Shown here one piece after another: positions 1 to 43,994 of a stretch of DNA of 43,994 nt. Below the pieces are notes generated by a model. That model made no database searches. It saw only the letters and a program-made list of their open reading frames with translations, and was not told the DNA's origin. The first letter of the stretch is position 1; each line of letters opens with the position of its first letter. The stretch is from Bifidobacterium breve (GTDB taxonomy: Bacteria > Acidobacteriota > Vicinamibacteria > Vicinamibacterales > CAVVIG01), in assembly GCA_943328785.2 (NCBI GenBank), contig CALQBJ020000003.1:1-43994 (forward strand), given 5' to 3'. Both the position numbers and the translations under genes were made by a program.

Positions 1-480
1 GCGACAGTGGCCGTACTGCCGGAGGCCGAGGAGGTCGACGTCCAGATCCTCGACAAGGACCTCCGCATCGACACGTTCTGCTCGAGTGGGCCGGGTGGCC
101 AGAGCGTCAACACCACCTACTCGGCGGTCCGCATCACCCACCTGCCAACGAACACGGTCGTCTCGCAGCAGGACGAGAAGTCGCAGGTCAAGAACAAGGC
201 AAAGGCGATGAAGGTGCTGCGCGCCCGTCTCTACGAGATGGAGCTGCGCAAGCAGCAGGAAGCCATCGCCAAGGATCGCAAGAGTCAGGTGGGCACGGGC
301 GAGCGCTCCGAGAAGATCCGGACCTACAACTTCCCGCAGAGCCGCATCACCGACCACCGGATCAACTTCACGACGCACCAGCTCGTGAACGTCCTGAACG
401 GCGACCTCGCGGAACTGCTCGACGAGGTCATCACGCATTACCAGTCGGAGAAGCTCAAGGACGCCACGGGAGTCTCGTAA
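1..480 (+). CDS. prfA: Peptide chain release factor 1, 5'-truncated by window edge
   Basis: Frame open from base 1 ([13 protein letters not shown]...); GGQ motif in [10 protein letters not shown]; [20 protein letters not shown]; directly upstream of prmC. Confidence 0.96.
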
Positions 481-514
481 CACGTCCCCTGGTGCGGCGT
501 CGCAGATCAGGCCG

Positions 515-1381
515 ATGCCCACAGAAATCCACGCCCTCATCGCCGACGCGCGGCGTCGCTTCCGGGCCGCCGGTATCGAGCCTGGCGAGGCGGCGCTCGA
601 CGCACGCCTTCTCGCCCAGCGTCTTCTCGGGTGGGATGCCGCACGCCTGATGACCCACGGCGATGAAGCCGCGCCTGCCGACTTCGCGCGCGACTACGAA
701 GGACTGGTGGCGCGCCGCGCGTTCCGCGAGCCGCTGGCCTACATCACCGGCTCACGCGAGTTCTGGAACCTCGACATCGAGGTGACACCAGCCGTGCTGA
801 TTCCGCGCCAGGAAACCGAACTGCTCATCGAGATCGCGCTCGAGCACTTCGACCATGCGCAGCCTCTGCGGATTCTCGACGTATGCACGGGCAGCGGCTG
901 CCTGGCTGTCGGCCTCGGCCGCGAATTCCCGAAGGCCGCGCTCGTCGCGAGCGACATCTCGCAGGACGCACTCGACGTCGCCAGGCGCAACCTGACCCGC
1001 TACGGCGTCTCGGCCCGCACGCAGTGCCTGCGGACCGATCTGCTCGACGGCATCGACGGCCCGTTCGACCTGATTGTGTCGAACCCTCCATACGTGCCGA
1101 CGGAGGACGCCTCTGGGCTGCAACCGGAAGTGCGCGACTACGAACCGCCGGCGGCGCTGTTCGCGGGTGAGGACGGGCTCCATATCGTCAGGCGCCTGGT
1201 GGTGCAGGCCGCCGCCGCACTGGCGCGCGACGGCATCTTCGTCTTCGAGTTCGGAGCCGGGCAGGACAAGGCGGTCGCGGCGCTCGTCGAGGCGGTGCCG
1301 TCGCTGACACTGCTCGACGTCAAGCACGACCTGCAGGACATCCCACGCGCAGCGGTCGCCCGGAAGACCAGCCGCAGCTGA
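515..1381 (+). CDS. prmC: Release factor glutamine methyltransferase PrmC/HemK
   Basis: REPLAYITG, VLIPRQETE, SAM motif LDVCTGSG, NPPY; follows prfA. Confidence 0.95.
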   Translation: MPTEIHALIADARRRFRAAGIEPGEAALDARLLAQRLLGWDAARLMTHGDEAAPADFARDYEGLVARRAFREPLAYITGSREFWNLDIEVTPAVLIPRQETELLIEIALEHFDHAQPLRILDVCTGSGCLAVGLGREFPKAALVASDISQDALDVARRNLTRYGVSARTQCLRTDLLDGIDGPFDLIVSNPPYVPTEDASGLQPEVRDYEPPAALFAGEDGLHIVRRLVVQAAAALARDGIFVFEFGAGQDKAVAALVEAVPSLTLLDVKHDLQDIPRAAVARKTSRS

Positions 1382-1411
1382 CCATGGCCATGCTGCCGCG
1401 CCGGCCGTGCA

Positions 1412-1753
1412 TCAGCCCGGAGGCCAGGCCAGGCTGCGCCCGCCGATCAGGTGCAGGTGCATGTGGAACACGGTCTGTCCGGCGTCGTGGTTGGTGTTGA
1501 ACACCGTGCGATAGCCCGCCCCATCGATGCCCCGCTCCTTCGCAATCGCCGCCGCCCGTCGCACCAGTTCACCGACGATGGCGTCGTGGCCGGCCTCGAG
1601 GTCGTTCAGGGTGGCGACGTGCTGCTTCGGAATGACGAGCACGTGGGTGGACGCCTGCGGATTGATGTCGTTGAAGGCCAGCACCCGCTCGTCTTCGTAG
1701 ACGATCGACGCAGGGATCTCGCGGTTGATGATCTTGCAGAACAGGCAGGACAT
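1412..1753 (-). CDS. hinT: Histidine triad (HIT) nucleotide-binding protein
   Basis: CLFCKII N-terminus, DINPQA, GQTVFHMHLHLIGGR histidine triad, WPPG end. Confidence 0.93.
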   Translation of the reverse strand: MSCLFCKIINREIPASIVYEDERVLAFNDINPQASTHVLVIPKQHVATLNDLEAGHDAIVGELVRRAAAIAKERGIDGAGYRTVFNTNHDAGQTVFHMHLHLIGGRSLAWPPG

Positions 1754-1762
1754 GCCGACAGT

Positions 1763-2467
1763 CTAGAGCAGGCCGGTCAGTTCGTGCAGCGAGCGCATGG
1801 TCGGCACACCGAGTCCGGCCAGTTCCGCCTCACGCGGGTGGGCGCGCTCGCTCCGGTGCAGCAACGCCGCCCGCATGCCGAGACGAAGCGCCCCCTCGAT
1901 ATCGTGCGGCACGCTGTCGCCTACCATCATGGCCTCCGGCGGCGGCACATCCATCAACTCGAGCGCCGCCCTGAAGATACTGGGGTGCGGCTTCAGCATG
2001 CCGTGCTCGGAGGACGACACGGTGGCGGAGATGAGCCCCTCCAGTTCGAAGTGGGTCTGGAACGAGGCCAGGCATCGGTGCGAATTCGAGACCAGGCCGA
2101 TGCGCACGCCCGCCGCGGTCAGGGTCTTCAGCACCGCCGGCACATCGTCGTAGAGCTCGAAGTGCCGACAGGCGGCCCACTCGCGGTAGATTTCGCGCGC
2201 GCAGGCGTCGAGCGCATCGACGTTGCCACTGGCGCCCATCTGCTCGAGGATGTGTCGCGTGTAGCCGATGTGGATCTCGTCCTCGTAGACCGTGTCTTCA
2301 GGCAGGTCGAGCAACTGTGCGGCGCTCGCCACAGCGGTGTCGAACCGCGCCGCGTCCACGGTGATGCCGTGACGCGCGCTGAACGCCTGGTAGCCAGGTG
2401 CCTGGAACGTCGGCCCCGGGTAGATGAGCGTGAAGTCGACGTCGAAGAGGACGGCCCTGGTCACCAC
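1763..2467 (-). CDS. HAD-superfamily hydrolase
   Basis: Motif I FDVDFTL, VSN, KPHPSIF, GDSVPHDIEGA. Confidence 0.88.
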   Translation of the reverse strand: MVTRAVLFDVDFTLIYPGPTFQAPGYQAFSARHGITVDAARFDTAVASAAQLLDLPEDTVYEDEIHIGYTRHILEQMGASGNVDALDACAREIYREWAACRHFELYDDVPAVLKTLTAAGVRIGLVSNSHRCLASFQTHFELEGLISATVSSSEHGMLKPHPSIFRAALELMDVPPPEAMMVGDSVPHDIEGALRLGMRAALLHRSERAHPREAELAGLGVPTMRSLHELTGLL

Positions 2468-3532
2468 TGGTAGGGACCGGCCACGACCACCGTGGCGTGC
2501 GCCGGGTCGAGCGCCGCGGCGGCGGCGTTCACGTCGTCGATGGTGACCATCATGAGCAGTGTAAGCAGGCGTTGATCGTAGTCGAGTCCGAGCCCGCAGA
2601 ACTCGGCGTTCTGCAGGAACCCCGCGATGCCGGCGTTGGTGTCGAGCATGCGCGGCATCGAGCCGGAGTTGTACTGGCGCGACTCGGCGATCTCACGGCC
2701 AGTGACACCCATGCGTCGCAGCGACTGCAGTTCGTCGTCGATCGACGCGGTCGCCCGCTCGACATTGGCGGCGGCAACGCCGGCCCGCACCATGAAGGGC
2801 CGGGCAATGGTCGACGCATCGAACGAGCTCCAGGCGGAGTAGGCCATCCCCGGTTGCTCCCGGATGCTGTCGCCGAGGCGGGCGCCGAGCGCGTACTGGC
2901 CAAGCACGTTGTTCATCAGCATGAACGCGAAGTAGGAGCGGTCCGACCTGGCGATGGACGGGAAGCCGTAGGCAATTTCAGCCTGCGACTTGTTCATCAT
3001 TGGCACCGTGACGAGCCGGCGGCGCGACCGATGCGGCGGTGCCGGTGGTCGGCCGGCCGTACGGGTGCGTGTCGCCGTAGAGCGCAGCCATCAACGCATC
3101 CACGCTGCGCACAGCGGGATTGTCGGCGTCCTGTTGCAGGCTCGTCAGCACCTGCACCTTGCGCGTCACGAGGTCGGTCTCCGGCACCACGGGGTGCCTG
3201 ACGATGTCGGCGAGCAGCGCGAAGATGTCTTCGACGTCTTCGCTAAGGCAGGTGGATGTCAGCGAGAGCAACTGCCGGGTCACCGACAGGCTCAACGACG
3301 CACCGCGGTTCTCGAGCGCGTCGGCGACCTCGGTGCTGGACTTGCCGGTGGTGCCCCGGTCGAGCACGCGCGACAACAGGACGCTGGCGCCAGCGGCATC
3401 GCCGGGGTCGACGATGGCGCCGGCGCGGAGCGCCAGGTTGATCGCCACGGCTGGCGTCTTGCGGGTCTGCTTCGCGGTGACCACCAACCCGTTCGACACT
3501 ACGGCGCGCGTCGGGTTCAGGCGCGCGCTCAT
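2461..3532 (-). pseudogene. M16 (pitrilysin-like) peptidase, non-catalytic-type subunit, split by frameshift/deletion
   Basis: N-part 2978..3532 (SNGLVVTAKQT...LDRGT...HPYGRP) changes frame near 3020-3030 into RRRLVTVPMMNKSQAEIAYG...NNVLGQYALGARLGDSIRE (2461..3006); combined length is short for an M16 subunit. Confidence 0.75.
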
Positions 3533-4630
3533 CGCTGCGCCTCGACGGTGCCGGTTGCGGCGACCGGACGGCTACCCACCGCCAAGTGCTCGAAGAAGCC
3601 GGGCTGATGGGCGACGTTGGTGACGCTGTCGGCATCGAACACCACCTGCGCGTGCAGTTGCCGCTTCACCCTGGCCAGTTCTTCCTCGGTGATTCCTTGT
3701 GACGCGAGCCCGCGTTCGCCCCCCCCCTGGTAGAGGCGCGCCACGCGCTGCGGCGGAGGCACCTGGAGCGCCGTCCACAGGTTGGCGCCCTTGGCGCCCG
3801 TCAGGACCGCATCGAGGAGCAGGGCCGGCACCAACGTCGGGTCGGCGACCGCAGGCGCATGGAAGCCGGCGCGGAAGTAGGCAGTCGTGCCTTCCTTCCG
3901 GATGACCAGCCGGCGCTCGCCCATCTGCTCGGGCTCACGCATCCGGCGCCGAATCAGCGGCCCGCCGGCCGCGAAGCCGCCGAAGTGCTCGCGAACCCGG
4001 GCCATCGCCTCTTCAGGATCGACGTCGCCGACGATGACGAGGGTGGCGTTGTCGGGTGCGTAGTAGCGGCGGTAGTAACCGTTACAGGTCGTCGCGGGTC
4101 ATCGTTTCGAGGTCGGCCAGCCACCCGATCGTCGGATGCCGGTATGGATGGGCCTTGAACGCCGTCGCGACGACTTCCTGGTCCAGCAGGCTGTCGGGGT
4201 CGTTTTCGCCCCCTTTCAGCTCGGGAATGATGACCGTTCGCTCCGATTCGCAGTCGTCCTGGTCGTACAGGCACCGTCCCATCCGCTCCGCCTCGATGAA
4301 CAGCATGCGATCGAGCGCATCGCGCGAGGCTGTTTCGAGGTAGGTGGTCTGGTCGAGCCAGGTCTACCCGTTCCACGGCCCGCCGAACTGCTCGATGATC
4401 CCCTTCACCTGGTCGCGTGGGATGTTGGTGGTGCCCTTGAAGTTCATGTGCTGCACCCAGTGCGACACACCGGTGAGGCCCGGCAGTTCGTCACGCGAGC
4501 CGACCTTGTACCAGCACCACACCGACACGAGCGGCGCGGTGTGCTCTTCGAGCAGCAGCACCTTCAACCCGTTCTCGAGTAGTTCGGTCCTCAGGGGAGC
4601 CGTCCATCCAGCTTCTGAAGAGTTGGCCAT
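3529..4630 (-). pseudogene. M16 (pitrilysin-like) peptidase, catalytic-type subunit, disrupted
   Basis: ATG at 4630; LENGLKV...VGSRDE...SHWVQHMNFKGT; in-frame TAG at 4364-4366 (WNG*TWLDQTTY); +1 frameshift near 4082 (DDL*, continuing GYYRRYYAPDNATLVIVGD); shortened C-terminal part. Confidence 0.8.
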
Positions 4631-4636
4631 CCATTC

Positions 4637-4646
4637 ATTATAAAAT
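4637..4646. promoter_or_regulatory. Overlapping divergent -10 elements (M16 gene / ileS)
   Basis: TATAAT on - strand (4637-4642) 6 nt before ATG 4630; TAAAAT on + strand (4641-4646) 12 nt before ileS ATG. Confidence 0.55.
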
Positions 4647-4658
4647 CTGGGGATACCC

Positions 4659-7496
4659 ATGCCTGAATGGAAAGACACCGTCAATCTGCCGCGGACCGAC
4701 TTCCCGATGAAGGCGAACCTGCCGACGAGCGAACCGGACACGCTCGCTCGCTGGGCCGCCATGGACCTCTACGGGAAGATTCGTGAGCACCGCCGCGGCG
4801 CGCCGAAATTCATCCTGCACGACGGTCCGCCGTACACGAGCGGCAACATTCACATCGGGACAGCGCTCAACAAGATCCTGAAGGACTTCGTGGTGAAGTC
4901 GCGCTCGATGGAAGGGTTCGATGCCCCGTTCGTCGTCGGCTACGACTGCCACGGACTGCCAATCGAGCTGAAGGTCGATCGCGAACTTGGACCGAAGAAG
5001 CGCGAGATGTCGACCGCCGACTTCTGCCGCGCCTGCCGTGCCTTCGCGGAGCGCTTCATCGGCACGATGACGGCGCAATTCCAGCGTCTCGGTGTGCTCG
5101 GCACCTGGGACGACCCGTATGTGACGATGGACTTCCGCTACCAGGCGGCCATCGCGCGCGCCTTCGGCCAATTCGTCGGACACGGGTTGGTCTACAAGGG
5201 CAAGAAGCCGGTGCACTGGTGCATCCACTGCCGCACCGCGCTGGCCGAAGCCGAGGTCGAATACGAGGATCACACCTCGCCATCGATCTACGTCGAGTTC
5301 CCGCTGCCGGCGGAACACGCGGGTGAACTGGTCGAGCGAGTGCCCGAACTCGCCGGGCGCCAGGTGTCGGTCCTCATCTGGACGACGACGCCCTGGACGA
5401 TTCCATCGAACCTGGCGGTGGCCTTCCACCCCGAACTCGACTACGTCGCCTACGAAGTGAACGGCCGCTCGGTGATCGTCGCCGAAGGACTGGCCGCGAC
5501 GGTTGCGGCGGAGTCGGGCGTGGCGCTCGACACGCCGGTGGCCCGGATGAAAGGTGAGGTGTTCGATCGCATTCGCTTCCGCCACCCGCTGTACGAACGC
5601 GACTCGCTCGGGGTGCTCGCCGACTACGTCACGCTGGACGCTGGCACCGGCGTGGTCCACACGGCTCCTGGTCACGGCGCGGACGACTTCCGCACCGGCC
5701 AGAAGTACGGCCTCGAGGTCTACGCCCCGGTGGGTCCGGCTGGACACTTCCTCGACACGGTCGAACTCTTCGGCGGCATGCGGGTGTTCGATGCGAACCC
5801 GAACGTGGAAGAGGCACTGAAGGAGCGCGGCCGGCTCTGGCATCGCAAGTCGTTTGCGCACGCCTATCCGCACTGCTGGCGCTGCCACAACCCGGTGATC
5901 TTCCTCGCCACGGCGCAGTGGTTCATCGGTATGGACGACGCGAAGCTGAAGCGCGGCGACGACGTCGCCACGCTGCGGCAGGCGGCGCTCGACACCGTGG
6001 ACAACAAGGTGAAGTGGATTCCCGGCTGGGGTCACGACCGCATCTACAACATGCTCGCGAACCGGCCCGACTGGTGCGTGTCTCGCCAGCGCGCCTGGGG
6101 TGTGCCGATTCCCGCCCTGGATTGCACAAAGTGCGGCGAAGCGGTCATCTCGCAGGCGATCGTGGAGAGGGCCGCCGGTGTGTTCGAGCAGTACGGCGCC
6201 GACGCGTGGTACGAACGCCCGACTGAGGAGTTCGTCCCCGAGGGGCTGAGCTGCCCGGCGTGCGGCCACACCGGCTTCGCTCGCGAGATGAACATCCTCG
6301 ACGTGTGGTTCGATTCCGGGTCGAGCCATGAAGCGGTGCTGTCGGTTCGGCCGGAGCTGACCTGGCCGGCCGACATCTACCTCGAAGGCAGCGACCAGCA
6401 CCGTGGCTGGTTCCAGAGCTCGCTACTTGTCGGGCTGGGCACGCGTGGTCGTGCGCCGTTCGGCGAGGTGTTGACGCACGGCTTCATCGTGGCCGAAGAC
6501 GGCCGCAAGATGTCGAAGTCGCTCGGCAACTCGGTCGAGCCGCAGGACATCATCAAGCAGAGCGGCGCCGACATCCTGCGTCTCTGGGTGTCGATGAGCG
6601 ACTACACCCAGGAGATCCGGATCGGCAAGGAAGTGCTGGCCCGCGCGGTCGAGGCCTACCGGAAGATCCGGAACACCCTCCGCTACCTCGTGGCGAACCT
6701 GTACGACTTCAACCCTGACGTCGACCTCGTGGAGACGTCGTCGATGGAGGAAGTGGACCGCTACATCCTGGCGCGTTACGCAGAAGTGGCGTTAAAGAGC
6801 CGCAAGGCGTACAGCAACTACGAGTACGGCACGCTCTTCCAGGCAGTGAATGCCTTCGTCACGGTCGACCTGAGCGCGTTCTACGCCGACGTGTCGAAGG
6901 ATCGGCTCTACACGTTCCATGCGAAGTCGCCCGAGCGTCGCTCCGCGCAGACGGCGCTGTACCTGATGGCCGATGGGCTCGGCCGCCTGCTGGCACCGAT
7001 CCTGTCGTTCACGGCCGACGAACTGTGGCGCTACCTGCCGTCACGGCACCTGGAGTCGGTGCACCTCGCCCTGTTCCCCGAGCTCGCGGAACTCGAGTCG
7101 ATGGTCGACACCGACCTGTTGCAGCGGTGGCAGCAGTTGGCCACGCTGCGCGAACGCGTGCTGGCTGACATCGAGCCGCTCCGCAAGGACAAACAGATCG
7201 GCAGTTCGCTACAGGCGCGCGTCGTGCTGACGGCGAACGAGAAGGAGTTGGCATTCCTCGAGAGCTACGCCGCGCAGTTGCCGATGCTGTTCATCGTGTC
7301 TGAAGTGGTGCTGCGTCCGGCACCAGCCGATGCCGAAGCCCGCACCGAGCCTGGCCCGGCCATCACCATCGAACGGGCGGGCGGCCTGAAGTGCGAGCGC
7401 TGCTGGCGCTATGTGCCGGCGCTCTCGAGCGAACCGGCGACCGAAGGCATCTGCGCGCGGTGCCAGGTCGCCGTATCTGGCACGCTCAATGGCTGA
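4659..7496 (+). CDS. ileS: Isoleucyl-tRNA synthetase (type 1)
   Basis: LHDGPPY, HIGH-like HIGT, WTTTPWT, GTGVVH editing motif, EGSDQHRGWF, KMSKS, C-terminal CERCW...CARC zinc site. Confidence 0.97.
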   Translation: MPEWKDTVNLPRTDFPMKANLPTSEPDTLARWAAMDLYGKIREHRRGAPKFILHDGPPYTSGNIHIGTALNKILKDFVVKSRSMEGFDAPFVVGYDCHGLPIELKVDRELGPKKREMSTADFCRACRAFAERFIGTMTAQFQRLGVLGTWDDPYVTMDFRYQAAIARAFGQFVGHGLVYKGKKPVHWCIHCRTALAEAEVEYEDHTSPSIYVEFPLPAEHAGELVERVPELAGRQVSVLIWTTTPWTIPSNLAVAFHPELDYVAYEVNGRSVIVAEGLAATVAAESGVALDTPVARMKGEVFDRIRFRHPLYERDSLGVLADYVTLDAGTGVVHTAPGHGADDFRTGQKYGLEVYAPVGPAGHFLDTVELFGGMRVFDANPNVEEALKERGRLWHRKSFAHAYPHCWRCHNPVIFLATAQWFIGMDDAKLKRGDDVATLRQAALDTVDNKVKWIPGWGHDRIYNMLANRPDWCVSRQRAWGVPIPALDCTKCGEAVISQAIVERAAGVFEQYGADAWYERPTEEFVPEGLSCPACGHTGFAREMNILDVWFDSGSSHEAVLSVRPELTWPADIYLEGSDQHRGWFQSSLLVGLGTRGRAPFGEVLTHGFIVAEDGRKMSKSLGNSVEPQDIIKQSGADILRLWVSMSDYTQEIRIGKEVLARAVEAYRKIRNTLRYLVANLYDFNPDVDLVETSSMEEVDRYILARYAEVALKSRKAYSNYEYGTLFQAVNAFVTVDLSAFYADVSKDRLYTFHAKSPERRSAQTALYLMADGLGRLLAPILSFTADELWRYLPSRHLESVHLALFPELAELESMVDTDLLQRWQQLATLRERVLADIEPLRKDKQIGSSLQARVVLTANEKELAFLESYAAQLPMLFIVSEVVLRPAPADAEARTEPGPAITIERAGGLKCERCWRYVPALSSEPATEGICARCQVAVSGTLNG

Positions 7497-8010
7497 GACA
7501 GGCGTGGCACAGCCAGGCGCACAGTGGCGGCGCCTGGAGCTTTGGGTGCCGCTGCTCGTCGTGGCGCTCGATCAGCTGACGAAGTGGCTGGTTCGGGTGC
7601 GGGTCCCGCTGCACGACAGCGTGCAGGTGATCCCGAACCTGCTCGACATCACGCACGTCCGCAACACCGGCGCGGCGTTCGGCTTCCTGAACGGCGTCGA
7701 CTTCCCTGGGAAGACACTGTTGATTGCGGTGGTCGCCATCGTGGCGCTCATCGGCGTTGCGCTCTACTCTGGTACCTTGTCGAACCAGCAACTTCTGCCG
7801 CGGCTCGGCATGGCGCTGATTATCGGCGGCGCGGCGGGCAACCTCATCGACCGCATCATCATCGGGTCAGTCGTCGACTTCGTGGACGCCTACTGGGGCA
7901 CATTCCACTTCTGGGCCTTCAACGTGGCCGACTCGGCGATTACAGTCGGCGTAGCACTCATGATCCTCGATATGATCAGGACCGGTTCGCATGCATCCAA
8001 TCCTGCTTGA
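7489..8010 (+). CDS. lspA: Lipoprotein signal peptidase II
   Basis: DQLTK, NTGAAFG, GNLIDR, VVDF, FNVAD; ATG at 7489 overlaps ileS end (ileS-lspA linkage). Confidence 0.95.
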   Translation: MAETGVAQPGAQWRRLELWVPLLVVALDQLTKWLVRVRVPLHDSVQVIPNLLDITHVRNTGAAFGFLNGVDFPGKTLLIAVVAIVALIGVALYSGTLSNQQLLPRLGMALIIGGAAGNLIDRIIIGSVVDFVDAYWGTFHFWAFNVADSAITVGVALMILDMIRTGSHASNPA

Positions 8011-8791
8011 TCTCGGCCCGGCCACTATCTACACGTACGGCGTCCTGCTGGCAGCCGCCTACCTGCTCGGGCTGAAACTCGCCATGGTGCGTGCGAAGGT
8101 GCGCGGCCTGGATGAGGCGCGGGTGCTCGACCTCGGCATCTACATCATCATCAGCGCGCTGATCGGCGCCAAGTTGCTGCTGGTCATCACCGATTTCCGC
8201 ACGTTCATGACCGACCCGTCGGAGCTCATCACGCTCGCACGGTCGGGCGGTGTGTTCTACGGCGGCCTGATCCTGGCGGTCTCCGTGGCCCTCTGGTACA
8301 TCCGCAAGATCGGGTTACCGCTGTGGACCACCTGCGACGTCTTCGCACCCGGCGTCGCGCTCGGGCACGTGGTTGGGCGCATGGGCTGCTTCTTTGCCGG
8401 CTGCTGCTGGGGACGTGAAACGGACGTACCGTGGGCGATCACGTTCACCGACCCGTATGCCGCGGCGAACGTCGGCACACCGCTGAACGTGCCGCTGCAT
8501 CCAACGCAGCTCTACGAGGCCGGGGCCGAAGGACTGATCCTGCTCCTGCTGCTCTCGACGGAGAAGCAGGGCAGCAAGTACCCGGGACGGACGTTCTGGC
8601 TCTACATGCTGCTCTACGCGGTCTCGCGCTTCATCATCGAGTTCTATCGCAACGACCCTCGTGGCGTGGTCCTGATGTTCTCGACCTCGCAATTCATTTC
8701 GATCGTGCTGGCGCCGCTCGCGCTGGTCATGCTCGTGGTGCTCGCCAGGCGTGGCGCGCCTGCACCAGAACGCGCCCGGAAGGCAGCCTGA
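7991..8791 (+). CDS. lgt: Prolipoprotein diacylglyceryl transferase
   Basis: YG near N-terminus, GGVFYGG, GRMGCFFAGCCWG, HPTQLYE, RFIIEFYR. Confidence 0.93.
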   Translation: MHPILLDLGPATIYTYGVLLAAAYLLGLKLAMVRAKVRGLDEARVLDLGIYIIISALIGAKLLLVITDFRTFMTDPSELITLARSGGVFYGGLILAVSVALWYIRKIGLPLWTTCDVFAPGVALGHVVGRMGCFFAGCCWGRETDVPWAITFTDPYAAANVGTPLNVPLHPTQLYEAGAEGLILLLLLSTEKQGSKYPGRTFWLYMLLYAVSRFIIEFYRNDPRGVVLMFSTSQFISIVLAPLALVMLVVLARRGAPAPERARKAA

Positions 8792-9752
8792 TATCGCTCT
8801 CCTGATTCCGATTACCGAGGAGTACGAGGGTCTTCGCTTGGATCACTTCCTCGTCTCCGTCGTCCCCGGCCAGTCGCGTTCGCACCTGCAGAGGCTGATC
8901 GAGGAAGGGCACGTCACGGTCAACGGTCGCCCGGCAAAGGCGAACCTGCGGCTCAAGCTCGGGGTGTCGGTCGACATCGACATTCCCGAACCGAGGGATC
9001 CGATCCCGGTGCCGGAGAACATCGAGCTGCCGATCGTCTACGAGGACGCTGACCTCGTGGTGGTCAACAAGCCGCCGGGCATGGTGGTGCATCCGGCCGC
9101 CGGACACGACTCCGGCACGCTGGTGAATGCGCTCCTGTATCACGTCGACGACCTCAGCGGCATCGGCGGCGAAAAGCGGCCCGGCATCGTGCACCGGCTC
9201 GACCGCGGCACCTCCGGCCTCATGGTGGTGGCCAAGAACGATGCGGCGCACCAGGAGCTCGCACGTCAGTTCCACGACCGTGAGGTCTCGAAGGAGTACC
9301 TCGCGCTGGTCTGGGGTGTCGTCGTCGCTGGCCGACGCATCGAGGATCCGATCGGGCGCGACCCGAACAACCGCCTGAAGATGACGAACCGCGCGCGCCG
9401 CAGCCGCGAAGCCGTGACGCGCATCGTCCGGGTCTTCCAGGTGAACCCGGCGCTGGCGCTGGCGCAGATCGCGATCCACACCGGACGCACGCACCAGATT
9501 CGCGTGCACCTCAGTTCGATCGGTCATCCCATCGTCGGGGACACTCTCTACGGCGGGCTTCGCCGGCGGTTGCCATTCGATATCCGCGCCGTCTTACGGC
9601 TCGATCGCCCGTTCCTGCACGCGGCGAAGCTGGCCTTCAAACATCCTCGCGACGGGCGACGCATGGAGTTCGAGAGCGAGTTACCGCCGGATCTGAAGAG
9701 CGTGCTGGACGACCTGATCGAGAAATCGGGCCAGGAAGTCGAACAGGGCTGA
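8751..9752 (+). CDS. RluA-family pseudouridine synthase (RluD-like, S4 domain); start codon uncertain
   Basis: RLDHFL...SRSHLQRLI S4 domain, VNKPPGMVVHP, HRLDRGTSG, TGRTHQIRVH, LHA. Confidence 0.92.
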   Translation: MARLHQNAPGRQPDIALLIPITEEYEGLRLDHFLVSVVPGQSRSHLQRLIEEGHVTVNGRPAKANLRLKLGVSVDIDIPEPRDPIPVPENIELPIVYEDADLVVVNKPPGMVVHPAAGHDSGTLVNALLYHVDDLSGIGGEKRPGIVHRLDRGTSGLMVVAKNDAAHQELARQFHDREVSKEYLALVWGVVVAGRRIEDPIGRDPNNRLKMTNRARRSREAVTRIVRVFQVNPALALAQIAIHTGRTHQIRVHLSSIGHPIVGDTLYGGLRRRLPFDIRAVLRLDRPFLHAAKLAFKHPRDGRRMEFESELPPDLKSVLDDLIEKSGQEVEQG

Positions 9753-9779
9753 ACGCGCGGCGCGAGCGCGAGGATTCCT

Positions 9780-10283
9780 ATGCCGATTGTGTTCAAGGGG
9801 CGCGTATTCGCGGTTGAAGTCGAGCGGCGGCGGTTCCCGAATGGGCAGGAGCATGAGGTGGCCATCGTGCGCCACAACCCGTCGGTCGTGCTCATCCCGA
9901 TCCAGGACGATGGCCGCGTCATCCTGATTCGTCAGTACAGGGCGAGCATCGACCGCGTGATCTGGGAGATCCCGGCTGGACGCGTGGATGACGGCGAAGA
10001 ACCTGACGCCGCGGCCGCACGCGAGTGCGAAGAGGAGATCGGCCTCGCCCCAGGAACGATCGAGCGCATCCGCGGGCTCTACCCCACCCCTGGGTTCTGC
10101 GATGAAGAACTGATTTTCTACCGGGTGTCGAACCTGCGTCCGCCACCGCCAGACTCGTCGCACAAACCGGACGAGGACGAAGACATCGAGTCGATGGCCG
10201 TCACGCTCGATGAAGCACGCGCCATGGTCGATCGGGGAGAGATCATCGACCTCAAGACGGCCTACGGCCTGCTGCTGGTCTAA
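9780..10283 (+). CDS. NUDIX hydrolase (ADP-ribose pyrophosphatase-like)
   Basis: QYR...WEIPAG, Nudix box GRVDDGEEPDAAAARECEEEIG, TPGF, DEDEDI. Confidence 0.9.
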   Translation: MPIVFKGRVFAVEVERRRFPNGQEHEVAIVRHNPSVVLIPIQDDGRVILIRQYRASIDRVIWEIPAGRVDDGEEPDAAAARECEEEIGLAPGTIERIRGLYPTPGFCDEELIFYRVSNLRPPPPDSSHKPDEDEDIESMAVTLDEARAMVDRGEIIDLKTAYGLLLV

Positions 10284-10364
10284 CGGGACGACGCGACAAC
10301 CGAAGGCGTCTGGGCCAGGCGGCGATTGTCCCCCGTGCCAGACACCTCCGAACGGCCGCCACAA

Positions 10365-12815
10365 CTAGGCGGATGGCCTGACGGGCCCGCTCGAACGGGT
10401 AACTCTTCGCGTCGGCCGCACCGCGTCCGTGGAGACCGGTTGCAGCGCCAGCGCCAGCACTTCGTCGATGGTCGAGACCAGGTGCACGACGAGGTTCTTC
10501 CGGAGTTCCGGCGTGAGGTCCTCGTTGATGTTCTTCTCGTTCTGCCGCGGCAGGATCACTTCGTTGATGCCCACCCGCCGTGCGGCGAGCACCTTCTCCT
10601 TGATTCCGCCGACCGGCAGCACGCGCCCTGACAGCGTGATCTCACCGGTCATGGCCACGTCGCCGCGCACCGGCCTGCCCGTCAACTCCGACGCCATCGC
10701 GGCCACCATCGTGACGCCGGCCGACGGACCATCCTTCGGGATGGCTCCGGCCGGCACGTGCACGTGGAGTTCCGCGACCTTGAAGAAGTCCGGATCGATC
10801 CCGTGCTCGCGGGCGTGCGTACGAAGCCATGACAATGCGGCGCGAGCCGACTCCTTCATGACGTCGCCGAGTTGCCCAGTGAGGGTGAGCGTGCCGCTGC
10901 CCGCCATGCGCGACGCTTCGATGAAGAGCACTTCGCCGCCGACTGGTGTCCAGGCGAGTCCGATGGCCACGCCAGGTTCCTTCGTCCGCTGCTCCATCTC
11001 CTCGTCCAGGAATTTCGGCGCACCGAGCATCTCGACCACCACGACCGGATTGACCTCGATCGGATCTTCGTTGCCTTCCGCACGACGACGTGCCGCCTTG
11101 CGGCACAACGCGCCGATTTCGCGCTCGAGGTTGCGCACACCGGCTTCCCGCGTGTAGCCACGGATCACCTGCCGAAGTGCGTCAGCGGTGAACTGGATGC
11201 CCTCGGGGGTCAACCCATGGTTCTTCACCTGCTTCGAGACGAGGTGGTCCTGGGCGATTTCGAGCTTCTCTTCCTCGGTATAACCGGCAATCTCCAGCAC
11301 TTCCATCCGGTCTCGAAGGGCCGGCGGAACCGGGTCGAGCACGTTCGCGGTCGTGATGAACAGCACTTCCGACAGATCGAACGGCACGTCGAGGTAGTGG
11401 TCGCGGAAGGTGCTGTTCTGTTCAGGGTCGAGCACCTCAAGCAGCGCCGATGAGGGGTCGCCGCGGAAGTCGGACCCGAGCTTGTCGATCTCATCGAGGA
11501 TGAAGACCGGGTTCTTCGACTCGGCGCGACGAAGGCCCTGAATGACCTGGCCTGGCAAGGCGCCAATATAGGTGCGGCGGTGGCCGCGAATTTCGGCCTC
11601 GTCACGCATGCCGCCGAGCGACACCCGCACGAACTTGCGTCCCAGCGATTCCGCAATCGAACGGGCGAGCGAGGTCTTGCCGACACCGGGAGGGCCGACG
11701 AAACAGAGGATCGGTCCCTTGACCGCCGGGTTCAGCTTTCGGACCGCCAGGTATTCGAGGATTCGATCCTTCGCCTTCTCGAGGCCCGAGTGATCGGCGT
11801 CGAGCACCGACTTCGTCTTCGGGAGGTCGATGACCTCCTCGGTGCGCTTGGCCCACGGCAACGCCACGAGCCAATCCACATAGGTGCGCGACACCGTGTA
11901 CTCGGCGGCCGCCGGAGGCATCTTCGCAAGGCGATCGAGTTCGCGCAGAGCCTCCTTCTTCACAGGCTCCGGCATTCCCGCCGCTTCAATCTTCTCGGCC
12001 AGTTCTTCGACTTCCTTCGTCTGGTCGTCGCCTTCGCCGAGTTCCTTCTGGATGGCCTTCATCTGCTCGCGCAGGAAGTATTCGCGCTGGTTCTTGCCGA
12101 CCTCGGACTGCACCTGCGACTGAATCTTCGACCCGAGCTCGAGCACCTCGAGTTCCTTGATCAGGATTCGATTGAGGTTGTCCATCCGGGTGCGGATGTC
12201 GAGCGTCTCGAGGACCTCCTGCTTCACCGGCGTGCTGATGGTGGTGAGGCTCGAGGCAATGAAGTCGGCGAGCCGGCCGGGCTCGGTGATGTTCGTGGCG
12301 AGCGTCTGCAGGTCGTCCGAGAGCAGTGGCGACAGCGACACAACCTGCTGGAAGTTCGCCTTGATGTTCCTGGCAAGCGCATCGATTTCGAGGCGGTCGG
12401 CGTCGTTGGTGTCCTCGCTGGCGGCGCTGACGCGCGCCCGCAGGTAGGGATGGGTCGACACCACTTCATCGAGCGTCAGCCGCGCAAGCCCCTGCACGAT
12501 GAGGCGCAGACTGCCGTCCGGCAGCTTGAACATCTTGTGGATGTGCGTCGCGGTGCCGACCTCGAACAGGTCATCCTGGCCTGGTTCCTCGAGCGCAGCA
12601 TCGCGCTGCGTGAAGACCGCGATCTGCTTCCCGTTGGCGATGGCATCGTCGATGAGGCGCACGGAGCTTTCGCGCGCCACGGCGAGCGGCATGAACGAGT
12701 TTGGGAAGAGTACTGTGTCCCGCAACGGCAGGACCGGAAGTTCCGGCGGAACCGCAAGCGGCCGATCGGCAATCGAGAGGTCCTCAGGCTTGAGATCTTC
12801 GACCTGATCGCTCAT
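10365..12815 (-). CDS. lon: ATP-dependent protease La (Lon)
   Basis: LPVLPLRD N-domain, Walker A GPPGVGKTS, DEIDK, catalytic PKDGPSAG and GGIKEK; AAGGAG RBS. Confidence 0.97.
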   Translation of the reverse strand: MSDQVEDLKPEDLSIADRPLAVPPELPVLPLRDTVLFPNSFMPLAVARESSVRLIDDAIANGKQIAVFTQRDAALEEPGQDDLFEVGTATHIHKMFKLPDGSLRLIVQGLARLTLDEVVSTHPYLRARVSAASEDTNDADRLEIDALARNIKANFQQVVSLSPLLSDDLQTLATNITEPGRLADFIASSLTTISTPVKQEVLETLDIRTRMDNLNRILIKELEVLELGSKIQSQVQSEVGKNQREYFLREQMKAIQKELGEGDDQTKEVEELAEKIEAAGMPEPVKKEALRELDRLAKMPPAAAEYTVSRTYVDWLVALPWAKRTEEVIDLPKTKSVLDADHSGLEKAKDRILEYLAVRKLNPAVKGPILCFVGPPGVGKTSLARSIAESLGRKFVRVSLGGMRDEAEIRGHRRTYIGALPGQVIQGLRRAESKNPVFILDEIDKLGSDFRGDPSSALLEVLDPEQNSTFRDHYLDVPFDLSEVLFITTANVLDPVPPALRDRMEVLEIAGYTEEEKLEIAQDHLVSKQVKNHGLTPEGIQFTADALRQVIRGYTREAGVRNLEREIGALCRKAARRRAEGNEDPIEVNPVVVVEMLGAPKFLDEEMEQRTKEPGVAIGLAWTPVGGEVLFIEASRMAGSGTLTLTGQLGDVMKESARAALSWLRTHAREHGIDPDFFKVAELHVHVPAGAIPKDGPSAGVTMVAAMASELTGRPVRGDVAMTGEITLSGRVLPVGGIKEKVLAARRVGINEVILPRQNEKNINEDLTPELRKNLVVHLVSTIDEVLALALQPVSTDAVRPTRRVTRSSGPVRPSA

Positions 12816-12949
12816 GGCGAAACTCCTTCAAAGGTGGACCGGGAACGGCACCAAGGCGTGGACCTGGAAACCGCGGTCAGGAAGCCAGACCCGGGTCCGA
12901 CGATTGTATGACGGTCTTGAGGGAGCGGACGATGCCGGTGGGAGAGATT

Positions 12950-12975
12950 GAGGCTCCGCCACCAGCGGAGCCCTC
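12950..12975 (-). terminator. Stem-loop downstream of the dksA-like gene (weak terminator or stabiliser)
   Basis: GAGGCTCCGC-CACCA-GCGGAGCCCTC inverted repeat; no strong U tract. Confidence 0.4.
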
Positions 12976-12988
12976 AGGGTCGCCGATA

Positions 12989-13426
12989 TTACATGTCGAA
13001 GAAGAGCGAGGACGCGCCGCGACGAGCCGCCATCTGACGTTCGCGCTGCTCGGCCACTTCGCGCGCTTCTTCGCAATCCTTGCAACGCACCGCGAACGGA
13101 AGGGCACGGAGGCGCTTCTCCGCGATTTCCTCGCCGCACTCGAAGCAGTTGCCGTAGTTCTCCTGCTCGAGACGGATGAGGGCGTCGTTGATCTGGTTCA
13201 GCGTCTCCGACTTCATCTGGATCAACGCGAACTCGATGTCGTCCTGAATGTCCGATTCGGAGCTTTCAACCGCATCGAATACGTCGGTGCCTTCAGCCCG
13301 AACGTTCCGCATCTTGCCCTGAACTTCAGCCTGGATTCCCTGGCGGCGCTCTTCGAGCATCCACTTCAATTCGGAATAGCGGGACTTCGGCGTTGCCTCG
13401 GTCACCGCATTCGTAGTGTTCTTCAT
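12989..13426 (-). CDS. DksA/TraR-family C4 zinc-finger transcription factor
   Basis: Coiled-coil N-half, YGNCFECGEEIAEKRLRALPFAVRCKDCEE; AAGGAG RBS. Confidence 0.9.
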   Translation of the reverse strand: MKNTTNAVTEATPKSRYSELKWMLEERRQGIQAEVQGKMRNVRAEGTDVFDAVESSESDIQDDIEFALIQMKSETLNQINDALIRLEQENYGNCFECGEEIAEKRLRALPFAVRCKDCEEAREVAEQRERQMAARRGASSLFFDM

Positions 13427-13488
13427 AAAGTCGCTCCTTCACTCCCCAGTTGTTCAGGGGACCGCCCGATTATGATTGCTGCACGTGC

Positions 13489-13505
13489 TGCAAATTGACT
13501 GCCAA
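13489..13505 (-). promoter_or_regulatory. Sigma-54 (-24/-12) promoter of the dksA-like gene
   Basis: - strand TTGGCAGTCAATTTGCA: GG-N10-GC with TGGCA and TTGCA blocks, about 60 nt upstream of the ATG. Confidence 0.65.
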
Positions 13506-13967
13506 GTATAAACTTCCCGCCGTAACTCTTCAACGCCAGATTAGGTCATGAACTTGCGCTTGAAATACCCGAACTACCTGACGACTCAGCGACCAAGCTC
13601 TTCATGAGACGCCAAGAGGATCGAGTAGACAAATGCATGAATTAAAAAGACTTAAGCAATACACTCCGAATGGAGTTGGCCGCCCGTTCAAATTGTATTG
13701 CCCAATTAGACGAGGAGGCCGTCGAAAGAGTTCTGCGTCTGACGAAAATGATCTGCCCGCTGCCGGTGACGACAGGGCCGTAGGTTTCTGCCGGCGCGTC
13801 CCCACACATAGACGGCCTGGCGTCACTACTGAGCAGACGTCCAGCCGAGGGGCCAGGGTAGTCCGTAGCGCTCGCCCCTAACTCTTTATCGGACGATCTC
13901 ATTCGACGCCCGAACCATTCGAGCCGGTAACACACGGACGATTCACGCATCACACCGGTCGTTGCCC

Positions 13968-13996
13968 TTGCCAGTACGGGGGCCGGTGACTATACT
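13968..13996 (+). promoter_or_regulatory. Sigma-70-type promoter of rpmB
   Basis: TTGCCA-N17-TATACT, 32 nt upstream of the ATG. Confidence 0.7.
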
Positions 13997-14028
13997 TAGG
14001 GTTTTGCCGCGGAAGGAACGAGAGGATC

Positions 14029-14220
14029 ATGGCGAAGCAGTGTGAGATTTGCGGGAAGAAGCCGGTTGTCGGCCGGCAGGTCAGCCACGCGCACAACGTC
14101 AGCGCGCGTCGGTTCGAGCCCAACCTCCAGGCGGTTCGCGCCTTGATTAACGGCGGGGTGCAGCGGATTCGCGTATGCACGCGGTGCCTGCGCTCGAACA
14201 AGGTCGTCAAGGCGGCGTAG
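14029..14220 (+). CDS. rpmB: 50S ribosomal protein L28 (zinc-binding form)
   Basis: [10 protein letters not shown]...VSHAHN...RRFEPNLQ...VCTRCLRS; GAGGA RBS. Confidence 0.95.
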
Positions 14221-14223
14221 CCC

Positions 14224-14610
14224 GTGCCCAAGCACGCGATTGCCAGTCCGAAAGCGCCGAAGGCCATCGGGCCGTACTCGGCGGCATTGCGTGCAGGTCA
14301 GCTGCTGTTCGTCTCGGGCCAGGTCCCCCTGGACCCTGACACCGGCATGATGATCGATGGCGACATCGGCACCCAGACCCGACAGGTGCTCCAGAACATC
14401 GGAGCACTGCTCGAGGCCGCAGGTCTATCGCTGCAGCATGTCGTTCGCACAACCGTGTTTCTCGCGGACATGAACGAGTTCACGGACATGAACGAGGCGT
14501 ATCGCACCGCGTTCGTCGAGCCGTACCCGGCCCGCTCGACCATCCAGGCGGCCCGACTACCCAGAGACGCGCGGGTCGAGATCGACGTCATCGCCAGCTA
14601 CGACGCCTAG
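14224..14610 (+). CDS. RidA/YjgF family enamine/imine deaminase
   Basis: APKAIGPYS, FVSGQVP, PARS, LPRDARVEID. Confidence 0.92.
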   Translation: MPKHAIASPKAPKAIGPYSAALRAGQLLFVSGQVPLDPDTGMMIDGDIGTQTRQVLQNIGALLEAAGLSLQHVVRTTVFLADMNEFTDMNEAYRTAFVEPYPARSTIQAARLPRDARVEIDVIASYDA

Positions 14611-14636
14611 CCTCGCCTCGCCCAGCCGCAACGGAT

Positions 14637-16817
14637 TCAGTTCGGCTGGGTTCGCCCCGTCCGCTCCACGTCAATCACTCCATTCACCGACTTCAGCGCC
14701 TTCATGACCTTCTCGAGGTGATGGAGATCACTGATCTCGACCGTCACATCAATCCGCGCTCGCTGATCGTTGCCGCTGGTCCGCGCCTCCATGTTGCGGA
14801 TGTTCGTGTTGATGTCTGAAATCTTGGCGCTGACTGCCGCGAGCACGCCCTTCCGGTCTTCGACCTCCATCGTCAGCTTCACCGTATAGGCGGCGACTGC
14901 CTCCCCACCTGGCGCCTTCTCCCATTCGACTTCGATCCGCCGCTCAGGATCGTAGAGGAGGTTGACGACGTTCGGGCAGGTTGCGGAGTGAACCGACACG
15001 CCCTTGCCGCGCGTGATGTAGCCGATGATCTTCTCGCCGCGAATCGGGTTGCAGCAGCGTGCGCGAAACACGAGCACGTCGTCCGAACCGCGTACCGTGA
15101 TCTTCTCTTCGCTCGCACCAAAGGCCCGCTTCACGGCAGCGGTCACCGCGCCGTCCGGAGTCTTCTCGCGCAGGCGCTCCGACTGCACGAGCTTGCCCAG
15201 CAACTGCTTGGCTGACAGCGTCCCGTATCCGATGAGCGCCATCAGGTCGTCGGCAGACCTCACCCCCGAGTCGGAGAGCGCTTTGGCGAAGGCGTCGCCC
15301 TCGAAGAGGCCTTTGTGCGACACGTCGTACTTGCGCAGTTCCTTGTCGAAGACACGGCGCCCGAGTTCGACCGCCCGCGTGCGCTCTTCGAGACGAATGA
15401 GGTGCTTGATTTTGTAGCGCGCGTGAGAGGTGGCGGCAAAATTGAGCCAGTCGCGGCTCGGCTGGTGACCGCTCTGGGTGATGATCTCGACGATGTCGCC
15501 GTTCTTCAGGTGAGCACGAAGCGGCACCATCTTGCCGTTGACCCGCGCGCCGACGCACTGGTGCCCGACGTCGGTGTGAATCGAGTAGGCGAAGTCGATC
15601 GGCGTCGCCCCTCGAGGGAACGCCTTCACCTGGCCCTTCGGCGTGAAAGCGTAGACCTCTTCGGGGTAGAGCTCGACCTTGAGGTTCTGGATGAACTCCT
15701 GCGGGTCGCGCACGTCCTGCTGAAATTCGAGCAACTGCCGCATCCACTGGAAGTAGCGCTCGTCCGTCTGGTCGCCCGTTCGGCCTTCCTTGTATTTCCA
15801 GTGGGCCGCCACGCCCTCCTCGGCCATCCGGTGCATTTCAAGGGTGCGAATCTGCACCTCGAACGGCATCCCTTTGTGGCTGATCACCGACGTGTGCAGC
15901 GACTGGTAGCCGTTTGGCCGCGGCATCGCGATGAAGTCCTTGATCCGGCCGGGCACGGGCGACCACGTCTGGTGGATGATGCCCAGGGCGGCGTAGCAGT
16001 CCTTCACGCTGGTGGTGATGATGCGGAGGGCAATGAAGTCGTAGACCTGGTCGAGCTCGATGCGCTGCTTCTTGAGCTTCTGCGCGATGCTCCACAGGCG
16101 CTTGATGCGGCCGTCGATCACAATGACGGGCACCGACGCTTCGCTGAGCTTGGTTTCAATCGTGCTCTTTAGCTGCTCGATTAGCCCCTCGGTGGCCCGG
16201 CGCCTGGCATCCACCTTGGACCGCAGCGACTCGTAGAGCTGCGGCTCGAGGTAGCGGAAGGAGAGCTCCTCGAGTTCGTTCTTGATCTTGCTCATGCCAA
16301 GCCGGTTGGCGATGGGCGCGTAGATGTCACGGGTCTCCTGGGCAATCGCGATCCGCTTCTCCTCGGACAGGTGGTTCAGCGTGCGCATGTTGTGGAGACG
16401 GTCTGCCAGCTTGACGAGGATGACGCGGATGTCATCGACCATCGCCAGCAGCATCTTGCGGAATGTCTCGGCCTGGCGCTCCTCGGTGGAGGAGAATCGA
16501 ACCGCACCGATCTTCGTGACCCCCTCGACAACGTGGGCCACCTCTGGACCGAAGAGCTCGTGGATGCGCTCGATCGTCGTGAGGGTATCTTCAACCACGT
16601 CGTGCAGGAGGCCGGCCGACACCGCCACGACGTCCAGCTTCATGTCGGCGAGGAAGTCCGCAACTGCAAGCGGATGGATGAGATAGGGCTCGCCAGAGTG
16701 GCGGACCTGTCCCCGGTGCTCGAACGCCGAGAACACATAGGCCCGGCGCAGCAGCTCGACATCGGCGGCCGGACTGTAGGCCCGGACCTTTTCTACGAGA
16801 TCCTCGAAGCGAATCAT
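14637..16817 (-). CDS. rel: Bifunctional (p)ppGpp synthetase/hydrolase Rel (RelA/SpoT)
   Basis: SGEPY, intact HD motif LHDVVED, KLADRLHNMRTL, RIKD (RxKD), NGYQSLHT, TGS, CC zinc-finger and ACT domains. Confidence 0.96.
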   Translation of the reverse strand: MIRFEDLVEKVRAYSPAADVELLRRAYVFSAFEHRGQVRHSGEPYLIHPLAVADFLADMKLDVVAVSAGLLHDVVEDTLTTIERIHELFGPEVAHVVEGVTKIGAVRFSSTEERQAETFRKMLLAMVDDIRVILVKLADRLHNMRTLNHLSEEKRIAIAQETRDIYAPIANRLGMSKIKNELEELSFRYLEPQLYESLRSKVDARRRATEGLIEQLKSTIETKLSEASVPVIVIDGRIKRLWSIAQKLKKQRIELDQVYDFIALRIITTSVKDCYAALGIIHQTWSPVPGRIKDFIAMPRPNGYQSLHTSVISHKGMPFEVQIRTLEMHRMAEEGVAAHWKYKEGRTGDQTDERYFQWMRQLLEFQQDVRDPQEFIQNLKVELYPEEVYAFTPKGQVKAFPRGATPIDFAYSIHTDVGHQCVGARVNGKMVPLRAHLKNGDIVEIITQSGHQPSRDWLNFAATSHARYKIKHLIRLEERTRAVELGRRVFDKELRKYDVSHKGLFEGDAFAKALSDSGVRSADDLMALIGYGTLSAKQLLGKLVQSERLREKTPDGAVTAAVKRAFGASEEKITVRGSDDVLVFRARCCNPIRGEKIIGYITRGKGVSVHSATCPNVVNLLYDPERRIEVEWEKAPGGEAVAAYTVKLTMEVEDRKGVLAAVSAKISDINTNIRNMEARTSGNDQRARIDVTVEISDLHHLEKVMKALKSVNGVIDVERTGRTQPN

Positions 16818-16841
16818 GAAATGCGGTGTCTAAGCATCATA

Positions 16842-16871
16842 TTGACTTAGGAAATTTTGCTTCACTATACT
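16842..16871 (+). promoter_or_regulatory. Sigma-70-type promoter of the TPR gene
   Basis: TTGACT-N18-TATACT. Confidence 0.55.
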
Positions 16872-16953
16872 GACCCGGTTTCGGCCACGGCAATTCTCCT
16901 CGCCCAGCGGGAATAAGGTCACAATGTTGGTTTTCGGCCATAAAGGGGGCTCA

Positions 16954-17910
16954 ATGAAGGCTTTTTCGGGTGCGTCGCTCGCTTCGGCGGCGGTGCTGGC
17001 CCTATCGATTTCGGTAGGCTGCGCGCAAGTCGGTCAGGTGACGGCGAAGAGAAGTTTCAAGGCCGCTAACGCCGCGTATCAGGCTCAGGATTACAAGAAG
17101 GCAGTTGCCCTGTACGAAGAAACGCTCAAGGAAGATCCTAACCTTGCCATGGCGTATTTCTTCCTCGGCAACAGCCTGGACAACCTCTATCGCCCCAGCA
17201 AGAAGGGCGAACCGGAAAATGAGGCGCTGCTGACCCGCGCCGTCGAGAATTACACGCTCTGCGCCGAGAAGCTTAGCAATTCGGCGATTGAGGACGAGAG
17301 AAAGCTCGGAAAACTCTCGCTCGAGTACCTGGTCGCCGCCTACGGCGCCGACAAGCTAGCCGACCCGGCCAAGGCCGAACCGGTGCTCATCAAGATGATT
17401 GAGATGGAGCCCGCCGAGCCGTCCAACTACGCAGTGCTCGGCAAGATCTACGAAGACGCCGCCCTCTACGACGACGCCGAGAAGGTACTGCTGATGTCCA
17501 AGGCCGCGAAGCCGAAGGACTCGTCGGTCTACCTGCAGCTCGCCGGCTTCTACAACCGCCAGGGGCGCTTCGACAAGACGATCGAATCGCTGAACCAGCG
17601 CGCCGAGATCGAGCCGAACAACCCGGAAGCGTTCCAGACCATCGCTGGCTACTACTGGGACGAGACCCGCGGCGATTCCTCGCTGACCGCAGACCAGAAG
17701 AAGGAATACATTACCAAGGGTCTTGAAGCGGTCGACAAGGCGATCTCGCTCAAGTCGGACTACGTCGAAGCCATCACCTTCCGTGGCCTGCTGCTCCGCC
17801 TGCAGGCAAACGGCGAGAAGGATCCGTCCAAGCAGCAGGCACTTATCAAGGAAGCGACCTCGCTTGGCGAAAAGGCCAACGAACTTCGTAAGAAGGCCGC
17901 CGGCAACTAG
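16954..17910 (+). CDS. Tetratricopeptide-repeat protein, probable lipoprotein
   Basis: Signal-like MKAFSGASLASAAVLALSISVGC with lipobox SVGC; several TPR-like helical pairs; AAGGGGG RBS before ATG 16954. Confidence 0.85.
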   Translation: MKAFSGASLASAAVLALSISVGCAQVGQVTAKRSFKAANAAYQAQDYKKAVALYEETLKEDPNLAMAYFFLGNSLDNLYRPSKKGEPENEALLTRAVENYTLCAEKLSNSAIEDERKLGKLSLEYLVAAYGADKLADPAKAEPVLIKMIEMEPAEPSNYAVLGKIYEDAALYDDAEKVLLMSKAAKPKDSSVYLQLAGFYNRQGRFDKTIESLNQRAEIEPNNPEAFQTIAGYYWDETRGDSSLTADQKKEYITKGLEAVDKAISLKSDYVEAITFRGLLLRLQANGEKDPSKQQALIKEATSLGEKANELRKKAAGN

Positions 17911-17931
17911 CATTCGACTCTGCTTCGTCGA

Positions 17932-17970
17932 GGGCCGCCAGACCTCAGGGTCTCGGCGGCCCTTTTTTTT
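17932..17970 (+). terminator. Rho-independent terminator
   Basis: GGGCCGCC-AGACC-TCAG-GGTCT-C-GGCGGCCC followed by T8. Confidence 0.9.
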
Positions 17971-18148
17971 GTTCGCCTGCCGCGCCTGAACCTGCGGTTC
18001 CGTATCGTTGGATCCCGCCAGCGTTCCGTCTCGCCAGCTTGAGTTTTTCACGGAGTTTACAGGCCTCTTCGCTAGAATGAGGGGTATTCCACCGCAGAAT
18101 TCGTGCGATGCAACCTCTCGTATTTCCTCTCTCTAGCAGGAGCATGCA

Positions 18149-21100
18149 ATGAAATCTCTTCTTAGATCGTGCTTGATGAGTACGGTCGCGGCGTTCCTCG
18201 TCGTCGGAGGCGGTGCGACTCCGTCGTACGCACAGGGTGTCACCACGGCGGCACTGACCGGTGTGGTGAAGGACTCTCAGGCCGCGGTCGTCCCGGGCGT
18301 TACGGTCTCGGCCGTCCATCAGCCTTCGGGCACGAGCTATCAGGCGGTGACGCAGACCGATGGCCGCTATACCATCGCCGGTATGCGCGTCGGCGGTCCG
18401 TACAAGATATCTGCCGAACTGAGCGGCTTCAGCACCGACGAGCGCTCGAACGTGACGCTCAACCTCGGCGTGACCACCGACATTTCGTTTGACCTGCGAC
18501 TGGCCACGGTGTCGGAGACCGTCCAGGTCGTCGGCCAGGTGAACCCGGTGTTCAGCTCGGGCCGAACCGGCGCTGCAACCGCAGTCTCGCGCGAAGAACT
18601 GGCGACGCTGCCAACCGTGTCGGGCCGCATCACCGACATCACCCGCCTGACGCCGCAGTACGGCGGCAGCGGCACGTTCGTCGGCCAGGACAACCGCGCG
18701 AACAACGTGACGGTCGACGGCTCTTACTTCAACAACTCCTTCGGGCTCGGCACGACGACGGGCGGTATCGGCGACCGCACGGGCGTGGCGCCCATCTCGC
18801 TCGAGGCCATCGAGCAGGTCCAGGTGAGCGTGGCTCCCTACGACGTGCGTCAGGGCAATTTCACCGGCGCTGGCGTGAACACCGTCACCCGCAGCGGCAC
18901 CAACCTGTTCACCGGCTCGGTCTACCACCGCTTCCGCAACGAGTCGTTCGTGGGTAAGGAAACGGCCGGCCAGGCGTTCAACCCCGGGACGTTCGACACC
19001 AAGACGACCGGCGCATGGCTCGGTGGCCCGATTGTGAAGAACAAGGCATTCGCGTTCTTCAGCTACGAGAAGCAGGAAGACACCCGACCGCTGAACACCT
19101 TCCGCGCCAACCAGGGCGGCGAACCGGTGGCCGGCAACGTGACGCGCGTGCTCGCGTCCGACATGACCGCGCTGAGCGCCTTCCTCAAGCAGAACTTCAG
19201 CTACGACACGGGCGTCTTCGAAAGCATCCCGAAGAAGACCCCTGGCACGCCCTGGATGATCAAGGGTGACTACAACCTCAGTGGCGCCAACAAGATCACG
19301 TTCCGTTACAACCAGCTGACCTCGAGCACGGACGTGAACCAGTCCGGTTCGTCGTCGCTCGGCACCAGTCGTCCGACACTGACCACGAATTTCCTCGCGT
19401 TCCAGAACTCGAACTACAAGATTCTCGAGAATCTGAAGTCGGGCGTTGGCGAGTGGAACTCGGCGTTCGGCACCGCGACGAACAATCTGATTGTCGGCTA
19501 CACCTTCCAGAACGAAAGCCGCGACCAGCTGGCTAACCTTTTCCCCTTCGTGGTGATCGGCGACGGACTGGGCAGCGCCCAGACCGCATTCGGGTCCGAG
19601 CCGTTCACGCCGTTTAACCTCCTGAGCTACAAGACGTTCCAGGCGCAGGACAGCCTGACCAAGTTCTCGAAGAACCACTCGTGGACGGTCGGCGGCGCGG
19701 TGGAGAAGTTCCACTCGGACAACTCGTTCTACTTCGGGTTGCAGAGTGCCTACTCCTACAACACGCTGGCGGACTTCTACACCGATGCCACCGGCTATCT
19801 GGCGAATCAGAACCGGAGCGTCTCGCCGGTCACCCTGAACATCTTCCAGACCCGCTACCTTCTCCAGTCGGGCCAGACGACCCCGCCGATGCAACCGCTC
19901 GACGTGGTCTACGTGAGCGGATACTTCCAGGACGAGTGGCGTCCGCGCAGCAACCTGACGGTCACGGCCGGAGTCCGCATCGACGTGCCGAAGTTCGGCA
20001 ACACCACCTTCCCGAACCCGGCGGCTGACTCGCTGACCTTCCGCGATCAGGACGGCTCGGCGGTGAAGTACTCGACGAACGCCTTGCCGGAGACAAAGCC
20101 CTACTGGTCACCGCGCGTCGGCTTCAACTTCGACGTGAGCGGCAACCAAGTCACCCAGGTGCGTGGCGGCACGGGCCTCTTCACCGGCAAGCCGCCGTAC
20201 GTCTGGATTTCGAACCAGATCGGCAACACCGGTGTCCTGTCGGGCTTCACGCAGACGAACAGCACGACGGCCTACCCGTTCAGCCCGAATCCGGATAAGT
20301 ACAAGCCGGCGGCGACTGGCGGCAACGCGGCCAGCTACGAGCTCGACGTCACTGACCAGGGCTTCCGCTTCCCGCAGACCTGGCGCACGAACATCGGCGT
20401 GGACCGCAAGTTGCCCTTGGGTCTGGTGGGCACGACCGACTTCATCTATAACCGCGACCTGAACGCTCCGGTCTACATCAACGCGAACCTGCCGGCGGCG
20501 CAGTCTGCCTTCACTGGCGCCGACACCCGCCCCCGCTGGGTGGCGACCTCGGCCTATCCGACCTGTGCGTCGGCCGGGCAGGTCGGCCCCTGTGTGACCC
20601 GTCTGAACAACACCACGGGGAACCAGATCACGGCGGCCTACGTGATCAAGAACCAGGACCAGAATCGCTCGTGGAACTACTCGGCCTCGCTGAGTAAGCA
20701 GACCAGCCATGGCTTCGCAGCGAAGAGCGGCTTCAGCTACGGCGTCTCCAAAAGCCTGGTTGAGCCATCGTCAACCGCCGGAAGTTCGTGGGGCTCGGCG
20801 AACCCGATTGCGTCCGACCCCAATAACCCACAGCTCTCCTACTCGGAGAACTCGCCAGGCAAGCGCTTTTTCCTGCAGTCGAGCTATTCGAAGCAGTACC
20901 TAAGCTTCGGCGCCACGACGATTTCGGCCTACTACGAAGTGCGCACGAACGGGAACACGACCTACGCGTTCTCGGGCGATGCGAATGGCGATACGGTGTC
21001 TGGCAACGACCTGATCTACATTCCGCAGAACAGCTCGGAGATGAACTTCACGACGTTTACGACCGCCGGCCGCACCTACCCTGCTGCTGAGCAAGCCGCC

Positions 21101-21490
21101 GCGTTCGAGGCCTACATCAGCCAGGACTTGTATCTGAGCAAGCACCGCGGTGAGTACGCCGGGCGTCGAGCGGTGTTCCTCCCGGTTGTGCAGCGCATGG
21201 ACCTCAGCCTCACGCAGGATGTGTTCAAGCGCCTGCGCGGCAAGCGTCACGGCGGCCAGATTCGCCTCGACGTCACGAACTTCGGTAACTGGCTGAACAG
21301 CAAGTGGGGCGCCGGCAAGCGCATTGTGAACAACCAGATCCTGACCAACCCGACGGTGGACGCCAACGGGGCGCTCGCCTATCGCCTGCAGCTCTCGGGC
21401 GGTAACTACATCACGAACTCGCTCCAGTCGACCGCTGGTATCGCGGACGTCCGCGTGGCGATGCTCAGCTTCCGCTACACCTTCAACTAA
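18149..21490 (+). CDS. TonB-dependent transporter, Oar-like, with N-terminal carboxypeptidase-regulatory-like domain
   Basis: Signal peptide; LTGVVKD...VPGVTV...GRYTI...GPYKI domain; plug motifs NNVTVDG and VNTVTRSGTN; barrel YFQDEW, SPRVGFNFD; C-terminal FRYTFN. Confidence 0.92.
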   Translation: MKSLLRSCLMSTVAAFLVVGGGATPSYAQGVTTAALTGVVKDSQAAVVPGVTVSAVHQPSGTSYQAVTQTDGRYTIAGMRVGGPYKISAELSGFSTDERSNVTLNLGVTTDISFDLRLATVSETVQVVGQVNPVFSSGRTGAATAVSREELATLPTVSGRITDITRLTPQYGGSGTFVGQDNRANNVTVDGSYFNNSFGLGTTTGGIGDRTGVAPISLEAIEQVQVSVAPYDVRQGNFTGAGVNTVTRSGTNLFTGSVYHRFRNESFVGKETAGQAFNPGTFDTKTTGAWLGGPIVKNKAFAFFSYEKQEDTRPLNTFRANQGGEPVAGNVTRVLASDMTALSAFLKQNFSYDTGVFESIPKKTPGTPWMIKGDYNLSGANKITFRYNQLTSSTDVNQSGSSSLGTSRPTLTTNFLAFQNSNYKILENLKSGVGEWNSAFGTATNNLIVGYTFQNESRDQLANLFPFVVIGDGLGSAQTAFGSEPFTPFNLLSYKTFQAQDSLTKFSKNHSWTVGGAVEKFHSDNSFYFGLQSAYSYNTLADFYTDATGYLANQNRSVSPVTLNIFQTRYLLQSGQTTPPMQPLDVVYVSGYFQDEWRPRSNLTVTAGVRIDVPKFGNTTFPNPAADSLTFRDQDGSAVKYSTNALPETKPYWSPRVGFNFDVSGNQVTQVRGGTGLFTGKPPYVWISNQIGNTGVLSGFTQTNSTTAYPFSPNPDKYKPAATGGNAASYELDVTDQGFRFPQTWRTNIGVDRKLPLGLVGTTDFIYNRDLNAPVYINANLPAAQSAFTGADTRPRWVATSAYPTCASAGQVGPCVTRLNNTTGNQITAAYVIKNQDQNRSWNYSASLSKQTSHGFAAKSGFSYGVSKSLVEPSSTAGSSWGSANPIASDPNNPQLSYSENSPGKRFFLQSSYSKQYLSFGATTISAYYEVRTNGNTTYAFSGDANGDTVSGNDLIYIPQNSSEMNFTTFTTAGRTYPAAEQAAAFEAYISQDLYLSKHRGEYAGRRAVFLPVVQRMDLSLTQDVFKRLRGKRHGGQIRLDVTNFGNWLNSKWGAGKRIVNNQILTNPTVDANGALAYRLQLSGGNYITNSLQSTAGIADVRVAMLSFRYTFN

Positions 21491-21523
21491 GGGACGCGGC
21501 CGCTCAGGCATTCGCACTCGTTG

Positions 21524-21558
21524 AAAAGCCCGGGGCATTCGTGCCCCGGGCTTTTTTT
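21524..21558 (+). terminator. Rho-independent terminator (possibly bidirectional)
   Basis: AAAA-GCCCGGGGCA-TTCG-TGCCCCGGGC-T7. Confidence 0.92.
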
Positions 21559-21654
21559 GTCTCAGACACCTGCACTGGGGTGGGCGAATCTGGTCATCAG
21601 CAAGCCCACACGACCGCTGGCAGCCTGACGTGGCGCTGGGGATAATGAGTACAT

Positions 21655-22212
21655 ATGGATTCCCAACTTGAAGGCTATCTGCTCCAGTTGACCTCCATCA
21701 CGCAGGAACTGCCTGGCGTTGTGGGCGGTCTCTCCGAGTCGCAGTTCAACTGGCGTCCCTCGGCCTCACGCTGGTCGATCGGCCAGTGCATCCAACACCT
21801 GAACATCACGCTCGAGCGCTACCTGCCCGTACTCGACCAAGCGATGTCAGCCGGGCGTTCCCATGGGCATGTTGCCGAAGGGCCGTTCGTCGGGACCTTG
21901 GTTGAGCGCTGGTTCATTCGTTCGATGGAGCCTCCGGTGCGGCGGCGTTTCATGACTCCCCCGAGCTTCGTCGGAGCCGCTGAGCTGCCGCTTGAATCGA
22001 CGCTGGCGACCTGGGAGCAACTGCACGGGCGACTGGCGCGGCTCATTCAGGAGTCGGAAGGTCTGGACCGGCGGCGGGTCAAGGTCCGGTCGCAATTCGC
22101 ACCGATCTCACTCGGTCTGGGCGCGACGTTTGTGGTGCTGCTGGCGCATGAACGTCGCCACCTGTGGCAGGCGCGCGAGGCAAGGCTGGAGATGGGGTCC
22201 AAGGCGGGGTGA
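21655..22212 (+). CDS. DinB-family (four-helix, His-metal) protein
   Basis: FNWRPS..RWSIGQCIQHL and HERRHLWQA motifs. Confidence 0.85.
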   Translation: MDSQLEGYLLQLTSITQELPGVVGGLSESQFNWRPSASRWSIGQCIQHLNITLERYLPVLDQAMSAGRSHGHVAEGPFVGTLVERWFIRSMEPPVRRRFMTPPSFVGAAELPLESTLATWEQLHGRLARLIQESEGLDRRRVKVRSQFAPISLGLGATFVVLLAHERRHLWQAREARLEMGSKAG

Positions 22213-22224
22213 CGAGGTGGGCGC

Positions 22225-22257
22225 AAAAAAAACGGCCGCCCTGTGAGGGGCGGCCGT
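22225..22257 (-). terminator. Rho-independent terminator of tonB-exbB-exbD-exbD
   Basis: - strand ACGGCCGCCC-CTCACA-GGGCGGCCG followed by T8. Confidence 0.88.
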
Positions 22258-22282
22258 GTCTGTGTACCGTCCGAGAACGGAA

Positions 22283-22750
22283 CTAGTTGCTGGCGACGCC
22301 GGCGGCCCTGCGCATGCCCGCCGTGACGATGCCGACCTTCTCGACGCCAGCACCGCGTGCTGCGTCGATAACGGCCATGATGTCACCATAGTGCAGCGTT
22401 TCCGCACCAGAGATGAACATCGTCTTGTCCTTGCGCTCTTCGAAGATCGTGCGCAGCTTGCTCTCAAGGTCGCCGATGGTGACGTCCTGCTTGTTCACCG
22501 AGAGGTGCTTGTCCGCGGTGTATTCCACCACGATCTGGCTCACATCAGGGGTCTGGTCGGTGGAGTTCTTCGTCTCCGCCGGCAGGTTGATGTCGACACC
22601 CTTCTGCGTGAGGGGCAGGGCCGCCATGAAGATGACGAGCAGCACGAGCAGCACGTCGATCAGCGGCGTGACGTTCATGTCCGAGTTGGCTTCCGCCGCT
22701 TTGCCCGTGACGACCTTTTCGGCACCGTAGTGTTTGCGCGCGTGTGCCAT
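22283..22750 (-). CDS. exbD: ExbD/TolR family protein
   Basis: MNVTPLIDVLLVLLVIFM transmembrane helix with conserved Asp; periplasmic YGDIMAVID. Confidence 0.9.
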   Translation of the reverse strand: MAHARKHYGAEKVVTGKAAEANSDMNVTPLIDVLLVLLVIFMAALPLTQKGVDINLPAETKNSTDQTPDVSQIVVEYTADKHLSVNKQDVTIGDLESKLRTIFEERKDKTMFISGAETLHYGDIMAVIDAARGAGVEKVGIVTAGMRRAAGVASN

Positions 22751-23190
22751 TACTGACCTCCCGCTCCGCCGCTCGCGACCTTGCGCTTCTCGGTGATGAG
22801 GCCAACGTCCTCGATCGCCGCCTGACGCAGCTGGTCCATCACGGCCATGACCGTCCCATACTCGACTTCTTCGTCTGCCTTGATCAGGACGATCTTCTCG
22901 GTCTTACCCTCGAGGATGTCGGTGACCTTCTGAGCCAGGTCGACTTCGCGAATCGGCTTGGCGTTCAGATAGATTTCCTTATTGGCGGCGACGGAGATGA
23001 CGGTCTGGTCCTGCGACTCCGGCTTGTCGACCGTGTTTGTAGCGGTCGGAAGCCTGAGGCTCACACCCTGCTGAAGCATGGGGGCGATGAGCATCATGAT
23101 GATGAGCAGCACCAACATGACGTCGACAAGCGGCGTCACGTTGATATCGGACTTGACTCCGCCTTTGGCGCCGCCAAGGTCCATTGACAT
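22750..23190 (-). CDS. exbD: ExbD/TolR family protein
   Basis: INVTPLVDVMLVLLIIMM; IKADEEVEYGTVMAVMD; stop overlaps start of next exbD. Confidence 0.9.
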   Translation of the reverse strand: MSMDLGGAKGGVKSDINVTPLVDVMLVLLIIMMLIAPMLQQGVSLRLPTATNTVDKPESQDQTVISVAANKEIYLNAKPIREVDLAQKVTDILEGKTEKIVLIKADEEVEYGTVMAVMDQLRQAAIEDVGLITEKRKVASGGAGGQ

Positions 23191-23246
23191 GGCTGTTTCT
23201 CCTAAACCCGTAAATGGCTATTGTCTCCGGGATGCAAGCTCCTGAC

Positions 23247-23286
23247 CCTGGAGTACCCAGAGCCTGGAGCCAGAACCCGGAAGCCT
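23247..23286. repeat. Degenerate tandem heptamer repeats
   Basis: CCTGGAG-TA-CCCAGAG-CCTGGAG-CCAGAAC-CCGGAAG between exbB and exbD. Confidence 0.45.
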
Positions 23287-23287
23287 A

Positions 23288-23959
23288 CTAGGCCGTCTTC
23301 TTGATGAAGTAGTCCACGAGCTCCGACGACGAGTTGTCCATCTCGACGTTGAAGTACTCGATGCGGGCGGTGAGGTAATTGTAGATCCAGACCGCCGGAA
23401 TCGCGACGACCAGACCAAGCGCCGTTTCGACGAGCGCTTCCGAAATACCAACCGACACCGCGCCGATACCGGCCGAGCCGCTGGCGCCGATGCCCTGGAA
23501 TGCGTTGATAACGCCGACGACCGTGCCGAGCAGACCGACGAACGGAGCCGTCGAGCCGATGGTCGCGAGCGCAGCGACGCCCTTCTTGAGATCCGAAGCC
23601 GTCAGGACCGACGCGCGCTGAATGGCGCGATGCACGGTGTCCATGATGTCCTCGCGGCTCAGGCCCTGGCCCGACTCATGCTGGAACTGGTATTCCTGCA
23701 GGCCGGCGAGCACAACCTTCGCGAGGTGGCTGTAACGGAATTCCTTCTTCTGCGAGAGGGCAACCGCTTCCTTCAGGCGGCCGTCCTTGAGGTGCTTCGC
23801 AACCTGGGGAGCGTAGAGCTTCGACTGAGTGCGCGCCTGCTGGTAGGTGAAGAAACGCTCGATGCCGACGCCGAGCGACCACATTGACATGATGACCAGA
23901 ACGAAGGCGACAGCCTTCGCGACGATCGTCATCTGCTGGTACATTTCCATAAAATCCAC
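23288..23959 (-). CDS. exbB: ExbB/TolQ/MotA proton channel protein
   Basis: LATIGSTAPFVGLLGTVVG, GISEALVETALGL; GGAGG 7 nt before GTG at 23959. Confidence 0.92.
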   Translation of the reverse strand: MDFMEMYQQMTIVAKAVAFVLVIMSMWSLGVGIERFFTYQQARTQSKLYAPQVAKHLKDGRLKEAVALSQKKEFRYSHLAKVVLAGLQEYQFQHESGQGLSREDIMDTVHRAIQRASVLTASDLKKGVAALATIGSTAPFVGLLGTVVGVINAFQGIGASGSAGIGAVSVGISEALVETALGLVVAIPAVWIYNYLTARIEYFNVEMDNSSSELVDYFIKKTA

Positions 23960-24041
23960 GGTCAATCCTCCATCGAGACGAAAGTTAGAAAACCGGATCA
24001 GGAGGGCCGGTCGTTCCTGTAGAACCGGCCCGCGTGAGTGT

Positions 24042-24767
24042 CTACTGCAGCGTGAAGTTCACCGTGACCGTCATGATGACCGGGACGGCCGTGCCGTTGA
24101 GCAGAGTGGGCGTGAACTGCCACTGCCGCACCGCGTCGAGCGCCGCTGCGTCGAGCAGCGGGATTGACCGAAGGACCTTCGCCTCGGCAACGCGACCGTC
24201 AGGCCCAATCGTCGCTTCGACGATGACGACGCCCTGAACGCGCGCGGACTGCGCGATCGAGGGATAGACCGGCCTGACGTCCTTCGTCTTCGTCGGTGGC
24301 TTGATGTTGCCACCCACGCGAACCGGCGCTGGCGGCGGCGGCGGGGGTGGTGGCGGCGGTGGCGCCGCATCGAGCCCACCAACAATACCGCCGGTGACCC
24401 CACCGACGACTCCGCCTTCGACACCGCTGGCCGCAGCACGATTCTGCTCGAGACCAGTTTCGGCCTTGATTTCCGACGGCGCCTCGACCGGGGCCGCAGA
24501 CGGGTTGACATCAACCTGCGGCGGCGGCGCCTGCGCCATCTGCGGCGGCGGTGGTGGTGGTGGTGGTGGCGGCGGTGGCGGCGGCGCCGCAACAAACGCC
24601 ATCATCGAGGGCGGCGTCGGAAGGATGTCCGCGGCCAGCAGCGGAATAATTACAACTGCCCCAAGTACCGCCGTGTGCACCACGATCGAAAGCGGAACGG
24701 TATACCAGGCTCGCGTTCCCACCTTGACGGATGGGTCCACGATGTCGCCGAACATGTCACGTGGCAC
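24042..24767 (-). CDS. tonB: Energy transducer TonB
   Basis: N-terminal TM with SIVVH, polyproline tracts, C-domain YPSIAQSARVQGVV...AALDAVRQWQFTP; GAGGAG RBS. Confidence 0.92.
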   Translation of the reverse strand: MPRDMFGDIVDPSVKVGTRAWYTVPLSIVVHTAVLGAVVIIPLLAADILPTPPSMMAFVAAPPPPPPPPPPPPPPQMAQAPPPQVDVNPSAAPVEAPSEIKAETGLEQNRAAASGVEGGVVGGVTGGIVGGLDAAPPPPPPPPPPPAPVRVGGNIKPPTKTKDVRPVYPSIAQSARVQGVVIVEATIGPDGRVAEAKVLRSIPLLDAAALDAVRQWQFTPTLLNGTAVPVIMTVTVNFTLQ

Positions 24768-24859
24768 TGATTCTCTCCTCCTCGCGATTCCGGCCGCTGC
24801 CGGAAGGGCCCCGACGCGACCGGCCCAAGGCTTGGCTCGCGGTCACGTCAAAGGCGGCG

Positions 24860-24889
24860 ATTATATCGACTCGGAATTCATCGAGTCAA
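24860..24889 (-). promoter_or_regulatory. Sigma-70-type promoter of tonB with an internal inverted repeat
   Basis: - strand TTGACT-N18-TATAAT; GACTCG-N8-CGAGTC at 24868-24887. Confidence 0.6.
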
Positions 24890-24936
24890 CGAGCTAACAG
24901 GGGGTTAGACACCGGATTCGTTGAAATGGGCCACGC

Positions 24937-27447
24937 CTAGGCGTGTTCCACGCCACCGATTCTCATCCCGTAGAACGATCTCCACACAAAGTAGAGGGAA
25001 ATGGCGAAAAAGACAGCCGAGAGGACAGTCGTGAGCCCGCTTCCTGATTCGCCAAGCCGCACAGCAAGTTCCACGGCCAGCAGACCAAAGAGGGTCGTGA
25101 ACTTGATGACGGGGTTCATCGCCACCGACGAGGTGTCCTTGAACGGGTCGCCGACCGTGTCGCCGACCACCGTCGCCGCATGCAGCGGGGTCCCCTTCAT
25201 CTTCAGCTCGACTTCGACGATCTTCTTCGCGTTGTCCCAGGCGCCGCCGGCGTTGGCCATGAAGATGGCCTGGTAGAGCCCGAACAGCGCGATGGAGATG
25301 AGGTAGCCGATGAAGAAGAACGGCTCGAGGAACGCAAACGCCAGGGTCGAGAAGAACACCGTCATGAAGATGTTGAACATCCCCTTCTGCGCGTACTGGG
25401 TGCAGATCTCGACCACCTTCTTGCTGTCTTCCACTGACGCCTTTTCGGCACCATCGAGCTTAATGTTCGCCTTGATGAACTCAACGGCACGATAGGCACC
25501 GGTGGTGACCGCCTGCATCGACGCGCCGGTGAACCAGTAGATCACCGAACCGCCCGTGATGAGCCCGAGCATAAACGGCGGATGCAACAGCGAGAGCTTG
25601 TCGAGGTTTTCGGTCAGCCCATGGGTGAGCCCCACGATGATCGAGAAGATCATCGTCGTGGCACCGACGACCGCCGTGCCGATGAGCACCGGCTTCGCCG
25701 TCGCCTTGAAGGTGTTGCCCGCGCCGTCGTTCTCCTCGAGCAGGTCCTTCGCCCGATCGAACTTCACGTCGAAGCCGAACTCCTTCTTGAGCGACTCCTT
25801 GATACCGGGAATCGACTCGATCACCGACAGCTCGTAGACCGACTGCGCGTTGTCCGTGACCGGACCGTAGGAGTCGACAGCGATCGTCACCGGGCCCATG
25901 CCGAGGAAGCCGAACGCCACCAGACCGAACGCGAATACCGCCGGTGCCAGCATCATTCCGCCCGCCGCCTGGTTGGCGGGATCGATTGCCGGAATGGCCG
26001 TGCTCACCAGATAGCCGATCCCCATTAGCGAGACGATGCTGAGACCGAGCCAGTAGGAGCTGAAGTTGCCGGCCACGAGGCCGGACAGGATGTTCAGCGA
26101 CGCGCCGCCCTCCCTCGAGGAGGTGACGACTTCCTTCACGTGCGACGACTCGGTCGACGTGAATACCTTGACGAGTTCGGGAATGATGGCGCCGGCCAGC
26201 GTACCGCAGGTGATGACGGTCGACAGCTTCCACCAGATGGTGCCGTCGCCGAGTTGCGGAATCAGGACGTAGGACGCGACGTAGGTCAGGACCACCGAGA
26301 CGATCGAGGTGAGCCACACCAGATTGGTGAGCGGCGCCTCGAAGTTCATCTTGTCGACGTCGCCGTACTTCGCCTTGGCCATCGCCTCATTGACGTAGTA
26401 GGACAGGCCGCTCGCGAGCACCATGACGATACGCATCATGAAGAGCCACACGAGCAACTGCACCTGGACCTGCGGCTCACGCACGGCCAGCAGCACGAAC
26501 GAGATCAGCGCCACGCCGGTCACGCCGTAGGTCTCGAAGCCGTCGGCGCTCGGGCCGACTGAGTCGCCTGCGTTGTCGCCGACGCAGTCGGCAATCACGC
26601 CCGGGTTACGCGCGTCGTCTTCCTTGATGTTGAAGACGATCTTCATCAGATCGGCGCCGATGTCTGCAATCTTGGTGAAGATGCCGCCCGCGATACGCAG
26701 CGCCGCCGCGCCCAGCGACTCGCCGATGGCGAAGCCGATGAAGCAGGGACCGGCGTAGTCACCCGGAATGAACAGCAGAATCATCAGCATGAGCAGCAGT
26801 TCGACACTGATGAGCAGCATGCCGATGCTCATGCCGGCCTGCAGCGGAATCGCGTAAATCGGGTACGGCTTGCCGCGAAGGCTGGCAAACGCCGCGCGCG
26901 AGTTCGCGAACGTGTTCACGCGGATGCCGAACCAGGCCACGCCGTAGCTGCCGGCAATGCCGATGAGGGAGAAGATCAGGATGATTGGCAACGTCACCGC
27001 GACCGACTTGCCTTCGATCGGGTTCAGCCAACCGTAATACGCCGAGATGATCACCGCGATGAACACCCACAGCAGCATGATGAAGCGGCCCTGGGTGATG
27101 AGATAGGTCTTGCACGTCTCGTAGATCAGCTCGGAGACCTCAAGCATCGAGCGATGCACCGGCATGTTCTTCAGCCTGTTGAACGTCAGCAGACCGAAGA
27201 GCAGCCCAAGGGCGCTGACGAGCAATCCGCTCATGAGGAGCGTATGTCCGTCGATGCCGAGGAAGCTGACGGAAGACAGGTCGGGCACCACCAGCGACGC
27301 TTCCCCACCATGTCGAACGGGGGCCGCACCGGCAACCGCCGCCTCAGGCTGCGCGGCGAGCGCGAGCTGCGGGGCCAAACCAAGCACACCGAGGAACGTC
27401 GCCATCAAAATCAGGCGACTGACGAATCTATGCACGGTCGCGTTCAT
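24937..27447 (-). CDS. hppA: Membrane-bound ion-translocating pyrophosphatase, K+-independent type
   Basis: GGIFTKIADIGADL...EDDARNPGVIADCVGDNAGD, DSYGPVTDNA, GNTFKA, GGAWDNAKK, GDTVGDPFKDTS; many TM helices. Confidence 0.95.
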   Translation of the reverse strand: MNATVHRFVSRLILMATFLGVLGLAPQLALAAQPEAAVAGAAPVRHGGEASLVVPDLSSVSFLGIDGHTLLMSGLLVSALGLLFGLLTFNRLKNMPVHRSMLEVSELIYETCKTYLITQGRFIMLLWVFIAVIISAYYGWLNPIEGKSVAVTLPIILIFSLIGIAGSYGVAWFGIRVNTFANSRAAFASLRGKPYPIYAIPLQAGMSIGMLLISVELLLMLMILLFIPGDYAGPCFIGFAIGESLGAAALRIAGGIFTKIADIGADLMKIVFNIKEDDARNPGVIADCVGDNAGDSVGPSADGFETYGVTGVALISFVLLAVREPQVQVQLLVWLFMMRIVMVLASGLSYYVNEAMAKAKYGDVDKMNFEAPLTNLVWLTSIVSVVLTYVASYVLIPQLGDGTIWWKLSTVITCGTLAGAIIPELVKVFTSTESSHVKEVVTSSREGGASLNILSGLVAGNFSSYWLGLSIVSLMGIGYLVSTAIPAIDPANQAAGGMMLAPAVFAFGLVAFGFLGMGPVTIAVDSYGPVTDNAQSVYELSVIESIPGIKESLKKEFGFDVKFDRAKDLLEENDGAGNTFKATAKPVLIGTAVVGATTMIFSIIVGLTHGLTENLDKLSLLHPPFMLGLITGGSVIYWFTGASMQAVTTGAYRAVEFIKANIKLDGAEKASVEDSKKVVEICTQYAQKGMFNIFMTVFFSTLAFAFLEPFFFIGYLISIALFGLYQAIFMANAGGAWDNAKKIVEVELKMKGTPLHAATVVGDTVGDPFKDTSSVAMNPVIKFTTLFGLLAVELAVRLGESGSGLTTVLSAVFFAISLYFVWRSFYGMRIGGVEHA

Positions 27448-27541
27448 CAGACCTCACACACGTCCAGCCAAGGGCGGACACTTGCGGTAACGAACACCGG
27501 CCCGGTTGGGCCGACTCAGCCTGTCAGGAGAAAACGTGGGA

Positions 27542-28162
27542 TTATACCCGGAACTCTGTCGGCCCGTCGTCTCCGCCAGCCCGCCCGACCTTCGGCGGCA
27601 GCGCCATCCCCCCGGTCAGGAAGATCCGGAGGCCCTCCTCCACGCTGATATCCGGGTAGCTGACCCGGCCTGGCTCGCAGATCACGATATCTCCCAGATA
27701 CAGGTGATTGGTGGGCACATAGACCGCCACCATGGCCTCGACGCCATGTCCGCGGTCGACAGTGAACTCCTTCGTGAGGAACCCGAGCGCCGCAGTGTGG
27801 CCATCCTGCACCATCACCACGCGCTTGAAGCCGAACTCGTTGTCCGGCGAGAACGCCACCACGAGCTGCTTCACCGGCGCGTAGATGCTCCGGAACACCG
27901 GCACGCGCAGCAGGTAGCCGTCCGCGCGCTGCAGTATCCGCTTGCCGATGACGTTGGTAGCAATCGCACCAACGACCACCACCCCGACAGCCGTAGTAAT
28001 GATGCCGAGCCCTGGCACTTCCCGCCCGAGCAGGCGCATATAGAACGCGCTCGTCAGCCCGTCGACGATGCCAAAAATCCAGATGAAGGCAGCAATCGTG
28101 ATGAACAGCGGGACGGTAACGAAGAAGCCCGCGATGAAGCTCCGGCGCAGCCACAGCGTCAT
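27542..28162 (-). CDS. DUF502-family membrane protein
   Basis: FIAGFFVTVPL, LLRVPVFRSIY, VYVPT, GG near C-terminus; ATG overlaps the uppP stop (TGATG). Confidence 0.85.
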   Translation of the reverse strand: MTLWLRRSFIAGFFVTVPLFITIAAFIWIFGIVDGLTSAFYMRLLGREVPGLGIITTAVGVVVVGAIATNVIGKRILQRADGYLLRVPVFRSIYAPVKQLVVAFSPDNEFGFKRVVMVQDGHTAALGFLTKEFTVDRGHGVEAMVAVYVPTNHLYLGDIVICEPGRVSYPDISVEEGLRIFLTGGMALPPKVGRAGGDDGPTEFRV

Positions 28163-28968
28163 CACCGCAGCCAACCCGTCGAGACAGCCAGAAGCAGCAC
28201 GATGCCGGTGAGTATCCGGTACCAGGCGAACGGCGCAAAGCCCATTCGTCGTACCACGGCCAGGAACGGCTTCACCACGACGAGCGAGGCGAGAAACGCC
28301 ATCACGAAGCCGATCACCAGTTCCAGGGAACGGTCGGCGGTGATCTGGCTGCGAAGTTCGAGGAGGCTGTGCGCGAACGTGGCCGCCAGCGTCGGCATGG
28401 CCAGGAAGAAGGAGAACTCCGCCGCGGTCGCACGGTCGAGCCCGGCCAACCGGCCGCCGACGATGGTGGCGCCGGAACGCGACACGCCCGGCACCAGCGC
28501 CAAGACCTGGAAGAGGCCGATGCCGAACGCCTGACCGGTCGTGGTGTCGTCCACCGACCTGGTGTGGGGCCTCATGGCTGCGCGTTCCACAGCCAGCATC
28601 ACGATGCCGCCGGCGATGAACGCCACGCCCATCGTGACCACGCTCTTGTGCAGGACCGATTCCACGTAGTCCGACGCGAGCGCACCAGCGACAAGCGCCG
28701 GAGCCACAGCCACGATGAGCATCAGCGCGAATCGACGCGCTTCTGGGCGGGTGGAAATGCCACGCACCACCTCCATCACCTTGCGGCGATAGAGCCAGAC
28801 GATGGCGAAGATGGAACCGAGTTGGATCATCTCGGTGAACACGCTGCCAGGGTCGTCGAACCCCAGCAGCCGTTCACCGATCAGGAGGTGAGCCGTCGAC
28901 GAAATCGGCAGGAACTCGGTGAGTCCCTGCACGATACCAAGGATGGCCGCGCCGAGCCAGGTGGGCAC
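28162..28968 (-). CDS. uppP: Undecaprenyl-diphosphate phosphatase
   Basis: GIVQGLTEFLPISSTAH, PGVSRSGATI, AAEFSFFLAMP. Confidence 0.95.
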   Translation of the reverse strand: MPTWLGAAILGIVQGLTEFLPISSTAHLLIGERLLGFDDPGSVFTEMIQLGSIFAIVWLYRRKVMEVVRGISTRPEARRFALMLIVAVAPALVAGALASDYVESVLHKSVVTMGVAFIAGGIVMLAVERAAMRPHTRSVDDTTTGQAFGIGLFQVLALVPGVSRSGATIVGGRLAGLDRATAAEFSFFLAMPTLAATFAHSLLELRSQITADRSLELVIGFVMAFLASLVVVKPFLAVVRRMGFAPFAWYRILTGIVLLLAVSTGWLR

Positions 28969-28974
28969 GCGCGA

Positions 28975-29988
28975 CTAAGACGCGCGTGCCTTACGCTGCG
29001 GCCTCGCCTTGCGGGTCGGCTGTTGCGGACCGCCCGAGGTCGCCGTGCCTGTGACCTCAGAGTCAGCGGTGGCGCGCGTCGGTCCGGCGCCGCGCCAGAA
29101 GGTGACGACCGCGGCGGCCACGAACACGCTCGAGTAGGTGCCGGTGACGATGCCGACGATCATCGTGAACGCGAAGCCCTTCAGCACGTCGCCGCCGAAG
29201 ACGAACAGCGCGACGACGCTGAGCAGCGTCAGCCCGGCGGTCAAGACGGTGCGTCCCAGGGTCTGGTTGATCGCGGTGTTGATGACGTCCTTCAGCGAGT
29301 CGCGCCGCATGCTGCGCAGGTTCTCTCGCACGCGGTCGAAGATCACGATGGTGTCGTTCGTGGAGTAACCGGTCACCGTCAGGATGGCCGCGATGACGTT
29401 CAGCGTCAGGTCGTACCGGAAGAACGCCAGGAACGCCACGACGATCAGCAGGTCGTGGATGGTGGCGACGACCGCACCGACCGCGAAGCTGAACTGATAG
29501 CGGAAGGCGATGTAGGCCAGCAGGCCGACCAGCGACAGGACCGTGGCGACCAGGCCGCGTTGCGACAGTTCCTTGCCAACCGCCGGACCAACAATCTCGG
29601 TGCCGACCACCGTGAAGTTCCCGAGGTTGCCGGCGCGCAGCGCCTGTTCGACCGCAGCCGCAGTGGTGCTGAGAGAGGCGCCGGATTCCTCGCCGACGTG
29701 CGGCACGCGCACCATCTTCTGGCGGCGCGACGCGTCACCGAAGGACTGGACGATCGCGTCCTGGCCGCCGCCCGCATAGTGCTGGTTCAACGCCACACGC
29801 ACCGCGTCGTCGCTCGGCGTCTGGTCGAATTCCATGATGACCGACGTGCCACCGGCGAACTCGATGCCGCGCGGAAGCCCCTTGGTGGCAATCATGGCGA
29901 GGCCAGCCAGGATGACGACCCACGACAGCGCCACGGCGTGCCACCGCCAGCGCATGAAGTCGATATTCGTTTTGTTGAGGATATGCAT
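28975..29988 (-). CDS. secF: Protein translocase subunit SecF
   Basis: GIEFAGG, EIVGPAVGKEL, HDLL, GYSTNDTIVIFDRVRE, QTLGRT. Confidence 0.95.
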   Translation of the reverse strand: MHILNKTNIDFMRWRWHAVALSWVVILAGLAMIATKGLPRGIEFAGGTSVIMEFDQTPSDDAVRVALNQHYAGGGQDAIVQSFGDASRRQKMVRVPHVGEESGASLSTTAAAVEQALRAGNLGNFTVVGTEIVGPAVGKELSQRGLVATVLSLVGLLAYIAFRYQFSFAVGAVVATIHDLLIVVAFLAFFRYDLTLNVIAAILTVTGYSTNDTIVIFDRVRENLRSMRRDSLKDVINTAINQTLGRTVLTAGLTLLSVVALFVFGGDVLKGFAFTMIVGIVTGTYSSVFVAAAVVTFWRGAGPTRATADSEVTGTATSGGPQQPTRKARPQRKARAS

Positions 29989-29994
29989 GACGGC

Positions 29995-31593
29995 TTAAAT
30001 CGACAGCGTCGTCACCTGAGACTTGCGCGACAGCTCAAGCTCAAACAACGTCTTAGAAACAAAGGTGGCCGTGAACAGGTTCGAGACGAGACCGGCGAAC
30101 AGCGTGACCGCGAAGCCGCGAATCGGGCCGGTGCCGAACTGGAACAGGAAGGCAGCGGAGATGAGTGCCGCCAGGTGCGTGTCCATCAGCGTCAGGAAGA
30201 CGCGGCTGAAGCCGGCGTTGATCGAGGCGCGAACTCCGCGCTGCGCCTCAAGTTCCTCCTTGATGCGCTCGAAGATCAGCACGTTCGAGTCGACGCCGAT
30301 GCCCATCGTCAGCACGAAGCCGGCGATGCCTGGCAGCGTCATCACGGCGCCCATGTAGCCCATGATGCCGACCAGGATGACGAGGTTCAGCAGCAGAGCG
30401 ATGACCGCGTTGACGCCGGCCATCTTGTAGTAGACGAGCATGAACACGATGATGAGCACCAGGCCGACGACCGATGCGATGACGCCGGCGCGGATGGAGT
30501 CGGCACCGAGGCTCGGGCCGATGGTCCGCTCCTCGAGGTAGGTAAGGGTGGCCGGCAGCGAACCCGAGCGAAGAATCAACGAGAGGTTCTGCACCTCTTC
30601 CTGCGTGAAGCTGCCCGAGATGCGGCCGTCGGAGGTGATGCGCGAATCGATGCGCGGTGCAGACTGGACGCGGCCGTCGAGGATGATGGCCAGCGAACGG
30701 CCGACGTTCTCGCCGGTCACCTTGCCGAACTTGGCGGCGCCCTCGGAGTTCAGGGTGAACGCGACCGCCGGACGGCTGTTCTCGTCGAGCGAGGGACGCG
30801 CGCTGCGCAGGTCGCGGCCGGTCACGGCGGCGGCGCGGCGCACGAGGTAGTAGACCGTGGAACCCGGCGCGTCGCCTGGACCGCTGATGCCGGGCACGAC
30901 GTCGAGGCCGGAGGGCAGCGTGCCGCTCGGGATGAGTGCCTCGCGCGACGCCGACGGCCCTTGCTCCACGATCTTCAGCTCAAGCAGGCCGGTGGAGCGG
31001 ATGATTTCCTTGGCGCGGTTGACGTCGGTGACGCCAGGGAGCTGCACCAGGATCTGGTCGCCGTTGGCGCCCTGCTGCGCAATGCTCGGCTCGGCGACGC
31101 CGAGCTCGTTCACGCGGCGCTCGATCGTCTGACGCGCCTGCACCACAGCCTCTTCACGCAGCGTCAGCGCGACGTTGGGCTTCAGCCTGAAGGTGTAGGT
31201 GCCGTTGGTGCCGGCGTCGCGATCGAAGTTCGCGCTGACCTCGTTGGCCGCCGCGCGGAACGCCGCGTCCTGGTCGCCGGCGATACCGTCGACCTTGAAG
31301 CCGTCGATCCCGGCCAGGACGAGATTCGTGCTGGTGATGCGGGCGGTCGAGAGCAGCTCGCGCAGCCGCTCCATTTCCGTCTCGCTCTCGATGCGCAGCG
31401 CGTCATCGGTCTGGACGCGGAGGACGAGATGCACGCCGCCCTTCAGGTCGAGCCCCAGCTTGAGCATGCGGTCCGTCAGGATCGTCGGGCCGGCAATGCC
31501 GTAGCGGGCCGCAATGATCGGATAGACCCCGACGGCACCGAAGATAACGGTGACGGCGATGATGGTAAGGAGCTTCCAGCGCAGATTGGACAT
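29995..31593 (-). CDS. secD: Protein translocase subunit SecD
   Basis: LGLDLKGG, RRVNELGVAEP, LRSGSLPA, GPSLG, VDSNVLIFERIKEE, GPIRGFAVTL. Confidence 0.96.
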   Translation of the reverse strand: MSNLRWKLLTIIAVTVIFGAVGVYPIIAARYGIAGPTILTDRMLKLGLDLKGGVHLVLRVQTDDALRIESETEMERLRELLSTARITSTNLVLAGIDGFKVDGIAGDQDAAFRAAANEVSANFDRDAGTNGTYTFRLKPNVALTLREEAVVQARQTIERRVNELGVAEPSIAQQGANGDQILVQLPGVTDVNRAKEIIRSTGLLELKIVEQGPSASREALIPSGTLPSGLDVVPGISGPGDAPGSTVYYLVRRAAAVTGRDLRSARPSLDENSRPAVAFTLNSEGAAKFGKVTGENVGRSLAIILDGRVQSAPRIDSRITSDGRISGSFTQEEVQNLSLILRSGSLPATLTYLEERTIGPSLGADSIRAGVIASVVGLVLIIVFMLVYYKMAGVNAVIALLLNLVILVGIMGYMGAVMTLPGIAGFVLTMGIGVDSNVLIFERIKEELEAQRGVRASINAGFSRVFLTLMDTHLAALISAAFLFQFGTGPIRGFAVTLFAGLVSNLFTATFVSKTLFELELSRKSQVTTLSI

Positions 31594-31598
31594 ATGGC

Positions 31599-33136
<1,538 letters not shown>

Positions 33137-33159
33137 TCAGTTTACAATCGCCCGACTCC

Positions 33160-34332
33160 GTGCAGAAAACCATCGCCACTCTCGCCGCGCTGGCCGGGGC
33201 GTGCATCGTCCTCTTCAGCGCCGGTCTCGTGGCGCTGCCGCGCAGCACATCGACCGGCTTGAGCGAGGCGCCGCGGCTGGCTGCCATCTACGACACCATC
33301 CTCCGGGCGCGCTTCGACGATGCCCGGATCCAGCTCGGGCGGGCCTGCCCTCCGGCGCCGACTCCCGCCTGCGACGCCCTGCGCGAGGTCGCACTCTGGT
33401 GGGAGATCCAGCAGGACCTGTCGAGCCGCACGCTCGACGCCCGCATGGACGCCGCGACTGCAGCAGGCCTCGCGGCGGCGACGAGATGGACCGAGCGCGA
33501 ACCCAACCGGGGCGAAGCCTGGTTCTACCTCGCAGGCGTATACGCGCCGCTGGCCCAGTGGCGGATACTCCGAGGCGAGCGGCTTGCGGCGGCGAGGGAC
33601 GGGAAGCGGGTGAAGGACGCGCTGGAGCGGGCGCTGGCACTTGATCCGTCGCTACAGGACGCCTGGTTCGGCATCGGCCTCTATCACTACTACGCCGACG
33701 TCGCCCCAGCCGCACTGAAGGTCCTTCGCTTCCTCCTGCTGCTCCCTGGCGGCGATCGCATCCAGGGGCTGCGTGAGATGGAGCGCACGCGCGAACGCGG
33801 CGAACTCCTGCGCGGCGAGGCCGACTTCCAACTGCACTGGCTCTATCTTTGGTACGAGGACCGGCCGGACCGCGCGCTCGAGCTCCTGCGCGGCCTCGAT
33901 GCACACTATCCGACGAACCCGCTGTTCCTGCAGCGCATCGCCACCGTCGAGCACGAGTACTTCAGCAATCACCAGGCAAGCGCGGCCAGCTGGCAGGCGC
34001 TGATCGATCGCGCGGCACGCGGTGCGGTCTCGCTCCCCGCACTCGCGGACGCACGCGGCCGCGTCGGCGCTGCCGCCGAAGCCACGGAACTCGGAGACCC
34101 GTCGCGCGCGGTCGCCCTGCTCGAGCCACTCATCGCCGCGCGCCCCGCTGCGCCGTACGGCATCGTCGCACTCGCGCACCTCGCACTCGGCGATGCCTAC
34201 GCCGCGGCTCGCAATCGTCCGCAAGCACTGGCGTCGTACGAACGCGCCCTCACCACGGCGCCGCGCGACGATCCGGACAACGTCCGCTCACGGGCCCGCG
34301 ATGGGCGTACGCGAGCTCGATCAGCGCGGTAA
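33160..34332 (+). CDS. TPR-like alpha-helical protein with N-terminal signal/TM segment
   Basis: Hydrophobic N-terminus; TPR-like AWFYLAGVY, ALALDPSLQDAWFGIGLY, AHLALGDAY...ALASYERAL. Confidence 0.78.
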   Translation: MQKTIATLAALAGACIVLFSAGLVALPRSTSTGLSEAPRLAAIYDTILRARFDDARIQLGRACPPAPTPACDALREVALWWEIQQDLSSRTLDARMDAATAAGLAAATRWTEREPNRGEAWFYLAGVYAPLAQWRILRGERLAAARDGKRVKDALERALALDPSLQDAWFGIGLYHYYADVAPAALKVLRFLLLLPGGDRIQGLREMERTRERGELLRGEADFQLHWLYLWYEDRPDRALELLRGLDAHYPTNPLFLQRIATVEHEYFSNHQASAASWQALIDRAARGAVSLPALADARGRVGAAAEATELGDPSRAVALLEPLIAARPAAPYGIVALAHLALGDAYAAARNRPQALASYERALTTAPRDDPDNVRSRARDGRTRARSAR

Positions 34333-34373
34333 TCAAGTGTCAGTTTTTTTTGACAATTTGCCATGATTCGTGC

Positions 34374-34401
34374 TTGACATGCATTCTTTCTCACCCATAA
34401 T
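34374..34401 (+). promoter_or_regulatory. Sigma-70-type promoter of the small Lys-rich ORF unit
   Basis: TTGACA (34374-34379)-N16-CATAAT (34396-34401) in an AT-rich patch. Confidence 0.6.
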
Positions 34402-34407
34402 CTACAT

Positions 34408-34607
34408 CTGGTATGAGGGTGGAGGGCGTAAGCCACCCCTAGTGAGGTTGACTTTCACCTCACCCTTCCGCACCTGAACCATACGGGTGGCGCGGCAGGT
34501 GCCAAGCGACGGCGGGGGTCGAGTGGGCGTGCCAGGCGGCACCCACGGATCGGCAGCCCGGGTCATTCGCGCCAAGACAAATCCAAACGAAGGGGGGGGA
34601 TAACACC
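34408..34607 (+). ncRNA. Candidate structured 5' leader/ncRNA of unknown family
   Basis: Consecutive hairpins: GGC-GTAA-GCC (GNRA loop), GTGAGGT/ACCTCAC, GCACCTG/CAGGTGC, GTGG..GTGCC/GGCAC-CCAC, TGGCGCG/CGCGCCA; no family assigned. Confidence 0.4.
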
Positions 34608-34661
34608 ATGGCAAAGAAGGCAGCCAAGAAGGCGGCGAAGAAGGCGGCGAAGAAGCGCTAA
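34608..34661 (+). CDS. 17-aa Lys/Ala-rich peptide MAKKAAKKAAKKAAKKR (histone H1-tail-like repeat)
   Basis: ATG GCA AAG AAG GCA GCC AAG AAG GCG GCG AAG AAG GCG GCG AAG AAG CGC TAA; G-rich RBS GAAGGGGGGGGA 7 nt upstream; repeat units differ only at synonymous Ala third positions; flanked by promoter and terminator. Confidence 0.7.
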   Translation: MAKKAAKKAAKKAAKKR

Positions 34662-34690
34662 CCGCTTCTCCCGTACGATCTCACCGTACG

Positions 34691-34720
34691 AAAAAAAGGG
34701 GGCGGCCGTCGCCCCCTTTT
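34691..34720. terminator. Bidirectional rho-independent terminator
   Basis: A7-GGGGGCG-GCCGT-CGCCCCC-T4 between the small ORF and the convergent PPIase gene. Confidence 0.88.
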
Positions 34721-34751
34721 CAATTGCTCCCCAGTCTTACGGCGGTTCCGC

Positions 34752-36881
34752 TCAGTTGGAACTGCCGTCCCAGACCCGCACCCGCCGGATCACATCCCAC
34801 GGCTCGATAGCATCGACGACGTCCATACCGGCCACGACGCGCCCGAAGACGGTGTAGCGATCGTCCAGGTGCGGCTGCGGTGCGTGGGTGATGAAGAACT
34901 GGCTGCCGCCGGTGTCCGCCCAGTCGAGCGCCATGCCCACGGTTCCCCGCAGGTAGGGTCGCTGGTTGATCTCATCGCGAATCGTGAATCCGGGGCCGCC
35001 TTCGCCGTCGCCCCTGGGGTCGCCGCCCTGAATCACGAAGTCGGGCACGACGCGGTGGATCGGAATGCCGTTGAAGAAGCCGCGGCGCGCGAGTTCGACG
35101 AACGTCTCGACGGTCGCCGGCGCATCGAGCACCGCCAGCTCGAGCTGGATGGTGCCGCGGTCGGTGTCGATGTAGACATGCGTCGACACCGGGGGCGCCG
35201 TCAGCGCCTGCCGCGCGTACCACTCGGGTTGACGCGCCTGCGGGGCCGGGCGAATCCGCGACTTCGCATCGCTGGCCGGATCGAGTTCGGTGAGCAGCGT
35301 GGCAGCTCGCACGCGAAGCGCCCAGTCTTTGTCGCCGAGCCCATCGGTCAGCAGCGGGGTCGCCGTTTCGCGACCGTAGGCCGTCAGCGCCGCGAGTACC
35401 GCCGCGCGTGCAATGTAGGTCGTGTCGCCGAGGCTGCGCTGATAGGCGTCGGCCAGCGCCGCAGGGCCGGCCACCGGCTTCATGAGCGCCATCGCGTTCG
35501 CGGCCGCCGCACGCACGACCGGGTCGCCCGACTTGAGCTGCTCGATCATCAGCGCGCCGCCGTCCTCCGGCTTCAGGCGCGCAATCGATCCGAGCACAGC
35601 CGGCAGCACCTTCGGCTCTGGATCGGCCAGCATGCTGCGCAGCCGCGGCAAGCCAGCCTCAGGCGCGAGCCCACCAAGGGCGGAAGCGAGGGCCGCACGC
35701 ACGCTCCAGTTCGGATCGGGATCGAGACCCGACAGTACGGCGACGAACCCTTCAGGATCGAGCTGTGCCATCGACTTGATCGCGGCTCCGCGTATCGACG
35801 GATTCGGGTCGCCGAGCACATCGATCAGCTGGTCGTAGACGCCGTCGGCGCGAATGGCGCCGAGTGCCGCCACCGCCTCGAGGCGCAGGTGCGGTTCAGC
35901 CCTGGGCGCCTGCACGATCTTCAACAGCGCCGGCGCCGCTGCCGGCACGCCGAGCCGCGCCAGCGAACGGATCGCCTCGATGGCCACCGACCGGTTCGGG
36001 TCGGTGATGAACGGCAGTAGCGCGGCAGACGCCACGGGATCCTTGATCGCGCCGAGCCCCTTTACCGCGAACGCACGCGTGTAGGGGTGCGGCTCCTTCG
36101 CGAGCGTCAGCAACGCCGGCAGCGCACGCGCATCTTCAAGTCGCTGGAACGCGAAGGCCACCGGCCACCAGCGGACCTTGGGTTGCCCACTGCCGTCCAG
36201 CACCAGCCCGGCGAGCGCGTCATAGGATTTCAGGCGAACCAGCGCGTAGACGGCCAGCCGAAACGCGGCGGGCGGCGTGTCGCGCGCCGCGTCGAGTTCG
36301 TCAGGCGGGAGCGTGGCGAACGCGCCAGACGCGAGCACATCCGCCCCCATGCTGGCGATCGCCGCGGCCGATGACGCATCGCCGAGCAGACCGAGCGCTT
36401 CAGCCGCACTGCCTTTGACAACCGGCGCCGGATCGGCGAGCGCGGCCAGCAGCGGCTCGCGGGCCGACACGTCACCGATGAGTCCGAGCGCATAGGCGGC
36501 CATCTGCCGCACTTCGGGATCGGCATCAGCCAGCAGGCCGACCAGCGGCGGCACGCCGGCCGGCACGCCGGCACGACCAATGGCGAGTGCGGCACGGCGG
36601 CGCACACGCGCTTCCGTGTCCGAGAGCAGCTGTACTAAATCGGGAACTGGCGGCGGTGGCGGCGTAGGCGCCACGGTGCGGCCGCGTACGGCGACAACCG
36701 GTGGCGGCGACTGCAGTACCGGGGCGGCGTCGCGTAGTGTCCGCGCATCCTCGAGCCTGAGGACCCACGACATCTTCTGTTCAAAGCTCGGTTCCGCCGG
36801 TGTCGTCGGCGCGACGGGAGGGGCACTGGCGCAGGCGCTGGCGCCGAGCGCAAGCAGCAGCGCGATCGTCGTACGCGTCAC
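34752..36881 (-). CDS. HEAT-repeat protein fused to a C-terminal cyclophilin-type PPIase, probable lipoprotein
   Basis: Start GTG 36881 (VTRTTIALLLALGASAC, lipobox ASAC); many DPxxxVRxxAAxALG repeats; cyclophilin TDRGTI...APATVETF...HRVVPDFVIQGGDP...GSQFFI...HLDDRYTVFG. Confidence 0.88.
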   Translation of the reverse strand: MTRTTIALLLALGASACASAPPVAPTTPAEPSFEQKMSWVLRLEDARTLRDAAPVLQSPPPVVAVRGRTVAPTPPPPPVPDLVQLLSDTEARVRRRAALAIGRAGVPAGVPPLVGLLADADPEVRQMAAYALGLIGDVSAREPLLAALADPAPVVKGSAAEALGLLGDASSAAAIASMGADVLASGAFATLPPDELDAARDTPPAAFRLAVYALVRLKSYDALAGLVLDGSGQPKVRWWPVAFAFQRLEDARALPALLTLAKEPHPYTRAFAVKGLGAIKDPVASAALLPFITDPNRSVAIEAIRSLARLGVPAAAPALLKIVQAPRAEPHLRLEAVAALGAIRADGVYDQLIDVLGDPNPSIRGAAIKSMAQLDPEGFVAVLSGLDPDPNWSVRAALASALGGLAPEAGLPRLRSMLADPEPKVLPAVLGSIARLKPEDGGALMIEQLKSGDPVVRAAAANAMALMKPVAGPAALADAYQRSLGDTTYIARAAVLAALTAYGRETATPLLTDGLGDKDWALRVRAATLLTELDPASDAKSRIRPAPQARQPEWYARQALTAPPVSTHVYIDTDRGTIQLELAVLDAPATVETFVELARRGFFNGIPIHRVVPDFVIQGGDPRGDGEGGPGFTIRDEINQRPYLRGTVGMALDWADTGGSQFFITHAPQPHLDDRYTVFGRVVAGMDVVDAIEPWDVIRRVRVWDGSSN

Positions 36882-36887
36882 GCCGCG

Positions 36888-36899
36888 GATGATATCATC
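36888..36899. promoter_or_regulatory. Palindromic bidirectional extended -10 element
   Basis: GATGATATCATC gives TGnTATCAT on both strands, 7 nt and 9 nt before the two divergent start codons. Confidence 0.6.
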
Positions 36900-36907
36900 G
36901 GGCCGCC

Positions 36908-37549
36908 TTGCAGTTCCGCCACATCGCGGTCGAAGGACCGATCGGCGCGGGCAAAACCGCTCTTGCCGAGCGGCTCGCCACCCGCCTCGACGCCACGCTG
37001 GTGCTCGAAGACACCGAGAATCCGTTTCTCGCGGACTTCTATGCCGATCGCCCGGGCGCGGCACTGCAGGCGCAGCTCTTCTACCTGCTCCAGCGGCATC
37101 GGCAACAGACCACGCTGCAACAGGCCGACCTCTTCAGTCAGACCACCGTCGCCGACTACCTGTTCGACAAGGACAAGATCTTCGCGTACCTGAACCTCGA
37201 CGATAACGAGCTGTTCATCTACCAGCGCCTGTACGACCTGCTGGCGCGCGACGTCCCAGGACCTGATCTGGTCATCTATCTTCAGGCGCCGACCGACGTC
37301 CTGCAGCGCCGCATTCGCAGCCGTAGCGCCCAACCCGAAATGGAAGGGTTCGAGCCCGACCCGGAATACCTCAAGGAACTGAACGAGGCCTATCACCACT
37401 TCTTCTTCCACTACGAGGCCACGCCGTTGCTCGTCGTCGAGACGTCGCAGTTCGATTCCGACGTCAGCGACGAGGCGCTCGACGACCTCGTGCGCCAGAT
37501 CGGCCAGATGGGAGCCGGCACCCGCTACTACGTCCCGCGGACGAAGTGA
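36908..37549 (+). CDS. Deoxynucleoside kinase family protein
   Basis: IAVEGPIGAGKT P-loop, ENPFL..FY, QLFYLLQR, PDLVIYLQA, YLKELNEAY. Confidence 0.9.
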   Translation: MQFRHIAVEGPIGAGKTALAERLATRLDATLVLEDTENPFLADFYADRPGAALQAQLFYLLQRHRQQTTLQQADLFSQTTVADYLFDKDKIFAYLNLDDNELFIYQRLYDLLARDVPGPDLVIYLQAPTDVLQRRIRSRSAQPEMEGFEPDPEYLKELNEAYHHFFFHYEATPLLVVETSQFDSDVSDEALDDLVRQIGQMGAGTRYYVPRTK

Positions 37550-37567
37550 GTGGTAAGCTGATCGTTT

Positions 37568-38479
37568 ATGGCGTGGTTCAAGAAGACGCGCAAGCCGATA
37601 GAAGCGCAGGAAAAACCCAGCAGTCGCGTTCCCGAGGGACTGTGGGTGAAGTGCCCGGGATGCGCGCAGGCGATCTACAACAAGGATCTCGCCGCCAACC
37701 TCAACGTCTGCCCCAAGTGCGCCCATCATTTCCGCGTGAACGCCACCGAGCGACTGCGCATGCTGTTCGATGGTGAGTGGACCGATCACGACCCGAACCT
37801 GGTCTCCACCGACCCGCTCAAGTTCACCGACACGAAGTCGTACACGTCGCGCCTGAAGTCGAGCCAGAAGTCGACCGGCAAGAAGGACGCGGTCATCGTC
37901 GGCTCCGGCACGCTCGACGGCATCGAGACGGTCATCGCCGCCCAGGAGTACGCCTTCATCGGCGGCAGCATGGGCGTCGTCGTGGGCGAGAAGATCACGC
38001 GCGGCATCGAGATGGCCATCGCCCGCCGCTGCCCGATGATCATCGTCTGCTGCTCCGGCGGCGCGCGCATGATGGAAGGCGCGCTCTCGCTCATGCAGAT
38101 GGCGAAGATCTCCGGTGCGCTCGCCCGCCTCGACCGCGCGCGTCTCCCGTACATCGCCGTGCTGACCGACCCGACCACGGGCGGCGTCAGCGCCAGCTTC
38201 GCGATGCTCGGCGACCTCAACATCGCCGAACCGAAGGCACAGATCGGATTCGCCGGCCCGCGCATCATCGAGCAGACGATCCGGCAGAAGCTGCCTGAGG
38301 GATTCCAGCGCTCCGAGTTCCTCATCGAGAAGGGCATGCTCGATCTCGTGATCGACCGCCGCGAGATGAAGATGGTCATCGCCCGCGCGCTGCGCTTCAT
38401 GGGAGCCACCACCGCAGCGCCCCCGGCACTGGCCCCTGCGCCCCCGGCACCGGTCGCCGAGGCGGCCCCGCAGATCTAG
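37568..38479 (+). CDS. accD: Acetyl-CoA carboxylase carboxyltransferase beta subunit
   Basis: PEGLWVKCPGC...CPKC zinc finger, GGSMG, SGGARM, PTTGGVSASFA, GFQRSEFL. Confidence 0.96.
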   Translation: MAWFKKTRKPIEAQEKPSSRVPEGLWVKCPGCAQAIYNKDLAANLNVCPKCAHHFRVNATERLRMLFDGEWTDHDPNLVSTDPLKFTDTKSYTSRLKSSQKSTGKKDAVIVGSGTLDGIETVIAAQEYAFIGGSMGVVVGEKITRGIEMAIARRCPMIIVCCSGGARMMEGALSLMQMAKISGALARLDRARLPYIAVLTDPTTGGVSASFAMLGDLNIAEPKAQIGFAGPRIIEQTIRQKLPEGFQRSEFLIEKGMLDLVIDRREMKMVIARALRFMGATTAAPPALAPAPPAPVAEAAPQI

Positions 38480-39774
38480 TGGCGCTGGCGCCCCTCGACT
38501 GGCTCTTCAGCCTCGCCCAGTTCGGGATCAAGTTCGGCCTCGACAACATCCACGCGCTCGTCGCGGAACTCGGCCACCCGGAGCGGCACTACCGCACCGT
38601 GCATGTCGCCGGCACCAACGGCAAAGGCTCGGTCACGGCGCTCGTCGAGCGGGCCCTGCGCCATGCGGGGCTGCGCACCGGCCGATACACCTCACCCCAC
38701 CTGCTCGATCTCTCTGAACGCTTCGCCATCGACGGCACACCGGTGTCGCAGGCCGACATGGTGGCGGCAGTCGAGACGGTTCGCGCGGCCGTCGAACGCC
38801 TGCGCGACCGCGGCATACTCGAGGTGCATCCCACCTTCTTCGAAGTGACGACCGCTGTCGGCTTCGAGCTGTTCCGGCGGCATCAGGTCGACATCGCCGT
38901 CTGCGAAGTCGGTCTAGGCGGCCGGCTCGACGCGACGAATGTCCTGTCTCCCACGGCGTGCGCCATCACCTCGATTGCGTTCGACCATGAGCAGTACCTT
39001 GGACACACCCTTCGCGAGATCGCAGCAGAGAAAGCCGGCATTCTCAAGCCGGGCGTGCCGGTCGTCGTCGGCCCGATGAGCGCCGAGGCAGCCGAGGCCA
39101 TCGTGGCGCGCGCCACGGCGGTTGGCGCACCGCTTAGCTGGGCCATGGACGACGTGGCGCTCGGTCCGGTCGTGGCGCTGCGCTCAGGCGCACAGCACTT
39201 CACCCTGCGGACCCCAGCGTGCGACTACCGAGAGGTCGAACTCGCGCTCGGCGGATTGCACCAGGTGACGAATGCCGTCGTTGCGGTCCGTCTCCTCGAG
39301 CAACTCGAGTCGAGCGGCCTGCGCATCGGCACGAGCGCCGTGGTCGCCGCCCTGGCATCGGTCCAGTGGCCTGGCCGCCTCGAACAGATCACGTTGCCGG
39401 ACGGCCGATCGGCCCTGCTCGACGCGGCGCACAACGCCGCCGGCGCTGAAGCACTCGCCGTCCACCTGGACAGACTTGGCCACAGACAACCACTGGTCTT
39501 CGCGGCCATGCGCGACAAGGACGTCACCATGATGATTCGCACCCTCGCGCCGTGCGCGTCACACATCGTCGTCACCAGGGCATCGAATCCACGTTCGGCG
39601 GAACCGACCGAGCTTGCCGCACTGTTCGGGCGCCTCGCGCCAGGTGTGCAGGTCGAGGTTGCGGACACACCGGCCGAGGCGCTGGCGCGCGCGTGGAACG
39701 CGAGCCCGCACATCGTGGTCGCCGGCTCGATCTTCCTGCTGGCGGATGTGATGAAGGAGCTTGGACGGTCGTGA
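38479..39774 (+). CDS. folC: Dihydrofolate synthase/folylpolyglutamate synthase
   Basis: HVAGTNGKGS, YTSPHL, EVGLGGRLDATN, WPGRLE, DAAHN; accD-folC linkage. Confidence 0.95.
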   Translation: MALAPLDWLFSLAQFGIKFGLDNIHALVAELGHPERHYRTVHVAGTNGKGSVTALVERALRHAGLRTGRYTSPHLLDLSERFAIDGTPVSQADMVAAVETVRAAVERLRDRGILEVHPTFFEVTTAVGFELFRRHQVDIAVCEVGLGGRLDATNVLSPTACAITSIAFDHEQYLGHTLREIAAEKAGILKPGVPVVVGPMSAEAAEAIVARATAVGAPLSWAMDDVALGPVVALRSGAQHFTLRTPACDYREVELALGGLHQVTNAVVAVRLLEQLESSGLRIGTSAVVAALASVQWPGRLEQITLPDGRSALLDAAHNAAGAEALAVHLDRLGHRQPLVFAAMRDKDVTMMIRTLAPCASHIVVTRASNPRSAEPTELAALFGRLAPGVQVEVADTPAEALARAWNASPHIVVAGSIFLLADVMKELGRS

Positions 39775-39803
39775 TACCCTCGCCACACCTGCCCGTGAGC
39801 CGC

Positions 39804-42146
39804 ATGTCCAGATTCCTTGTCGCCGTCGCGGCGTTCGTCCTCGTGTCGAACTGGGGTTCCAGCGCCTCCGCGCAGGTCAACATCGGCGGCTTCGATCGCA
39901 TCGTCGCCTTCTCGCAGGAGAAGCTCGGCGACAAGCACTATCGCCTCTCCGGGTCTGTCGAGATGGAACGCGGCGACACCAGCATCTACGCCGACGCGGT
40001 CGAGTACTTCGAGGACGAAGAGCGCGCCGTCGCTACGGGCAACGTCGTCGTCACGCAGGGCACCAACCGGATTGCCGCCGACAAGGCCGACTTCAACACG
40101 CGTACCCAGATCGGCACCTTCTTCCAGGCGAGCGGCATCGCCACCGTGCGACAGGGGAGACAGTCGTCGCCTCAGCCGGGCGGCATCGCCGTGCCGCAGA
40201 TGCTCGGCCAGGATAACGACGTCTACTACTTCGGCGAGACCGTGGAAAAGCTCGGCCCCAAGAAGTACCGGATTCGGAACGGTGGCTTCAGCACGTGCGT
40301 GCAGCCGACACCGAGATGGGACCTGTCGGCCGACACCATCGTCCTGAACATCGACCACTACACGCTGCTGCGCAACGCGCTCCTCAACGTGAAGGGCGTG
40401 CCGATGCTGTACCTGCCGGTGTTCTACTACCCGACCAAGGAAGATGACCGCGCGACCGGGTTCCTCATTCCAACCTACGGCGTCTCGACCATCCGCGGCC
40501 AGTCCCTCCACAACGCGTTCTTCTGGGCGATCAATCGCAGCCAGGACGCCACGTTCCTCTACGACTGGTTCTCGAAGACCGGCACCGGCAGCGGCACCGA
40601 GTATCGCTACAACTACGGCGGCGGCTCGGACGGCCAGTTGACGACCTACATGCTCGACCAGAAGGCCGCCACCTTCACCAACTCGAACGGCTCGACCTCC
40701 GCCCAGCCGGCATCGCGCGCCTACAACATCCACGGCTTCGCGAACCAGACGCTGCCGGGCCGATTCCGGGCCCGGGCACAGGTCGACTACTTCTCGTCGG
40801 TGATCACCAACCAGTCGTTCAGCACCAACATCTACGACGCCACCCGCAATCAGCGCCGCTACAGCGCCAACGTCTTCGGCACCCTGCAGGGCGTCAGCGT
40901 CAACGGCACCTTCGACCGCACCGAGTACTACACCAGCGCCAGCGCCGACTCGACCAGCTCGCAGGTCGTGGGCAGTTCGCCACGCATCAACCTGAACCGC
41001 GGCGAGCGGCCGCTGTTCCGCGGCTCGTCGATCTACTTCGGTGCCAGCGGCGAGTTCGCACGTCTCGACCGCCTCACCAGGGCCAACGACGTGGTGGTGC
41101 CGTTCGGCGATCGCGGCCTCAGCCGTCTCGACTTCGCGCCGCAGGTCCGCTATCCGTTCAAGAAGTGGCCGTTCCTCACGGTGAACAGCACGCTGCAGTG
41201 GCGCGAGACCTTCTACACGCGCAGCCTCGACCCGGCCGACACCAGCGGCAACACGGTGCTCGATACCACGGTGAATCGCCAGTACTTCACGATCGCCGCG
41301 CAGACCGTCGGTCCCGTCTTCACGCGTGTCTGGAACACGCCCAATAACGGCTACGCCGAACGCTTCAAGCACACGATCGAGCCGTTCTTCAACGTGCAGC
41401 GCACCTCGTCGATCGACAACTACGGCCAGATCGTGAAGATCGAAAGCGTCGATCAGGTGTTCGGCAACACCACGCAGTTCTCCTACGGGATGAACAACCG
41501 CTTCTACGCCAAGCGGAAGGTGGGCGCGACCAGCCAGGCCCAGGAAATCCTGGCCCTCGAGGTGACACAGACCTATTACACCGACGCCCGCGCGTCGCAG
41601 GTCGACCCGCGCTACTCGACCAGCACCAGCATCACGACGCCGAACAAGTTCTCGCCGGTCGCGGTGAACCTGCGCGCCACGCCGGCGCCGAGCATCAACG
41701 GCAGCGTCCGGGCGGAGATCGACAGCCGCTACCACGCGCTGCGCACGATCTCGGCGAACAGTTCCTTCAACTGGCGGCAGACCCTCCAAACCACGGTTGG
41801 CTGGACGCACAACTTCTACATCGCCGAGTTGCCCGGGTACAACGACAAGGCCAACCTGCCGAACTACATGAACGTGCAGACGAACCTGCAGACGCGCGAT
41901 CGGAAGTACGGGACGATCTACTCTCTCAACTACGACGTCCTCAGGAAGTCAGTCCAGCAGCAGCGCATCTCGTCCTTCTACAACGCGCAGTGCTGCGGCA
42001 TCGCGTTCGAATTCCAGCGCTACAACTTCGCGGGACTGCCGTCGTACCTCGTGCCGGCCGACAACCGGTTCTTCCTGTCGTTCACGCTCGCCGGACTCGG
42101 CAACTTCTCACCGTTCAGCGGCGGGCTGAACGGCGTGCCGCGCTGA
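39804..42146 (+). CDS. lptD: LPS-assembly outer-membrane protein LptD (start uncertain: 39771, 39795 or 39804)
   Basis: Signal peptide, OstA-like N-domain (ATGNVVVTQ), FSTC...PRW, RATGFLIPTYG, FFWAINRSQDAT, beta-barrel ending YNAQCCG...FSFTLAGLG-like. Confidence 0.85.
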   Translation: MSRFLVAVAAFVLVSNWGSSASAQVNIGGFDRIVAFSQEKLGDKHYRLSGSVEMERGDTSIYADAVEYFEDEERAVATGNVVVTQGTNRIAADKADFNTRTQIGTFFQASGIATVRQGRQSSPQPGGIAVPQMLGQDNDVYYFGETVEKLGPKKYRIRNGGFSTCVQPTPRWDLSADTIVLNIDHYTLLRNALLNVKGVPMLYLPVFYYPTKEDDRATGFLIPTYGVSTIRGQSLHNAFFWAINRSQDATFLYDWFSKTGTGSGTEYRYNYGGGSDGQLTTYMLDQKAATFTNSNGSTSAQPASRAYNIHGFANQTLPGRFRARAQVDYFSSVITNQSFSTNIYDATRNQRRYSANVFGTLQGVSVNGTFDRTEYYTSASADSTSSQVVGSSPRINLNRGERPLFRGSSIYFGASGEFARLDRLTRANDVVVPFGDRGLSRLDFAPQVRYPFKKWPFLTVNSTLQWRETFYTRSLDPADTSGNTVLDTTVNRQYFTIAAQTVGPVFTRVWNTPNNGYAERFKHTIEPFFNVQRTSSIDNYGQIVKIESVDQVFGNTTQFSYGMNNRFYAKRKVGATSQAQEILALEVTQTYYTDARASQVDPRYSTSTSITTPNKFSPVAVNLRATPAPSINGSVRAEIDSRYHALRTISANSSFNWRQTLQTTVGWTHNFYIAELPGYNDKANLPNYMNVQTNLQTRDRKYGTIYSLNYDVLRKSVQQQRISSFYNAQCCGIAFEFQRYNFAGLPSYLVPADNRFFLSFTLAGLGNFSPFSGGLNGVPR

Positions 42147-42151
42147 TCGCC

Positions 42152-43093
42152 GTGCCTGGACCAACGCTTGTCACCGGAGCCGCCGGGTTCGCTGGCAGCC
42201 ATCTCGTCGATCAGCTCGCACACGACGGTGTGCCGACGGTGGCGTGGCACCGGCCTGGTGGCCACCCCCCGCGGGTGGTGCCCGGCGTCCGCTGGCAGGG
42301 CGTCGACCTGCTCGACGCCGCCGCTGTGCGTGAGGCACTGCGCGACGCGGCACCATCGGTCATCTACCACTGCGCCGGCGCGGCCCATGTGGGCCAGTCG
42401 TGGGACACCACCGCGAACACACTGCGCGTTAACGTCCTCGGCACCCATTACCTGGTCGAGGCCGTGCGTCAGCACGTGCCGGACGCGGCACTGCTCATCA
42501 CCAGCTCTGCGCTTGTGTACGGACCGAGCCTCGACGCGGTCGATGAATCGCACCCGTTGACCCCGAACAGCCCGTACGGGCTGAGCAAGATCGCGCAGGA
42601 ACTCGTCGGCACCGCACGCGGCGGCCATCCGCGGACGTTCATCGCGAGGCCGTTCAACCACGTTGGTCCGAGGCAGGACCAGTCGTTCGTGGCGGCCGCC
42701 TTCGCACGGCAGATCGCCGAGATCGAGGCTGGCCTCAAGCCGCCGGTCATCGAGGTCGGCAACCTGTCGGCACGACGCGACCTGACCGATGTGCGCGACA
42801 CGGTGCACGCCTATCGCCTGATCGTCGAGCGCGGTCTGCCTCGCCGGCCGTATAACGTTTGCCGCGGCGAGGCCATTGCGGTGCAGGCACTGCTCGACAC
42901 GCTGGTCTCGCTCTCGACGGTGTCGGTCGATGTCGTGCCCGACCCCGCGCGCTACCGGCCGAACGATTCACCCATCGTCCTCGGGAACCCCGCACGTGCC
43001 ATGGCCGAGCTCGGCTGGACGCCGCGGATTCCGCTGGCGCAGACGCTGCACGACCTGCTCGCGTATTGGCGGGCACGCGTCCAGGGCACATGA
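42152..43093 (+). CDS. NAD(P)-dependent NDP-sugar epimerase/reductase (GMD/Rmd-like SDR)
   Basis: LVTGAAGFAG, SPYGLSK (YxxxK), RPFNHVGPRQ, GNLSARRDLTDVRD; GTG at 42152. Confidence 0.88.
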   Translation: MPGPTLVTGAAGFAGSHLVDQLAHDGVPTVAWHRPGGHPPRVVPGVRWQGVDLLDAAAVREALRDAAPSVIYHCAGAAHVGQSWDTTANTLRVNVLGTHYLVEAVRQHVPDAALLITSSALVYGPSLDAVDESHPLTPNSPYGLSKIAQELVGTARGGHPRTFIARPFNHVGPRQDQSFVAAAFARQIAEIEAGLKPPVIEVGNLSARRDLTDVRDTVHAYRLIVERGLPRRPYNVCRGEAIAVQALLDTLVSLSTVSVDVVPDPARYRPNDSPIVLGNPARAMAELGWTPRIPLAQTLHDLLAYWRARVQGT

Positions 43094-43994
43094 CCCGCCG
43101 ATTGTCCGGCCTCGCCGGCGCCACGCTGGCCATGACGGCGTTGAGCATCTTCGTCACGTGGCCGCAGGCGCTGTTCCTCTCGTCACAGCTGGCCGCGCAC
43201 CACGACGCCTACTTCAGCATCTGGCGCATCGCCTGGATTGCCCACGTGCTCGCCACCTCGCCGCTGACGATCTTCGACGCGAACATCTTCTCGCCCGCGA
43301 CCGCGACGCTCGCGTATTCCGATGCGACGATGCTCGAAGGACTGGTGGGGGCGCCGCTGCTCTGGGCCGGACTGCCGCCGACACTCGTCTACAACCTGCT
43401 GCTGCTCGGCGGCTTCGCTGGCTCTGGCGTCGCGATGTTCGTGCTGGCTCGTCACCTGACCGCTCGCACCGCACCCTCGCTCGTGGCCGCCGCCATCTTC
43501 ACGATGCTCCCCTACCGCATCGAACACTTCATGCACCTCGAACTGCAGTGGGCGATGTTCATCCCGCTGGCGTTCTGGGCACTGCACCGCGCGGTGGAGT
43601 CGATGTCGTGGCGATGGGGCGTGCTGGCCGGCCTGTTCCTCTGGCTGCAGGTGCTCGCCTGTGTCTACTACGGCGTGTTTCTCGCCATCACGCTGCTGCT
43701 CTTCGTACCGGTGCTCGTCCTGGTCACCGCTCGCGATCGCATCATCCGGCTGGTGCCCGTGATCGGCGCTGCGGTCGTCGTGGCGGCGGTGCTGACCCTG
43801 CCGTTCGCGCTGCCGTATCGGGCCGCCTCAGCCGAGCTCGGCGGGCGCCCGATGACCGACATCGCACGCTACAGCGCGACGCCGATGAGCTACCTCGCGA
43901 CGTCGCACCTGAACCGTGTGTGGGGGTGGACGTCCGATCGATGGGGCGGCTCCGAGCTGCGGCTATTTCCCGGCGCGATTGCGCTGCTGCTCGC
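43090..43994 (+). CDS. Polytopic membrane protein, possibly GT-C-type glycosyltransferase; 3'-truncated by window edge
   Basis: ATG overlaps the previous stop (ATGA); MTRRLSGLAGATLAMTALSIFVTWPQ...DAYFSIWRIAW...FDANIF...LAYSD...; hydrophobic; absent from the ORF track because it has no stop in the window. Confidence 0.72.
   Translation, partial: MTRRLSGLAGATLAMTALSIFVTWPQALFLSSQLAAHHDAYFSIWRIAWIAHVLATSPLTIFDANIFSPATATLAYSDATMLEGLVGAPLLWAGLPPTLVYNLLLLGGFAGSGVAMFVLARHLTARTAPSLVAAAIFTMLPYRIEHFMHLELQWAMFIPLAFWALHRAVESMSWRWGVLAGLFLWLQVLACVYYGVFLAITLLLFVPVLVLVTARDRIIRLVPVIGAAVVVAAVLTLPFALPYRAASAELGGRPMTDIARYSATPMSYLATSHLNRVWGWTSDRWGGSELRLFPGAIALLL

Follow-up and report, generated by a model that had tools for sequence, protein, structure and literature searches.

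Lysine- and alanine-rich tails are known from the chlamydial protein Hc2 and from mycobacterial HupB. To these can be added AlgP of Pseudomonas, which is described as a highly abundant protein that localises to polyphosphate granules and whose KPAA-repeat tail is thought to bind DNA (PMC11894788). Here, we propose that a 17-codon open reading frame (ORF) in a genome of the order Vicinamibacterales (Acidobacteriota), at positions 34608-34661 of the window (the whole stretch of 43,994 nucleotides that was analysed), is very probably a real, translated gene. Like the tails of AlgP, Hc2 and HupB, its micro-peptide is a low-complexity string of lysine and small residues with no acidic residue and a very high charge density. 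Unlike these long repeat domains, which are usually joined to a structured domain (in AlgP, 54 repeats sit on a structured N-terminal one), the micro-peptide is free-standing, is 14-31 residues long across its relatives, and has a promoter, leader and terminator of its own. The low complexity of AlgP-type tails and micro-peptide alike means that no homology between them can be claimed.

Tiny basic proteins are also found in ribosomes, bTHX and eL41 being examples. Others had escaped annotation: bS22 and bL37 are reported from mycobacteria and Cutibacterium, and bL38 from Flavobacterium, where its gene shares an operon with those of bL28 and bL33 (PMC11851116). Measured against these proteins, the micro-peptide falls in the same size class (below about 50 amino acids) and is likewise basic, unannotated and lineage-restricted. 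It differs in being composed of lysine and small residues only, in its plastic length, in matching no curated model, and in being missing from most genomes of one family of its own order (f10). In addition, and unlike bL38, the micro-gene lies outside a ribosomal gene cluster. A third comparison is with the leaders of the trp, his and thr attenuators. The micro-ORF resembles them in being short, enriched in one amino acid and followed by a terminator, but it is not followed by a co-directional operon, it occurs in tandem copies in relatives, and its peptide is conserved as a product.

In the literature outside subscription journals, we found no account of lysine-rich small proteins from Vicinamibacter or the Acidobacteria that describes such a peptide, nor one among bacterial H1-like small proteins. 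If the peptide is made, it would rank with the shortest conserved bacterial gene products and would amount to an H1/AlgP-type polycationic tail standing on its own, in an order that is abundant in soil and freshwater but poorly cultured. With one promoter, one leader and one 17-codon ORF, the locus is a clean, testable system that could serve to ask how encoded polycations organise the chromosome, RNA or polyphosphate, and it represents a class of genes that is invisible to current gene callers and family libraries.

The reading frame and its neighbours

The frame encodes MAKKAAKKAAKKAAKKR in 17 codons followed by a stop: eight lysines, one arginine, seven alanines and no acidic residue, which puts nine positive charges on 17 residues, with hydrophobic and acidic side chains both absent. 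All lysine codons are AAG, the alanine codons are in order GCA, GCA, GCC and four times GCG, and the start, arginine and stop codons are ATG, CGC and TAA. Letters and translation thus agree with an earlier reading made from the sequence only, which had described a 17-residue ORF with nine basic and no acidic residues that was missing from the ORF list; it is missing because the list has a minimum of 20 amino acids. Across all open frames of the assembly there are 12 lysine-rich windows, and the micro-ORF is the sole short one, the other 11 sitting inside open frames of at least 111 amino acids (long proteins with lysine-rich tails). It is also the single copy of its family in this genome. An upstream in-frame ATG within the ribosome-binding site (RBS) motif (MKGGI...) was considered as the start and rejected, being in frame in some genomes only and reading ACG in the window.

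The sequence-only reading had also argued that the repeat units differ only at synonymous alanine third positions, as expected from selection on the peptide. This stands in part: the third positions do vary between GCA, GCC and GCG, but the synonymous differences inside the window's own repeat amount to just two alanine third positions, and units 2 and 3 are the same DNA (AAGAAGGCGGCG twice), which is compatible with a recent tandem duplication. Because these two units are identical, the case for peptide selection rests on the comparison with other genomes.

Table 1. Features of the micro-gene locus, its neighbours, and the RNA-library contigs placed on it
Feature	Position	Strand	Remarks
TPR protein	33160-34332	+	upstream of the micro-gene
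A/T-rich stretch before the -35, ending TTCGTGC	34340-34373	+	possible UP-like element or operator (putative function)
Sigma-70-type promoter, TTGACA-N16-CATAAT	34374-34401	+	11/12 consensus matches; spacer TTTCTCAyC conserved
5' leader element CTACATCTGGTATGAGGGTGG...CCACCCCTAGTGAGG, predicted 5'-terminal stem-loop	34402-34450	+	basis: conservation, pairing, RNA contigs
Variable middle of the leader, local hairpins	34451-34520	+	conservation 0.73; occupies the place of ORF-A in other families
Second conserved leader hairpin GAGTGGGCGTGCCAGGCGGCACCCAC	34521-34546	+	conservation 0.95 at 34526-34537, 0.86 at 34538-34549
Extended G-rich Shine-Dalgarno-like site GAAGGGGGGGGAT	34589-34601	+	purine-rich, 6 nt 5' of the ATG
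Micro-gene, MAKKAAKKAAKKAAKKR + TAA	34608-34661	+	orthologue of the ORF-B found across the order
Bidirectional intrinsic terminator-like hairpin (A7, GGGGGCG, loop, CGCCCCC, T4)	34691-34721	.	GC hairpin at 34698-34716
HEAT-repeat/cyclophilin fusion	34752-37064	-	downstream, convergent
RNA contigs, run X4	34294-34473 and 34544-34684		first contig spans the promoter, depth 8
RNA contig, run X3	34420-34597		depth 223, 3 differing letters
RNA contig, run X1	34423-34869
RNA contig, run X2	34425-34582

The micro-gene lies between a TPR gene, with a tRNA-guanine transglycosylase gene further upstream, and a convergent gene for a HEAT-cyclophilin fusion (Table 1). Both the region and its gene order are kept in relatives, an arrangement whose absence the sequence-only reading had named as telling against a gene. 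We restrict statements on synteny to loci in which a real domain was detected, because picks of the longest open frame in the high-GC flanks are often spurious (no Pfam match). In view of eight lysine codons out of 17 and a terminator hairpin 30 nt past the stop, could the ORF be the leader peptide of a lysine-sensing attenuator? We consider this most improbable and rejected it on gene order, which had already made it unlikely to the sequence-only reading: here, as in loci of four or more other families, the following gene runs convergently (in families f1, f2, f8, f11 and f19 it is the HEAT-cyclophilin gene), most families have two such ORFs per transcript, and the terminator is common to the convergent gene.

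Promoter, leader and terminator

The promoter, purine-rich RBS and downstream terminator that the sequence-only reading had listed are all found at the locus (Table 1). There are three TTGACA-N16-18-YATAAT sites in the whole 3.83-Mb assembly, that of the micro-gene included, and the same promoter precedes the micro-ORFs throughout the order. The stretch in front of it is conserved among 19 genomes of the family (column conservation 0.91 at 34346-34357 and 0.96 at 34370-34381), although the TTCGTGC of the window reads TTTGTGC in most relatives. The promoter lies 207 nt upstream of the ATG; the conserved leader of some 200 nt that this implies was not part of the earlier account.

We place the transcription start at about 34406-34410. 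The 5' element has a conservation of 0.90 in the family, reaching 1.00 at 34406-34417 (19 family genomes), and the first 45 or so transcribed bases are the best conserved part of the locus. In single-sequence folds the very 5' end is predicted to pair into a long stem-loop. When a hairpin picked by hand from these folds was tested on 101 sequences, the inner helix was 78% paired with double changes at 6 of 7 pairs, the whole structure had 75% of cells paired (against 40-50% with slid partners), and double-change cells numbered 24 against 10.8 in shuffles; RNAalifold, given 101 aligned 5' regions, returned no consensus structure. A 5' stem-loop in the leader is thus plausible, with modest support from predicted pairing. 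The fold of the whole transcript is not unusually stable (z = -1.4). The second leader hairpin recurs upstream of the corresponding ORF in relatives. A promoter/leader regulon was considered and rejected, since each of the three motifs that could mark one (5' element, spacer with -10, second hairpin) occurs just once in the assembly.

The RBS region is conserved at 0.91 (34590-34607), and with a predicted unpaired probability of 0.59 the site would be mostly accessible. We take GAAGGGGGGGGAT to be complementary to the 3' end of 16S rRNA; the assembly contains no 16S 3' end for the comparison. The terminator hairpin, conserved at 0.90 in the family, begins about 30 nt after the stop codon. It gave no match in the terminator scanner because at least five T are required and the hairpin has four. 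On the minus strand, where the T-run is longer, it reads as a stronger terminator, and it would therefore also serve the convergent HEAT-cyclophilin gene.

Transcription over the ORF, another point on which the sequence-only reading had made its proposal depend, is indicated by contigs from public lake and freshwater metatranscriptomes that cover leader and ORF; those placed on 33900-35200 come from four runs of three studies (Table 1). Such contigs are without strand, end or level information and may include carried-over DNA. In runs X1-X3 no contig lies upstream of 34384, though stretches free of contigs do not indicate silence. Three contigs from two studies begin at 34420-34425, 10-19 nt past the proposed transcription start, and this clustering is a weak hint of a 5' end. 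A further contig of run X4, with a depth of 2302, aligns to the ORF but differs from it at 2 positions, and it probably stems from a relative.

Since conservation of the leader elements (0.90-1.00) equals or exceeds that of the ORF (0.80-0.94), an RNA-level function could be the primary one. The RNA might then be the functional product, as a regulatory or dual-function sRNA, or the ORF might act in cis through ribosome loading or pausing at lysine codons. Both the 5' element and the second hairpin, at least as conserved as the ORF, fit such a role, as does the recurrence of a 21-nt signature (the -10 plus the 5' element) in 196 of 251 genomes of the order. Even so, we hold this to be quite unlikely. 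There is no same-strand downstream gene to control, and a search of 33800-35200 against Rfam 15 at E up to 1 returned a single match, a 33-nt terminator-like fragment of an unrelated sRNA model (E = 0.03, 19 bits against a gathering score of 123). The variation within the ORF, described below, also speaks for a coding function, alongside which the leader may have an RNA role.

Conservation of the peptide among relatives

The 391-nt intergenic region was matched in 40 of 41 related genomes, at full length and 67-89% identity within the family and, elsewhere, as separate pieces corresponding to the promoter-proximal part and the ORF. Twenty family loci were fetched, of which one is cut by a contig end; the ORF is intact in all 19 complete ones. 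Among loci from other families and genera, 18 of 19 have one or two micro-ORFs. A pattern search for an RBS followed by a MAKK ORF, as the sequence-only reading had suggested, brought the total to 147 in-frame orthologous ORFs of 14-31 amino acids behind a G-rich RBS, all of the form MAKK...KK[R/K] (from locus L040 on, the search pattern itself required the MAKK start, but none of the other features of the peptide). Frameshifted homologues, which the same reading had regarded as counting against a gene, number 0/147. Indels are in frame and start, stop and RBS are kept in 147/147 loci, the RBS partly by search design; a G-rich RBS is also present in loci found through plain DNA similarity.

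The commonest peptide, which is also the family consensus, is MAKKAKGGKKKAGKKR, found at 55 of the 147 loci. All hallmarks of the order-wide locus are present in the window: promoter and 5' element, G-rich RBS, MAKK start, KK[R/K] end, and terminator. Compared with the two-ORF loci of relatives, the window has only the second ORF (ORF-B) left, behind a leader of about 200 nt, and its repeat is a perfect (KKAA)3. Within the genus, the peptides form a series from ...KGGKKKAG... through ...KGAKKKAA... and ...KKAAKKAA... to the perfect (KKAA)3, which was seen in only four of the loci examined, part of the window's genus. Because the perfect (KKAA)n is restricted in this way, the periodicity is recent and derived. 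The periodicity that the sequence-only reading picked out is therefore not in itself the conserved property, while selection on the peptide is backed by the other genomes. The relatives' peptides are built of K/A/G/T/S/P/V. Judged from these sequences, what is conserved is the use of lysine and small residues, the charge density, the MAKK start and the KKR end, and not residue order or length.

In the 19 family genomes, which were found by DNA similarity alone, conservation at codon positions 1, 2 and 3 is 0.935, 0.885 and 0.80, compared with 0.62 in the 3' UTR and 0.54 beyond the terminator. A further signal comes from most other families, where the transcript carries both ORF-A, behind an AGGAGG-type site, and ORF-B, behind the G-rich site. 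Under a strict rule ORF-A was detected in 45 of the 147 loci; it is absent from the window's genus. A looser rule gave 60 distinct two-ORF loci, including 36 pairs of equal length, in which the differences between the copies fall at codon positions 1, 2 and 3 in the numbers 42, 43 and 203. Seventeen pairs encode the same peptide in spite of a mean difference of 6.5 nt. The peptide thus agrees within a genome and differs between lineages, a pattern that would be difficult to account for if selection did not act on the peptide as the product. ORF-A shows decay in some lineages: in some of them its start reads ACG, and in another it has a frameshift-like form. A count of 0, 0 and 9 variable sites at the three codon positions among 18 DNA versions of one peptide is circular and carries no weight.

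This variation bears on two of the alternative explanations. If the RNA were the product, one would have to account for third codon positions being the most variable, for paralogues holding the same peptide across synonymous differences, and for in-frame indels together with the retention of start, stop and RBS. One feature of the two-ORF relatives does fit an RNA role: a C-run immediately ahead of the RBS of ORF-A is the predicted pairing partner of the G-run that precedes ORF-B (unpaired probability of the G-run 0.07-0.18 in a dozen loci), which suggests control at the RNA level. As for a chance ORF in a simple repeat, the identity of units 2 and 3 is consistent with slippage, but promoter, RBS, frame, start and stop are conserved order-wide, and this explanation has in our view next to no probability.

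Distribution in the order

In 401 genomes of the phylum, we looked for a strict peptide pattern. It was found in 23 of 37 genomes of the order, always as a true micro-ORF, in neither of the 2 genomes from elsewhere in the class, and in 6 of the 362 other genomes of the phylum, where all matches are visibly spurious. The 5' signature is close to universal in 12 families, whereas in families f5 and f10 it occurs in 3 of 22 and 2 of 22 genomes, respectively. In f5 the 5' element is divergent and the ORF is present. In f10 the peptide pattern was found in 0 of 7 genomes; five f10 genomes (98-100% complete) that were inspected directly gave no 5' element in four cases and a 3-mismatch match in one, and the f10 genomes examined are 96-100% complete overall. 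By these sequence searches, the locus is characteristic of the order and not universal within it, and its absence from most f10 genomes implies a function that is dispensable or replaceable. The idea that an encoded polyamine simply replaces spermidine synthesis was considered and rejected, as the presence of a spermidine-synthase domain (231 of 251 genomes of the order, 20 of 22 in f10) is not complementary to that of the locus.

The distribution also bears on whether the peptide is a lineage-specific tiny ribosomal or ribosome-associated protein that fills a pocket in the rRNA. In support of this, the peptide is very small and very basic, its promoter and RBS signals are strong, the gene is doubled in most families, the identical sequence recurs at more than a third of the orthologous loci (55/147), and bS22, bL37 and bL38 offer precedents for tiny basic ribosomal proteins that went unannotated; very small basic proteins of this sort came to light only once ribosome structures had been determined. 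However, length (14-31 amino acids) and residue order (KKAA against KGGKKK) vary within a single order, and the locus was not found in most near-complete f10 genomes. Its neighbours are TPR or D-Ala-D-Ala ligase genes and HEAT-cyclophilin genes, with no ribosomal genes among them. Nine longer variants of 20-31 amino acids, used because the 17-residue peptide itself is below the 20-residue minimum of the family-model search, had no meaningful match in Pfam or NCBIfam at E up to 10. No ribosomal micro-protein is known to consist purely of lysine and small residues. The ribosomal explanation is made less likely by how plastic the peptide is, by the near-absence of the locus from f10 and by the non-ribosomal neighbourhood, and we rate it as unlikely.

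Proposed mode of action

What, then, might the micro-gene do? The proposal of the sequence-only reading, a free-standing conserved gene for a minimal polycation, agrees with the locus having its own start, stop, RBS and promoter and with its coding-type variation. From the composition of the peptide, we think it reasonably likely that it acts by binding polyanions. Within this reading, the nucleoid or polyphosphate as the target is a tentative suggestion, and the ribosome or rRNA an unlikely one.

The near-consensus promoter would drive an mRNA of about 310 nt, the 5' end of which would be locked in the conserved stem-loop, probably making the RNA stable or open to regulation. The extended G-rich RBS would load ribosomes onto the 17-codon ORF, and the transcript would end at the terminator common to the convergent gene. 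The first methionine is likely removed, which would leave 16 residues (eight lysines, one arginine and seven alanines), a peptide that, being so short and so variable in sequence, would presumably not fold. By analogy with the known polycationic tails, such an oligocation would most likely bind polyanions (chromosomal DNA, RNA or polyphosphate) and neutralise or compact them. That composition and charge density are kept while order and length vary fits an electrostatic action.

Lysine-rich micro-ORFs in other phyla

An exact search for the start MAKKAAKKAAKK, with one genome per species, gave at least 119 loci. At least 87 of these are complete stand-alone ORFs of 17-61 amino acids made only of K/A/P/T/V/G/S/R, most of which end in KKK or AKK. 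At least 74 of the complete ORFs are without the Vicinamibacterales-type RBS and at least 13 have it. The search pattern dictated the first 12 residues, and the sequences are of low complexity; we therefore regard these peptides as analogues, not homologues. Ten of them (27-61 amino acids), looked up exactly in a collection of 15 billion proteins, were all absent from it. For one analogue of 43 amino acids, a protein database yielded 8000 word-sharing candidates and none at E up to 0.001, a null that says nothing on the spread of the family and was probably caused by the low-complexity correction.

It is conceivable, if somewhat doubtful, that several phyla encode free-standing oligolysine micro-proteins (14-60 residues of lysine with alanine, glycine, proline or threonine) as proteinaceous polyamines. 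Under such a view, cells would have in them abundant and tunable counter-ions for compacting the nucleoid, for organising condensates of polyphosphate or RNA, or for stabilising ribosomes. In the Vicinamibacterales this role would be governed by a promoter of its own, conserved across the order, and by a structured leader that might sense the peptide itself or the polyanion and ion state of the cell. If this is true, these would be among the shortest protein-coding genes known to be conserved, and annotation would have missed them systematically.

The micro-ORFs found by this search come from varied records. At least 32, from records with Verrucomicrobiaceae or Prosthecobacter in the title, have a different conserved motif upstream in common, and at least 11 share a further one, in Flavobacteriales records; other records are titled Verrucomicrobiota, Bacteroidota, Planctomycetota, Kiritimatiellia, Cytophagales and more. 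Finally, at least 11 loci are the N-terminal tails of longer proteins that continue into a conserved ...NAAFM..., which we take to be SWIB-like.

Apparent loss of the first copy

Most other families of Vicinamibacterales carry the micro-gene, which encodes the 17-aa Lys/Ala peptide in the window, as two tandem copies (ORF-A, then ORF-B), and the window's genus keeps only the second. At the position of ORF-A, ACG replaces ATG in three loci from other genomes (L025, L043 and L108), and the reading after it is shifted and Lys-poor; a fourth, L033, has ORF-A in a frameshift-like form. Judged from these sequences, ORF-A looks to have decayed in some lineages, and its loss seems to have occurred repeatedly, including in the window's genus.

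In two-ORF loci, the predicted pairing partner of the G-run in the ORF-B ribosome-binding site is a C-run directly before the ORF-A ribosome-binding site, about 250 nt upstream; the predicted unpaired probability of this G-run is 0.07-0.14 in loci such as L021, L042, L047, L056, L059 and L094. By this modelled pairing, translation of ORF-A may be linked to that of ORF-B. The single-ORF form in the window has no C-run partner for the ribosome-binding-site G-run.

Sequences around the micro-gene

Features of the window in the vicinity of the micro-gene
Feature	Position	Strand	Remarks
Open frame, 1089 aa	28369-31638	+	No Pfam match at E up to 0.001
9-codon ORF MRVEGVSHP	34413-34442	+	Within the invariant stretch of the 5' element (conserved leader start)
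HEAT repeats fused to a C-terminal cyclophilin-type prolyl isomerase, 770 aa	34752-37064	-	Convergent to the micro-gene

The 9-codon ORF starts about 5 nt past the inferred transcription start. Its ATGAGG is nearly invariant among relatives, but the ORF runs for anything from 3 to 10 codons in them. Rather than a gene, this ORF is probably a piece of the RNA structure.

Downstream, the micro-gene and the HEAT-cyclophilin gene share a terminator, and a convergent gene of this type also stands beside the micro-gene locus in families f1, f2, f8, f11 and f19 among the loci compared. The pairing across families may reflect a functional link, or merely old synteny.

In family f12, whose genomes are small (1.5-4.6 Mb, n=12), the 21-nt 5' signature spanning the -10 and the leader start is present in 12 of 12 genomes. 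Only 4 of these 12 yielded a spermidine-synthase domain, and the sample is too small, with several genomes incomplete, for this count to be interpreted.

The full Vicinamibacterales signature of promoter, leader and ORF also occurs in some public MAG records titled Acidimicrobiia, Bifidobacteriaceae or cyanobacterium (L047, L059, L099, L103, L109, L113 and others), whose titles or bins may be wrong.

Lys/Ala-rich sequences beyond the family

Scanning one genome per species for a fixed peptide start yielded, among the matches listed (L191-L309), free-standing pure Lys/Ala/Pro ORFs of 17-61 aa that begin with MAKKAAKKAAKK; the titles of their records name Verrucomicrobiaceae, Prosthecobacter, Flavobacteriales, Cytophagales, Planctomycetota, Kiritimatiellia and others. 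Among these listed matches, the conserved motifs that lie upstream of the ORFs vary from lineage to lineage. In the 3.83-Mb assembly that holds the window, many long ORFs bear Lys/Ala-rich N- or C-terminal tails (contigs C37, C29, C2, C9, C11, C48, C148 and C170). The tail on C37 runs on into an NAAFMKPV motif, which recurs in at least 11 of the L191-L309 loci among the matches listed.
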